Shown: positions 1 through 64,000 of the stretch, in pieces
Layout: the number at the start of each line of letters is the position of its first letter
How positions within the stretch are numbered: the stretch's first letter is position 1
Source: Dimorphilus gyrociliatus
Taxonomy: Eukaryota > Animalia > Annelida
DNA: 64,000 nt
Reading direction: 5' to 3'
Assembly (NCBI GenBank): GCA_904063045.1
Contig: CAJFCJ010000012.1
Location: 2,046,001-2,110,000 of the forward strand
Notes under the pieces: generated by a model
Seen by the model: only the letters and a program-made list of their open reading frames with translations
Told to the model about the DNA's origin: nothing
Database searches by the model: none
Made by a program: the position numbers and the translations under genes

Positions 1-326
1 TATAGCATTACTCTGTGGAATGTATTGATTATCGACTTTCAAAGCAGGTACCTGTTTTGACGGAATATCTGTAAAAAGGGAAGAACAATATACATTTGTG
101 TTGCAAAATTACGCTTTTTATAAGCTTACCATTTTTGATTTTTTGCCACTCTTCATTTGTATAACGAGAATCAGTATAGTCTGGATTAATATAACAGATT
201 GTAAAAAATCAGTAAGTCTCCAGGTAAAACAATGCACTTACCTTGTCCTGTCAAAGCGAAAATGTATCTGACTCCTTCGGCCCTTCCACGGGCATTGAAG
301 TAGATGAGTTCGTATTTTGGTGCCAT
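1..326 (-). CDS. Glutathione S-transferase, sigma-class-like (5' part; gene runs off the left edge)
   Basis: Spliced exons 326-242, 180-130 and 68-1 with GT-AG introns give MAPKYELIYFNARGRAEGVRYIFALTGQDYTDSRYTNEEWQKIKNDIPSKQVPALKVDNQYIPQSNAI, a typical GST N-terminal thioredoxin domain (YF..RGRAE, QVP, QS.AI). Confidence 0.93.
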
Positions 327-486
327 AGTTTTAAAGATTCTGCAAATAGAAAAGGAAGTAATTTTTTTGACCCATTTCAAGTCACTATAACACTAGTTAA
401 AAAAAAAGAAATTGCATTGAAGCGGGTATTTCTTATCTCATAATAGATAAATATAGAGTTAAAAATTTTTTTCAGAATAAGTCTTA

Positions 487-568
487 CCTGTGTGTTAGTG
501 TCTAACTTATCAAGAGATACTGCTGTCTTGCAAAGGGTGACGAGACTGAAAATTTCTCCGCCTTTATA
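487..568 (-). promoter_or_regulatory. Probable GST core promoter and non-coding first exon
   Basis: Minus-strand TATAAA at 568-563, Inr-like TCAGT/TCA 20-30 bp downstream, and a strong donor CAG|GTAAG near 488. Confidence 0.4.
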
Positions 569-1936
569 TGATTGCAGACGACGCCATGTAGGCCTAGTAA
601 TGTGAGTATTTCGGTCGTAACCTCATTTCAATTTTGCCTGTTTTCTGCTAGATAGTCAATAAAAAAATATTGTTAAATCTGAAATTTTATAGAAAAGTCA
701 TTTTTCTTACAATCGAGCCCATTAATGATTCCAAATGTATGCATATATGGTGATTGGAGCAGCCAAATTGCCTGGAGTGTTCTTGGAAAGTATAGGCTTA
801 GCGTCTGATATAGGGACATTTGGGTCAAACTCAAAATCGTTTGGAACGTTCTAGACTAATACTGAATTTCGCAATAATCTTGAAATTAAAGAAGAGTAAG
901 GTGTCAAAAACAAAAAAACCCTACAAATTAACTAATTTATTAGTTTATAATACAAAATTATATAGCCGTCATATTTTTCTCGAAAGTTTGAAAGTTCTTA
1001 ATAATAACAAATGGGCAAATTCATATTAAAATAAGAAGCATTTGAAATAATTATATACTGGTCAAGGGCTATATTCATAAATTAATTTCTCAAGTGTTAG
1101 CAATATTGAATAGATTAAGCTAACACCATTTAAATATTGGCAATAATATAGCTCCTAATCACACTGAACATATAACATATGTTTATTTATAAACAAAATA
1201 AATTTATTCTACATTTTTATTTACACTCGTCTTAAAACTGGTGTCAAAAAACTGATATGCACTAGTTGCATGTTATCAACAATTTAGAAAGAGTGCTATA
1301 ATTTTGGGACAAGATGATTTAATGGAATTTGAAATAATAAGAGCAGTAGGGTATATGTCGTGATGTCCTTTTATCAAATTGCTTAAACTTGATACAGCTA
1401 GCTTAAACCAGTTCAAACACCATTTTTTTATTGATTTTACAAAGAGAACCAGAATGCATATTTAGATTGCCAGGATTTTTAATTAAAGTACAAGTTTCTG
1501 CATTAGCAAATATTTAAACAATTTCCATGCTTTGCAAATTGTGTAATCAATGTTGTATTCAATATCTTAGATAATCAGAATCAGCAAGTTAAATTATGTG
1601 TAATATTAAAGCTATTTGTCAAAAAATGAGGGTGAAAAAGAATATGTTCTGTTTCATTTTAATGAACATAATACTCCTTTATCATTTGTTATTTGAAGAT
1701 ATCTTTCAAGATTATAATGATTCTTAATTGACAATGCTTTCAAGAAATTATATTATCTAATTTTAATATAGTACCAAAACTATCAACCAATGAATCATTT
1801 GACATACTGTATATTATATAATGTCTCTAGTATATCATTAAGATTGTAAATATTTGGAAATGTCCAATTTTGTGTATTTATTATTTATCAATCAAAATGC
1901 ATAATGACAAGCAGCGGTACGTGCATATCTAATAAT

Positions 1937-2983
1937 TTATCCTAGACCCAAAGTCAATGTTAAAGGTGGATTACTAGATTTCGGATAAAATTCCGAATAC
2001 CACTCTGGGTGAACGACATAATTTGTTTGCTTAGGTTGTTTCGTTGCTCTATAAAAAGCTGGTTGTGTGTTCTGTTGAACTTTCAGTGAAGTCGGATCCC
2101 AGGCCAATTTTGGTTCAACTTTTATACTTTTAGTCATTTCAGGACGATTTGGAACATTCTTCACCACTTGATTTACCCAATCATTCATATTTTTGCGAGC
2201 TTCATAATCCCTCTTTGTTATCTTGTCATTAAACAAAGTTGGTAAAGGAACAAAATGCCTACTGAGAGCGTCATAGTCTTCTCTTTTGTTTTCAATTTCT
2301 GCAGGTCGACGCCTTGTTAGTGCTGTATAGTATTTTGCAGTCTTGATTCGATCGTGAGAAGTTTCACCTCTCAAACGAAAGTTTCCTCCCACTATGACTT
2401 TGTCATTTGGATCTTTAGTGTTTGTGTTAAGAGTTTTCGGAAGAGAGCAACTATTCGATTGAGGATTACTAAAAACTTTTCCTTCGATACATTTTGTTTT
2501 TTCCTCTGAGAGTTTATCTTGAAGATTTCGCAGGTGAGGGGGAGGCCAGTTAGGCGGACATACCATAGACGCGTAGATTTCAGGAGGTCTTTTCCCTTGA
2601 AGTGCATACCAAAGGGATCTAACTGCTCTTGTTTCTATAAAGAGGATAATATTTATCACAAATAATCTTTCTTGTATTTAAGACTTTTTTACCTAATCTT
2701 TGATTTTCCAATTTCTTTTCAATTTTAAAATTATTTTGTTTTAATTCAGAATTCTGTCTGGAAATCGGAGTACTTGGGCACTTTGGTAGACGAGCCGATT
2801 GGGATCCCTTATCTTTACTATTGTTCTGTAGATGTAATAAAAAATGACAAAATATAGTCGTTGTTTTAAAATGAGATAAGAGCAGATTGCTAAAATTGAT
2901 ACAATATATTAATACAAGTTAAGGCATTATTATTTTCTATATATAGTTTATCTATTTAAAACCTCGTGACTGTTATTATGCAT
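1937..2983 (-). CDS. Uncharacterised protein of about 280 aa (Pro/Lys/Asn-rich, C-terminal YVVHPEWYSEF)
   Basis: Exons 2983-2963 (MHNNSHE), 2825-2693 and 2634-1937 join in frame with GT-AG introns; the last exon is the 240-aa ORF in the track. No family recognised. Confidence 0.7.
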
Positions 2984-3035
2984 TCGTACAAATAAAAATA
3001 GACTCTACTTTATTATTAATCAAATCAACGAAAGA

Positions 3036-6000
3036 ATGAAAGGAGGGCTGTTGTTAAATATTTTGTTAATTTCTGTAATTAACATTAAATCAATTAAGTG
3101 TTTGACTGCATTAACATGCAATAATGACAATAAACTGAAGTTTGATTGCCACCCAGATAAGGCAGAAAGTGATTTAGCATTGGAAGAAAATTGCAAATCT
3201 AGGGGATGTTGTTATGTTCCATCTAAAGGAGATATTGATACACCAAGCTGTTTCTTTCCAGCTAATTTTAACTCTTATAAAATGCAGACAAAATCATGTG
3301 CTGCATCTGGTTGTAGATTTTTAATAAAGAGAGCAATGCCATCTGGTTGGCCAAGAGATATTAACGAAATAAGAGTGGACCTGACTTTTGGTGAAGATAT
3401 TATTCGTATTAAATTTACGGACCCGAAAGACAAAAGATTTGAAGTGCCTCTTGTCAATCATTTCAAACAAAAGCCATTTTCAAATTCCCAATTTCAATTT
3501 GATTTCGTTCCAGATCCATTTGGTATTAGAATCACTAGAAGAAGTACAGGAGCTGTGATGTATGTCTTTATTAAAATTTTCAGTTTGTTATATACTGTTT
3601 TGCCCATTGCAGTTTTGATACAACTGGTCTAATAACACCAATCATTTTTTCTGATCAATTTATTCAAATTTCGACGAAATTAAATACAGGACTTGTTCAA
3701 GGTATAGGAGAGCATCAAACAAAAGTACTTTTGAATGCAACATCATCCCGAAAAAGATACTCTTTATGGACTAGAGATCAGGGTCCAACTTTTAATGCAA
3801 ACCTTTATGGAGCTCATCCTGTGTATTTGCAAATGGAATCGGATTCATTAGCCAGTGGTGTTTTCCTATTAAACAGCAATGCTATGGATATCGACCTAAC
3901 GCCCGCCCCGGCAGCTACTTTTAGAACAATTGGTGGAGTCCTAGACTTTTTTATCTATGCGGGACCGACACCTGATAGAGTTATATCACAACATACGCAA
4001 GTTGTTGCTAAACCTTTTTTTCCACCATATTGGTCTCTTGGATTTCATCTATGTCGCTATGGATACAATTCTGCTAAAAACCTAAAAAATGTTATAGATA
4101 GAAATAGAGCCATCGGTTTACCTTATGTAAGTTTTCAATTACAAATATTCGACAATCTCGTAACTACCTAATGAATTTATAATACCAAAAAGGAAGTTCA
4201 ATGGAATGACATTGACTATATGAACGGCACAAAAGATTTTACTTACGATCATCAGAAATATTATGGTTTACCCGAAATTGTTAAAGACTTACACGAACAC
4301 GACCAAAAATACGTGATAATTCTGGTATGGAGTATTTCTTATTAAACAATTTGTCCTAATTTGTTTCATTTAAAGGATCCTGCTATTAGCAGTAACCAAA
4401 AACCTGGAACTTACAAGCCCTACGACGAAGGTTTACGTAGAAAAGTATTTATGACCAATGAATCGGGTGGCGTGCTTATTGGAAAAGTTTGGCCTGGAGA
4501 AACTGCTTTTCCAGATTTCTTTCATAACGATACCATTGATTGGTGGACAGATCAGCTTTTTGACTATCATAGGAAAATTCCGTATGACTCATTGTGGAAT
4601 GATATGAACGAACCATCTAATTTTGTGGAGGGTTCAATTAGTGGTTGCCCTAAGAATTCTTTAAATAATCCTCCCTATACCCCTCCTATAACAGATGGAA
4701 GATTGTCTGCTAAAACTGTTTGCCCGTCATCATTGCATCATAAATATCATCATTATAATGTTCATAATATGTATGGTTTATCTGAAAGTAGGGCATCTCA
4801 CATTGGCCTTACCAGGTTGCTAAAGAAGCGAACTTTTGTTATTTCAAGATCAACTTTCGCTGGTTCAGGTAAATATTCCGGTCATTGGGGAGGAGATCAA
4901 GCAGCAACATGGCAAGAACTTTATTATTCTATTACCCAAATGTTGAACTTTCAACTTTACGGTATTCCCTTTATGGGAGGAGATATTTGCGGATTTGTCG
5001 GTGATACTACCGAAGAACTATGCATCAGATGGACTCAGGTTGGTGCATTTTATCCATTCATGAGAAATCATAATAATTTAGGAGGAAAAGATCAAGATCC
5101 GGCAGTTTTTAGTAAACGAGCTCAAGAAGCAATAATCGATGTAACCAAGTTTCGTTACTTCGTTATGCCTTATCTCTATAGTCTTCTTTATTTGGCGTCT
5201 ACCACTGGTAAACCAGTAGTTCGACCTCTGTTTTACAATTTTCCAGCCGATAAGATCGCTTGGCCAATCGATCAACAATTTATGTGGGGGGAATGCCTTT
5301 TAATATCTCCTGTTCTTACGCCAAATACTACAGTCGTTAGGGCCTATTTCCCGACTCAAAGGTACTACGACGTAAAAACAAAGTTAATTCTGGATTCAAC
5401 AGGTCAATGGCTTGAATTAGCTGCTCCTTTGAATACAGTCAACGTACACCTTTTAGGAGGCTGTATCTTACCTACACTTTTACCTGAGACAACAACAACT
5501 AAAGCGTAAAAAATTTTTCTTATTAATGCAATAGCAAAGTCTATTTTTTTGTAACCATTTTCCAGTCGACAGAACCCATTTGGTGCTCTAATAGGTTTGG
5601 ATAGAAATGAGAATGCCAAAGGTTTTATGTATTGGGACAATGGAGATGATTTAGGTAAGATGAATAAAACTGAAAACGTATTAATTATTAATTGTATATT
5701 TTACAAATCTCTAAAGAATACGGAGAAAGGAATACGCAAATTATCTTCAAATGGACAACTAATGCTGATAAGAAAACAGCTCTTTTCGAAGCTCAAACAC
5801 TGATTGGAAACTATAAGGAAATGAAAACTTTAGATGACATTATCGTAATGGGCGTAAAACGCTGTCCAATCTCTATTAAAGCTGACCAATACTCCATACC
5901 GTTTTCTTGTAGCTTAACGGTAAGAATATGGTAATTTCTATAACCTAAATCACTTATAAAATGAATAATTATTACGCAGACACTAGAGTTATTTTCGGTA

Positions 6001-6051
6001 AAGTTGAATTTATTAAAGGCTGGGCAAATAGTAATTAAATACGAGAATTGA
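3036..6051 (+). CDS. GAA: Lysosomal alpha-glucosidase (GH31) with N-terminal trefoil domain
   Basis: Signal peptide; trefoil DCHP...CKSRGCC...CFFP; WNDIDYM; catalytic nucleophile WNDMNEPSNF; acid/base HWGGD; GGDICGF; FYPFMRNHN. Final exon 5980-6051 ends in TGA. Confidence 0.93.
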
Positions 6052-7802
6052 TTGCAAGAAAGGATGAAGAATGTTTACTGGTCGTTTGTCGATAGCCCGC
6101 AGACTTCTCATTGAATATTGACGAATATTATATATACAGTCTTTGTACTGTATATTTTAAAGTTAACCGCCTGTTTGTCATAAGAAATAGACTAAAAGTA
6201 TAAAAGTATAGAAACAAAAGAACAAAAAAATTATTATAAAATATTAACGAAACGTTGAATAAATCAATTCACTCGGATAGAGAGTTGTATGAACTGTTTG
6301 TTAAAAGTTATATTTATAGAGAAAGACTCTGTGGGGGCAGAGTGGGGAAATGGTGAAATGATATTTAATAGATAAATAGAAGAGGGAGAAAGAAAGAAAT
6401 ATTGAGATATATGTATATTGATAGATATACACTGAAAAACTTAAACAAGCAATCTGAAAAAGAAAAAGCTACTAGCATTTTTTATGATTGAGATAATCCC
6501 ATAAGCCTTAAGCCTTCAATTAAGTCTACTCGAAAACCATAGGTCGCTATGTCGTTTAGAAAAAATACAGAAACGTAAGTGGTGTATTATCGGTTCAAAA
6601 AAAAAAAACTATTCGAAAACAAGAAAAAAGTTGTCAGGGGCTCTTTTGTTATTCTTTTATCGAAAGAGAAATTGAACTTAGGGTTAGGTTTAGTTTTCTG
6701 TAGATTAAGGTGAAAATTAATTAAATATGTTTAATAATACTGTAACTAACTGTTTTTTATACATTTAAAGAACTAAAGAAAAAGTACTTAAAGCTACTTT
6801 AAAAAGTTAACAAATTATTGAAATATATTAATAATCTTATTGGATTTAAAATTAGAATTATTGTTACAGTTACCTCTCTAGTCGGGCTAAGTTGTCTTAC
6901 GTATTCTCTAGCGGAGATTGCCATTTTAAAAGTTGAAGTGAATATTGCCAATTGACGAATGTTTATGACCGAGACTTTATTCGATAAATCTCTACGGGTA
7001 ACGAACTCCAATACGATTCGATAATAAAATACTTTTATGTTAAACCAAGCCGTACCGCCTATTATATAATTATTTCATATTACTCATTGTTCGTATCTAT
7101 TATTTGAGGATTATAGAGATTACGACAAACTAGTTTGTTTGTTAATTGAATAAGGGAAAAAAGAGTCAATGAGAAAGAAGATAGACTCTTCTGAATAGTT
7201 AATATCTTTGTTATCCACTCAACGTTTTACTTCTACTAAGGAAATTATTATTTGCTAGATAAACTTTATATTTAATTAAAAAAAAACAGGCTTAATTAAA
7301 GAATTACTGTGAACATGACTGCAGTTTTCTATTATATATATTTCTCCTTTTATTACTTTATTGATTATTTACTTTATTAATTATGTTAAAATGTTTTTTT
7401 CGCTAACTTTTTTATCCTCCTTTAAGGACATTGAACATTCCTATTTCTTTAGTATTCAATGTTATAATAAAGGGTATAAAGCTCTCTCTCTCTCTCTTTA
7501 TATAACTATAACTTTTGATCTAATTACTTTTCTATACTTGTGTCTAAGGCGTTGTTTAATAGTGAAAGAAGAAAGAGTTGGAGGCGGGAAAGGGGGCAGA
7601 GAATTGAAATATATGTATTATAATAAATTAAATCTACATAGGCCTATAGGATTGTAAATAGGTTCAGTCCCGAAATAATAATATTAAACAGGTTACCTGG
7701 TTTGAAAAAATAAAAATTGTCTGTAGAATTTTGCTCCCCGTTTAAAAAAGTATTTAAACTGGAGTAATTATTAAGAACCCTGTTTAGCTGAGCATTTAAA
7801 AC

Positions 7803-8655
7803 ATGAATTTAACTATTCGATTAGCCGCATATTCTATCAAGCTCCCAGGAAGTTCAGCTTTTAAAACTCCTTTATCAACATTTACAAGACTGATGTCCAC
7901 GCAAAGAATTGAATTTGACACGAAGAATGCTAAGGGATCATGTCCTGGTGTACTTTGCGGAGATGCAAAGAGTAAGCCAAAGGGTGTCATCATTATTCAC
8001 GAATGGTGGGGAATGAATGATCAAATAGCAGAAACCGGTAAAAAAATCTCCGAGGAGGGTGGCTTTACAACTTTAGTGCCTGATTTCTATAGAGGTCAGG
8101 TTGCTGCCGATAGCGAAATGGCTGGACATTTAATGAGTAACCTTGATTGGAAGGGAGCACTTTTGGTAAAGATTTGACCTAGTTAACTTAGCAATTGAAC
8201 AATTTCTTTATAATCATTATTATATTGAAACTTGTTTACAGGATATTAGCGCTGCAGCTGAATACCTCAAGTCCAAAGGATGCAACAAAGTGGGAGTAAT
8301 GGGATTCTGTATGGGAGGTGCATTGAGTTTCGCCGCAGCAGCCAGTTGTCCCGAAATAAGTGCTTCTGCACCTTTCTACGGTATACCTTCAGCAGAATTA
8401 GCCGATTTAACAAAAATAGCAATACCGTTGGAAGCTCATTTTGGTAAAAAAGACGACATAAAAGGATTCTCCTCACCAGACGATTATCTACCTTTAAAAG
8501 AGAAACTAGAAAAAGCTGGTGTTAAGGCTAAATTTTTCGAATACGATGCTGGACATGCCTTCACAAATAAGTCTGGCCCATTGAATAATTATAACGAAGC
8601 GTGCTGTAAGCAAGCTTTTGAAAGAGTATACAAACTCTTCCAAGATAATCTTTAA
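7803..8655 (+). CDS. Dienelactone hydrolase family protein (carboxymethylenebutenolidase/Usf-like)
   Basis: Exons 7803-8165 and 8242-8655; motifs IIIHEWWGMN, LVPDFYRG, nucleophile GFCMGG, PFYG, YDAGHAF. Confidence 0.9.
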
Positions 8656-8786
8656 ATACTTGAAGAAAATAGAAAATACAATTGAGTGAAAGAAATAAAC
8701 TAATTAATTAATTAATTAATTCGGAACGTAGATTAATTTCAATTTATATTTAAAAATTTTATAACAAAATAATAACAAGTAACCCT

Positions 8787-10244
8787 ATGTTTATACAACT
8801 ACTACAATGTTTATTAATTGTTATTATCTTACAAAATCATTATATGGATTACGTAAGGTGTACAATGAAAAGGATTAAAAGAAATGATATAGAGATATTC
8901 TATACTTTACCTAAAAAAGGATATTCATTTATATTAGAACTTCGTCATAAAAGAGATAAGAGAGGTCAATCGATAAATTTAAAAATATCTGATTTTGAGA
9001 ATTATTTATGTAAAAGATCAAATAAGAAAAATTGTTTATTTAGTGTTAGTCTAATAAGAAAAATTTATTCAGCAATTCTTGTAAATGTTACTTATATTAC
9101 TAACGAAAGTAATCAAACTGCAAAATTAACTTTAGCTCAGGCGTTAAAGTTTTATATACATAAGAAAGAATTTCTCTGGGAAGATAAAACTGTAAATGAT
9201 GTAATAATCTGCGAAAGGGGAAAGAGATTATTTTATGTACTCGACGAGATATTGTGCAAAGAATGCTCTATAGGTAGTTATTCAGATAAGCATAACCTTA
9301 AGAAATGCCATCCGTGTACAAGAGGCTATTATCAGGGGAAAGTTGGACAGACTGAATGCGATCAGTGTCCCGTAAATTATACTACAAGTAGAAAGAGGGC
9401 AATCCATAACTTTGAATGCGTTTTGATGGACGAAAACGGCAAACCGAAACCATTAGACAAATATCCTGAAATTGTTACTTTTCCTTATTTTATTCCTTAT
9501 TTAACTCTACAAATACTAGTCTACTGTCTTCCTTGCATCTTCTTATATATGATCAAACGTAAGGATAGGAAAGACTCTGATACGTCCATCGGACTTAATC
9601 TTGAGAAATTATGGAAGAAGGAACACGACGGCTATCCAACAGTTTATCAAGAAGTTGATACGGAAAAGGTAAGAAGATTATCTCGAGTTTTAGGTTCTCG
9701 TAAATCCATAGGGCGACGGCCATCGCAGAATTTAGAGATTATCACCATGGAGATTCATAAACCTGCTCATAGACTAACTCAAGCCGATATTGATATTCAA
9801 GTTAAAAAGTATATAAAAGAGTTTAATAGGAAGCGGATGTCTCATTTACAAAATAGTATTGCCATTATACCTAATGGAAAAGACGAAGGTAGCGATGAAT
9901 CTTTCCCTAAATATAACAAATTAGAAACTGTAAATGGTACTTCAAATGATGGAGAAGGTTGTTCGAGTTCAGCAAATTATCTTCCGGCCCGTCAACGAAG
10001 CGTCTCATTAGGAAAAACTGACACGAGTTCTCCTGACGAGAAATTTAATCATATAGTTAATTCCCCATCGCCAATGTTAAGGAGATCAGTGACTCCACCC
10101 AGTGAACAATTCAATAAAGTTCAATCTTTAAGATTTAGGTCAAAGTCAGCTCGCTGTCTAAAGAAATATTTTAAAAGTAGCAGACTAAACTGTAGTGGTT
10201 TGAAGGGGAGATACTACGAAAAATTACTCTCTATTGACGAATAA
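8787..10244 (+). CDS. Orphan type I membrane protein with ephrin-receptor-like (GCC2/GCC3) Cys repeats
   Basis: Single 485-aa ORF: hydrophobic N-terminus, CKECSIGSYS...CHPCTRGYYQGKVGQTECDQCPVNYTT...EC, TM segment FPYFIPYLTLQILVYCLPCIFLYMI, Ser/Arg-rich tail. Confidence 0.75.
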   Translation: MFIQLLQCLLIVIILQNHYMDYVRCTMKRIKRNDIEIFYTLPKKGYSFILELRHKRDKRGQSINLKISDFENYLCKRSNKKNCLFSVSLIRKIYSAILVNVTYITNESNQTAKLTLAQALKFYIHKKEFLWEDKTVNDVIICERGKRLFYVLDEILCKECSIGSYSDKHNLKKCHPCTRGYYQGKVGQTECDQCPVNYTTSRKRAIHNFECVLMDENGKPKPLDKYPEIVTFPYFIPYLTLQILVYCLPCIFLYMIKRKDRKDSDTSIGLNLEKLWKKEHDGYPTVYQEVDTEKVRRLSRVLGSRKSIGRRPSQNLEIITMEIHKPAHRLTQADIDIQVKKYIKEFNRKRMSHLQNSIAIIPNGKDEGSDESFPKYNKLETVNGTSNDGEGCSSSANYLPARQRSVSLGKTDTSSPDEKFNHIVNSPSPMLRRSVTPPSEQFNKVQSLRFRSKSARCLKKYFKSSRLNCSGLKGRYYEKLLSIDE

Positions 10245-10364
10245 GTGTTTAGGCTGTAGATTATAATGAGAGTTATAGGCAAAGTTGATATCTTTTCAAC
10301 TTTATTGTATTTTTTGTGTCTTTAAACAAATTCAATTATATAAAGTTAATAAATGTACAGTATA

Positions 10365-11300
10365 TTAGGCACTAGATTTTAATAAAGTATTTATATTAAA
10401 TTGATTACTTTTTAAACCAATCTGTCTATAAACGGCATCTTTCATTGCCATTTCTTCAGCAATTTGTTCAGTTTCTCCACCGGAGTAACCTATTAATTTC
10501 CTGTCTGCGTAAACTCCAATTAGAAAGGCCGATTCTACTGTATTTCTTCCATTTTCAAATAATATTCTAGTAGTTATTTCACCTTGGAAATTTTTAGACA
10601 GAATTTCGTGAGGATTTCGAATTTCCAGCATTTGTAATACATCATCACTTATTAATAGCGATAATATAAAATCTGTGATAAATTTTTCACAACGCTGTTG
10701 ACTACCTTCTGTTAGGAGTAGACCAAGAAAAGCTACAAAAGAATCGTGGAGAATTTCGTCAGTCTCTTCTTCGCAGAGCTGAAGGTCCCTAAATCCAAGA
10801 TTCTTGGCAACTCTAGAAACGGTTTCTATAGAACAAAGATTCGATGAGATCGAATTTATTCCATAATTTGGAACTTGAGGAAGAAATTCTGATAGTTTTT
10901 TTTTCGTACATTCTTCTAAGAATGAAAGACCTTTTTTACAATACTCTTCGTTATGTGTGTCGTCAATGTCATCCGTATCCATTTCTAAACTTTCCCTTTT
11001 TCGTTTTTCAGCCTCGATATAGCACGAATGAGTAAAAGCTTTTTTGAGACTATCTAGACTAACATCTTCATTAAGTCTTTTGGTAAAAGCATATAATTCG
11101 CTATCATAATTCCAATTATAGAAGGCTGATCGATGCCGGGGTTTTTCTGGACCAACTTCATTTCGCCTTTTGTACAGCTCTTGCAAATATGGTCGCTTCC
11201 AACGTTTAAATGATCGTGTGCAAACCAGATTAGGTGTTCTATTAAGCAAGTTTAGTTGAAAGATTCGAATAATATTTGTCCTACACGTGAGAGATGCCAT
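10365..11300 (-). CDS. MRPL44: 39S mitochondrial ribosomal protein L44
   Basis: Intronless 311-aa ORF: presequence, KRWKRPYLQELYKRR...NWNYDSELYAFTKRLNE, RNase III-like AFTHSCY, C-terminal dsRBD-like FLIGVYADRKLIGYSGGETEQIAEEMA. Confidence 0.93.
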   Translation of the reverse strand: MASLTCRTNIIRIFQLNLLNRTPNLVCTRSFKRWKRPYLQELYKRRNEVGPEKPRHRSAFYNWNYDSELYAFTKRLNEDVSLDSLKKAFTHSCYIEAEKRKRESLEMDTDDIDDTHNEEYCKKGLSFLEECTKKKLSEFLPQVPNYGINSISSNLCSIETVSRVAKNLGFRDLQLCEEETDEILHDSFVAFLGLLLTEGSQQRCEKFITDFILSLLISDDVLQMLEIRNPHEILSKNFQGEITTRILFENGRNTVESAFLIGVYADRKLIGYSGGETEQIAEEMAMKDAVYRQIGLKSNQFNINTLLKSSA

Positions 11301-11430
11301 CTTTAGGCGAAATATTCTACGCTTGGTAGAATATAATTGGTAGAGTTGGGCGAAATTGTCGTTGTAGACGAAACTGGTAGAAGAGAAAAACGTGTTTAGA
11401 AAGCTGTCTTATGCGAATTTTCAAATAATT

Positions 11431-14400
11431 ATGAATAGAAAAAAGCAAAAATCCTCGGATGACGTGGAGGAAGAGCTTACATTGGAGACTGTTCTAGATC
11501 TTGGGGGTGAAAAGGTAACTTTGACTGAACATGTTCATTCTTCATAATTATATCCAAAATATTGTAATTCTCTCTTAACATTATCCTAAAGTTATGGAGT
11601 TTAGCATATAAATTAAGTATACGTATTAAATTAATGAATATTCGTTTACTACAAATCATAATTGTTAATAAATACTACAAAAAAACATTAGTTAATGGTT
11701 GAATTTTCCTTTCGATACTCTAGGAAGATTATAACCTCTTGAAAGATGTTGAAGATTGCGATGTGTTAGAATTTGAAGAGGATTTCGAAGCCGAACCTAT
11801 TAAAAGAGATGATGTTAGTTAAATACATTGAAAAATAATCTGTAATTATAGTTTTCTCTTTAAAAAAAATAGATTAGAAGTTTTATTAAAAATTTGGGAA
11901 TAAAAGAACATCGTGAAGAGTTTTATGGCGATACTGATGATAAAAAGAAGAAAGAACAAACTAAAGTAAAAGAAACTAATGATAAGAAAAAAGAGGAAGA
12001 TACACTTGAAAAGAAGAAGAAAAATAAAAATAAATTCAAGTCGGACGACGAGGAAAAGAAAGGAAGAAAGCAAGAAAAGCTTAAAAATACTAATAACTTA
12101 CAAAACCGAAAACATTTATTATTTAAAGATGTTGATATATGGTCATTTGATGAGGTTTGTTAATTAAGGACTACAATAATTATTAAATATAATAAAACTA
12201 TATATTAACTTCATCTATAATTAAAGGAAAATACTTCGTCCAGTCAAGATGTTGAACTTGGCCCCGATTATATAGAAAAGACTAAAACTTATACTTGGAA
12301 AATATTTGATGAAGAAGTCAATGCATACCAAAAAGGTATAGTAATAATAAATAAAGACTATTTAATAGATAGGGCCTCATTATCGTTTTTTTATTTACTT
12401 ATAATAGAACGAGACAAGAGAAAAAGTTCACAGAATAAATGGATGAAGACTGTTCTTTCTGGAGGAACTTTAAAAGATAAAACTGCAGCATTAACTCTAT
12501 TAATTCAAGAGTCACCTTTGCACAATCTTCCAAATTTAGATAATTTAATTAATATGGTAAAGAAAAAGGGAAGAAGAGAAGCTATGATTGCTCTAGGTTT
12601 TTATCTACTAGATTCTATTATTGATACTGCTGTATTAGAAATATTTATTATTTTTATTTAACAGATACGCTTAGAGAACTTTTCATATCTGATCTGTTAC
12701 CAGAAAGAAAGCTAAGGGATTTTGAACAGGTATTATTATACTATTACTATTGATATGATTAAACATATAGTTTTTTAAACATATTTAGTGTCCATTAAAT
12801 GATGCTGAAATAAAAGCTGGTATGAGTAAAGATGATCGAGATAAAAAACTCATCTTTTGGATGTATGAAAGTGAATTAAAGAAGAAATACAATGAATTTG
12901 TTAACGCGTTAAGTGTAAGTTGAAATTCCCTGTTTGAATGTATTAATTTCATTTCATTTACATTTGTAGGCTCATTTAAATGATCAAATAAGTGGTACGA
13001 AACAAAAAGCCCTTGGTAAATATTTTGTTTTATTTTTTCGTGTTAATATCATTATTTCATTGTTTTTATTTAACTTTTTATAATAGGCACTGTATCGGAA
13101 TTACTTGTTAAAAAACCTGAACAGGAAAAACAACTGTTGGCACTTATGGTTAATAAACTAGGTGATCCAGATTATAAAGTAGCTTCAAAAGCATGTTATT
13201 ATTTAACAAGATTACGTAAGTTACAGCTGCTATATTATCATAATATCTATTACTAAAAATAAATATATTTCAGTTGTTAATCATCCAAAGATGAATAGTA
13301 TAGTTGTTGATGAGGTAGAAAGGCTTTTATACAGAGCAAACATTGCTGTGAAAGCTCAGTAAGTTTATTATATTTGGTAAATGCAGACAAGATAATATAG
13401 CTTTATATTCTTTTTTGTTTTATTCAGATATTATTCAATATGCTTTTTAAATCAAATTCATTTTCAAAAAGATGAAAAAAATCTGGCTTCAAGACTGTTA
13501 AAAACATACTTTTCCTTTTTTAAGGTTATATTCGTATTTCTTTACGAGAAAACTTTAAAGTTTTTAGAATTTTATTATTATATTATCTTTGTTGAACAGG
13601 CATTTGTCCAAAAGAAGGATGTGGATAATAAAATTATGAGCGCACTTTTAATTGGTGTGAATAGAGCTTTTCCCTTCGCAAAAGGTACTAGTTCTCTTCA
13701 AGTTCTTTTCATATGATATGCGTATATATACTGTGTATATACATAAGATATACATTATAAAGCTGAGTTTATTTTCATTTTATATAATTGCAGATGATCA
13801 AACAAATATTCTTTCCGAAATCGAACCGTTATACAAGCTGATTCACACTGTCAACTTTAATACAAGTTTACAAGCATTAATGTTATTATATCAGGTTATG
13901 GATGCAAGGTGAAAATTCAATTGCCTACTATCTAAATCTATATTTATGATTTCATTTACTAATTTATTGATTTATTCCAATAGCGACAATATAAGTGATC
14001 GATATTATATGGCTTTGTATAGGAAGATGTTAGATCCCGCTTTAAAAAATTCTTCAAAACAAGTACAATTCTTGAATATTCTATTCAAGAGTATTAGAAA
14101 AGATACATCGGAAAAGCGAGTTAAAGCGTTTGTTAAGAGATTATTAGCGATTTGTTGTGTTAATTCTCCTAATTTTATTTGCGGTGCTCTGTTGATTGTT
14201 AGTGAGGTAAGGATATTTCTGTTTAACTTTTTGTATAATTTCTAACTGGTTCATTTTTAAAAAAGATTTGCTCAGAAAAGAAAAATTTACTTGTTACTGA
14301 AAAGTATGATGAGGTATATAGGCTCATATACCTTTATAATTTTTTATAAATATTTCTATACTATCTTTTAGGATTCGGATGACGAAGAACGTTTCGAAGA

Positions 14401-15958
14401 TCAAGCAGACGAAGAAGACGAAACGAAAGAAAAGGAAAATGGAATTGATAGCGTCGATGTAAAATCTCCAACTAATAAGTCATCATGGATTCATAAGAAA
14501 AATTTAGGGAGTAAGAACAATTTTTCCAATGAATGGATAGCAATATTCTAAAATATTTTTATTTTATAGCAACTCAGGAAACTTCAACTTATCAACCAAA
14601 TGTTAGAAACCCATTGTACTGTAATGCGGATCATGAATGTGTGTGGGAATTACAAAAATTAGAAGCTCATTATCATCCTTCAGTCTCTCTATTTGCAAAA
14701 AATTTACTTAATGTATGCTTGCAATATTCCTAAAAAAATAACTTCACATTTCTAAATATGCTTTTCTTTTCATGCAAATCTTTACAGAATGAAAAAATTA
14801 AATATGGGGGGGATCCACTAAACGATTTTACCCTTATTAGATTTTTAGATAGATTTGTATTTAGAAATCCTAAAAAGCACTTGAAAGATCCTGAGGAGAA
14901 GAAAGAAAAGAAGAAACAAAAAAATTACAATGACATTGCCGTTAACAGTGAAGAATTCGCAAAGAAAAAAGAAGAGGATGTTTCTGTTAATGATGTATTC
15001 TTTCATCGGTTCGTTTTTGTTTAAATTCAATGTATAGAGAATAGAATTGTAAACATTACTTACTCTATATCACCAATAGGTATTTTACCCAACAATCCGC
15101 TAAATATAAGTCTGGAGGAGCAGGTAGTGATGATGATGATGTCAGCGATGACGAATTTGAAGACTTTTTGGGTAATTAGAGTTAAAATATATAATACTTT
15201 TAATGACAGATGAACAATTATTATTTCATTGTTATTTAGATGGAGTGAAAAAGAGTAAGAAAACTACTAAGAAGAAATCGAAAAAAGACGACGACGACTA
15301 TGATGATAATAGCGATGAGGATGCTGATATAGATAGCGATGAAGATATTGATTTAGGCAGTGATGAAGATATCGATATGGGTAGTGCGGAGGAAGATTTT
15401 GAGGATGAAATGGATGATATTGATGATGAAGGCGACGAAGGTAAAGAAATATTATATTAAAACATCTACAATAAACATTATTTTTATTAAAATTAGACGA
15501 TTCGGACGATTTCGAAGAATTTGAGGCAAAATCTAATAAGAAAAATAAAAAGAAACAAGAGTTCGTTATTAAAATTTTCAGTTTGATTTATTAATTAAGC
15601 AAATCTATTTTTCATAGCTTATCGGATTTATTTGCTGACGCTGAAGAGGTAATAATTTGCTATTTCTAATACAAAACTTAAAAATTAATATTCCCTATCT
15701 TTTGCGCTTAGTTTGCGGAATATCTGGAGGAAGGAGCAACAAATAAAAGTCATGGAACTATGTCTAGTGATTATGTAAATAAAGATAATTCTTGTAAGTA
15801 TATCACGCTTTTAATATTTATATAATACATTATTAATTATTTTTATAATAAATTAAGCTATTAAACAATTAAAATGGGAGAGGAAAAGAGAAGGTCAAGG
15901 CAAAAAGAGAAAAGGAAAGAATACTGGTAAAAAACCTAACAAGAAAAGACGGAAATAG
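11431..15958 (+). CDS. CEBPZ: CCAAT/enhancer-binding protein zeta (NOC1/MAK21 60S biogenesis factor)
   Basis: Multi-exon: GGTLKDKTAALTLLIQESPLHNL, VNKLGDPDYKVASKA, CBF domain RYYMALYRKMLDP, HYHPSVSLFA, YGGDPLNDFTLIRFLDRFVFRNPK, acidic tail, basic C-terminus. Confidence 0.93.
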
Positions 15959-16016
15959 ATCAACAAAATTTATTTTCTAAGAAAAGACTTTATATAAAAC
16001 AGTATAAAAAATTGTT

Positions 16017-19000
16017 TTAATCATTAAAGAGGATTTCTGTAAATTCATTTATCATATTGCTTGTAAGTTCAGCTTGAATTTCATTGATTTCTCTTTCGTG
16101 ATCACTTAAAAACAGGAAAAGAAAAGAAATAGAATTATTATTACTTTTTTCTACTTAACATAGATTATTAATTTTTTATTGAACAAACTTACTAGATTGT
16201 TCTCACATCTTTACATTTAAACCTTTCAAAAGGTTCATCTTGAGACTTGGCTTTAGAAATCTTTTCAGTAATACTTATGTCTTCTTTAGAAAGATCTGTA
16301 TCGTAGGCTGTATATTCATAATTATCTTCTAAATCTTCCTCCTCTGATGGAGATGTAAAAAATCTTTTCATTAATCGGGAAACTAAATCGACCAATATAC
16401 AAACCATTCGTTTCTATCTTTTGTTTAATAATTTTAGCCTTTTTTAAAGACGCCTTCGCTAAAATATCTTCTCCACTTTTCTTAGCAACCAAGTGTAATT
16501 TCTACAAAATATTAGACAATACAAGTTAAAAATTCGACTTAAAATATCAAATTATATACCATGAATAAATCTTCTTCATTCAAATCAACTGCCATAAGAA
16601 AGGCTTTTTCAAAAGCTGAATATCTTATCAAATGTTTAAAATATCTTCGAGCAAGATTATCAACGTTCTTCTTGTATGTAAACTGAATATCCTTATCCCA
16701 ATTAGAAACTGGCGAATAGAATATGGCTAGAGCGCACTCAAATTGATTTTCACTTTCAGCAGTTAACGGCTGTCTTAACAGATAATTAATAATGCAAGCC
16801 AAACTGGCAAAAGTTCCATCCCTTTCCCGATCCCAATTAAGGGAAGAGGTAAATTTTATGGCCTGTAATAAAGAAATACAGTATAATATCGTATACTTTT
16901 CAAATGTTTTATATAATTACATAATCAATTTGGCCGTTTCTTAAGTAAAATTGAACGAGATATAGAGGAGACCAATATGCTTGTGTTTCAGCCGGATAGA
17001 AAATGCGCAAAAGACCAAAAGAAAATCCTTCAAAGTTTATAAGTAAATGGTCGCAACAATCTACAACAACACCTTGGTCCAAATTCAATTTATTCCAAGC
17101 AGCTAATTGAAATATTGGTGCCGATCTATAAAGATAATTTTCAAATATACTATATTAATATAATTATTTATATAAACGGAAAAACCTTAAAATTGATGAA
17201 AATTCAAAAGTTTCTTTTCCATTTTTAAATTGGTCGGATAAAATCGATGTTTTCCAAACATTCAATGAAATATCATGAATCTATTAGGGGAAACGATGAA
17301 ATGTCATTATAATAGCCTATACTTAGTAAAACTTTTAGTTAAATTATTTACCTGCATTTCGGAACAATCGCTAAATACTACATAAAATAAATCCGAAGGA
17401 TGCCAAATAATACTATTCACATTCTATAAAATGAATAATGTTTTATTATGAAATAGAGAAATTTAGTGAAAAGTCGCTTACCAATTTTGTATGGCCTTTA
17501 ACAATAATGCACTTTTCCAAGTGTACAATACACATCGTACCGTCTAAACAATATAAAACGAGTCTTTGCTGATCATTCGACCAGCTACAAACTAGGACGG
17601 AAGATGATAGTTTAAAAATTTTTCTCGAGTTATCTCTTGGAAGCTGTAATACATAGTTTACTAATTATGAAGAATATAACAATAAATAATAATCTTTACA
17701 CTGTGTTTACTAGTTTGTTTCGCATCGTAACAAACAAGATTGATTTGAGTACAACCATTTTCGGCAGGCGCTTGCTCGACGCTTAATAATTTATTGTTAT
17801 CGTTGATACTGTATAATTGATAAATGAATAAATACATAAATAGAAGATTATGAGAATAGTAGAGATAAAAAAAAAGGCAAACCTAAACACAACAGAAAGA
17901 GGATCGCTTTCAGAATTTCGATGGCAAACTATATTACTTTTTTCCCTAATGTTGATAAATAACGTGTAAAAATATATATATATATATATATGTATTAGTA
18001 ATACATTGAATAATATTACTCTACGAACCCTTCTAAACTTATAAGAACAAGATTAGATCTTTCGTCATCGGCTGTCCAAGGTCTTGCTTCATCAGTGGAA
18101 TTTGTCCACCAAATACACGCCTTTTTACATAGAAAGTTTAAAAGTAATAATATATTAATATAAGATACAAAATTGAATTACAAAGTAAACAAACCAAATT
18201 ATTAAAGTTACTATAGATAATATTTCGCTGTAATTTTCTTCCAATCGGCCCAGGTAGAGGTAATTGCGTGACCTACATTTTAAAAGAGAAATCTGTTTAT
18301 TAACAAAGAAACAACAGTAATGATTAAAGATATTGAACATACATTCAATTCTTGAGTTTGTATTAGTCCAATAAATTTATCGGTTATGATTGAGAAAAAA
18401 TAGTGAAAAGTAGGAATATTCGAATAGGTAACGGCAGCAAAGTTACTTTCCAATATGGCTAATATGAATATGTTTTTAATATATTAATATAAATACTGTA
18501 TATATAAAAACAAACCATCGCTAATAATATTATTTCCAACTTTAGCAATTAAACTTTTATCTAAAGTAAGACTATCGATATCTCCCGTATGAAGGCTTAC
18601 GCTAATGTTAGCCAATAATCCGTTACTTAATACAAGCTAATAAAAAGTGTTTAGAAATTAGGTAGTTAATTTAAATAATAAATATTAACAAACAAATAGA
18701 ATACCTGTAGATCGTAAGGTGTGTTCCATTTGCATTTTACACAGGTATTTAACTTAAGGGAATCCTGTTTTTTTTGTATAAATGTTAATTTATCTTTTTA
18801 TTATTACATTATTAAATGTATATATACTAATATACAATTACCGTTAATTCAATAATCGCTTCTTTTAGTTTTCTATTCTTTAGAATGTACGTAGAATCTC
18901 TACCTATTGGAACAGTTAATTTTTTTGTTCTTTCAGTAAATCATATAGACGTATATACGCATATTACTTTCTATATAATGCATCTTTTGTATTTCGCTTG

Positions 19001-19172
19001 TTGCCTTAAGTTTTTCAGTTTTATCATGATAACGAGAGAAGCCGACATCATAGTCTTGAAAGAATATATAAAAGGAAACATTGAAAAAAAGTTAATATGT
19101 TAATGTTATTTTACCATCGCCGATCAGATCGTGTTTAAAAGTCCAAAATTTTACTTCAAATAACGCATTCAT
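16017..19172 (-). CDS. WDPCP: WD repeat-containing and planar cell polarity effector protein fritz
   Basis: C-terminal region IINYLLRQPLTAESENQFECALAIFYSP...LARRYFKHLIRYSAFEKAFLMAVDLNEEDLFM matches the fritz signature. First exon MNALFEVKFWTFKHDLIGD at 19172; many short exons; stop at 16017. Confidence 0.88.
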
Positions 19173-19465
19173 TAATTAAACTTTTAATGGAATTTTTCCA
19201 GGTTAATCTGATAAAGTTGTGTAGATTTGTTTGGTTGAGCGTTATTAAAAGAAAACATTTAAAGTAAAATATTCTTTATATTTTATTATTTACGTAAACT
19301 GGTAAGACGTTTAAAAATAAGTTTCAAGTTTTCCTTATAGCACCAATTTAACTATAGATTAGTTTTCATAAATTGTATTTTTACTAACTCATGTATCGTA
19401 AATGAACAATTCAATGCATTAACGTAATGTTGAAATCATTTGTAAACATGTCAATCAACAATAAG

Positions 19466-20293
19466 TCAAGATGAAAATTTTATGTTGTAAATCATAAGAA
19501 TTTTTTGAATTTTCTTCTCTTCCTCAACAAGATGAGTTTTTTCACTAACTAGACGATTAATAGCAAATGATAGGCCATTAATTTCATTCCTTACACTCTG
19601 TAATCTATTCAACATAGATATTTTTTTCTTCTGCCTTTCGTTTTCACATTCACACGATACTCTAGGCTTATCGTTAGGCTTACTGGGAGAGAAATGTATG
19701 TGTTTGGGTGGTGATCTTGGTGGTCTTGGTTTATGAAGTGAATACTGTTTGCTAGAAGCCAATTCTAAAACTTTACCAATAACCAATCTATCGGGTAACT
19801 TCTTCTCAGTCATACTACGATTGCTGATTATAACTGGCAATTCTTGTTTGTGAGCGTTTTGTATTCCATTAATTAGTCGAACGTTATGCAGCAAAGGTTT
19901 TGTACCGTCGCATTCGAAAAACAAATAATCCGTAAGACAGTTTAAAGGTGGCCGTTCAATGGAAAAGAGTTTCGTTTCTCCCGGTAGAAGTGTAACTGGA
20001 CCGTCCAAGACAAGAGGAAGACCTTCAACGTCGATTACGAAATAATCCAATAGAGACTTTGCAGTATCCTCTTCATTTCCAATCTTAAGCATTTCATTCA
20101 ATGAATGGAATGTAAAAGCAAGTTCGTCTCTACATGCAACATTCATTTGTCTTATGGGAACTATTCTCTTCTTTTTCATTATATCTTCGGGCCAATCGTC
20201 ATCCGCTTTAATGGATAAACTTTTAGCAAGTTGTTCATGTAATGCCATAATAATTGAATAACTCGACAGAAAATATTTCTCTCGAGTAGACAA
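19466..20293 (-). CDS. Orphan intronless ORF of about 260-275 aa with a dUTPase-like/Gypsy-polyprotein-like central region and a C-terminal coiled coil
   Basis: Uninterrupted ORF; central VLDGPVTLLPGETKLF...LPVIISNRSMTEKKLPDRLVIGKVL. The domain call is inference. Confidence 0.65.
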   Translation of the reverse strand: MSTREKYFLSSYSIIMALHEQLAKSLSIKADDDWPEDIMKKKRIVPIRQMNVACRDELAFTFHSLNEMLKIGNEEDTAKSLLDYFVIDVEGLPLVLDGPVTLLPGETKLFSIERPPLNCLTDYLFFECDGTKPLLHNVRLINGIQNAHKQELPVIISNRSMTEKKLPDRLVIGKVLELASSKQYSLHKPRPPRSPPKHIHFSPSKPNDKPRVSCECENERQKKKISMLNRLQSVRNEINGLSFAINRLVSEKTHLVEEEKKIQKILMIYNIKFSS

Positions 20294-20678
20294 TAGCTTC
20301 TAATCACTTTTAACTTTGAGCTGTCAGCTGAGTACTTTCTTTAAACAAGTTTTGTTTAGACCATGTAAAGTATAAGTTCGTCCAAACTAGGGGTGTCGGG
20401 ATGGGGGTTTGAGTTTTTTTGCATGTAAAAAATGAGGTAAGTTAAGTATAATCGTAGTAATTAACTAGATCAGTTGAATAATCTTACGATTATGATATGA
20501 AAATTAAAAATTGATATTTAATTATAACTTTAAAACCTTTTTTTTTATTAGACATTTGAACGTGAGAAACAAGGACATTCCACAATAGAACATTTTGCAA
20601 TGTAACAGTTGTTTTTTGATTCCCTACGAAATAAGGTGATGCTCTTCTTATTTTTTTGGTCTGTTGAAAAAAAATTGG

Positions 20679-23600
20679 CTATAAATTTGTTGAGTCGTTT
20701 CTTTTTAAAGATGGAGATTTTAATCTTGAATTTCTTAATTCTAATTTAAGTTTAATCTCTTCATCGTTCCTTTGTTGATAAATTGTTTCTGTTAAGTTAT
20801 TATTAAAGACTTTAGAGTTATTAATCTGTTCTTTTAAACTTATTATATATTCTTCTAATTTGATAATTTCTTTTGTTTTTTCATTTGTTAATGCTCTATT
20901 ATTCTCAAGGTCAACTGCTAATTTCTGAGCCGATTGAAAGAATACAGCACGCTCTTTTTCATATAATTTTAAACGGTTTTTCAAATCTTGATCCGGAATG
21001 CTTTTACTTTGTTGAACATTTTGAATATTATCTATTTTTCTCTTAAGTGTGGAATTCTCCGAAGTTATTTCGGTAATTTGTAATTCAAGCGTTTGTATAT
21101 GAGATTCTTTTGTCATTGAACTTGTTTCAGTTATATTTAACTTATTCTTTAATTGAAGATTTTGCTCTTTTTCTATTTGTAGTTCTTGTTCAATTTTATC
21201 TAAGAGACTTTTGTAAGCAGTTGGAGTCATTCGTTCCTGCGTACTTTCGTCCACAGACTGAGAATACGCACCTATACTACTCTGCTGTCGAAGAGCCTTA
21301 ACATGCTCTTCGGCCAATTTTCTCGAACTTATTTCCTGATATAAACGTTTCTTTAGAGCGTCTATTGTCTTATCGAAATTTGTATTTTTTGAACTTAACG
21401 TTTCCCTAACTTCTTGTAATGCTAATAGAGACGCCTCTGTTATGTTTAAATCTGTTTTTGATTTATTTAGCTCATTCTGTAGTTGATTAATTTCTTCTCG
21501 AGAAGCATTTGATAATTCGAATAGCTCAGAACGTAAGAGAAATACTTCCTTAGTATATTCTTCTTTCACTAACTTAATACCTTCTTTCATTTGTTCAATA
21601 TTCATTCTTAGTTTATCATTTTGCTGAGCGATAACACTATGTTTCTCCCTTTCATTCCTCAAATCCTCAGATATATTATCAATAACAGTTTGGCTTTCCT
21701 TTAACTCTAATTCAGATTGCATCAGTTGACATTCCAACTCTTTTCTTCCCTTTGCTTCACTCTCCATTTGACCGATGGATTGATAGCAAGATCTAATTTG
21801 AAGATCCTTAGTTCTAAGCTGTTCTTTCAGATCAACAACTTCCTCCCTTAAACTCTTAACAATATCCTCCATATTCTGTTTATCTTTCTTTACATGACTA
21901 ATATCGGAAATAAAATCTTCCCTAATATTATCTATAGCATGTTTGTATTTATTTTGTTCCCTTTGCAGCATATCCTCGCACATTTCCAACTTACGGAACG
22001 AATTCTTCGACTCTTCTATTAATTTTTCATTTTCATTTCTCAACTGTTCCATTTGTAATCTTTCTTGTCGTATTCTTTGTTCTAAATTGCTAACTTCCTG
22101 TTCGTAATTTTTTATTTTCTCAACTAAATGTGCTTGTTGTTTTTCCTCTAAAAGATATTGTTCTCTTAACGACATATGCAAATTTTGTTCCTTGTCGAAA
22201 GCGGCTTGAACCATCTCCAATTCGATTCTCATTTTTTCTTGAGCATCGTTTAGGAAGTTTAATTCGCCTCTCATATTGGAAATTTTTTTCCTTTCTTCCT
22301 TAAGAATTTGTTGATCAGTGAGAGCTTGTTGTTTAAGTCTTTGATTATCCTTTTGTAAAAGTTTATTTTGATCCGTAAATTTACTAAGACGAGAATTTAA
22401 ACATTTTTTCTCATCTTCCGCTGCCGCTATTTGACTTTGAACATTTCTAAGATCGCCTTGTAAAGATATAATCATATTTTGAGCATTATTATAAAGTTTC
22501 TCAGATTCTAATGACGAATTTCTGGCATCTCCTAATCTTCGACTATTCTCAATAATATCATCTTTAGTTCTCTCTAATTCTTCGCTAAGTCTTTCTATAT
22601 CTCTTTCGAAAGCAAATCTATCTGAAGATAGGCGTTCTTTTTCAGCTTTTAATTTTTCAATCAATTCTTTCATTATGCATACTTGTTTCGTTTTTTCATC
22701 GTATTCGCTCATGACCTTTTCCAATTCTTCTCTATTTGATAAATTATCCTCTGTTACAAATTCTAATTTTCTATTTAAATCTTCAATCTCTAAATTTGCC
22801 ACATTTAATAAATTTCTCGTTTGGCTCATTTCACAACTACGAGCTTCGGCTTCGGACTTTGAGGATACAATTTCTCCCATTAATATACGATTATCTTCTT
22901 TCAGCTGAGCAACGGCTTCTTCGTAGTCTTTTTTCAATTTTAATGTTTCGCTTTCCATTGACGATAGAATTTCTTGCGATTGATTCTCCATTTTCATTGC
23001 TTTTTCTTCGAATTTTATTAATTCCGCCTTAAATTGATCTCTTTCGTTGAAAGAATTATTTAATGCATCTTCTAGGTCAACTCTTGACGCCATCAGTTGA
23101 GCAACAATACTCTTTTCTATCATTAATTGTCTTGTAAATTCCTTTAGTTTTCTTGTCAATTCCGTATTATCTTTTAGAGTTTTATTTAAGGAATCCTTAG
23201 AAGATTCAGCGTCATGCTTAAGCTTGTCAATCTCGATTTCCATTGATTTTACTTTCATCTCTGATTCAACGATAGAAGACGTTAGATTAATTTGACCATT
23301 CTCGACAAGAGTCAGTAACCCCTCTCTTAGTTCATCGTTCTTTTCTTGGAGGACTTTTTCTAGCATCATACTTCTTTCTTTCAATCTTTCATATTCGCCA
23401 GTTATAAATTCGAGTTGAACGGATTTTTCGCCTAGCTCCTTCTCCATCGCTCCAATTTTCGCTTGAGCATCTTTAACTTGTTGAGCTTTAATCATTTCCG
23501 TTTCTTCAATTGCAGAGCCGTCGTCAGCATCTGCTTCTCCATTAGCTCTTAGATGCCTTGGACGAGTCGAAGGTGCTGTAGCACTTCGAAGAACATCGCA

Positions 23601-24440
23601 AACTCCTAGACTGTCGTCAAAAAAGGTGGTAGACTGATAGTTATTATTACTAATATTTCCCCTATTTTTGACATCTTTTAAAGATAATAGAGCATATTTC
23701 TCGCTTTCGCTATCTTTAAGTGTTCGAAAAAGATTTTTCGAGCGGAAATGATCGTCTCCACTAAAATCTTCTGCAGTATAACTAATATCTTCACCTGGTT
23801 TACGAGTACTCATTTTCTTATCAGTAAAGTAGACATTTTTATTTAAGGTATACATAGCTCTTTTGACATCCTTTTCAAAAATGTCCATTTCAATTTTTGT
23901 ATAATTAAGAACCGGTAAAGTTACTTCTACTTGACCTTCTTGATTTTTAACTCTATCTATTCGACATTTGGTTTCGGGTAGATTTAAAAGGGTCTCGCAT
24001 ACTTCTGGCTCTCTTAGCAGAGAACATAAATAAGCAGGACCGTTTAGCGAAGTCAACTTTTCGCGTACATCATTATTTATCTTTATTAAAGTTTGCATAG
24101 ATTCATCTTTCATCACCGACTCTTGTAATTCTCTATCTCGTTCGATTACGTTAACAATCAATGGGTTTAATAGAGCATAAACAAGAATATCTCGATTGGG
24201 GATAATCTTTTTCAGATTTTCAACTTCCTCCGCATCTTTAAAATCATCTCTCTTCATTACGTTAACAAGAACTTCTTGTTGCAGAATTAGTTCTCTATCT
24301 TCAGCATTCATCCACAATTGGGCTAAAACCTCTGGTTTAGATGATAAATACTCATGAAATCCAGGATCTTGTAAAAGTGTTCGACGCGTAGAGTCATCTT
24401 TCAAAATAATAGGTAAAAGTTCAGTAGTTTCCCTTGACAA
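20679..24440 (-). CDS. Large coiled-coil protein (at least 1253 aa), family unassigned
   Basis: 3.76-kb stop-free exon with heptad-rich E/K/L/Q composition over about 900 aa and a helical N-terminal region. A short upstream exon (ATG near 24605) is possible. Confidence 0.85.
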   Translation of the reverse strand: MSRETTELLPIILKDDSTRRTLLQDPGFHEYLSSKPEVLAQLWMNAEDRELILQQEVLVNVMKRDDFKDAEEVENLKKIIPNRDILVYALLNPLIVNVIERDRELQESVMKDESMQTLIKINNDVREKLTSLNGPAYLCSLLREPEVCETLLNLPETKCRIDRVKNQEGQVEVTLPVLNYTKIEMDIFEKDVKRAMYTLNKNVYFTDKKMSTRKPGEDISYTAEDFSGDDHFRSKNLFRTLKDSESEKYALLSLKDVKNRGNISNNNYQSTTFFDDSLGVCDVLRSATAPSTRPRHLRANGEADADDGSAIEETEMIKAQQVKDAQAKIGAMEKELGEKSVQLEFITGEYERLKERSMMLEKVLQEKNDELREGLLTLVENGQINLTSSIVESEMKVKSMEIEIDKLKHDAESSKDSLNKTLKDNTELTRKLKEFTRQLMIEKSIVAQLMASRVDLEDALNNSFNERDQFKAELIKFEEKAMKMENQSQEILSSMESETLKLKKDYEEAVAQLKEDNRILMGEIVSSKSEAEARSCEMSQTRNLLNVANLEIEDLNRKLEFVTEDNLSNREELEKVMSEYDEKTKQVCIMKELIEKLKAEKERLSSDRFAFERDIERLSEELERTKDDIIENSRRLGDARNSSLESEKLYNNAQNMIISLQGDLRNVQSQIAAAEDEKKCLNSRLSKFTDQNKLLQKDNQRLKQQALTDQQILKEERKKISNMRGELNFLNDAQEKMRIELEMVQAAFDKEQNLHMSLREQYLLEEKQQAHLVEKIKNYEQEVSNLEQRIRQERLQMEQLRNENEKLIEESKNSFRKLEMCEDMLQREQNKYKHAIDNIREDFISDISHVKKDKQNMEDIVKSLREEVVDLKEQLRTKDLQIRSCYQSIGQMESEAKGRKELECQLMQSELELKESQTVIDNISEDLRNEREKHSVIAQQNDKLRMNIEQMKEGIKLVKEEYTKEVFLLRSELFELSNASREEINQLQNELNKSKTDLNITEASLLALQEVRETLSSKNTNFDKTIDALKKRLYQEISSRKLAEEHVKALRQQSSIGAYSQSVDESTQERMTPTAYKSLLDKIEQELQIEKEQNLQLKNKLNITETSSMTKESHIQTLELQITEITSENSTLKRKIDNIQNVQQSKSIPDQDLKNRLKLYEKERAVFFQSAQKLAVDLENNRALTNEKTKEIIKLEEYIISLKEQINNSKVFNNNLTETIYQQRNDEEIKLKLELRNSRLKSPSLKRNDSTNL

Positions 24441-24876
24441 CGCATTGTTATTTACCTAATGGATTATTAAAAAGTAAATAGATAATTAATTATCATATTT
24501 AAAGAAGAAATGACAAATTGAAAAAAACTCTTATATAACATTTAATTTTCCATCTTTTTCAATAGTTTTCCGAAATAGGTTTGTCAAGTTTTTTTCATTC
24601 TCCATTTTTTAGTTTGTCTAGAAATAAAGGATGACAAATTTATTTAGAAGATGTTAAAAAGATGTTAATTAAAATTATTAATAATGTTATTCGAAAATTT
24701 AAGTGTTATTGATGCCGCAGATTTTTTTCATTTATTCAAATTTAATAATAATAACAATATTATATTTATGAAATTAGTTATTTAATGACTAATTCATATA
24801 TACAAAACAAAATAACCTAAATTGCCGGTGAAATTTTTAACTGTTTATATTTTTTTGACGAGAAAAAATTTGCATA

Positions 24877-26630
24877 TTAGTTTTTTTGTTGAGCTCTCTT
24901 TTCTTTAACGCGCTCAGCTAGATATTTGACTCTTGAGATACACTGATCCTTCGTTTTGCCTGGAATTTGCTCCGATATCTGCTCCCATCGGTTTTTAACC
25001 GTTTTAGGATAATTTGCTAATGCCCATTCTAATATCTTTTGTTGATTCTGTGTCCAAACATCTTCATCGCAAATATACTTTTCCTTTGAATATCGTTGAT
25101 CTTCATTTATTTCCTTATCCCTAACTGTAATATCATCAGTAGCAACAGCTCGCCTTTTTTTCACAATAACTTCATTTGACGTTAAGGCTGTTGATTGTAA
25201 AACAATTTTTATTATAAGGAATGAAGAAACTATTGGTCAAAAAGTTTTATTTACCTTCAGTTGAGACTCCTTGTTTAACTTTTTTAGCCATGGAGGATAC
25301 ATCATCAACAGATCTTTTTAGGAAATAGGCAATTTTCTCCCACCTATCGAGAGTTCCACCGGGGAATTTTTTCATTGCTTTGGCTAATTGAGATATTTCA
25401 TGACTATTCCAAGGAAGAGAAGAACCCGATGTTTCGTGTTTCGGCTCCTTCTCTTCGTCCGTAGTATTTAATTGAACGTATGAAAAAGGTTCTGCTCTAT
25501 ATTCATTGGAGAAATCACGCTTCAAAAGTTGCTCCATTGCCTCAGCTTTAGCCTTTTTGCTCGCTTTTCTCCTCTCTATATTTAGATATTAAATAAATAA
25601 AACAAAGCATAAACTTCATATGGATTATAAACCTATTTTTTTAAGTTCTTCTTCCTCTAATCTTTTCTGCTCTTCGATTCTTAATAGCTCTTGCTCCTTT
25701 AGTTGGCGCCTCCGGGCCATAGCTTCATTATAAACGCCTGGTAAACTCAAAAGAAAAGAGTATAAACCAATGCAGATTGCAATTGGTAGCAAGTTAATTA
25801 ATGTTGGTTTTTCAACACTCTTTTCAATGTCTTCTGTTAGTTTTTCTTCTGATTCTTCTTGTTCAGCTTCAATTTCAGCTTTCGTTTTCTTTTTTTTATC
25901 TCGTTTAATCTTTTTTGGTTTAGTGATTTCTTGCTAAAGAAAAGATAAGGGAGAATCATGATAGCTTTCCTTTAAAATAAATGAATAAAAGTATTTTCTT
26001 GAGTTTCATACCATAACGAACTTTTTTTCGCAATAACTTGTCCATAAGAATATATAATGTCCAGCAGTTGTCATTAATGATAGAATTATTAATATTTCGC
26101 CTAAGCCCATTTTTTTAACTTTTCTATAATAATACAAGGGTTGTCTCCAATCTGGTAAACCATTGTCCAAAACATTATCGTACCTATGAATAATAAATTA
26201 CAATAATTAATAAAAGTATATATATATATATATTTGTATATTATAATTACACTTGTCTCTTTTCAGAATCCTTTAAAATTTCATAAACAGCATTTATTTG
26301 ACGGAATTTTACTTCGGCATCTTCCTCTTTTGATTTATCCGGATGCATTGTTAATGATAATTTTCTATAAGCTTTACGAATTTCTGATAAGGAAGCATCC
26401 TTCAAGAATTATTAAGGAACGTCAAATTTTCACACTTTGTTATTGTAAACGAAAAGAAGGAGAAAGAGAAATCCTACCCTATTTATACCGAATAATTGGT
26501 AAAAATTTGTATTTAGTTCTTCGACAACGTCGTATATTTCCATATCCTGTGTATTCCATCCCGATACTACTCCCCAACTGATGATAAATAAGAAAAAGAG
26601 CTTTAAATAGTGATTTTCCAGATTCGCCAT
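24877..26630 (-). CDS. DNAJC1: DnaJ homolog subfamily C member 1 (ERdj1/MTJ1)
   Basis: Signal peptide MANLENHYLKLFFLFIISWGVVSG, WNTQDMEIYDVVEE, J domain with HPD, TM segment, two SANT/Myb domains (WNSHEISQLAKAMKKFPGGTLDRWEKIA; WTQNQQKILEWALANYPK..RWEQIS). Confidence 0.93.
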
Positions 26631-27129
26631 GTGAGCAACCGGATCTGGAAATGCGTTCTTTTCCCCTTCCCTGTTCCAAATCACTTTTTAAATATCATAA
26701 ATCGTACATGTTCAGTGAACCAGTTTACAAGTGGGAAATGGTGTAAATACAAATCTGAATTTTCATTTTTTACTCTCTTATTTCTTGTTTGACTTGTTTT
26801 TCATTAATACTTTAGTAGTCATGAAATAATGGCGATGATTTGCATCTTTAACACAAAGTACCTAAAAGAAAATGATATATCTATAAACTAAAATAGTATT
26901 AAAGCCGATTAAATAATTTTTAAAAGAAAACAATATATACTATTCATAAGGGCTGTTATAAATCCTGTTTAAGCCTTTTTATTGTAAAACCTTTTAGAAT
27001 AAGATATTATTTAGAGAGAGATAATCATCCGTAATCCCCCTTGTAATTATGCCATCTATCGGATTATTTTATAATATCGAAAATAGAAAATACTTTATTT
27101 TATATTAAAGTCCCTGTTTCTAATAAACT

Positions 27130-30100
27130 ATGGGCGCCGCTAATGGAAAGCAAACAACCGACGATTTTCAATTAGTAGTACAATCAGATGAGATTGTTTG
27201 TATTCTGATTATATTAGACAAAAAATTGTATTAATCATTCTTATTTTATAAAGGACATAGCGACTTCAACAACTACTCGAAAGGAGAAGTTATTCTTTAA
27301 AGAAAACTATGGAAAAGTTGATGAAATTTCTAAGAGAATAGCAAAAAATTTCAATATTTATCAACACAGATCTAGATTAAATATAATAGAGGAGATTAAA
27401 GAAAAATGTATAGACGATATCGGATTAATACGTGGATTATTTATGCTATTAGCATCATTTGATTTTACTATTGTTCATAAAAATGAGGAAGTATTCGACG
27501 AAGATAGCTTTGGACGTTTAATACTTAATATTCATTATAATTTTCTTAATTTTGCGCATGGATTCCATCTTCTTTATAGGTAAGTTTAGGCCTATTAAAT
27601 TTGCAGTTGGATAATTGATATTTCGTATTATTTCATTTCTATTTTTATATATATATATGAAGTGAAGCTAAGCATTTATTCGAAAATCGTATAAAGTGTA
27701 AAATCATTTCGGGTATTACTAAAAATAAAAAATATCAACTGGGTAAACCACTTATCGATGCTGAATTGTCTACTCAATGGAATGCTGTATTAATACCCAC
27801 CGTTAATGATGAGATGGAATGGTTTTTTATAGATATTGAATGGGCTTCCATTAAAAACGTAATAAAAGATTTCGATTATTTTATGACATTGATATAAACA
27901 CTTTCAAAACTATACAGACTAAGAAAGAGGTAGTTAATGAATATTTCTTTCTTACCAACCCTGATTGTTTAATTAGTACTCACTTTCCTTTTGAATATCA
28001 ATGGCAACTTCTTCAACATGTAGTTCCAAGGGAAACGTTTCAGAATTATCTTTATATTAGAGAAAGATTCTACGATCTCGGTTTAAAAATAAAAGAAGGA
28101 GATGGATATCATAGAAATTGCGTATTGAAATCAAAAAATGGAAGAATAGTAGTAAAACTTGGTCTTCCTAAATACGGGAAATTTATTTATACAAGTTGTA
28201 AGATTTTTAAACTACCAACTTTCGATTCTTCGTCATGCATCCTAAGTAATTTTGATTACTGTTTATTAATATTGATTATATCAATTGTTGGATACTCTAT
28301 TAATAGGTCAAGAAAGAGATGGCGATACTATTAACATAACTATAGCATTTATTGCTAAATCAGCTCATCCCTATCGTCTAGATATCTATGGTTTAGATTT
28401 TAGAAGACATTCGAATTATGAATTATGCTGTAGTTATCTGCTATTTGGGGAAAATATAGATAAAAATCAACTTGACTGGCCGGATAATCCTGACATTGGT
28501 TATGGATTTCGTTTAGAGAGTAGAGCATTAGGCCTAATCCCCGAGAAGAATTATTTCTCTGAAATAAAAACAAATAATAAAGTGTTAATGAAATTTTCAA
28601 TGCACGAAGTAATTCATACTTTAGTACAACTAAGACATAGGTAAATATTAATAATAACAATAATAACAACAATAATAACTAATCATTTTAAAATATCAAT
28701 GAAAACAGGCAATATAAACCTCACGAACTATCTAGATTCATATTAGCTCTAGAATGGAAGGGAAGATTAGAAATTGCATTTAGATTACCCGAAAAGGGTA
28801 CTTATGCTCTAAAAGTCTATGGCTATGAAAAGGAAGACACGCTGTTAAATTTAGAAGATTCCAATATGACTGAAAAGAGAAAGAAGGAATTAATCAATAT
28901 ACCTAACATATTAAACTATAGATTGCTAGTAGACGAAAATTCGCCATTTAGTATATCAGAATTCCCAAAAGTATACAATTCGCAGGCTGGAGAAGGTCTT
29001 TATTCTGAATATTTTAAAGTTTTACCAACTGAATGGGTAGCTAATTTTATACAAACTCGTCATAAAGAATCACTTGAATTATCATTTTCACATATAAAAG
29101 ATTGCGAACTTTTCGCCGAATTTCACAATATTAATATAGCATCTACAGAATTAATTAATATAGTCGTTAAAATTCACGAAGCAGATGATCTAACGAAATT
29201 CGTATTCAATCCAAAAAAAAATGGAGAATACGCATTCAATTTGTTTGCTTGTGATAAAACTTCTAAAGATAGGGTATTACATCATGTATATTCAAAACTT
29301 ATACTTGTTTCGGATGAGAGGAGGATAAGTGTTAACGATTTTGAATCTTTAATTAATTCACGACACGAAGAGCTATTTGATTATATGGAAGATACAAGAT
29401 CGGATACCATCGCTTTGGATTGTGATAAAGCATTATTAATTTCACTTCAAAGAGAATGCACCTTTCATTTATGGACTGATGATAAAGTAAAATTTACCGA
29501 AAATCAAGTTTTAATCAGTCTTCCTTTAGCTGGAAATTATCGGATATCTTTCTATGAAATTTACAAGAATATTATTATCTGTAGAAAAACAATTTATGTA
29601 ACAAAAATTAAGGCCCGAGTAAGTAAAGTTCTAATGAATTGTACTAATTCTCCTTCTTTTTTAATTAATCTAGTTAGTTATCATTTTATATATTTACAGA
29701 TATCGCAATCGGAGGAGACAAGGTTAATGAATGGTAAGTATAATAGGGGAGGATATAGAAGATAGATGGGAAATTTAATAGTCTAAAATTACGAAATTTA
29801 TTTCGAAAACAGAGTCGAAAGATTCTTGGAAAATGGAGATGAGGAAAGCTCTAACATCAAGAAATAAGGATAAATTAGTTGAATGTATTAGAAGTCATAA
29901 ATTATCGAATCCCGAATGGAGTGACCTATACTTTATGGGGAAAAAATTATTAAATAAATTAGAGAATATTGAAATTTTTAAACAGAAATTATTAGATCTT
30001 GACGAAACTTCTATAGAAGATATAAGGAACATTCGTTCATTCGAAGATGAAAATCAATTTAAACTAATCTATAGTTGCTGTACAGGTTTACTCCTTCTTC

Positions 30101-30562
30101 TTGGATATAAACCTAAAAACTTACAGGTAGAACGTTTCTTTACGCTTCCTATCTATGTCTAAAAGGATGACTATACCTTCTTATCATCCCTTTTTTCTTT
30201 TTTATTAAAGACGTGGGAAGAAATTGGTAATTATCTGGAGTGGAACATCCTTAGTAAAAAGATTGAATTATTAGATAAAAGAGATATAAATGCTGAATTA
30301 GCGGCCAGAATTCTAAAAATAATATTAAATGATAATTATAACGTTGATAAAACTCTAATAGATTTTCATAATATGGTAATAAATGCTACAGAAAATCAGC
30401 GAATGTATGAAACTGTCGAATCAATACTCAATTGGGTAAGCATCAAGTAAAATAGATAGATCATTACTAATTGACAACATTAAATTATATCAAAAATATC
30501 TCCAAATATAGGTTTTGCTACTGACTGAAGAAGTCCTAGAAAATTACAAGTATTCACCGTAA
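27130..30562 (+). CDS. Hillarin/kyphoscoliosis-peptidase-like protein with a degenerate transglutaminase-like domain
   Basis: Manual splicing gives CKIISGITKNKKYQLG...QWNAVLI...WFFIDIEW...NEYFFLTNPDCLISTHFP and a C-terminal LLDLDETSIEDIRNI...GLLLLLGYKPKNLQTWEEI hillarin-type domain. Stop at 30562. Confidence 0.72.
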
Positions 30563-31114
30563 TCTATCTTCATCAAAGGTCTAAAATGATCCTTTAAAGT
30601 AGAACAAAATACAAATTAAAGGAACAATTCGGAATTGTTCTATTATAGAACATTTTAATCATTGTTACTTTGATAAAAATAAATTAAAGCGTTATTTGTT
30701 CGTTAATTTATTATTACTAATTTCCGTGTTTTTTAAATTAATTTAAAGGAGAAACTTTGATACTATTATCGCTTTTAGTTCTTAGTTTATGTTATGTGTT
30801 AAGTAGTCGGATGTCCTAGCTTCTGACTTTGGCGCCAGAAAATTGTCACCCCCGTTTTCTTTGAAAGTCTCTAAATTTTTATTGATACATTTATATAAAA
30901 TTATTTTTATATTTACAAATTTATTACATTGAATGCAAAAGGTAGCGAAATAGTTAAAGCAATAATTATCATCTAAAGTGATTTGCCTATATCGGATAGT
31001 TGAGTTGCAGAATTTTTCGCACTGGGCGATAATAAGCGAAAATAAATAGGTATGTGAACTTTATACTGTAAAGTGACCTAGTCAGATATATAAATCAAAT
31101 TTGATTTCCAGGAT

Positions 31115-34100
31115 ATGTTTAGGATGTTGAATAGCGTTTCCAGACTGAATATATTATCAAAACACATCAACGGGAACTTCTCAGTAAGGTTGAATAGTAA
31201 GAATGTATCATCAGAGAAATCCAAATATAAGGCAGTCATCTTCGACATGGGTGGCGTTCTTATTCCATCTCCAGTCGGATTATTCAAAAGTGAATTTGTT
31301 TATAATATATGAATCATAGTTTATAAGTTTTTCAACTTTTTATTTTACAGGCGTTGAAAGCCAACTAAACATTCCATCTCAAACTTTTCTAAAAGCTATT
31401 ATTAACGGAGGAGATGGTGGAGCATGGGCCAAATTCGAAAGAGGTGAAATTCTTCCCGAAGAGTTTACCGAACTATTTTCAAAAGAATGTTCAAAAGTGG
31501 TAATAAATGAATAATAAAATAGAAATAAATGAGGAAAATTCAAGAGATAGTATTAAACCGCTTTCTTTCTTATATTAGTCAGGAGAAAAGGTTAATGTCT
31601 CTCAGCTGGTAGACTTATTGACAAGTGAAGCGAACAACTATCCCATATTTCCCGAAATGAAAGACGCTATCGAATGCCTAAGAGCGGAAGGAATAAAAAC
31701 AGCTCTCCTTACTAACAACTACCTAAGTAGCCCTGCAACATCGTATTGTCCAATTGACAAATCACTTTTCGATGTGGTATGTATATATAGAATGTTCAAA
31801 GGAATCTCTCTAAAAATAATCGTCTTGGCAACAAAATTAGCAAGTCATATATCCAATGTATTCAGGTTGTGGAATCTTGCGTTGTGAAAATGAGAAAACC
31901 TGATCCAAACATATATAAATATACTCTAGATCAACTAGAAGTTGAAAGCAATCAGACTATATTTCTAGATGATTTGGGTATGAACTTGAAATCTGCGAAA
32001 TCTTTAGGAATAAAGACCTTAAGGGTAATGAATTGTCTATATTTGCTATTCCTATATGAATATTCTAATATGTATTATATTTTCTTTGTTTAGGTGGAAG
32101 AAGATAAATCAACAGTTTTGAAACAACTGGAAACGGAAGTTGGATTTCCAGTTCAAGGCTACGTAGCAGGAACAACATCAGTTCCAGAGAGATTAAAATT
32201 GCCAGAAAAGAAACTAAGAAGCTACTTAAATTGGGTTTTGAAAATACACTCGAAAGGTGACGAAGGTTTGAAGAAGTTTCATAACAGCTTCCTGATTAAT
32301 CTGTTTTATATGTTTATATATAAATTATAAAATTATTATTAAAATCTTTTAATTCTTACTGTTTAATTTATAGAGATGCCAATTGTTCGTTGCTTCGCTC
32401 ATGGACAATCGAATCCTACTTATTTTATAAGATACGCTAATAAGGATCTTGTTTTAAGAAAGAAGCCGGTAATTTGTAATAATAGACTCTATTTCTTATA
32501 CTTATCAAAAAGAATCTTTCTCTTTATTTAGCCAGGTAAAATATTACCATCTGCTCATGCCGTTGAACGTGAATATAGAATAATGAAGGCATTGAGAGAG
32601 CAAGGAATTCCCGTCCCAAAAGTATTACATTTAATGGAAGATACGGAGCTATTAGGTTTATAGATGGATATATATTTACTTTATAAAATAAATAGAAACT
32701 GTTTAAATAGGTACACCCTTCTACGTAATGGAGCACGTTCCAGGAAGGGTCTTTAAGGACGTTCTACTTAAAGACCATAGTCGAGAAGACAGACAGAAAA
32801 TTTATGAGGCCATGAATGACGTTTTATGTAAAATACATAATGTTAATATTGACGATGCTGGTCTTGGAGATTATGGAAAAAGAGGAGGTTACATTAAACG
32901 CAACTTTAATCGTTGGGTTAAACAATTTGAGGCTGCAAAGACTCAGGAAATTCCTGCATTTGATAAACTATCAAAGTGGCTAAGTGAGAGAATGCCATTA
33001 AACGAAGACTGTTGTGTTGTTCATGGAGACTTCAGATTGGATAATCTTATATTCCATCCTACCAAATTAGAGGTTGTGGCTGTTATCGATTGGGAATTGT
33101 CAACTTTAGGAGATCCTCTAACTGATTTAGCAACCAATTGCACTCCTTACGTCTTTCCTAGGAATACACCTGATCTTGCAGGTAAAAACTAGCTAAAATC
33201 TCTATTTATAAATACATTCATTCGCCTTTGAAAAAAAAAATAATAAATTAATTATTATTTAATTAACTCTAGGTTTTGGTGATTTGGACTTTGAGAGTCA
33301 TGGAATCCCAAGAATAGAAGACTACGTACAAAGCTATACAAAGAAGAGAAATATAAAAGATATAGATAATTGGGATTTTTATATGGCATTCTGTTTATTC
33401 AGATTTACATCTATCACTCAAGGAGTATATAAAAGAGCTATCAGCGGTAAGGATAATTAAAATTTGGGATAAATGAAAAGTAAGAGGTAGCATATCAAAA
33501 GTGGTAGGATAAAGGCTACTGACTCCGATCAAGTTGCGCAGGCGAATACAAATCTTTCAGCCTAATAATTAGATATATACCGAAATATAATAATGTAAAT
33601 GTATACATTAGCGCCATCTCTAAGTTAGTATAGAATACAATTTATCAATGGCCTAGTTAAAATTAAAAAAGGTCCCGTCCCATTTTTTAACTCGTGTGTT
33701 TATTGTTTGAAGGACAAGCCAGCTCACCGAATGCTGAAAAACTTGGATTATTTACTGAAATTTTGGCAGAATTAGCTTGGTACATAGCATCTAATAGTAA
33801 ATTACAACCTACCGCAATGGCAAAGAACTCTAAGCAGTTATCCGAATCCGAATTCGCTGAATTGTCCAAATTCGTTGATACAGGATCAGCAAACAGAGAT
33901 ATTCTTGGTAATCTTTATTATTATCATATATGATATATATACTTGTACAGAATATACTGTATACTAAAATATATATATATTTAAGTATGATACTCATAGC
34001 ATTCTTTGGTTTTTATGCGTTATTTAGGCTCTTTTCCCTTATCTCCTGCTGCTTTGAGACCTGAAGTCCAAGATTATCACAAAAGAGTTCGAAAATTTAT

Positions 34101-35502
34101 CAAAGAACATGTCATTCCATTTGAACAAGACTTTATGGCATATCATTCTCAACCAGAGACGCAATGGACCATACATCCTCGAATGGAGGAGTTAAAAAGC
34201 ATGGCCAAAGCTGAAGGACTTTGGAATTTGTTTCTACCAGTTGAGAGCGACCCTGAAAAGAAGTACGGAGCTGGATTGACAAATGTTGAATATGCTTTCC
34301 TGTGCGAGGAAATGGGTAAAAGCCCTTTGGCTCCGGAAGTTTTCAACTGCTCCGCACCTGACACTGGAAATATGGAAGTACTTATACGATATGGATCAGA
34401 ACAACAGAAGGAAAAATGGCTAAAACCTTTATTAGAGGGAAAGATAAGATCATGCTTTGGTATGACAGAACCAAAAGTTGCTTCTTCTGACGCAACTAAT
34501 ATACAAAGTTCCATAAGACGAGAAAAAGACTGCTATGTAATAAACGGCAGGAAATGGTGGACGTCTGGTGCCATGGATCCAAGATGTAAAGTATGTGTTT
34601 TTATGGGTAAGACTGATACGAGTGTCTCACGACACAAACAACAAAGTATGATACTTGTACCGATGGACGCGCCTGGTGTGAAAATTATAAGACCTCTGTC
34701 AGTGTTCGGTACAACAGACCCTCCACGTAAGTAGGCTCTTTTTATAGAAAGAGTAATGTAAGAAGACATCAATATTTTCTCTTCCCCTTAGATGGTCATG
34801 CTGAAATGGAGTTTGTAAACGTTCGTGTACCGCTTGAAAATATGCTTCTTGGTGAGGGAAGAGGATTCGAAATTGCTCAAGGAAGACTTGGTCCAGGCAG
34901 AATTCACCACTGTATGAGACTAATTGGGGCTTGCGAAAGAAGTTTAGAAATGATGATCGATAGAGTAAGTCTCATTTATCTATTACGTCACAACCCATTT
35001 TAACTACGAAATAAATCTTTATTCGATAGGTTCAAAAAAGAGTAACATTTGGTAAGCCTATCGCTGCTCACGGCACCGTACAAGCCGATATTGCAAACAG
35101 TCGTATAGAAATCGAACAGTGTCGATTACTAACACTCAAGGCTGCTCATATGATGGACACCGTCGGCAACAAGGTAATAAACTTTGTTTTTGTTTTATTA
35201 TACCTTTAAAGATATACTGTATATATATATATATTGTATACCGTATATATATTGTTTTTTATTATTAATAGGTTGCCGCACCAGAAATTGCCATGATTAA
35301 GATAGCTGCACCAAACATGGCCCAGGTTGTTATTGATAGAGCTATCCAAGCATTTGGTGGAGCAGGATTTAACTACGATACACCATTGCCAGCATTCTTC
35401 GCCTGGGCTAGAGTTCTTCGAGTAGCAGATGGACCAGACGAAGTTCATAGGAGATCACTTGCCAAGATGGAAATTAGAAGATCGAATTTATCTAAACTGT
35501 GA
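31115..35502 (+). CDS. ACAD10: Acyl-CoA dehydrogenase family member 10 (HAD + APH phosphotransferase + ACAD)
   Basis: HAD motif AVIFDMGGV and RKPDPNIY; [11 protein letters not shown] and [10 protein letters not shown]; [44 protein letters not shown]. Confidence 0.95.
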
Positions 35503-36019
35503 TAAATTATTTAATCATTGAAAAGAATAATTATAATAATTTCTATGTTAGTTTTCCTTTTTTTCCCGCATTTGTTAAACTTTTAAAAAACAATTAATTA
35601 TTGATTTCTTGGCGGGAAAACATTAAAGATGATGATCAAAAATTGGACGAGGTCATAAATTTCTATCTAATTAAAAAAAAAAACAATTTCAATGGAAAGA
35701 AAAATCCAATAATAAACAAAATTTAGAAAGTAAAGCATAATTATTATTTTCTTTTTCATTGTTTTTTTAAAAAAAAAATAAATAAATAAAAATAATTCTG
35801 AATAAAAGAAATGATGAGATAAACCTGCTTTTTGCGTTGTTTTTTAAAATCCTATTCATATATTTAAAAAATAAAAAAAGAAAAAGAAGAAAATATAAAT
35901 GTTTTATATGAATTTTGTTGTTTTTGTTTGTTTCTTTAATTATAGCCGTATTCTAGGAATCTAATAGCCTTCTCTTATTCTGTTTATATCTTCTGTTACT
36001 AGCATCCTTATTCTTCTGA

Positions 36020-37181
36020 TTATTCATAATATAAATCTTCATTTGTTTGAAAATAATACTAAATTAAATCTACGCGGTTAATGAAGTTTATAATAATATT
36101 TTTACTAACAACTATAGCAATTTCCATTAATATTAAGGTTATTATATGGATATAACTAGCTGATTCCATGACATATAAAGTGGCAAGAACTCCTGAGGCG
36201 GTTTCGTAGAGAACTTTTCCGACTAACCTCATGCCGTTGGCCATCATTGCTGTCACCCACGCGGCTGTTGTTACACCTGTCAAGCTAAGCAGTAGAACTT
36301 TTTGCTGGAAAAAGGTATAAAAAACAAAAAAAACAAGTAGTAATAGTAATAGTAATAGCAATAGTGGCAGTAGTAGTAAACTACTAAATAAATTGGATAA
36401 AAAAAATATAGCAGACCATAATTACAAAACGAGATGGATTCTCTCTCAACTCTACAGTTGCGTAGAATAGCATGGAAACACCAATGAGAAGTATAGGTTC
36501 CCATAGAAATATATATGTGGAAAATAGTCTTCGATACGATTTAATATTTTCACAATCATATTTGCTCATCAATAACGACCTAGTTACGTTATCGACTTTC
36601 TTCTCTTTCTCGCATCTAGCTTTCCACTTGTCTTCATTATGATTTGATTTGATTAAAAGTGCCGTACCGATAATTAGCATAATTATTGCCATAGCCATCA
36701 AAATACTACAAACAACCTTCTTTCTGTCGTATAAGTAGTGTTCGTTAATTTCTGTTAATGAAGTCGGTTCATCTTCTTGATCATCTTCGTAATTTTGATA
36801 ATTGATCGACTGTTTGCAAAGTCTACTAACGACAACTGGAGTCTTAAAATTAGCAGATGCATTACTTAACCCGTTTGCTATCTGTTGTTGATGGTTTATA
36901 CGTGGTTGAAGACCTTCAGTAGGTCTAAAAGCCGGAACGGGTACAGCCCATTTAGTAGGGCCCTGTGCATTTTTCGGAGGTGTCATTGAGTGACTTTGAT
37001 GGGACAAGGTCCTAGTGTTGGCGGGAGCGAATATCTCTTAATTTTAATTAGAAATACTAGTTTTAAAAAAAGAAGAGGAGAAGAAGAACTTACGAGCTTC
37101 AAATTCCTCGTCCATGTCTATTACTTTGATCACCTCCGATAATTTATTCTCCACTGTTTCCGAATTATTCTGGGTAGCCAT
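36020..37181 (-). CDS. Uncharacterised multi-pass (about 4 TM) membrane protein
   Basis: Exons from ATG 37181 (MATQNNSE) through the 36384-37007 and 36059-36361 ORF segments join in frame. Long disordered N-terminus, then about four hydrophobic segments. Last exon uncertain. Confidence 0.7.
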
Positions 37182-37486
37182 TTTCTTGCTAAATATTCCG
37201 TTAATTACCAATATTATAAGATAAAGTATGTATAGTGCATATATATACAATATGTATAGTATATATATATACTGTATATATATGTATATATGATATATAT
37301 ATGCTATACATAAATATATATATATACAAGTGTTTATGTATGTATATGTGTTTTATATCAAAATAATAATCATTGTTTTTATTACTGTTTATGATTTTTT
37401 AAAAAAATAAAGTAATAACTTTGTTTTTTTAAAAAAAAAATACAAAGATTAAAATAGTATGATATTAATTATCTTCTTTCGGAATG

Positions 37487-37513
37487 GAGAGACAGAGAGA
37501 GAGAGAGAGAGAG
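37487..37513. repeat. (GA)n microsatellite
   Basis: Direct inspection. Confidence 0.9.
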
Positions 37514-37796
37514 GGTGTCGACGACGTACAAAGGACTTATATATTATCAATAGCAGAATGGAGAAGCTAGCTATTCTATATTTAATTATATAAATGATTT
37601 ATGAGTGATAAATTTTAGCACCTTTGACTTCTTTCATTCATTAACCAGACAAGGGGATGGAACGGTTTAGAAGAAGGATGGAATGGTTGGTAAGTTAATC
37701 TTGTATCTTTCCATTAAATTGATAGTATTTAATTTTAATATAATCCATTCTTGTACTGTCTTTATAGCTGTTGAATTGAATGATTGAGTGATGGAT

Positions 37797-37843
37797 AGAG
37801 AGGAGGAGAGAGAGAGAGAGGGAGGGAGGGAGGGAAAGAGAGA
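37797..37843. repeat. GA/GGGA purine-rich tract
   Basis: Direct inspection. Confidence 0.85.
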
Positions 37844-37950
37844 TGGGTATATAAATAGTTCTTTCCTTATAATAAAAGTATCATTTGTCCTACTACTACT
37901 GGGATATCTTATATATATATAATAAATCTTATTATTAATTAAACTTTTAT

Positions 37951-40900
37951 TTAAAAAGGAAAGTCATTGGCATAATTAGAAAAAATCCACTTTTTTTGGG
38001 GAACGTTTGTACATGGTTCCATATATAGACGGTTGTTTCTGCCAGCTGTTAAACATTTCCTTGAAGAAGTATCTTCCAAGTAACCGTTTCTTAAATGACG
38101 CCATCGTATAGCGTGTTTTGCTTCGCAATCAACTGTTGTAATTGAAATTCCTCTTGTCCTCTTCCCAATACATAAATCAATAGCTTCAATGAGACCATTT
38201 TTCGTTAATCTTAAGATTTGACTATTGCCACTACCGTGACAAGGATATAAGATTATAATTCCCTTATTGTTTTGAGTATCAATACAATTAAGATATCTTG
38301 CGTTTTTTATAGTTCCTGAGGCCATGGGATTCATTTCGGGTACCCTTATTTCTGGAACAACGTTCTTTAAATACCAGCCGAACGAATGGCATTTTAAGTC
38401 TTTCTTTAACTTCAATCTATCTTCAACGTTACCGAAAGACCAAGATTTTAATTCGGGATTCAAAGCGTAAAAGGCTTTCTTATATTTATCTAGCCAAACC
38501 TCCGCAACCCGGATGTTATTCTTCATAAAAGTCCTCATATTACCCTTTGGGAATTTGTAAGGTTGACTCTTTCTGAAAATATGAGCCACTCTGGAACATG
38601 GCATGATTAAAAGAGTACCACCGCACATCCATGTCTTGAAAGATAATTCTAAATTCTCTGCGCCCCAAATTTCAAGTCCTGGATCGTAAAAACCCAATCT
38701 TCGAAAGAAGGACTTATCAATCGAAAACAATCCTCCAGCCATGGTTGGAGACCTAATACTTTCCATATTGGATTTACGTCTTCTAACTTCGTATTGGGGT
38801 ACGCCTTTCCACCTAAAAGTCATATGCCAATCGAAACTACCCCTGATATTAGTGCCAGTTGGAATAATCCTAGAAGATAATAATTCCAGAGATAATCATG
38901 CGTTGACAAAAGAGTGTTTATATTAATCTTTTTAAATGTCACTTACTGAAAAGAACTAGCGTGAATGGTATCAATAATAGGACAAACGACGGTTGTTCTG
39001 TTTTTCCAGATTTCAAAGAGTAATGGTTCCAACCAGCCCACTGCACATTCGACATGGGAATCGAGAAAAGTAAGCGTCGGAGCTGTTGAAACTCGAACTC
39101 CTTCTAATCTGGCTCGAATTAGTCCCACCCTTTTCTTTAATCGAAGTATCTTTACTTTCTCTAGTTTAGACATATATCTATCCAGTTTGTCCTTAAGATA
39201 TTCTATGAAAATATTTAAAAATACGTCAGTCAAACAACTAATTTGTTTGTTATGTATAGAATGTATGTTAGTTGGCTAGATATGTTTGTTTTGTTTGGTC
39301 GTTACGTATATTATATAAACCTAATAACCTCTTTGACTGTTGTCGTCCACTAAAATCACCTCTTTTATTAATTCGGTGGGAGATCTATTTAATACACTAT
39401 GAACAGTTCTTAATAATGTCGACCAACTCTCTTCTGTAAAGCATATTATAACAGAAGTTTGAGGCAGTTCCTCGTAAGGGAAGAGCTGTTTCCTGCACCT
39501 GTATGTATATATAGAAAAAATCGAAGAAATAAGAACGTTAACTGATTCAAAATCTATATTTTACGAGTCTGAAGACAGCAAATGAATACGTAAAAATGAG
39601 AGAAGTCGGTGCAACAGGAAAAATAAACAAAAGTACGAATTCAGAGAGATGATTTAAGGAGAACAAAGTAAAATACAGACGGGGAGAAAGAGAGAGAGAA
39701 AGGACGAGAGGGCGAGAGGGAGAGAAAGACACACACGATCATAGTTGCACGTACGCTCAGAGACGTACAAGGGGAAACTGAGATAGAGAGCAACACAAGA
39801 AAAGATACGAGAAAAATTCAGAGAACGAGAGAGACGCCCTCGCAAATCCATACGTCTACGTAATTAAAAGCGTAGAAGAGAACGACCCACTTGTATTTAA
39901 TTATATGCAAGTATTTTCCTCTCTCGCCCCTCCGTCGCAGTTTGTCTCGCAACATGAGCCGGAGAGGACTGTTTGCTTTTTATCTCTTAACTTTAGCGAC
40001 GGCCCTTCCTCTCAAGTCGGAAATGGGTCCGAGGCAATTGGCAGAGTTGGCAGAAGCCCTTGAAAAATTCCAGAAGGTATCAGCGAAGGATCCGGAAAAC
40101 AGTAAATTGATTTTTATTATCTAATTTAATGACCCATTTATTTGATTAATAAAGTTAAAATCTTCTTTCTATTAGCAATATACTAAAATACTTTATCGGC
40201 ATTAGCTTACAATATACCATACTGCAAAGTTTTTTATCTCTTATCATCCCTTTTATTTTCGTTTATTATTTTTTTTTCATCTCTGTCTAGATACAATTGA
40301 TAAAGGACCGCAAAAGACTGAAGGAGGACTATCAAAGGACACTCTTTCTAAACTTATGAGCGCATTAATGGATGACCGCGATCGTCGGGCTTTTGATGAA
40401 CCCATGAAAAGGGATGCCTACGCTGATTTTTTTCGACGTCTAGAAAGTTTAAGGAGGGGTGGTCGTTTGGGACAGAAAATGATAAGTCTTCGCTGGGGTC
40501 TAGGAAAGTAGTTAAGATTGGAGAAAAGAACTTCTACAAACCCAGGATCCCTCGCATCTTTTAGGGATCTTTCGACGGATATACGATTGCTGACGAATTC
40601 GTTGAAAGACGCTGACCTCCAGCCAGCCTTAACACGTTCGTCGTTTTGGTTCGACGTCACACCACGGCCCATTTCTCCTGGACCGTTCCTATCGGCCAGT
40701 AAAGTCCTTCTATCCACATTTCTAACCTGTATTTATTATTGAAAATATTTCCGCTTTTTTAATACATATAGGGAAATAATTTACTTCTTCCCATGTATTT
40801 TCTTCTGCGAAGCTTTCCTCTTCAAAATTATTAGTCACAGTAGTAACGCTGCCTGATGCTTGTTCCTTTCTTACTACATTCTCTAGCGGATATACTCCGT

Positions 40901-40991
40901 AGAATATGTAAATATCGAGAACTAACCAGAAAGCACTTGTGACAAATATAGCCATCACTATTTTGGTTTTTGTTAATCTATCTCTAGCCAT
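37951..40991 (-). CDS. Polypeptide N-acetylgalactosaminyltransferase (GALNT family, GALNT5-like motif)
   Basis: Type II TM N-terminus, [63 protein letters not shown]-terminal ricin lectin domain. Exons include 40991-40785, 40726-40542 and one starting at 39498. Confidence 0.95.
39660..39840. repeat. Degenerate GA-rich tract upstream of the nested neuropeptide gene
   Basis: Interrupted GAGA runs seen directly. Confidence 0.7.
39954..40511 (+). CDS. Putative neuropeptide precursor (122 aa), nested antisense in the GALNT intron
   Basis: Exons 39954-40101 and 40291-40511 with a phase-1 GT-AG intron. Signal peptide [17 protein letters not shown], dibasic sites RR/KR/RR/RR, C-terminal amidation signal ...SLRWGL-GK-stop. 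Confidence 0.82.
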
Positions 40992-41534
40992 CTTGTTTTT
41001 TGTTTTTGTACAAAAGAGATAAACTTATTGTTTATCTTCCTCTTGCTTCTTTACTTTTCTTGAACAGATTCGGTTAATCTCTTGGCTCTGTATCTGCCTA
41101 AGAAATATTTAAAGTTCTTATGAAAATGTCTGCTTAAACAATCGATTCCTTCCAGCTGCATTGTAATTTCATTATAAACAGATGTGAATTGTATAGATTT
41201 ATACCATTTTATCAACTCTTTTTGCTGTATTTCTTCATATTTAACAATCATAAAACAATCTTTACTGTTAATTCTCTCCGAAAGCTTTTCATATTCCCTT
41301 CCCCTTTACGATCCTGGTCTAGATTCTCTAGTCGCTCGCAATTAAATACCCTATAGAGTACCGAAGACGTGCGACTCCTCCGGTAAGAGAATATCTAAGA
41401 AGATGACCAACAATGAAACGTTACTGCCCTCAGGTAATCTATACTTTTACCCTTGAAAAACTGATAGCCACTTCTTATTTAACGCTACATAAATAACCCA
41501 TAACGTTCTCCTTCAACGCAAAGTAGATTTTACA

Positions 41535-41824
41535 AAGAGAAAAGAGAGATAGAGATGGAGAGAGAGAGAGGGTGAGAGAGAGTGAGAGAAGAAAAAGTAT
41601 CTAACACCTGTTTCATAGACAAAATTGGTTAGATACACATATATTCATATGTTTGTATGTATGTTTGTTTGTATACGTATTGCGCATATACATTACACGA
41701 ATAGAATAATCATTAATCTACTAATGAGTAACTACTTGATTAAGTGATTTTTTAATGTCAAAAGAGACATATAGAGATAAAGAGAGAGAGAGAGAGAGAG
41801 AGAGGGAGGGAAGAAGAGGAGAGA
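41535..41824. repeat. Two (GA)n-rich tracts (about 41535-41597 and 41781-41824)
   Basis: Direct inspection. Confidence 0.85.
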
Positions 41825-42588
41825 TAAATATTAAAACCAAAAAGAATAAAATACACTAAATTTAATTAGTATGAGAATGAATATAATGACTAGTAATCGC
41901 TAAACCCTACTCTATTGTGTTCTCATCTTAAATCTAATCTTATTCAATATACAAACAATAAATGATTAGAAATTTGGTCTATAAATAGTATATAGGTCTA
42001 TTTTTTTTACTATACTTGTACTATACACTAATATATATATATATATAAATGCATTTTTTAATATATTACTGTAGTAGTAAAAGCTTATTTTTTCTTTCTA
42101 TATATATATACATACCAATATATAACCCTTTTAAGTAATAGTTTTAATATTTTTTTTTTGGCCTATTTACTTTATTTTAAGATTTTGTCATTAAAATTAT
42201 CACAAGTTATCTTATCAAATATAGATAATATCTTTAATAATATTTCTATTATTGACATTGATACTCTTTCTTTAATTATAGAGATATATACAATATATAT
42301 ATATATATAAATGAAGAGTTTTGAAATTATACAACTCGATATTTGTAAAATATAGTTGTTATTGCGTTTATGTATTTAATTTCGCAATCATTTCGCAAAC
42401 AAACACAAGAAAGTTGGTCATAACCATATTTTATGTCGGATTTTCCGGTATTTTATACTTACACTTTCTGAAAGTTACTTAATGTCTTTTAATGTTATTA
42501 TTTAACATAAATTGCTATTTAAAATTATTAAATCGTTCGAAATGTAAAGCAAAGTGTTAATTTTACGATAGATTTATGGTAAAAACCG

Positions 42589-42661
42589 TTTTCCCGCGAA
42601 ACTATGTTTATCAAAAATAAAGACTACTAGCGACACCTGATGACGTCAGCGCTGTGACTCA
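42589..42661 (+). promoter_or_regulatory. E2F, CRE and AP-1 motif cluster upstream of the caspase
   Basis: TTTTCCCGCGAAA at 42589-42601, TGACGTCA at 42641-42648 and TGACTCA at 42655-42661, 110-180 bp upstream of ATG 42769. Confidence 0.5.
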
Positions 42662-42768
42662 CTATGGGATCTATCAAAGAAAAGTCTCATATTTGTTCGG
42701 ATTTTTAATTCGTCAAAGCAGAATTGTGTCGTTTTTTAGCACATTTACAACGATTTACACTCAGAAAA

Positions 42769-43765
42769 ATGACAGACAAAACAGACGCAAAACCTGACTT
42801 CCAACAGATTAATAAAAGATCAACTGACCATGAAGACGCTCGGTAAATATGACGTTTTCTTCTATTCTAGTCATCTTAACCATCTTTCCTCTACAAAGCA
42901 CATATAGGGCGGCGGGAGAAGATTTGCGTGTTTCTGATGAATACCCTATGACTAGTTCCAGAAGAGGACGATTCATCATTATAAACAATGTGAACTTTTT
43001 AGGAAGAACTGGAATGAATACTAGAGAAGGTTCAGATAGAGATGCTATCTCTTTGAAAATGAGATTTAAAGCTCTAGATTTTGATGTTGTGGTTTATAAA
43101 GATCAATCCACGGCCCAAATGGAAAAGATTTTCGGAGACGCTGCCGCCAATGTTGATTACAATAGGAGGGCCGATTGTTTTGGGTGTGCCTTACTCTCTC
43201 ATGGAGATCATGGAATTATCTATGGTATCGATGGTTTTATAGAAATAGAAAAGTTGACTGAACCATTTAATGGTGATAAGTGCAAAGAACTCGCTGGAAA
43301 ACCAAAAATCTTTCTTATTCAAGCTTGTCGCGGAACAAAATTCGATAGCGGTGTTGAGATTGCAGACAGTGAAGCAGTTAATCCAGGTGCTGATGATATT
43401 TTTAAAAATAGAACTTTCAAGATTCCTGCCCTTGCGGATTTTGTCTTTGCATACTCAACTGTGCCCGGTTACTTTTCATGGAGAAATTCTAGAGAGGGTT
43501 CATGGTTTGTTCAAGCTATTACTACTGTTTTTGAAGTAAGAAATAATAAATACTGTTCAATTGACTTAACCAACTAAAAATTCTTTCTTCATTTCAGAAA
43601 TACTGTGACGAAAAGGACCTACTCTGGATGCTTACAAGAGTTAACTACGAAGTAGCGTACAAGTTCGAGTCTAAAACGAATCAAGAAAGTATGAGGCAAA
43701 AGAAACAGATTCCTTGCATTACGTCAATGCTTACAAAAGACCTTTACTTTCGCCGCAAATATTGA
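42769..43765 (+). CDS. Effector caspase (caspase-3/7-like)
   Basis: Three exons; short prodomain, RGRFIIINN, REGSDRD, LLSHG, active site QACRG, SWRNSREGSWFVQ, QIPCITSMLTKDLYF. Confidence 0.95.
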
Positions 43766-43910
43766 TAAATACACAAATTATAGTAATTTATGAAAATCGT
43801 TGATATAATAAATGAGAGAGAGTTTGTATTGAAGTATAGTATACAAGCTCGACTTATGAATTAGTTCAATAATATTAAATGATTAAAAAGCCAAATGTTA
43901 AGATAAGTTT

Positions 43911-44871
43911 TTAATAATTCCCTGGTTTAAATTTTAATATCTTTGTCATATAACTCAATATAGATGGAATTTGTTTCTTTCCATTTAAGTTGGGATCCTT
44001 TGTGTTTGATTCATATGTAGCAACTTTTTCGCAGACTAATGCTAACATTTTCATTAAATCCATTGAGTCGGAATATTCCTGAAAGAAATAATTACTAGAT
44101 ATTTTTCGGACATGAATCATAAATTTAACTCTTTACCTCAAAAATTGTTGTAATAGCCTGTATAAAAACAGATCCTGTTTCATTTCTCCACGATACGTAA
44201 TCACTAAAGCAAGAATATGCAAAAATGAAGTCCGAAAACACAAGTTCTCTATAGGTTTCAGCGATTTCGGAAGCTCTGCTAATAAATGTTCCACATCCCT
44301 CCGATACAGCATCTGTACATTCAATTCTAGCACCATCATCGTATAGTAGTCCTCTGCATGTCTGAATTATGAAAATTTTAGGCTTTCCTATTAGTTCAGG
44401 GCAATTTTGACCATCAACTAAAGCGGCTAACTCATTTATTCTGATAATATTATCAGTTCCATAGACTGCTCCTAAAGTGCCATGAGTAAGGATAGCACAA
44501 CCGAAACAATCTGATTTCAAATTAAAAGACTTTCGTTTAGCAGCATCCTGTAAAATGCTTCGCATGCCTGATACCGTCTCATCTCTAAATTCTTTAACTT
44601 CGAAACCTAGACTTTCGAAAAGATTCTGTAATTTTAAACTATCACTGTCTGATCCGACTCGAGTTTCTTGTTTAGTTACTTCTTTAAAGTTCACATTATT
44701 TATAATGATAAACTGCCCTCGTGGCTTAGATGTCATCTCATACTCCACATGGCTTAATCTATTGTAAAGATATAAAAGACAATATACGGTATATTGTATA
44801 AGCTATTGTTATTACTTGCAAGAATTCTCACAATCAGTTAGTTTTATTTTGTCGAATAGTTTGTCATTCAT
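43911..44871 (-). CDS. Second effector-type caspase with QTCRG active-site variant
   Basis: Exon from ATG 44871 (MNDKLFDK) splices in phase 2 to ...EYEMTSKPRGQFIIINN, RVGSDSD, ILTHG, IIQTCRG, SWRNETGSVFIQ; last exon KKQIPSILSYMTKILKF. Confidence 0.88.
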
Positions 44872-45108
44872 ATCCTGTTTAGCTGAAAGATCGAAACGAA
44901 TATTAGCTGAAAAATTAAGAAATGGCTGCTACTTTCGTTTTACATTTATAGGTGTATTTATAGGTGTCACTAGTGTATACAGAATATTCGCTTGTTTCAT
45001 TAATGAAAATTTCCTTTTTTTAATTATTTGTTTGTAAATTCATTTCAGACATGATTTATTCAAAGATAATTTAAGCAAGCGATTATGAATGCTTTTTTTT
45101 CTATCAAC

Positions 45109-46229
45109 TTAAACGCAGAAGGCACCCTGTGGAATTACTGGTGAGGCAGTCAGATCAATATTCATCTGCTTCATAAAAACTGCTTGTTCGAATAAGAATT
45201 CGTAGCATTCTGACCTGTTAATACAAGAAGGACTAATTCAAAATTTTGTTCTTTTGTTTTTTATAAAAAATAAATTTCGGGTTTACATAGTTTTTGCTTC
45301 TTGCCAGGTAGATCCCCAAATATAAAATCCGTGTCTTCTGACAAGCACACAGCACGTATCTGGATAAGCTTTCATTGCTCGTGCCATTACCTCTTCTAGT
45401 TCGCATTCAAACGGTGTATTCTCAATAATAGGTACAGTAATAGTATCATGATAATTATATTTTTTTCCTGAAAAATAGCTTAGTCAACACAAATCAACAT
45501 ACAAAGTTAAGTGATTAGAAAAGTTTACCAGTAGAGTCTCTTTTCAATCCCTTAATCATTTCAATATGGGATATTTTAAATTCATAGCCTGGTGTTATCA
45601 AGGTTACTTTAACAGCAGCTGCAGAGTGAGCATGAATAATAGCTCCAGCGTCTACGAATAAGACAGGCAAAGATAATATATAAATATATATTGTTTACAT
45701 AAAGTACTTAAATTTTACTTACTTCTTAAGCGGTACGCATTCATAAAGAGTGGTGTACATTGACTTTTCTTTAATTTTTTCTCAGATGGAGGAAGATATA
45801 TATCTTTTCCTTCTATATCTTGAACAAATATATCTTCTAGCTGTATTTATTTATACAGAATAATATATTAATAGATTTAATTGGTATTTAATGAATATGT
45901 GCTAGATGCTAACTTCAATTTTCTCTTTTTGAACTCCAGATGGAGCAATGAAAATTTCATTTCTAAAATATATAAAGGATATCAAACTGTATTTTTCAAT
46001 ACTTCATTCCATACCCTTTACGAATACTTATTCCTCCACCAGTTCCAGTGCACCAGCCGATAGAGTAGAAAAGTTTACACAAGTCGATAATTAGTTGTTT
46101 TGGGTCTTCTTCATTTGGTATGGCAGTATTTCCCTTGAAAAAAATTAAGCTTGATAGCCAGTTGTTTCTTATTATCATCAGCTTTATACTTACGATGCTT
46201 CCTTTATTTTTTGAGTCATTACTATCCAT
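45109..46229 (-). CDS. APIP: Methylthioribulose-1-phosphate dehydratase (APAF1-interacting protein, MtnB)
   Basis: [91 protein letters not shown]. Confidence 0.93.
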
Positions 46230-46375
46230 ATTCAAGTTATTTTATGTTGTCACGATAGCAGAAAATATAAATTGGACACTGTTTTAATAAGTGGATGCAT
46301 TTTTGATAAACCATGTGATTCTCTATTCTCTTTCGACCTTATCAATGTATCATGTTTTCAATTACAATATAAATT

Positions 46376-46382
<7 letters not shown>

Positions 46383-46412
<30 letters not shown>
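46383..46412. repeat. (TA)n microsatellite
   Basis: Perfect TA run; similar shorter or interrupted TA runs occur near 17975, 37240-37325, 42030 and 63130. Confidence 0.95.
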
Positions 46413-46419
<7 letters not shown>

Positions 46420-47759
46420 CTATTCTACCATTGTCATAATAACTCAATAGGTAAATTTATAGAAAGTGTTTTCATAAGAAAATATATTTTTGAATAACAA
46501 GACAGAAAGTGAAAGTGATAAACTGTATATCGTAAGCCTTACGATTGTATTGTAACAAAGAATAAATATCTAAAAGTATGAGAGAGTGGAAATTTAATGT
46601 ACTGTATAAATTACATATATATATAGAAATATATATTCAGTATTTTATATATATACATGTATGTAATGACAAAATAAGAATTCGAACAAACTTTACTTTG
46701 TCGAACATTCTTTTTTGTTTATTTATATACAGTATAAACAATATATTTTCTTTCGTTTCTTCTTTCTTCCTTTATTTTCAATTCCTTAACACTGGGAATA
46801 GAAATTAAGTATTCTATTCCCTTTTGTCAACGAACAGCTTGACAAAATATAATCTCCTTCAAAACTTTAAAAAATTAATAGCGTTGGAGAGACAATCAAT
46901 GATGAAGGCACCAACAGTTATCTTTGTAAACAAGTAGGATACAGCCAGATTTAATAGTAGATTTGATTCAAATGTAACAGTATATATAAATATTCCAGAT
47001 ATTAAACCCGCAAGGAAAGCTTTAGATATTCCATTCATTTCGAGAAAATGCAAGTGTGAAGTTAAATGCAGACATATGCTCATTTATATTGATTAATCAT
47101 AAAAAAGATATTGTAGATTCTCAATATGTTACTTTGCTGTAGTTATCTTTAAAGAGTCGAATGCCCAATGATAATTTGCTATCCCTATGCTCTTCTGTTG
47201 AATAGATTAGTGTCAAATAACAGAACTTCTAAACTATTCTCTATCTGTTTTCTTTCATTTTTTGTTTGATTCAGACGCTACATAAGTATTAATATATTCT
47301 ATTATATTTTTTTTATTTTTATCAAAAGGATCTTTTAGCCGGAGAAGCTCATTTTTATGAAAATCGTTTTTTAATTTTTATAGAATGTTGGAAATTGTTC
47401 TTCTAATAGATGGAAAAATAACTTTCTGTAGGATATTAAAATAATAGGAAAAACTTTAATAATAATAATATTCTTAAGAGTACTAGTATTGCGTAAATTT
47501 ATGGAAAAGAACGCAAGAATCAATGTTCTTTCGAATTTTGGCGAAATATTCCTTCGCAAGGCGGCACCTGTATTATCGGCTGCTCATTGCTTCTTCTCAT
47601 AATCTCTGGTACTTCTATTATTCACTGATTCTTGAAACAAGATAGAAAAGAAGGATTTTAAAGGCAATAGACAAGTTCTGCTACTACAAAAAAAACTTAA
47701 TATTTTACTCTTATTTTTTCATTTGGATATTTTTCCCTAACTCTAAAAGAAATAGTAAA

Positions 47760-50700
47760 ATGGATTTGAGCATATCTGGAGTAAAAATATGTTTTCCTGT
47801 GAAACCATATCCATGTCAAATTGCTGTTATGTCAAAAGTTTGTTTTTCTGCAGGATCATATTTTCGTTTTAACCATTACCTTTCTTTTAGATCATTCAAG
47901 CATTGAACAAGCATCAAAATGCTTTAATAGAATCACCAACAGGAACAGGAAAGTCATTAGCTCTTCTCTGCTCTTCTCTTAGTTGGCAAAGACACACTTG
48001 CTCTATCCTTGATAAGGAATATGAGAGAGAGATGGCGAATAATAAATGTCCTGTTCACGAACACAATCATTCTTTCGACGACGACACAGCTGATATCTCG
48101 TTGACTCACACTTCATACACTCCATGTCCTCTTCCTCCACAAGAAATTCCTAGCGCAGAAGAATCTTTAACGAAAGTTTCTTTCTCTAATGTTACATCTG
48201 GGAAGCTTATGATTAATCCATTGAAAACTACTGAACAACAGTTGAACGAAATATCAGTAAATTCTCAGAAAGTCGATGAAACGGTTAAAGTTAACTCTCA
48301 GTTCAAACCTGTCCGTCCTTTTTCATCTCAGAAGCTAGAAGTCAACGCCAGAGAAGCGAATGTAAATAATAAACTGAAACGAGCAGGTAGTTGTGGAAAT
48401 TTTAAAGAATCTCTTTGAATATTTTTGTATTTTTAGCTTGTACCTCTCCAAATGAAAATCATTGCCAAGATTCAACGGCGTCTGAATGCTGCAAAAATAA
48501 GAGAGTGAAACAAGCTAAGGATAATCTTGACATAAATATTCCTCAAGTCGTAGATGATCTCAATGAATCCGCTTCCGTAAGTGTAAATCAAGAAGAGGCT
48601 AATTGTACTTGCGAACAAGTCAAACGGTATTAAATCACATTTCTAAAACCCATATGACATCATTTGAATTCAGTAAAACAGCACCAAAAATCTTCTATTG
48701 CACAAGAACCCATAAACAGATTGCTCAAGTTGTTAAAGAATTGAGAAGGACTGTGTATAAGCAAGCCAAGTATAAACTAATCGAAAACTATTTTTATGCT
48801 ATTATACTATTTCATAACTATTTTAAAGGATGTCAGTCTTAGCAAGCAGGGAACACACATGTATCCATCCTTCAATTAGTAAGAGTAGAACAAAGAATGA
48901 GGAATGCAGAGATTTATTAAGAGTAAAGTTTTAGTTACCCTTTTGATTGAGTAAATTTAGAAAATTCCATTATTTCAGTATGGTGGATGTCCTTACTGGG
49001 ATAAGAGACCAGTCACGCGAGATTCGTTGCATCGAAACGGTTTAGATCTTATTTGGGATGTTGAAGATCTTGTAAAGTTATTGTCCAACCGAAGTTTTAG
49101 AAAATGCCCTTATTTTAGCCTTCGTGACTTAGCTGAATCGGCTGAAATTATCTTCGCTCCTTACAACTATCTAATTGATCCTACGATTAGGAAAGCTGTA
49201 AAAGTTTATTTAAAATAACTTAATAAATGATCTAATAATTATCTTGCTCTTCAGATGAGTATCTCAGTAGAAGATAGTGTTATTATTATTGATGAGGGTC
49301 ATAACATCGAAGACATCTGTAAGGAGTCAGTATCAATGAATATTAAATCATCAGAAATTGCTGACAGTTTAGTTGCATGTGAAAAATTAAGTAAATATGA
49401 TTGTTAATGATGTCAATTTTGTGTTGTAAAAATTTACATTTTTTTTTCAACAGTTGAAACTTACGCCAATTTTAAGTCGGTAAAAAAGAGAAATAAGGAT
49501 AAAAATTTTGATCAGGTTGAATACCTTCGGATGTTGGAAGCTATAAAAGATTTTGTAAGTTTTTTATGAACATTTTTAAAGAAAATCATGTAAAAATTCT
49601 TCTTTTAGTTGATAGCTCTTCAGAGCATTATTAAAAGTCTTACATCGGATCAGCCTGTTAAAGGGTCTCAACTGATATCTTCACTGAATGAACATAATTT
49701 AACCCATGAAAAGCTTACCTCTTTTGAAGTAAAAATTACCTGAGAATGCATCAATCTCTTATCTGATTGTTTTTGTAGACTGTTATAGCTGAAGCAGAAT
49801 CATGCGAAGAAAATATACCTCTTCCACCTGGCTGCTATTCTGTTTTAAGTAAAGCTGCTACTGTTCTAAATATTTTTCATAGTGTTACCATGGAGGATAA
49901 AGAAGTTGCAGACAATTTCAGGTTTGCATTTTGTTTTCTTGGAAAATAAAATAGTTATTTCTAACTATCTATAGATTATTAATTACTTCAATGGAGATTT
50001 CAAATACTGGTCCAGGCCGACGAAGAGAGCGCATGAAGCGTGTAGATGTACTAAATCTATTATGTTTATCTCCATCTGTGGTTTGTGCTTTTGGCATAAA
50101 TTAAATATGACATAAAATTTTATTTCTTAGGCCTTTCAAGATATTGCTAAACCAGCCAGAGCTATTATACTGACAAGTGGAACCTTAACTCCCATGCAAT
50201 CTTTTCAAAGTGAATTAGGCAGCGATTTTCCAGTTACCTTTGAAGGAAATCATGTTATATCACCAAATCAAGTGATTAAATTTTATTACTCTTCATGAGA
50301 AAAGTTTTTAAAATGTCCTTTTAATTTAATGAATAGGCATGGGTTGGTAATATTTGCCACGGAGAGCATGTTCTTCTCAAAGGCGTCTATTCTTCAATTC
50401 GAACAGAAGGCTATATGATGGACGTTGGAAGTATAATTTTAAAGATGTGCCAAGAAGTGCCCTATGGAATTTTGGTATTTTTTCCTAGTTATTCCAGTCT
50501 TCGAAATATGAAGAACCTTTGGGAGGTCATTTATTAAGTTTCTTTGTCTAAGTATTATTAAGCCTGCAAATTTAATAGGAGAGAGGGTTGTTACAAGAAA
50601 TGGCCAATTTTAAACTTGTTGAAATGGAAGCCTCAGAAAGGGGAGAATTTGAGGAAAGCATACAAAATTATTATGACGCAATAGATGAAGCAAAACTATC

Positions 50701-51396
50701 CGCTAAAGGAAGCGCCTGGCCAGAAAACCAAATAACAGGAGCAATCTTTTTTGCTGTAGTAAGAGGCAAGGTATCAGAAGGTATAGATTTCTCGGATGAG
50801 AGAGCAAGGGCAGTTCTTACAATATCGATACCTTATCCAAACTATCAGGATATAAAGGCAATAATTATTTCTTAATACTTATATGTAATAATAAGTGATT
50901 AATACTTTTAGGTGAAACTGAAGCAAGAGCACAATAATATTTATCAGCAATCTAAAAAACTAATCAGTGGTGGTGATTGGTATGAATTTACTGCATTCAG
51001 AGCGTTGAACCAAGCGCTTGGTCGATGTATCCGACATAAGTAAGTTTCTTTTTAAGCCATTGCTGATAAGCTCAGTGACAGAACTTTTTCATAGGAACGA
51101 TTGGGGTATTATGTTAATGGTTGAGATGAGAATTACAGAAGTTCTTCAAAGGAAAGCAAATAGTATGCAATTATCATATAAAATTATCACATTCAAATAT
51201 GTCTTCAAATTATCCCAATTTAGGACTTCCTAGATGGTTTCGATCTCAGGCTCAAACACATGATAGATTCCCGGAGGCTCTGGACTCGATTCAGCATTTT
51301 GTGGCCGAAAGAATGGGTCCAAAGAAGTCAGCAGCACAGGTTAACGAATCATCTGAGATTAAATTCTCCGAAGCAGGCGGGTTCATAGCTGATTGA
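47760..51396 (+). CDS. BRIP1: Fanconi anemia group J helicase (BRIP1/FANCJ), Fe-S DNA helicase
   Basis: MDLSISGVKICFPVKPYPCQ, Walker A ESPTGTGKSLALLC, FYCTRTHKQIAQVVKELR, Fe-S LASREHTCIHP, CPYF, APYNYLIDP, IIIDEGHN, TSGTLTP, VVRGKVSEGIDF, NQALGRCIRH. Confidence 0.9.
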
Positions 51397-51712
51397 TCAA
51401 ATATTTCAAATATCAAACTGATAAGTGATACACATTTGCGTTATTTTTTATGATTCAGTTACCATTATAGATGGAAATAAATTCACAAATCTAAAAATTA
51501 TTGCAAAAGATGAAATAAATTAGTATCCCTTCTTCGAAATAACAAATCAATTTTATTTATTAATAAGAATATATAAAAACATACAATGAGGGAGATTCAT
51601 AAAAATATAAAATGATTCGCATAAAAAATGAGTAAACTTTAATATCTTCAAGTTATTATACCATAAAGCAAGAAAATAATCTATTTGAGTACAAGTTCTC
51701 TAAGGTACACAT

Positions 51713-53313
51713 TTATATTATTTGGGGATTTGATCGAGTATATGTTGGTTGCCGCTGTTGTTGTTGAGGATGTTGATATTGTTGTGGTACTTGATGGGGT
51801 GGGGGGGCATACTGGGGTCTTTCTTGATGGGGATGTTGAGCCATTTCGTGGGGAGGAGGTCTGGCATAAGGTTGACGCTGCTGCGGTGGAGGTTGATAAT
51901 ATTGTTGAGGATTTGGGTTTATCGGTCTAAATTGTTGAGGTTGTTTCTCATACTGCTGAATCGGATATTCTTCGTCTTCCTGATCAATGGAACCATGAGG
52001 AAGTCTACGCACAAATTTTGTTGGTCTTTCAGCCACGTCTGCTCTACCAGATGGAAGTGACCTTCCTTGATAAGATGGCGTCATACTCATTTGAGAGCCA
52101 TGGGCTTGAGGAATCGACGATATAGATCGTCCTGTAATTCTTGGAGTCGTTCTGCCAGAGGCCTGTTGACTCATTGTCAATCTGTAGGCTTCTCTAGTTT
52201 CAGGAGTTGGCTTCAATTTTTCTTCAGAGACCTCTAAGCTACATTTTCCACAACAGATGGCACAATTCATCACGAAAAGAATAGCCCAGTTGATAACCAA
52301 AAGCCAAGAAGCAATCTAACATTATTTTTAACAAAATTATCCACATGTTTGAATTACGGAGTTATTTACTTACACAAGCAATTAATATTCCTGGATAAAA
52401 ACCACTACCATTGATACTGTCTCCTCCTCCAAACATTTTCATACGGTCCCATGCTATTCCCGAAGCACAACTATCCATTTGGAAATCCGGATTTTCTTCT
52501 TTTGCCTTAGTTAGTTGTTGACAAAATCTTCCTAATCCAACTGATAGAACAATTGCTGAACCAAGCAGTATCAATAAGGCTATAGTATTAACGAACGTAA
52601 ATACAGGATTCATTCCTCTAATAAGGAAGCGCTCGTGAACATGGTGAGTTAATCTAAAAATTATTATTTTCTTTAGGTGCTGAAAATTTCGAATTAATAT
52701 AAAAACCTTGTATATTTAATTTGCTTCTTTGTTCTTTTATCAGTAATAAAATAAGTGGCTAACGTCATGAAGAAAGCGTAAATGATGGAGATTGCAACAT
52801 TTCCAAAGATAACGTAAGCGCAGGCTCCCTCGGAACGAGACCATAAATGGGTTGCATGCCAAGTAATGTCAGCATATAATGGGCAAATATGATCAAATTG
52901 TTGCTGAAATAATATAAAAATAAGTCTTATCTTAACTTAGAATAACAGATACTTATCCAAGTACTACGATAAGATAAAACTTTTTTATATACAAAGTATA
53001 ACGTAATCAGTAGATTACGAAAGATTTATATCTTTTTTATTGCTGTTAATTATGTATAATTCACAACTAATAGTGAAAATTTTGGGTTTTCGGTGGACAG
53101 GTAAAAAAATTAGACAGGTGAACTTACCACGACTATTCCGACAGGTAAGGCAACAAAAAATCCCAGTGGAACGCTTATAGCGTACAATATAAGTTGAATT
53201 TTGCCAAATGGCCCATCATATTGCATAGAATTAAATGCTCGAACTGATCTCTTTTCTTGCTTTTTTTCTTGTTTAATCTCCTCCTTCGATTTTTCTGCCT
53301 CCTTCAGCGCCAT
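51713..53313 (-). CDS. TMEM179-like four-TM protein with a Gln/Pro/Tyr-rich C-terminal tail
   Basis: Four TM helices with the TMEM179 Cys pattern: ICPLYA..W....GACAY, IVLSVGLGRFCQQLT...SC, FYPGILIA..ASWLL. Confidence 0.78.
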
Positions 53314-53779
53314 TTTTACCTATTCGAACCTGCGTCTATTGTGCCATCTCGCGCCCAAGGGGAGAATTACAATGGCGTCTGCTGGAAATTTAGAGGGCGC
53401 TGTAGTCACAAAGAACATTAGCAGAGAAAACAAACTTTTTGGCGAACGCTCGAATAGTCGGAAAGAAACTTGCAAGAAAGGTAATATAGAATAAGGGTTG
53501 TTAAATTCCAAAGTTAGTTAATAAGTTTAATTTATTAAATAAAATGTTATTTTCTAAAAATAAAAAATAAAAAAGGACTATTTAATATTTAACTAAGAAT
53601 TCTAAAAATATTCTTCGAAAAAAGAACATAACAAAAATGACTAGAAGCTTTTTTCATTATAAACTATTCTTATCATATTTATTATATTGGACATATTTAA
53701 AAATATTTATAAAGTAGGTAGCTTTGTATTTTTACGTTAGGTCTACTTATTTGATAGTTTTAAGCCAGAAGTTCTATGA

Positions 53780-56211
53780 ATGATGGATCGACAGCCTAAG
53801 AATAGTTCGAATAGTATTTTTGTTGAATCTCAGATGAGATTTGATGAAGGGACATCTTCAGCGGCAGACGATTCGAGAGACGAAATGTTTTCTGAAGTAA
53901 TATTTAATTTATTTGCCTTTAAATTTGAATCTTCATAAGTTATCTTTTAGGGGAATGCACAATGTAATAATCTCCCATCAGCTTTCGCTACACCAAAAAA
54001 AGTAAGATATTTGTATTTTTACTCTTTTTATTATTAAATAAACAAACTATTATAATATCGAAGGTTAATGGCACACGATTTTCTATGTTGGCTACCCCAC
54101 AACCTCAACAGACGTCAAGTTCTTCACAGAATTCGATTATACAAGGAGAAATGAGTAAAAGCGTAAAAAAAGGAATGAGCAATATTATTCGATTTATGCA
54201 GAGTTGGGAGAACGAGTAAATTTAAAGTTATATTTAAAAGCAGAGAGATAATTATCATTTCTTTAATATCAGTGATGCAAATATTAAGGGGAAAATTGAT
54301 CGACTTGGCGAAGTATTAACTAAGGTTGGAATGATTTCAACATGAAGTTTATAAATTAGAATTTCTATACTTAATTTTACAATACAGAAACTCCAAGATT
54401 TAGAGAGTAAAATGGACCAAACTACAGATACTTACAAGAAACAGAATAACAGTTAGTAATCGTAAGAAATCGAGCAATATACACTAAAAATATTTTCTAA
54501 TTAGCTAATCAGCAAACATTTCAAGACGTCAAAGAAAGTATTGATATCGTTAGTTAATTATTAGAAATTTAGGTATACTAGACATTTTAAGAGTACGCTT
54601 TGTTTTATTCCAATTAGATAAAAAAAGATATAAAGACAATCTCTCATTTACGGGAGGAAATAGTTCAAGAGGCGAAGGATGAATTGGACAAAGCAGAGAA
54701 AAAAGTAAAAATACAAAGTTGTTTAATTTCGATAAAATGTTAATTGTTATTCATATTAGATTTCGCGAAAAGTTTTTACTGAACTTGAGGATCTACTTAA
54801 TTTGACGAAAAAGGACTTGATGAAATCTATAACTACAAACAATGGAAATTCTTCCGATGATATAAAAGCAACTATTAAGAGCTTGTAATAATTAATACTG
54901 AAAAATAGGCACCAAATATTAATTGAAATTTTTTCAGACTGTCAAGTAGTAATATGAAATATGAAATGGGGCTACAGTCTCTCATTCAAGTTTTCCAGAG
55001 TGCAATATCTCAGGTTTATTAACAATCAAATTTTTCTTGTATAAAATTGAAGTATTATATTTTTGCAATTACAGAGTTTAACTGCCAGTTTTGATAAAAT
55101 ACGAAATTCGTTGACACAAACTGTTACAACTGAGATAAGAAACAAACATAAAAGTATAGAAAATCATTTTACACGTTTAGATTACTCTTTAAACAGTACA
55201 GTTGGGAAATTGGGAGAAGCTCTGCAAAAGTCAAGTTTTTTCGTTGACGTTAAAACTAGTATGTTTTGCTTTCAAATTGAAAAAAAGTAAAAATCAACTG
55301 TTGCTATTAAATTATAGATGATGCATATATAGACAAACCAGAAGAGAGCGACTTGAATAATACAGTAATCAAAATAGAAGAAGAAAGCCCTGAAAAGTAA
55401 CAAAAAATTTTTAAAATAATTATTTATCAATTACCTTTTCTTATTTTTAGATTTAAACCTCAGCTAAACTCCGATTCAAATAAAAACCGTCAATATTGTC
55501 CAGAATATTCGTCAAATCAGATAACAAAGCTACTTGAAGCAAATAATACTGGCGTAAGAGAAAATTCATCAGAAAAGACGATGGAAAATTCGAATTACGC
55601 ATTAAAGGAGACTAGCTGTCAGGGAAATTTAAATGGCATGGTTCCAGAAAGCGAATATGATAGCGATGAGATTGAAAGAATGTCTTTAACTCAATTAAGC
55701 ACTGGAGAGTCCAATAATAAACAAACGGATTCGCCTTTTATTCCAAGCTCTGACTCAGATTTTCAAGCAACACCAGATATCAATACTCCAGATATTTGCC
55801 ATGAGCGAGTTCGATCCCTTCGTTCGAATTTTAGAAAGCCTCGTAATTCAGTCAGCCCCGAATTAAACGAAACTTATTGCCGAAGAAAAAAATCTGACAC
55901 AAAGCAACAAAAAAAGAAAATATCAGAGGTTAGATATAATATTGCAAAAAGGGTAACTGTATGGATTATAAATTATAAAATTAGGGAAAAAGGCAGGATA
56001 TGTCAATATCAAAATCATCTCCTAAATTGAATTCAACAATGATTTCCAGAGTCGAAAAAAGGTATAATATGGCTGATTATTTTTGGTTAATAATATTCGT
56101 AAATTTATTTCTAGAAAATTTTACGATATGAGTGAAGATGAAACTCCTGTTTTTGAGCGCAAGCGAAGAGGACCTATGAAGGCTTATGGAAAAAGAAATC
56201 GTCTTATATAA
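53780..56211 (+). CDS. Uncharacterised intron-rich protein: Ser/Gln-rich N-terminus, central coiled coil, disordered C-terminus
   Basis: About 13 short exons join in frame from MMDRQPKNSS (53780) to ...RKFYDMSEDETPVFERKRRGPMKAYGKRNRLI-stop (56211). Confidence 0.7.
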
Positions 56212-56274
56212 ATTTTTGTTTATTTTTAAACTGATATTCATTCTTGAACATAAAAAGTATATTATCCGTTAGTT

Positions 56275-58657
56275 CTATTTAACAATGATTGTTCCCTTTT
56301 GACTCCTATTCGAAAAATTGTTGTTTCTGGTACAAGCATAATGATAAACACCAGGCTTTAGTTTTAAAACAATTCCTGGGTAAGACGCCGGGGCATTATT
56401 CAAAAGACTGTTCATTGCTGTTTTCGATTGTACCGATTCAGCCCCACAAACCGAGCTGTTAAAACATTGGTAGTATCCTGATGAGGCAACGTTTAACGAA
56501 ATGTCTGCCGGATTTAAATTTTTGTTGTTGAAATATTTCCAAAGAACAGCAGAATTTTTCCACAAAGTTGAACTTTCATACGACACAGGGAAATTTTCAC
56601 TGCGATCCAAAATTTGAACAAGATTGTTACGATCCGTTCCGGCTGTACCCTGTCCATCGTCACCAGTTTGGCCATCTCCGCCGTCTTTACCATTATTATG
56701 GGTATTAGACCCTGTCCATTGCATATGTATAACATCTTTATTGCTATCAAGCTGTAGAGAGAATATGTTTTATACCAAAGTTTCAATTTTAGAAATTTAT
56801 TGATAGAAACAAACCTCAGCATTGTTGGGTATAAAGTCATACTCAACTGCAGGATACACTTGAACAATGTTTCCTCTTTTACCTCTAACGTTTAAATTGA
56901 CTATTCTTTTATCCAAAAGTTCGGTAGGTCTTTTCTTTAGTAAGAAAGTATGTGATCGGTCCTGGAATGTTCTTCCAAATTGTTGTGTATTTATGGCAAG
57001 ACGTAGGCCTTTTTTTGCCGACGGTATGGAAACAAAAGGGTTGCCCCTAACTGGAGATTTAGACAGACTACCTTTTCCGAGATCATTATATTTCGCATCT
57101 GTTTGATAGGGATCATAATCGTCCGTTGATATATTATATCGAATGCGAAGAACGCAACGTTGAGTAGTTTCGGAAGGAAAGTATGGTATATTCCAAGTAT
57201 AGTTGGAGGGTCTACCCTCCCGACTATTTCCCAAGTGATTTGATCTTGTCCAGGGTGCGTCGAGACATTCTGGCTTCTCTAATGGTACAAGACATTCTTC
57301 TGTTAATGTTTTACGGGTATAAAAGTCTGAAGCATAACCCCAGATGTATTTTTTGTCGAGGCAGTCCTTTTTATTTCGAAGGTTAGTCGCCTTTTCTAAG
57401 AAATTGTGGAACTCAATCCATTTTTGATTGTTACTTTCGCATTCAGCTTTATTATTGAATTGATTATAAAGGTAAATATAGTTTTGATTTACACAAGCTC
57501 CCTTAGGTTTGATATTGTGACTCTCCCTCTGATAAAAGTCGCATCTTTCTCTCGCTTCTGACAAGATGGCTATATCTTTCCAAGGGTTGGGGTGAAAATA
57601 CGGATAATAGTCCCTTTCTTCGGGACATTCATAACCGTATCGGTTGGCTTCCGGATTTTGTCTAGTGCTTACCGAAAAGTCATGATCAAGTTCTTGGTCT
57701 GCAGTGAAGAGGCCATTATTGCGTTTTTTATGAGCGCAATAGTCGTACCACTCGAAAGGTTCGTGAAGTCCTCGATCAGCTTTTTCAGAATTAGCCTTTC
57801 GGGTTTTATATTCCTGTTCAGTTTCAAGTTTATTCGGTGGTGCTTTATAGTCTTGCGTATTTGTTACTTCGCCATTTCGCATCTTGTTTAAGGCTAAAAA
57901 ACACGTTTGTTTAATTAACATTTAATGATTAAATAGTTGATATCTCATTAGTTTAATAAAACTATAATTTAGACATAATTATTTGATTATGAATAGGTTA
58001 TTGTCTAAATGTAAATATAAGCCATAAAAATCCTCTTGATAATATCAGTCAATCGGTTAAAATGGAAGACTGACATTTATACATAATATTTGTTTTCTAA
58101 AGTCATTAATCCACCCACTTACTTGCTGTTTCCGGCTGGCACATGTACTGTAAAACAATATTACAATTTTGTTTATGAGGATCTTTGTCTTCTGAACCTC
58201 CACATCCATGCTGGTTCGTCCACTCTAAAACAAGTTCAGATTTACCAGAATTTGATGTTTTACCACCTTGGAAATGAAACTGATGATAAAAAGGAAATTA
58301 AGTGAAAATCTTTCATATTTCTGTTGAATTGGTTAAAAGACAGATATAGTTTACCATTTCGTACTGCTCTCCAGCTTCACTTCCTTTATCACCAACATTG
58401 TAACCTCCCCTATTGTTGTTCTGATTGTTTAAAAAAACAACAACAAATGATTAGATCATAAATATGGAAGAAAGGTTCCTTTTTCTATACAAATTTTTTA
58501 CCTGAGAATCGAACATTCTATTTGCGTTCTTTCTGGCTGCTGATTTTTCATTCAAACGGTTATTGCTCCCCCTTGAATTGTGGAAATAAACATCGGCGGA
58601 GCATAAATTCAAGGCAAGAATTAGGTGAATACTCGATATAAATTTCGATACTCTCAT
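56275..58657 (-). CDS. Protein DD3-3-like secreted protein
   Basis: Signal peptide then [101 protein letters not shown]. Confidence 0.85.
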
Positions 58658-58773
58658 AATTTTCTTTTGTTGTGAATATAATTTGTTAGTATCCTCTATA
58701 AATGATTCAGTTGTGGGCCAATTAATTCGCTAAATATCACATATCATGAGTTACGGTGTATTTATAGTTATTG

Positions 58774-58832
58774 CCAATAGGATTCGCGGGTATTCCCTCG
58801 CACGCACCAATGATTCATCGGTTATGACGTCA
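58774..58832. promoter_or_regulatory. Two CCAAT boxes and a perfect CRE upstream of the DD3-3-like gene
   Basis: CCAAT at 58774 and 58807; TGACGTCA at 58825-58832; GC-richer patch 120-175 bp upstream of the ATG. Function is inferred. Confidence 0.45.
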
Positions 58833-59087
58833 CACAATTAAATTAATAGTCATATTTTATTACAACACTTTCTAAACACGTTAATTTTATGGCCGAAATT
58901 TGAATTTGTTTGGTAAATGTTTCTTTCTAATTAGATAACGAATACTACGAATATTTTCTCTGTTTTCTTTGCATATTCAACTAAAAAGTAAAATAATGTT
59001 TTTAAAAGATTTACATAAAAACGAACATAGTACGATTAAGTTTTTAACAAACAGCTACAATTCTATTCTTGAATGTATTAACAGGAG

Positions 59088-62000
59088 TTAAGCCGAGTGA
59101 AGAATAGTAGCGTAAGCATTCTGAATTCCATCGTAAACTTGCATAGCCCTCGATTTCAAAGATAACTGCAAAAAACAAAGAGAAAAAGGATAAGAGAATA
59201 GATGAGAGGGATATACAGCATAATAATCATTATATTGTGTTAATATTAAGAAATTATTATAAAGAGAAGATCAATATAAATTATAAATAAGAATAGATAA
59301 TAAAGGTTGAACAAACTTTCTGTCAATAGTACGTTATGTGTTTGAATAAATAATGATATTGTTAAAAATGATAAAATATATTTAAGGTTATTAAAACCTT
59401 CTATAAATTGAATCGATTTAACTCACCTTGAAACAGGGATTTCCTGGCTGGATTTTTAATTCGGCCAAAACCCATATATCATTGGTTAGCTTTATAGATT
59501 GATAGAGCATATCCTGACCATCTACGTTACGTTTAGCTATTGTAAAGATATTATTATTCTTTAATTTAGACGAAACTGTATCGGCGTTGTGTTGGACGTC
59601 TTCTATATCGGACTGAACTTCGTTGGCTGTTGGAATATCTTTCCATGTTGCTAGGAACACCCTCTTATCCATTTCACCATCCTCAACAAAGAGAACGTGC
59701 ATTGGAATCATACAAGTAAAGTAAAATACGTCGACGTTGTTTTTGATTGCTACTTGTAGGGAATTGAGTGGATCCATTTTTTGCACTGGTCCGTTCACGT
59801 TGAGGGGTAATGAAATATTTACTGAACTATTTGGCATAATTGGGTTATTTATGGAGAGGCTCTGCGCAGGGGTTATGCCAAAGCTATTTTTGTTAAATTG
59901 AACAGCGAACGCAGACATTTGCGACATTGCTTTGTTCGTAATGGTTAACTCCATTACGGGTTGTTGACTACGACGGGTAAAGGTTCCCGAAACTTCTAAT
60001 CCCTTACCACTTTGAGAAGTTAGCCAAACATCTTGTGGTGGTATGTAACAAGCGGATTGCGATAGTCCTAGAACTTCGTTCAATCCGGAAAGTAGGCCAG
60101 AATCGACTGGTCCACCAAATATATTGGCAGGCATTTGAGAAGTTTTCGCCGGTTCATTAGATGGTGCTCCACCAACTCCCAATAAATCTAGGCCGTCCGA
60201 CAAGAGATCAACAGCGGATACGGCCGGATCGGCAGTTTGACCAGGATAGTTATTAACACCACCAGACATATCCATATCTAATAGATCGCCAATAGTTCCA
60301 TGATTGGATTCTGGAATGACAGAAGCTTGAGGAATCTCAGTAGTGGTTGTTGTAAAGTCAGTAGAGGAATTTTGTGGCAATGCTTTCCTATAATATGGCA
60401 TCTTTCCCTCAACGAAAAGCGAAGGAGGTTTATGATATACTGAAGCCAATGAGGCAATATGACATATTAGTTCATCCAGAAGGGTCGGTTCGATTAGATC
60501 AGTTTCAGCGCTTATCAGGGGTTTTTCAGCAAGAACAACGTGCTTAGCTGCAGCTGGATCAGTAGATAATAGCCTCCAATAAATGTAACCTCTATCTCGC
60601 AAGTCTGGATTGTCAGAATCATGAGTAGCTAATGACAAAACTTGCTGTACAAGTTCTTGAGTATCAGTGGGCTTCTTCAAGAACAGTTTCACAATAGCCG
60701 TCAACAATTGCAACTGAACTTGGGTGTTTTCATCAGCAAACCCATCCAAGAAGCTCTCAAGCAATTCATCTGCATTATCGATACGCTCTGCATATTCCCC
60801 AATAATCCATATCATACTGGCCTTTGCTTCAGGCTCATCCAAAGTATCGAGATTCTCGCAAAGTGTTGCAATAATACTTTCATATCTATTCGGATATTTA
60901 CGGAAAATATCCTTAATAACGACGATTGCTTCTTGAACTACATAATTAACTTTAGTCTGAATTAAATCAATAAGAGTACTGACGCATTTCTCAGCTGCTA
61001 CTTCTACTTTGATAGCACATCTACCAATTGCCCTAACAGACTTTCTAACAAAATCAACATCAACTTCAGTCGCATACTCCTTCAATTCGGTTATAACTTG
61101 AGCTACATTTGCTTCGGATGTAAGCCGACACATAATGTCCAGTTTTTCCAATTTAACATAAATAGGGTCGTTGTACTTGACGAAAAAGACCTTCATGTCT
61201 TGTTTCATAATATCTGATCTCTTTTGCACCACTAAATTAATATTTCGAAGTGCAACGTACTGAATTTCAGGTTCACTCGATAAAAGAGTAACCAAAGGAG
61301 GTGCCAACTTCTTCATAAAGTTAATTGCGTGTTCAGAAACTGGATCCATCATTTCAATTAACTTAACGATTACCTTGACTGCAGAAAGTACAACAGCGCT
61401 ATTAGCGTGAGCCAATCTTGGAGAGACTCTTTCGCAAATAGTTATAGCGCTGTTTGTATCCTCTGGTGAGTAGTTGGATATTGCATCCAGTATAAATATT
61501 TGACCCCATTCTGTACACTCGTTCAGAGCGGTCAGCAATTTGTTCACAATTTGGAATGTAAGATCCAAAATCCCTTGTCCAGCCGGCGATGTTTCCATAA
61601 TTTCACTAATTGCTGCCACAGCATTAGCAACAACCATGGGGTTTGGGTCTGACATAAGATCGCGTAGTGTATCAAGAAAGCCCAACTCTTCGACCATTTG
61701 ACCATTAATATCATGTAATTTGGCAACGCAAACTGCTGCCGTCTTCCTAACGTAAGGATCCTCATCTTTTAAACATTTTCTCAAAGGGTCGCACAGGTAT
61801 TCAGTAATTTTTTCAACTCTTATACAGCCCATTGTTCGTACGGCTAAAGCTCTAATTAAAGGGTTGGAATCGTCACAATCCTATAAGGAAAATAAGAAAT
61901 ATTACTTATTTGTAGAATGCTTTCGTTAAACGCTATTATAGTATATTAAAATGTAACCTTAACAAACGTGTTGACGGCCATTATTGCCAAATCTGGTTGA

Positions 62001-62236
62001 GTTTTCGCATAATTCATCAAATAGAGATAAACTAATTTCTTTAATTCTATATTATCTGTCTGCATACAATTTACGACATCGGCAAAGAGGCCGCTGACAT
62101 CTTTTCCTACTGTCATACTGGCAATAACCTTTTTTACGGCCTCTTTCTTTCGTTCCTTCTTATCACTGTTCAATTCAGCCTTTAATTCGAAGATCTCGCC
62201 CTTTTTAGTAGTTGTGAAGTATTTGGAGTCCGTCAT
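59088..62236 (-). CDS. AP1B1: AP-1/AP-2 complex beta subunit (beta-adaptin)
   Basis: [47 protein letters not shown], clathrin box LLDMD, appendage FLATWKDIP. Three exons. Invertebrates typically have one shared beta1/2 gene, so the AP1B1 versus AP2B1 label is nominal. Confidence 0.95.
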
Positions 62237-62679
62237 TTTGTCTGTTGATGTATAATTTTATAGAAGAGATGGAAATTATCAATTTGACAAACGCCCACTT
62301 TTATATTAAATTAAAGTGAATCGTCAATTTTTTTACAATATTTAAATGTAAATATTTTTAAGAAGTCGTAAGATTCGAATAAATAACTAATATTCAATTT
62401 ATATACCTGCAATCGGCGATTTCTATTAAAATTATTCAAATTCAGTCACGAAATATGGAGACAGCCTTGACCTTCTAGATTCGATTTGTTGTAATTTTGA
62501 CCGGTTCCTACAAAATATAGTGGAATATAGAGAAGAAAAAAAACCGGTTGAACCGTAAAAAAAATTTCGTTAATGAATATTTAAACAATTGAAAATATAT
62601 GCGAAAAAAATCAATGAAAATTAATTAATTAATTAAAATAGTTAAAATTAAGTAGAACAATTAAAATAAAGGAAAATAA

Positions 62680-62770
62680 GAGGGAAGGAAGGAGGAGAAG
62701 GAAAATAGATAACTGAAAGGAAGAGAAAGAGAGAGGGAGAGAGAGAAAGAGAAGGAGAAGGAGAAAGAAA
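62680..62770. repeat. Purine (GA/GGA)-rich tract
   Basis: Direct inspection. Confidence 0.8.
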
Positions 62771-62868
62771 AAAATCAAAGGGTAAATTAAATAGTTATTC
62801 TCTCATTAAGGGTAACATAAATTTGAAATTTAAATAGATGCTATGTTTAAAAAATATCCCTAAAAGGA

Positions 62869-64000
62869 ATGTTATTGATGTTTTCTTTCGTACTTTCTTC
62901 ATATATCCTTCTCATTGAAGTTCAGCAAATTTCTTCTCATTTAATTAATAATTATAAGTCAGTAAGAATCGATAAAAAGGATCCTTTAAAGCAAAATAAA
63001 CATAACTTTCGTAATGTAAATGATCATTGTCTTTGTGTAGATGATGAAAGAATGTCAGGAAAAGGTAAATTTGTAAGTTTATTTATATAATAAGGATATT
63101 TAAATGATTGTATATACTTTATATACTAATATATATATATATATATAGGTTTGTAGCGAAAATATAAATAGGCCTGAACTCGTAGATTACATCCATCCGA
63201 AAACTTGTCAAGACATATCGAATGTTAAATTTATTCATATTCAAGTCTATTGTTATTTCTATGATGATGAATTTTCCGTTGAACTCTTATTAAATAGATT
63301 TGTTCAATTAATTGAAGTGTTCTATTGTGTCAAGGCAAACATTAAGTTCAAAGGTCGAGTTGGTTACGAAAGAGATTTTCTCGTTATTTTACACGAGACA
63401 CTTCGTCTTCCATGCGGTTTACAAGTGTTAGGCAATTTGAATATCACTATTGTCAATAAAAGATTTACTTTATGGGCTGAAGAAGTGGTCGGAAAATTGA
63501 AAGATCAATCCCGATTGGTTGAATTAAATATCCGTGACATAACAGAAGCTTCCCATTGCGAAGGTGTTCAAAGCACTGCCGCCGAGAAATTTCACATTAC
63601 ATTTAATAATAACGACTACCTTAATGGTAGGAATAGATTAGCTATCTACACAAACTTAATAAGTAGGTCGTACGAAGATTCATTAAATAAATATGGAACA
63701 TTAAGATTTGCAAACGAAGCTCATCTACTCCTCGATCTTACGAATACAGACGACGTGTTAACAGCTTTGCAAACGGGTAGGGTCACAAAAAATACTCGTA
63801 ATATTGCATACGTAAAGATTATAGATGTCTCTACTAATCCAATAGGTAAATGGAAAGCTCAGAGATTTTTATTTAAAAGTTGCGCTCAAGTGGCTCTACT
63901 CTACGATTTAGAAAGAATAAAAAAGGCAGGTTCGAGTGTAGGTTTTCTTGTCAATTGTCCCTTGGATAAAAGTCATCCGTTAAAATATGCGGAATTTGAA
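62869..64000 (+). CDS. Secreted or receptor-type protein, 5' part (runs off the right edge)
   Basis: Exon 1 from 62869 has a signal peptide and a donor TTT|GTAAGT near 63073. Exon 2 (63149-64000) is stop-free for 284 codons (VCSENINRPELVDYIHPKTCQ...). It is absent from the ORF track because there is no stop in the window. Confidence 0.75.

Follow-up and report, generated by a model that had tools for sequence, protein, structure and literature searches.

SLRFamide precursors have been described from annelids, in Platynereis (PMC3890597), Urechis (MT162133; PMC7737342) and Capitella (ELU08166; PMC7737342), and from bivalves, in the oyster (Cragi-SLRFamide; PMC8398477) and the scallop ('LRF'; PMC5996578), and in the oyster both long and short amidated forms were recovered by mass spectrometry (PMC8398477). 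The oyster SLRFamide has been called bivalve-specific (PMC8398477) and that of Platynereis annelid-specific (PMC3890597); since both carry an LRFR[DE]L block and a V[KR][LM]xSLRF end, they look like one lophotrochozoan family. A single long peptide per precursor is also the arrangement of QRFP/26RFa in chordates, and QRFP-type receptors occur in lophotrochozoans, with no ligand identified for them as of the same publication (PMC4062910).

A DNA-pattern scan of metagenome assemblies added two genuine SLRFamide genes, from hosts that we infer by motif identity to be annelids; a third match (L007) was discarded as a chance match.

L008, 9418-11900, minus strand: SLRFamide gene with three coding exons and phase-1 introns
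L009, 526-1745: SLRFamide gene in a metagenome assembly

SLRFamide genes have one phase-1 intron immediately ahead of the GLGSLL block and another three codons ahead of the KR, and both the upstream LRFRD block and the SLRF-amide end are nearly invariant across other annelids. The L008 gene, the one SLRFamide locus with a visible neighbour, is in tail-to-tail arrangement with a gene for an Abl-like tyrosine kinase and does not lie within a polypeptide GalNAc-transferase (GALNT) gene.

The gene considered here lies antisense within a GALNT gene of Dimorphilus gyrociliatus, in the window analysed (the whole stretch of 64,000 nt, to whose positions the following coordinates refer). It is a real, expressed and conserved gene of the prohormone type that specialists have overlooked: its peptide is missing from the published D. 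gyrociliatus neuropeptide list, as is SLRFamide. The neuropeptides of this species had been catalogued as a complete and canonical set, to which the gene is an addition.

37951..40991, minus strand: host GALNT gene, 578 aa, with five coding exons (40991-40785, 40726-40542, 39498-39329, 39202-38947 and 38869-37951)
39499..40541, minus strand: GALNT host intron 2, 1043 nt, GT..AG
39954..40101, plus strand: nested coding exon 1, residues 1-49 plus 1 nt, with the predicted signal peptide and the start of the pro-region (dN/dS 0.13 versus the second species)
40102..40290, plus strand: intron of the nested gene, 189 nt, phase 1, GT..AG (junction in runs X1, X6 and X3; same place and phase in the second species)
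40291..40511, plus strand: nested coding exon 2, with the spacer helix, cleavage sites, predicted mature peptide, Gly-Lys and stop (dN/dS 0.11)

The five-exon GT..AG model of the host yields exactly 578 aa, with the Pfam domains Glycos_transf_2, Glyco_transf_7C and Ricin_B_lectin, and its introns measure 58, 1043, 126 and 77 nt against a genome median of 66 nt, so that intron 39499-40541 is indeed far beyond the local norm, as the initial annotation had remarked. Its further claim, that this intron contains a complete two-exon gene on the opposite strand, agrees both with the translation (122 aa, ending in G-K-stop) and with the public annotation, which places DgyrCDS9085 at 39954-40511 (+) within the 578-aa GALNT gene on the minus strand. 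Since the gene is publicly annotated, the observation was right but the description of it as hidden was wrong; a search with exon 2 retrieves, at 100% identity, the deposited D. gyrociliatus protein DgyrCDS9085, 122 aa, unnamed and devoid of a Pfam domain. A whole coding sequence nested antisense in one enlarged host intron is a common arrangement in animals, which this locus shares. We regard the nesting itself as ordinary, and probably incidental to a compact genome.

The nested gene is transcribed, spliced and conserved as a protein. The splice junction 40101/40291, which had been proposed as a check, is present in three sequencing runs: contigs of X1 (from a marine metatranscriptome) and X6 (of unrecorded type, its sequence identical to that of the window) skip 40102-40290 at GT..AG, and X3 (about 92% identical, and RNA by guess) has the same joint with one base substituted, while a separate X3 contig skips the 1043-nt host intron. 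The joined, intron-less contig forms in X3 and X6 imply RNA, and because GT..AG reads on the plus strand, the spliced nested RNA is antisense to GALNT. The orthologue in a second, related species, carried by five contigs, occupies the corresponding GALNT intron in the same orientation and has a phase-1 GT..AG intron at the same position. Synonymous divergence between the two is 0.49-0.68, and the dN/dS values of both exons indicate purifying selection; the other five frames of exon 2 contain stops in both species.

The transcript probably does not stay within the intron, and conserved non-coding sequence flanks the coding region.

40512..40797, plus strand: putative 3' UTR, overlapping GALNT exon 2 and intron 1 in antisense (from contigs and a polyA-like hexamer)
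39800..39953, plus strand: conserved non-coding block directly upstream of the ATG, a likely promoter or 5' UTR (82-94% identity to the second species)
39499..39650, no strand assigned: another conserved block of non-coding sequence (86-94% identity to the second species), where the host intron ends in its acceptor

Only 30 nt separate the nested stop from GALNT exon 2, the first polyA-like hexamer is at 40761, and contigs that carry the nested splice junction extend into the GALNT exon (to 40569 in X3, beyond 40900 in X6); one X3 contig reads through host intron 1 without splicing, to its end at 40797. Given these features, from contigs that carry neither strand nor transcript ends, the nested 3' UTR probably overlaps the host exons in antisense. 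Unlike plain intron-nested genes, the two would then be likely to form a natural antisense pair, through which gene packing in a genome of 74 Mb can be tested. Both conserved blocks are more identical between the species than the flanking intron sequence; that at 39499-39650 lies upstream of the nested ATG, by 300 nt, and might serve the nested gene as promoter or enhancer, or be a splicing element.

The precursor has the anatomy of an amidated neuropeptide precursor, and its predicted parts are as follows.

39954..40004, plus strand: predicted signal peptide, residues 1-17, with a basic n-region, a hydrophobic core (hydropathy peak 2.3) and A-x-A before Leu-Pro; kept in the second species
40383..40388, plus strand: RR, residues 81-82, probably not an essential cleavage site; absent in the second species
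40407..40412, plus strand: KR, residues 89-90, the main predicted convertase site; invariant in both species and aligned with the KR of SLRFamide genes
40413..40502, plus strand: predicted 30-residue amidated peptide, residues 91-120, with an invariant 10-residue core and the tail LRWGL
40458..40502, plus strand: possible short form, residues 106-120, after the conserved RR 104-105, by analogy with oyster SLRFamide
40503..40511, plus strand: Gly-Lys-stop amidation signal; invariant in both species

Hydropathy and the A-x-A site point to a signal peptide in both species, and a conserved dibasic site and Gly-basic amidation signal flank a conserved peptide. Dibasic pairs occur at residues 81-82, 89-90, 98-99 and 104-105. 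Since KR 89-90 is invariant while RR 81-82 is absent from the second species, we favour the former as the main cut, which would release a 30-residue amide (29 residues in the second species). RR 98-99 is followed by Leu, and Leu after RR disfavours cleavage; RR 104-105, followed by Gly, could yield a 15-mer, and a further KR in the second species could give an 8-mer, the predicted forms having in common the element I-x-L-R-W-G-L-amide. The prohormone features named in the initial annotation (signal peptide and terminal Gly-Lys) are thus supported by a signal-like N-terminus, a conserved KR, a conserved Gly-Lys-stop, purifying selection and weak language-model neighbours. Its cluster of dibasic convertase sites holds for KR 89-90, the first RR being species-specific, and its 30-mer ending in RWGL-NH2 gains support from the KR and Gly-Lys conserved in two species, processing being predicted. 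Lack of a conserved C-terminus in relatives had been named as a ground for rejecting the gene; LRWGL and G-K-stop are invariant in the second species.

By established prohormone biology, the signal peptide would send the precursor into the secretory pathway, a convertase would cut at the conserved KR, a carboxypeptidase would remove the last Lys, and an amidating enzyme would convert the Gly to an amide, giving a 30-residue helix-plus-tail peptide that ends in I-x-L-R-W-G-L-amide; a second cut at RR may give a shorter ...LRWGL-amide form. The receptor of the peptide would be a G-protein-coupled one, bound through the invariant LRWGL-amide end.

We suggest, with about even confidence, that the nested gene is a neuropeptide-type prepropeptide gene strongly derived from the annelid/bivalve SLRFamide gene. 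As in SLRFamide precursors, a predicted signal peptide, a long spacer and a KR precede one terminal amidated peptide of about 30 residues and Gly-basic-stop (30 and 29 aa in the two species, 31 and 32 aa in L008 and L009), and within the peptide a helix with L-x-x-L-[KR] lies 12-15 residues before a G-x-[KR]-[LM]-x-S-L-R-aromatic-G tail. The tail agrees with the consensus V-[KR]-[LM]-x-S-L-R-F-G, drawn from published SLRFamide members only, at 6/8 positions (5/8 for the terminal copy in the second species), and a six-frame search of the whole window gave only two 6/8 matches, both inside this peptide. In shuffles the match near the end has p 5e-4, or 3e-5 with the upstream LxxL[KR], for a family that was chosen after seeing the sequence. 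Aligned on the KR, the gene and SLRFamide genes are 35-38% identical and share L, L, R, G, L, R and G, whereas local and global alignments give shuffle p values of 0.006-0.05, 2% of real 30-mers score equally well, and the hhalign probability is 4.9%, SLRFamide having been selected post hoc from about 100 known precursors. Full alignments used L008 and L009, and the published Platynereis, Urechis and bivalve precursors were compared through short consensus classes.

Several features set the nested gene apart. Its peptide ends in SLRWGL-amide (RLRWGL-amide in the second species) instead of SLRF-amide, with W for F and two extra residues, so that the C-terminal SLRF-amide is lacking in both species; the upstream GLGSLLLKNLRFRD block (LRFRD) is not recognizable in it (best 4/10 positions, alignment p 0.55-0.96); and extra RR pairs lie within the peptide. 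It has one intron at another position instead of two, in phase 1 and 39 codons before the KR, upstream of the spacer helix, with no codon match and none before the KR, in a genome known to have lost introns; and it is nested in a GALNT intron. Because both the SLRF-amide end and the LRFRD block fail, we do not file the gene as an SLRFamide member and label it SLRFamide-like, SLRFamide being, as judged from sequence, the closest described family. The initial annotation could place the gene in no known family; the RWGL-amide end bears this out as far as the literature searched goes, but it had missed SLRFamide, with its single terminal peptide and similar tail.

Two copies of [KR]-[LM]-x-S-L-R-x-G occur in the predicted mature peptide, at 40434-40460 and 40473-40499. 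Each agrees with the SLRFamide tail at 6/8 positions (6/8 and 5/8 in the second species), which is rare in shuffles. Urechis SLRFamide has a similar L-x-S-L-[KR] echo.

A serious though doubtful alternative is that the gene represents an undescribed family, so far found only in dinophilid worms, with the same processing and no relation to SLRFamide, the tail likeness being due to chance and a common prohormone layout. Exon-by-exon searches of 1.84 billion representatives and 5.8 billion clusters find only the gene itself and the second species, and metagenome contigs yield none, but short peptides are invisible to such searches at this database size. We could not find an amidated RWGL end described in the accessible parts of the literature searched and of the supplements to the Platynereis, Urechis and nemertean/brachiopod (spiralian) surveys. 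The failure of both SLRFamide hallmarks also speaks for a family of its own, whereas the layout, the length of the peptide, the spacing of the helix and the tail each lead to SLRFamide, itself missing from the list for this species. Whether the nested gene takes the place left empty by SLRFamide, with an unusually altered peptide, or stands for a small new family, it provides a concrete candidate ligand for orphan annelid receptors, including those of the QRFP type (whose protostome ligand is given as unidentified in reviews).

That the same kind of precursor releases a secreted, cationic amidated peptide with a non-neural role, in antimicrobial defence or as a gland product, appears improbable. 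The predicted 30-mer has seven basic and three acidic residues, no cysteine and an amphipathic stretch, as such a peptide might; yet the spacer is neutral (12 basic, 14 acidic residues) and no acidic pro-piece is found, the locus holds one copy of the gene, which is under purifying selection, and the language-model neighbours, though weak, are peptide hormones. For exon 2, seven of the ten matches listed are peptide-hormone precursor families, at scores of 0.80-0.83, which we take as a lead; ESM Atlas matches for the nested gene were all below 0.9, and the Atlas model of the precursor has a pLDDT of 0.49.

HanSolin is an RW-amide of insects. It is highly improbable that the nested gene is a divergent member of a short-amide family, either allatostatin-A/buccalin or one of the RW-amides (luqin, RGWamide, HanSolin). 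The GL-amide end and the LRWG motif speak for these families; the initial annotation, which was reminded of allatostatin-A/buccalin by GL-amide and of RW-amides by LRW, found the single-copy layout to fit neither. Both leads fit less well than SLRFamide: multi-copy precursors of allatostatin-A and RGWamide, different in layout, are already known from D. gyrociliatus, luqin stands directly after the signal peptide and has a Cys-bearing tail, and W is not the amidated residue of the nested peptide. Allatostatin-A/buccalin was rejected because multiple short GL-amide copies are lacking (a single copy here, and a separate allatostatin-A gene is listed for the species), and luqin and the RW-amides because the nested peptide is terminal, ends in Leu-amide and has no Cys. 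QSGamide/iPTH was set aside, as neither its C-terminal extension nor its Cys pair before the amide is found, the Platynereis and oyster sequences being unlike by inspection, and LXRX and FRWamide on layout and sequence.

Although searches of Pfam, PDB structures and metagenome proteins gave no match for the nested gene, the idea that it is an artefact of annotation, or a frame open by chance on the intron's antisense strand, is effectively refuted by the gene's own plus-strand GT..AG splicing in three runs, by the frame, stop and intron kept in the second species despite a synonymous divergence of 0.5-0.7 (dN/dS about 0.12), and by the stops in the other exon 2 frames.

Returning to the SLRFamide-like reading, we have considered that the nested gene is the dinophilid SLRFamide, that SLRFamide is the ligand of the lophotrochozoan QRFP-type receptor, and that the RF-amide end has been replaced by RWGL-amide, a combination that we hold to be a long shot. 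SLRFamide and QRFP presumably resemble each other in a single long terminal peptide, a helix and an S-x-R-F-amide end, a likeness that is our own lead; no literature linking the two was found, and tests against Pfam, PDB and the Atlas gave no support. The nested gene shares with QRFP/26RFa one long peptide per precursor and a weak language-model neighbour at 0.80. Unlike QRFP/26RFa (a single peptide of about 25 residues with an RF-amide end; Pfam RFamide_26RFa), its peptide lacks RF-amide, and the family was rejected on this ground; neither the nested gene nor SLRFamide gave a match in Pfam or PDB at E up to 10, in searches whose filters drop weak matches. If true, the QRFP reading would make the gene a natural case in which to test how ligand and receptor co-evolve within an ancient bilaterian system.

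Elsewhere in the window, at about 28000-35500 (L006:1-1549), an annotated model of 1964 aa combines a KY-type Ig-like domain with domains of hydrolase, phosphotransferase and acyl-CoA dehydrogenase type, and is probably two neighbouring genes merged. At 42769-46229, a plus-strand caspase gene precedes a model on the minus strand that has both aldolase class II and caspase domains and may be an annotation fusion.
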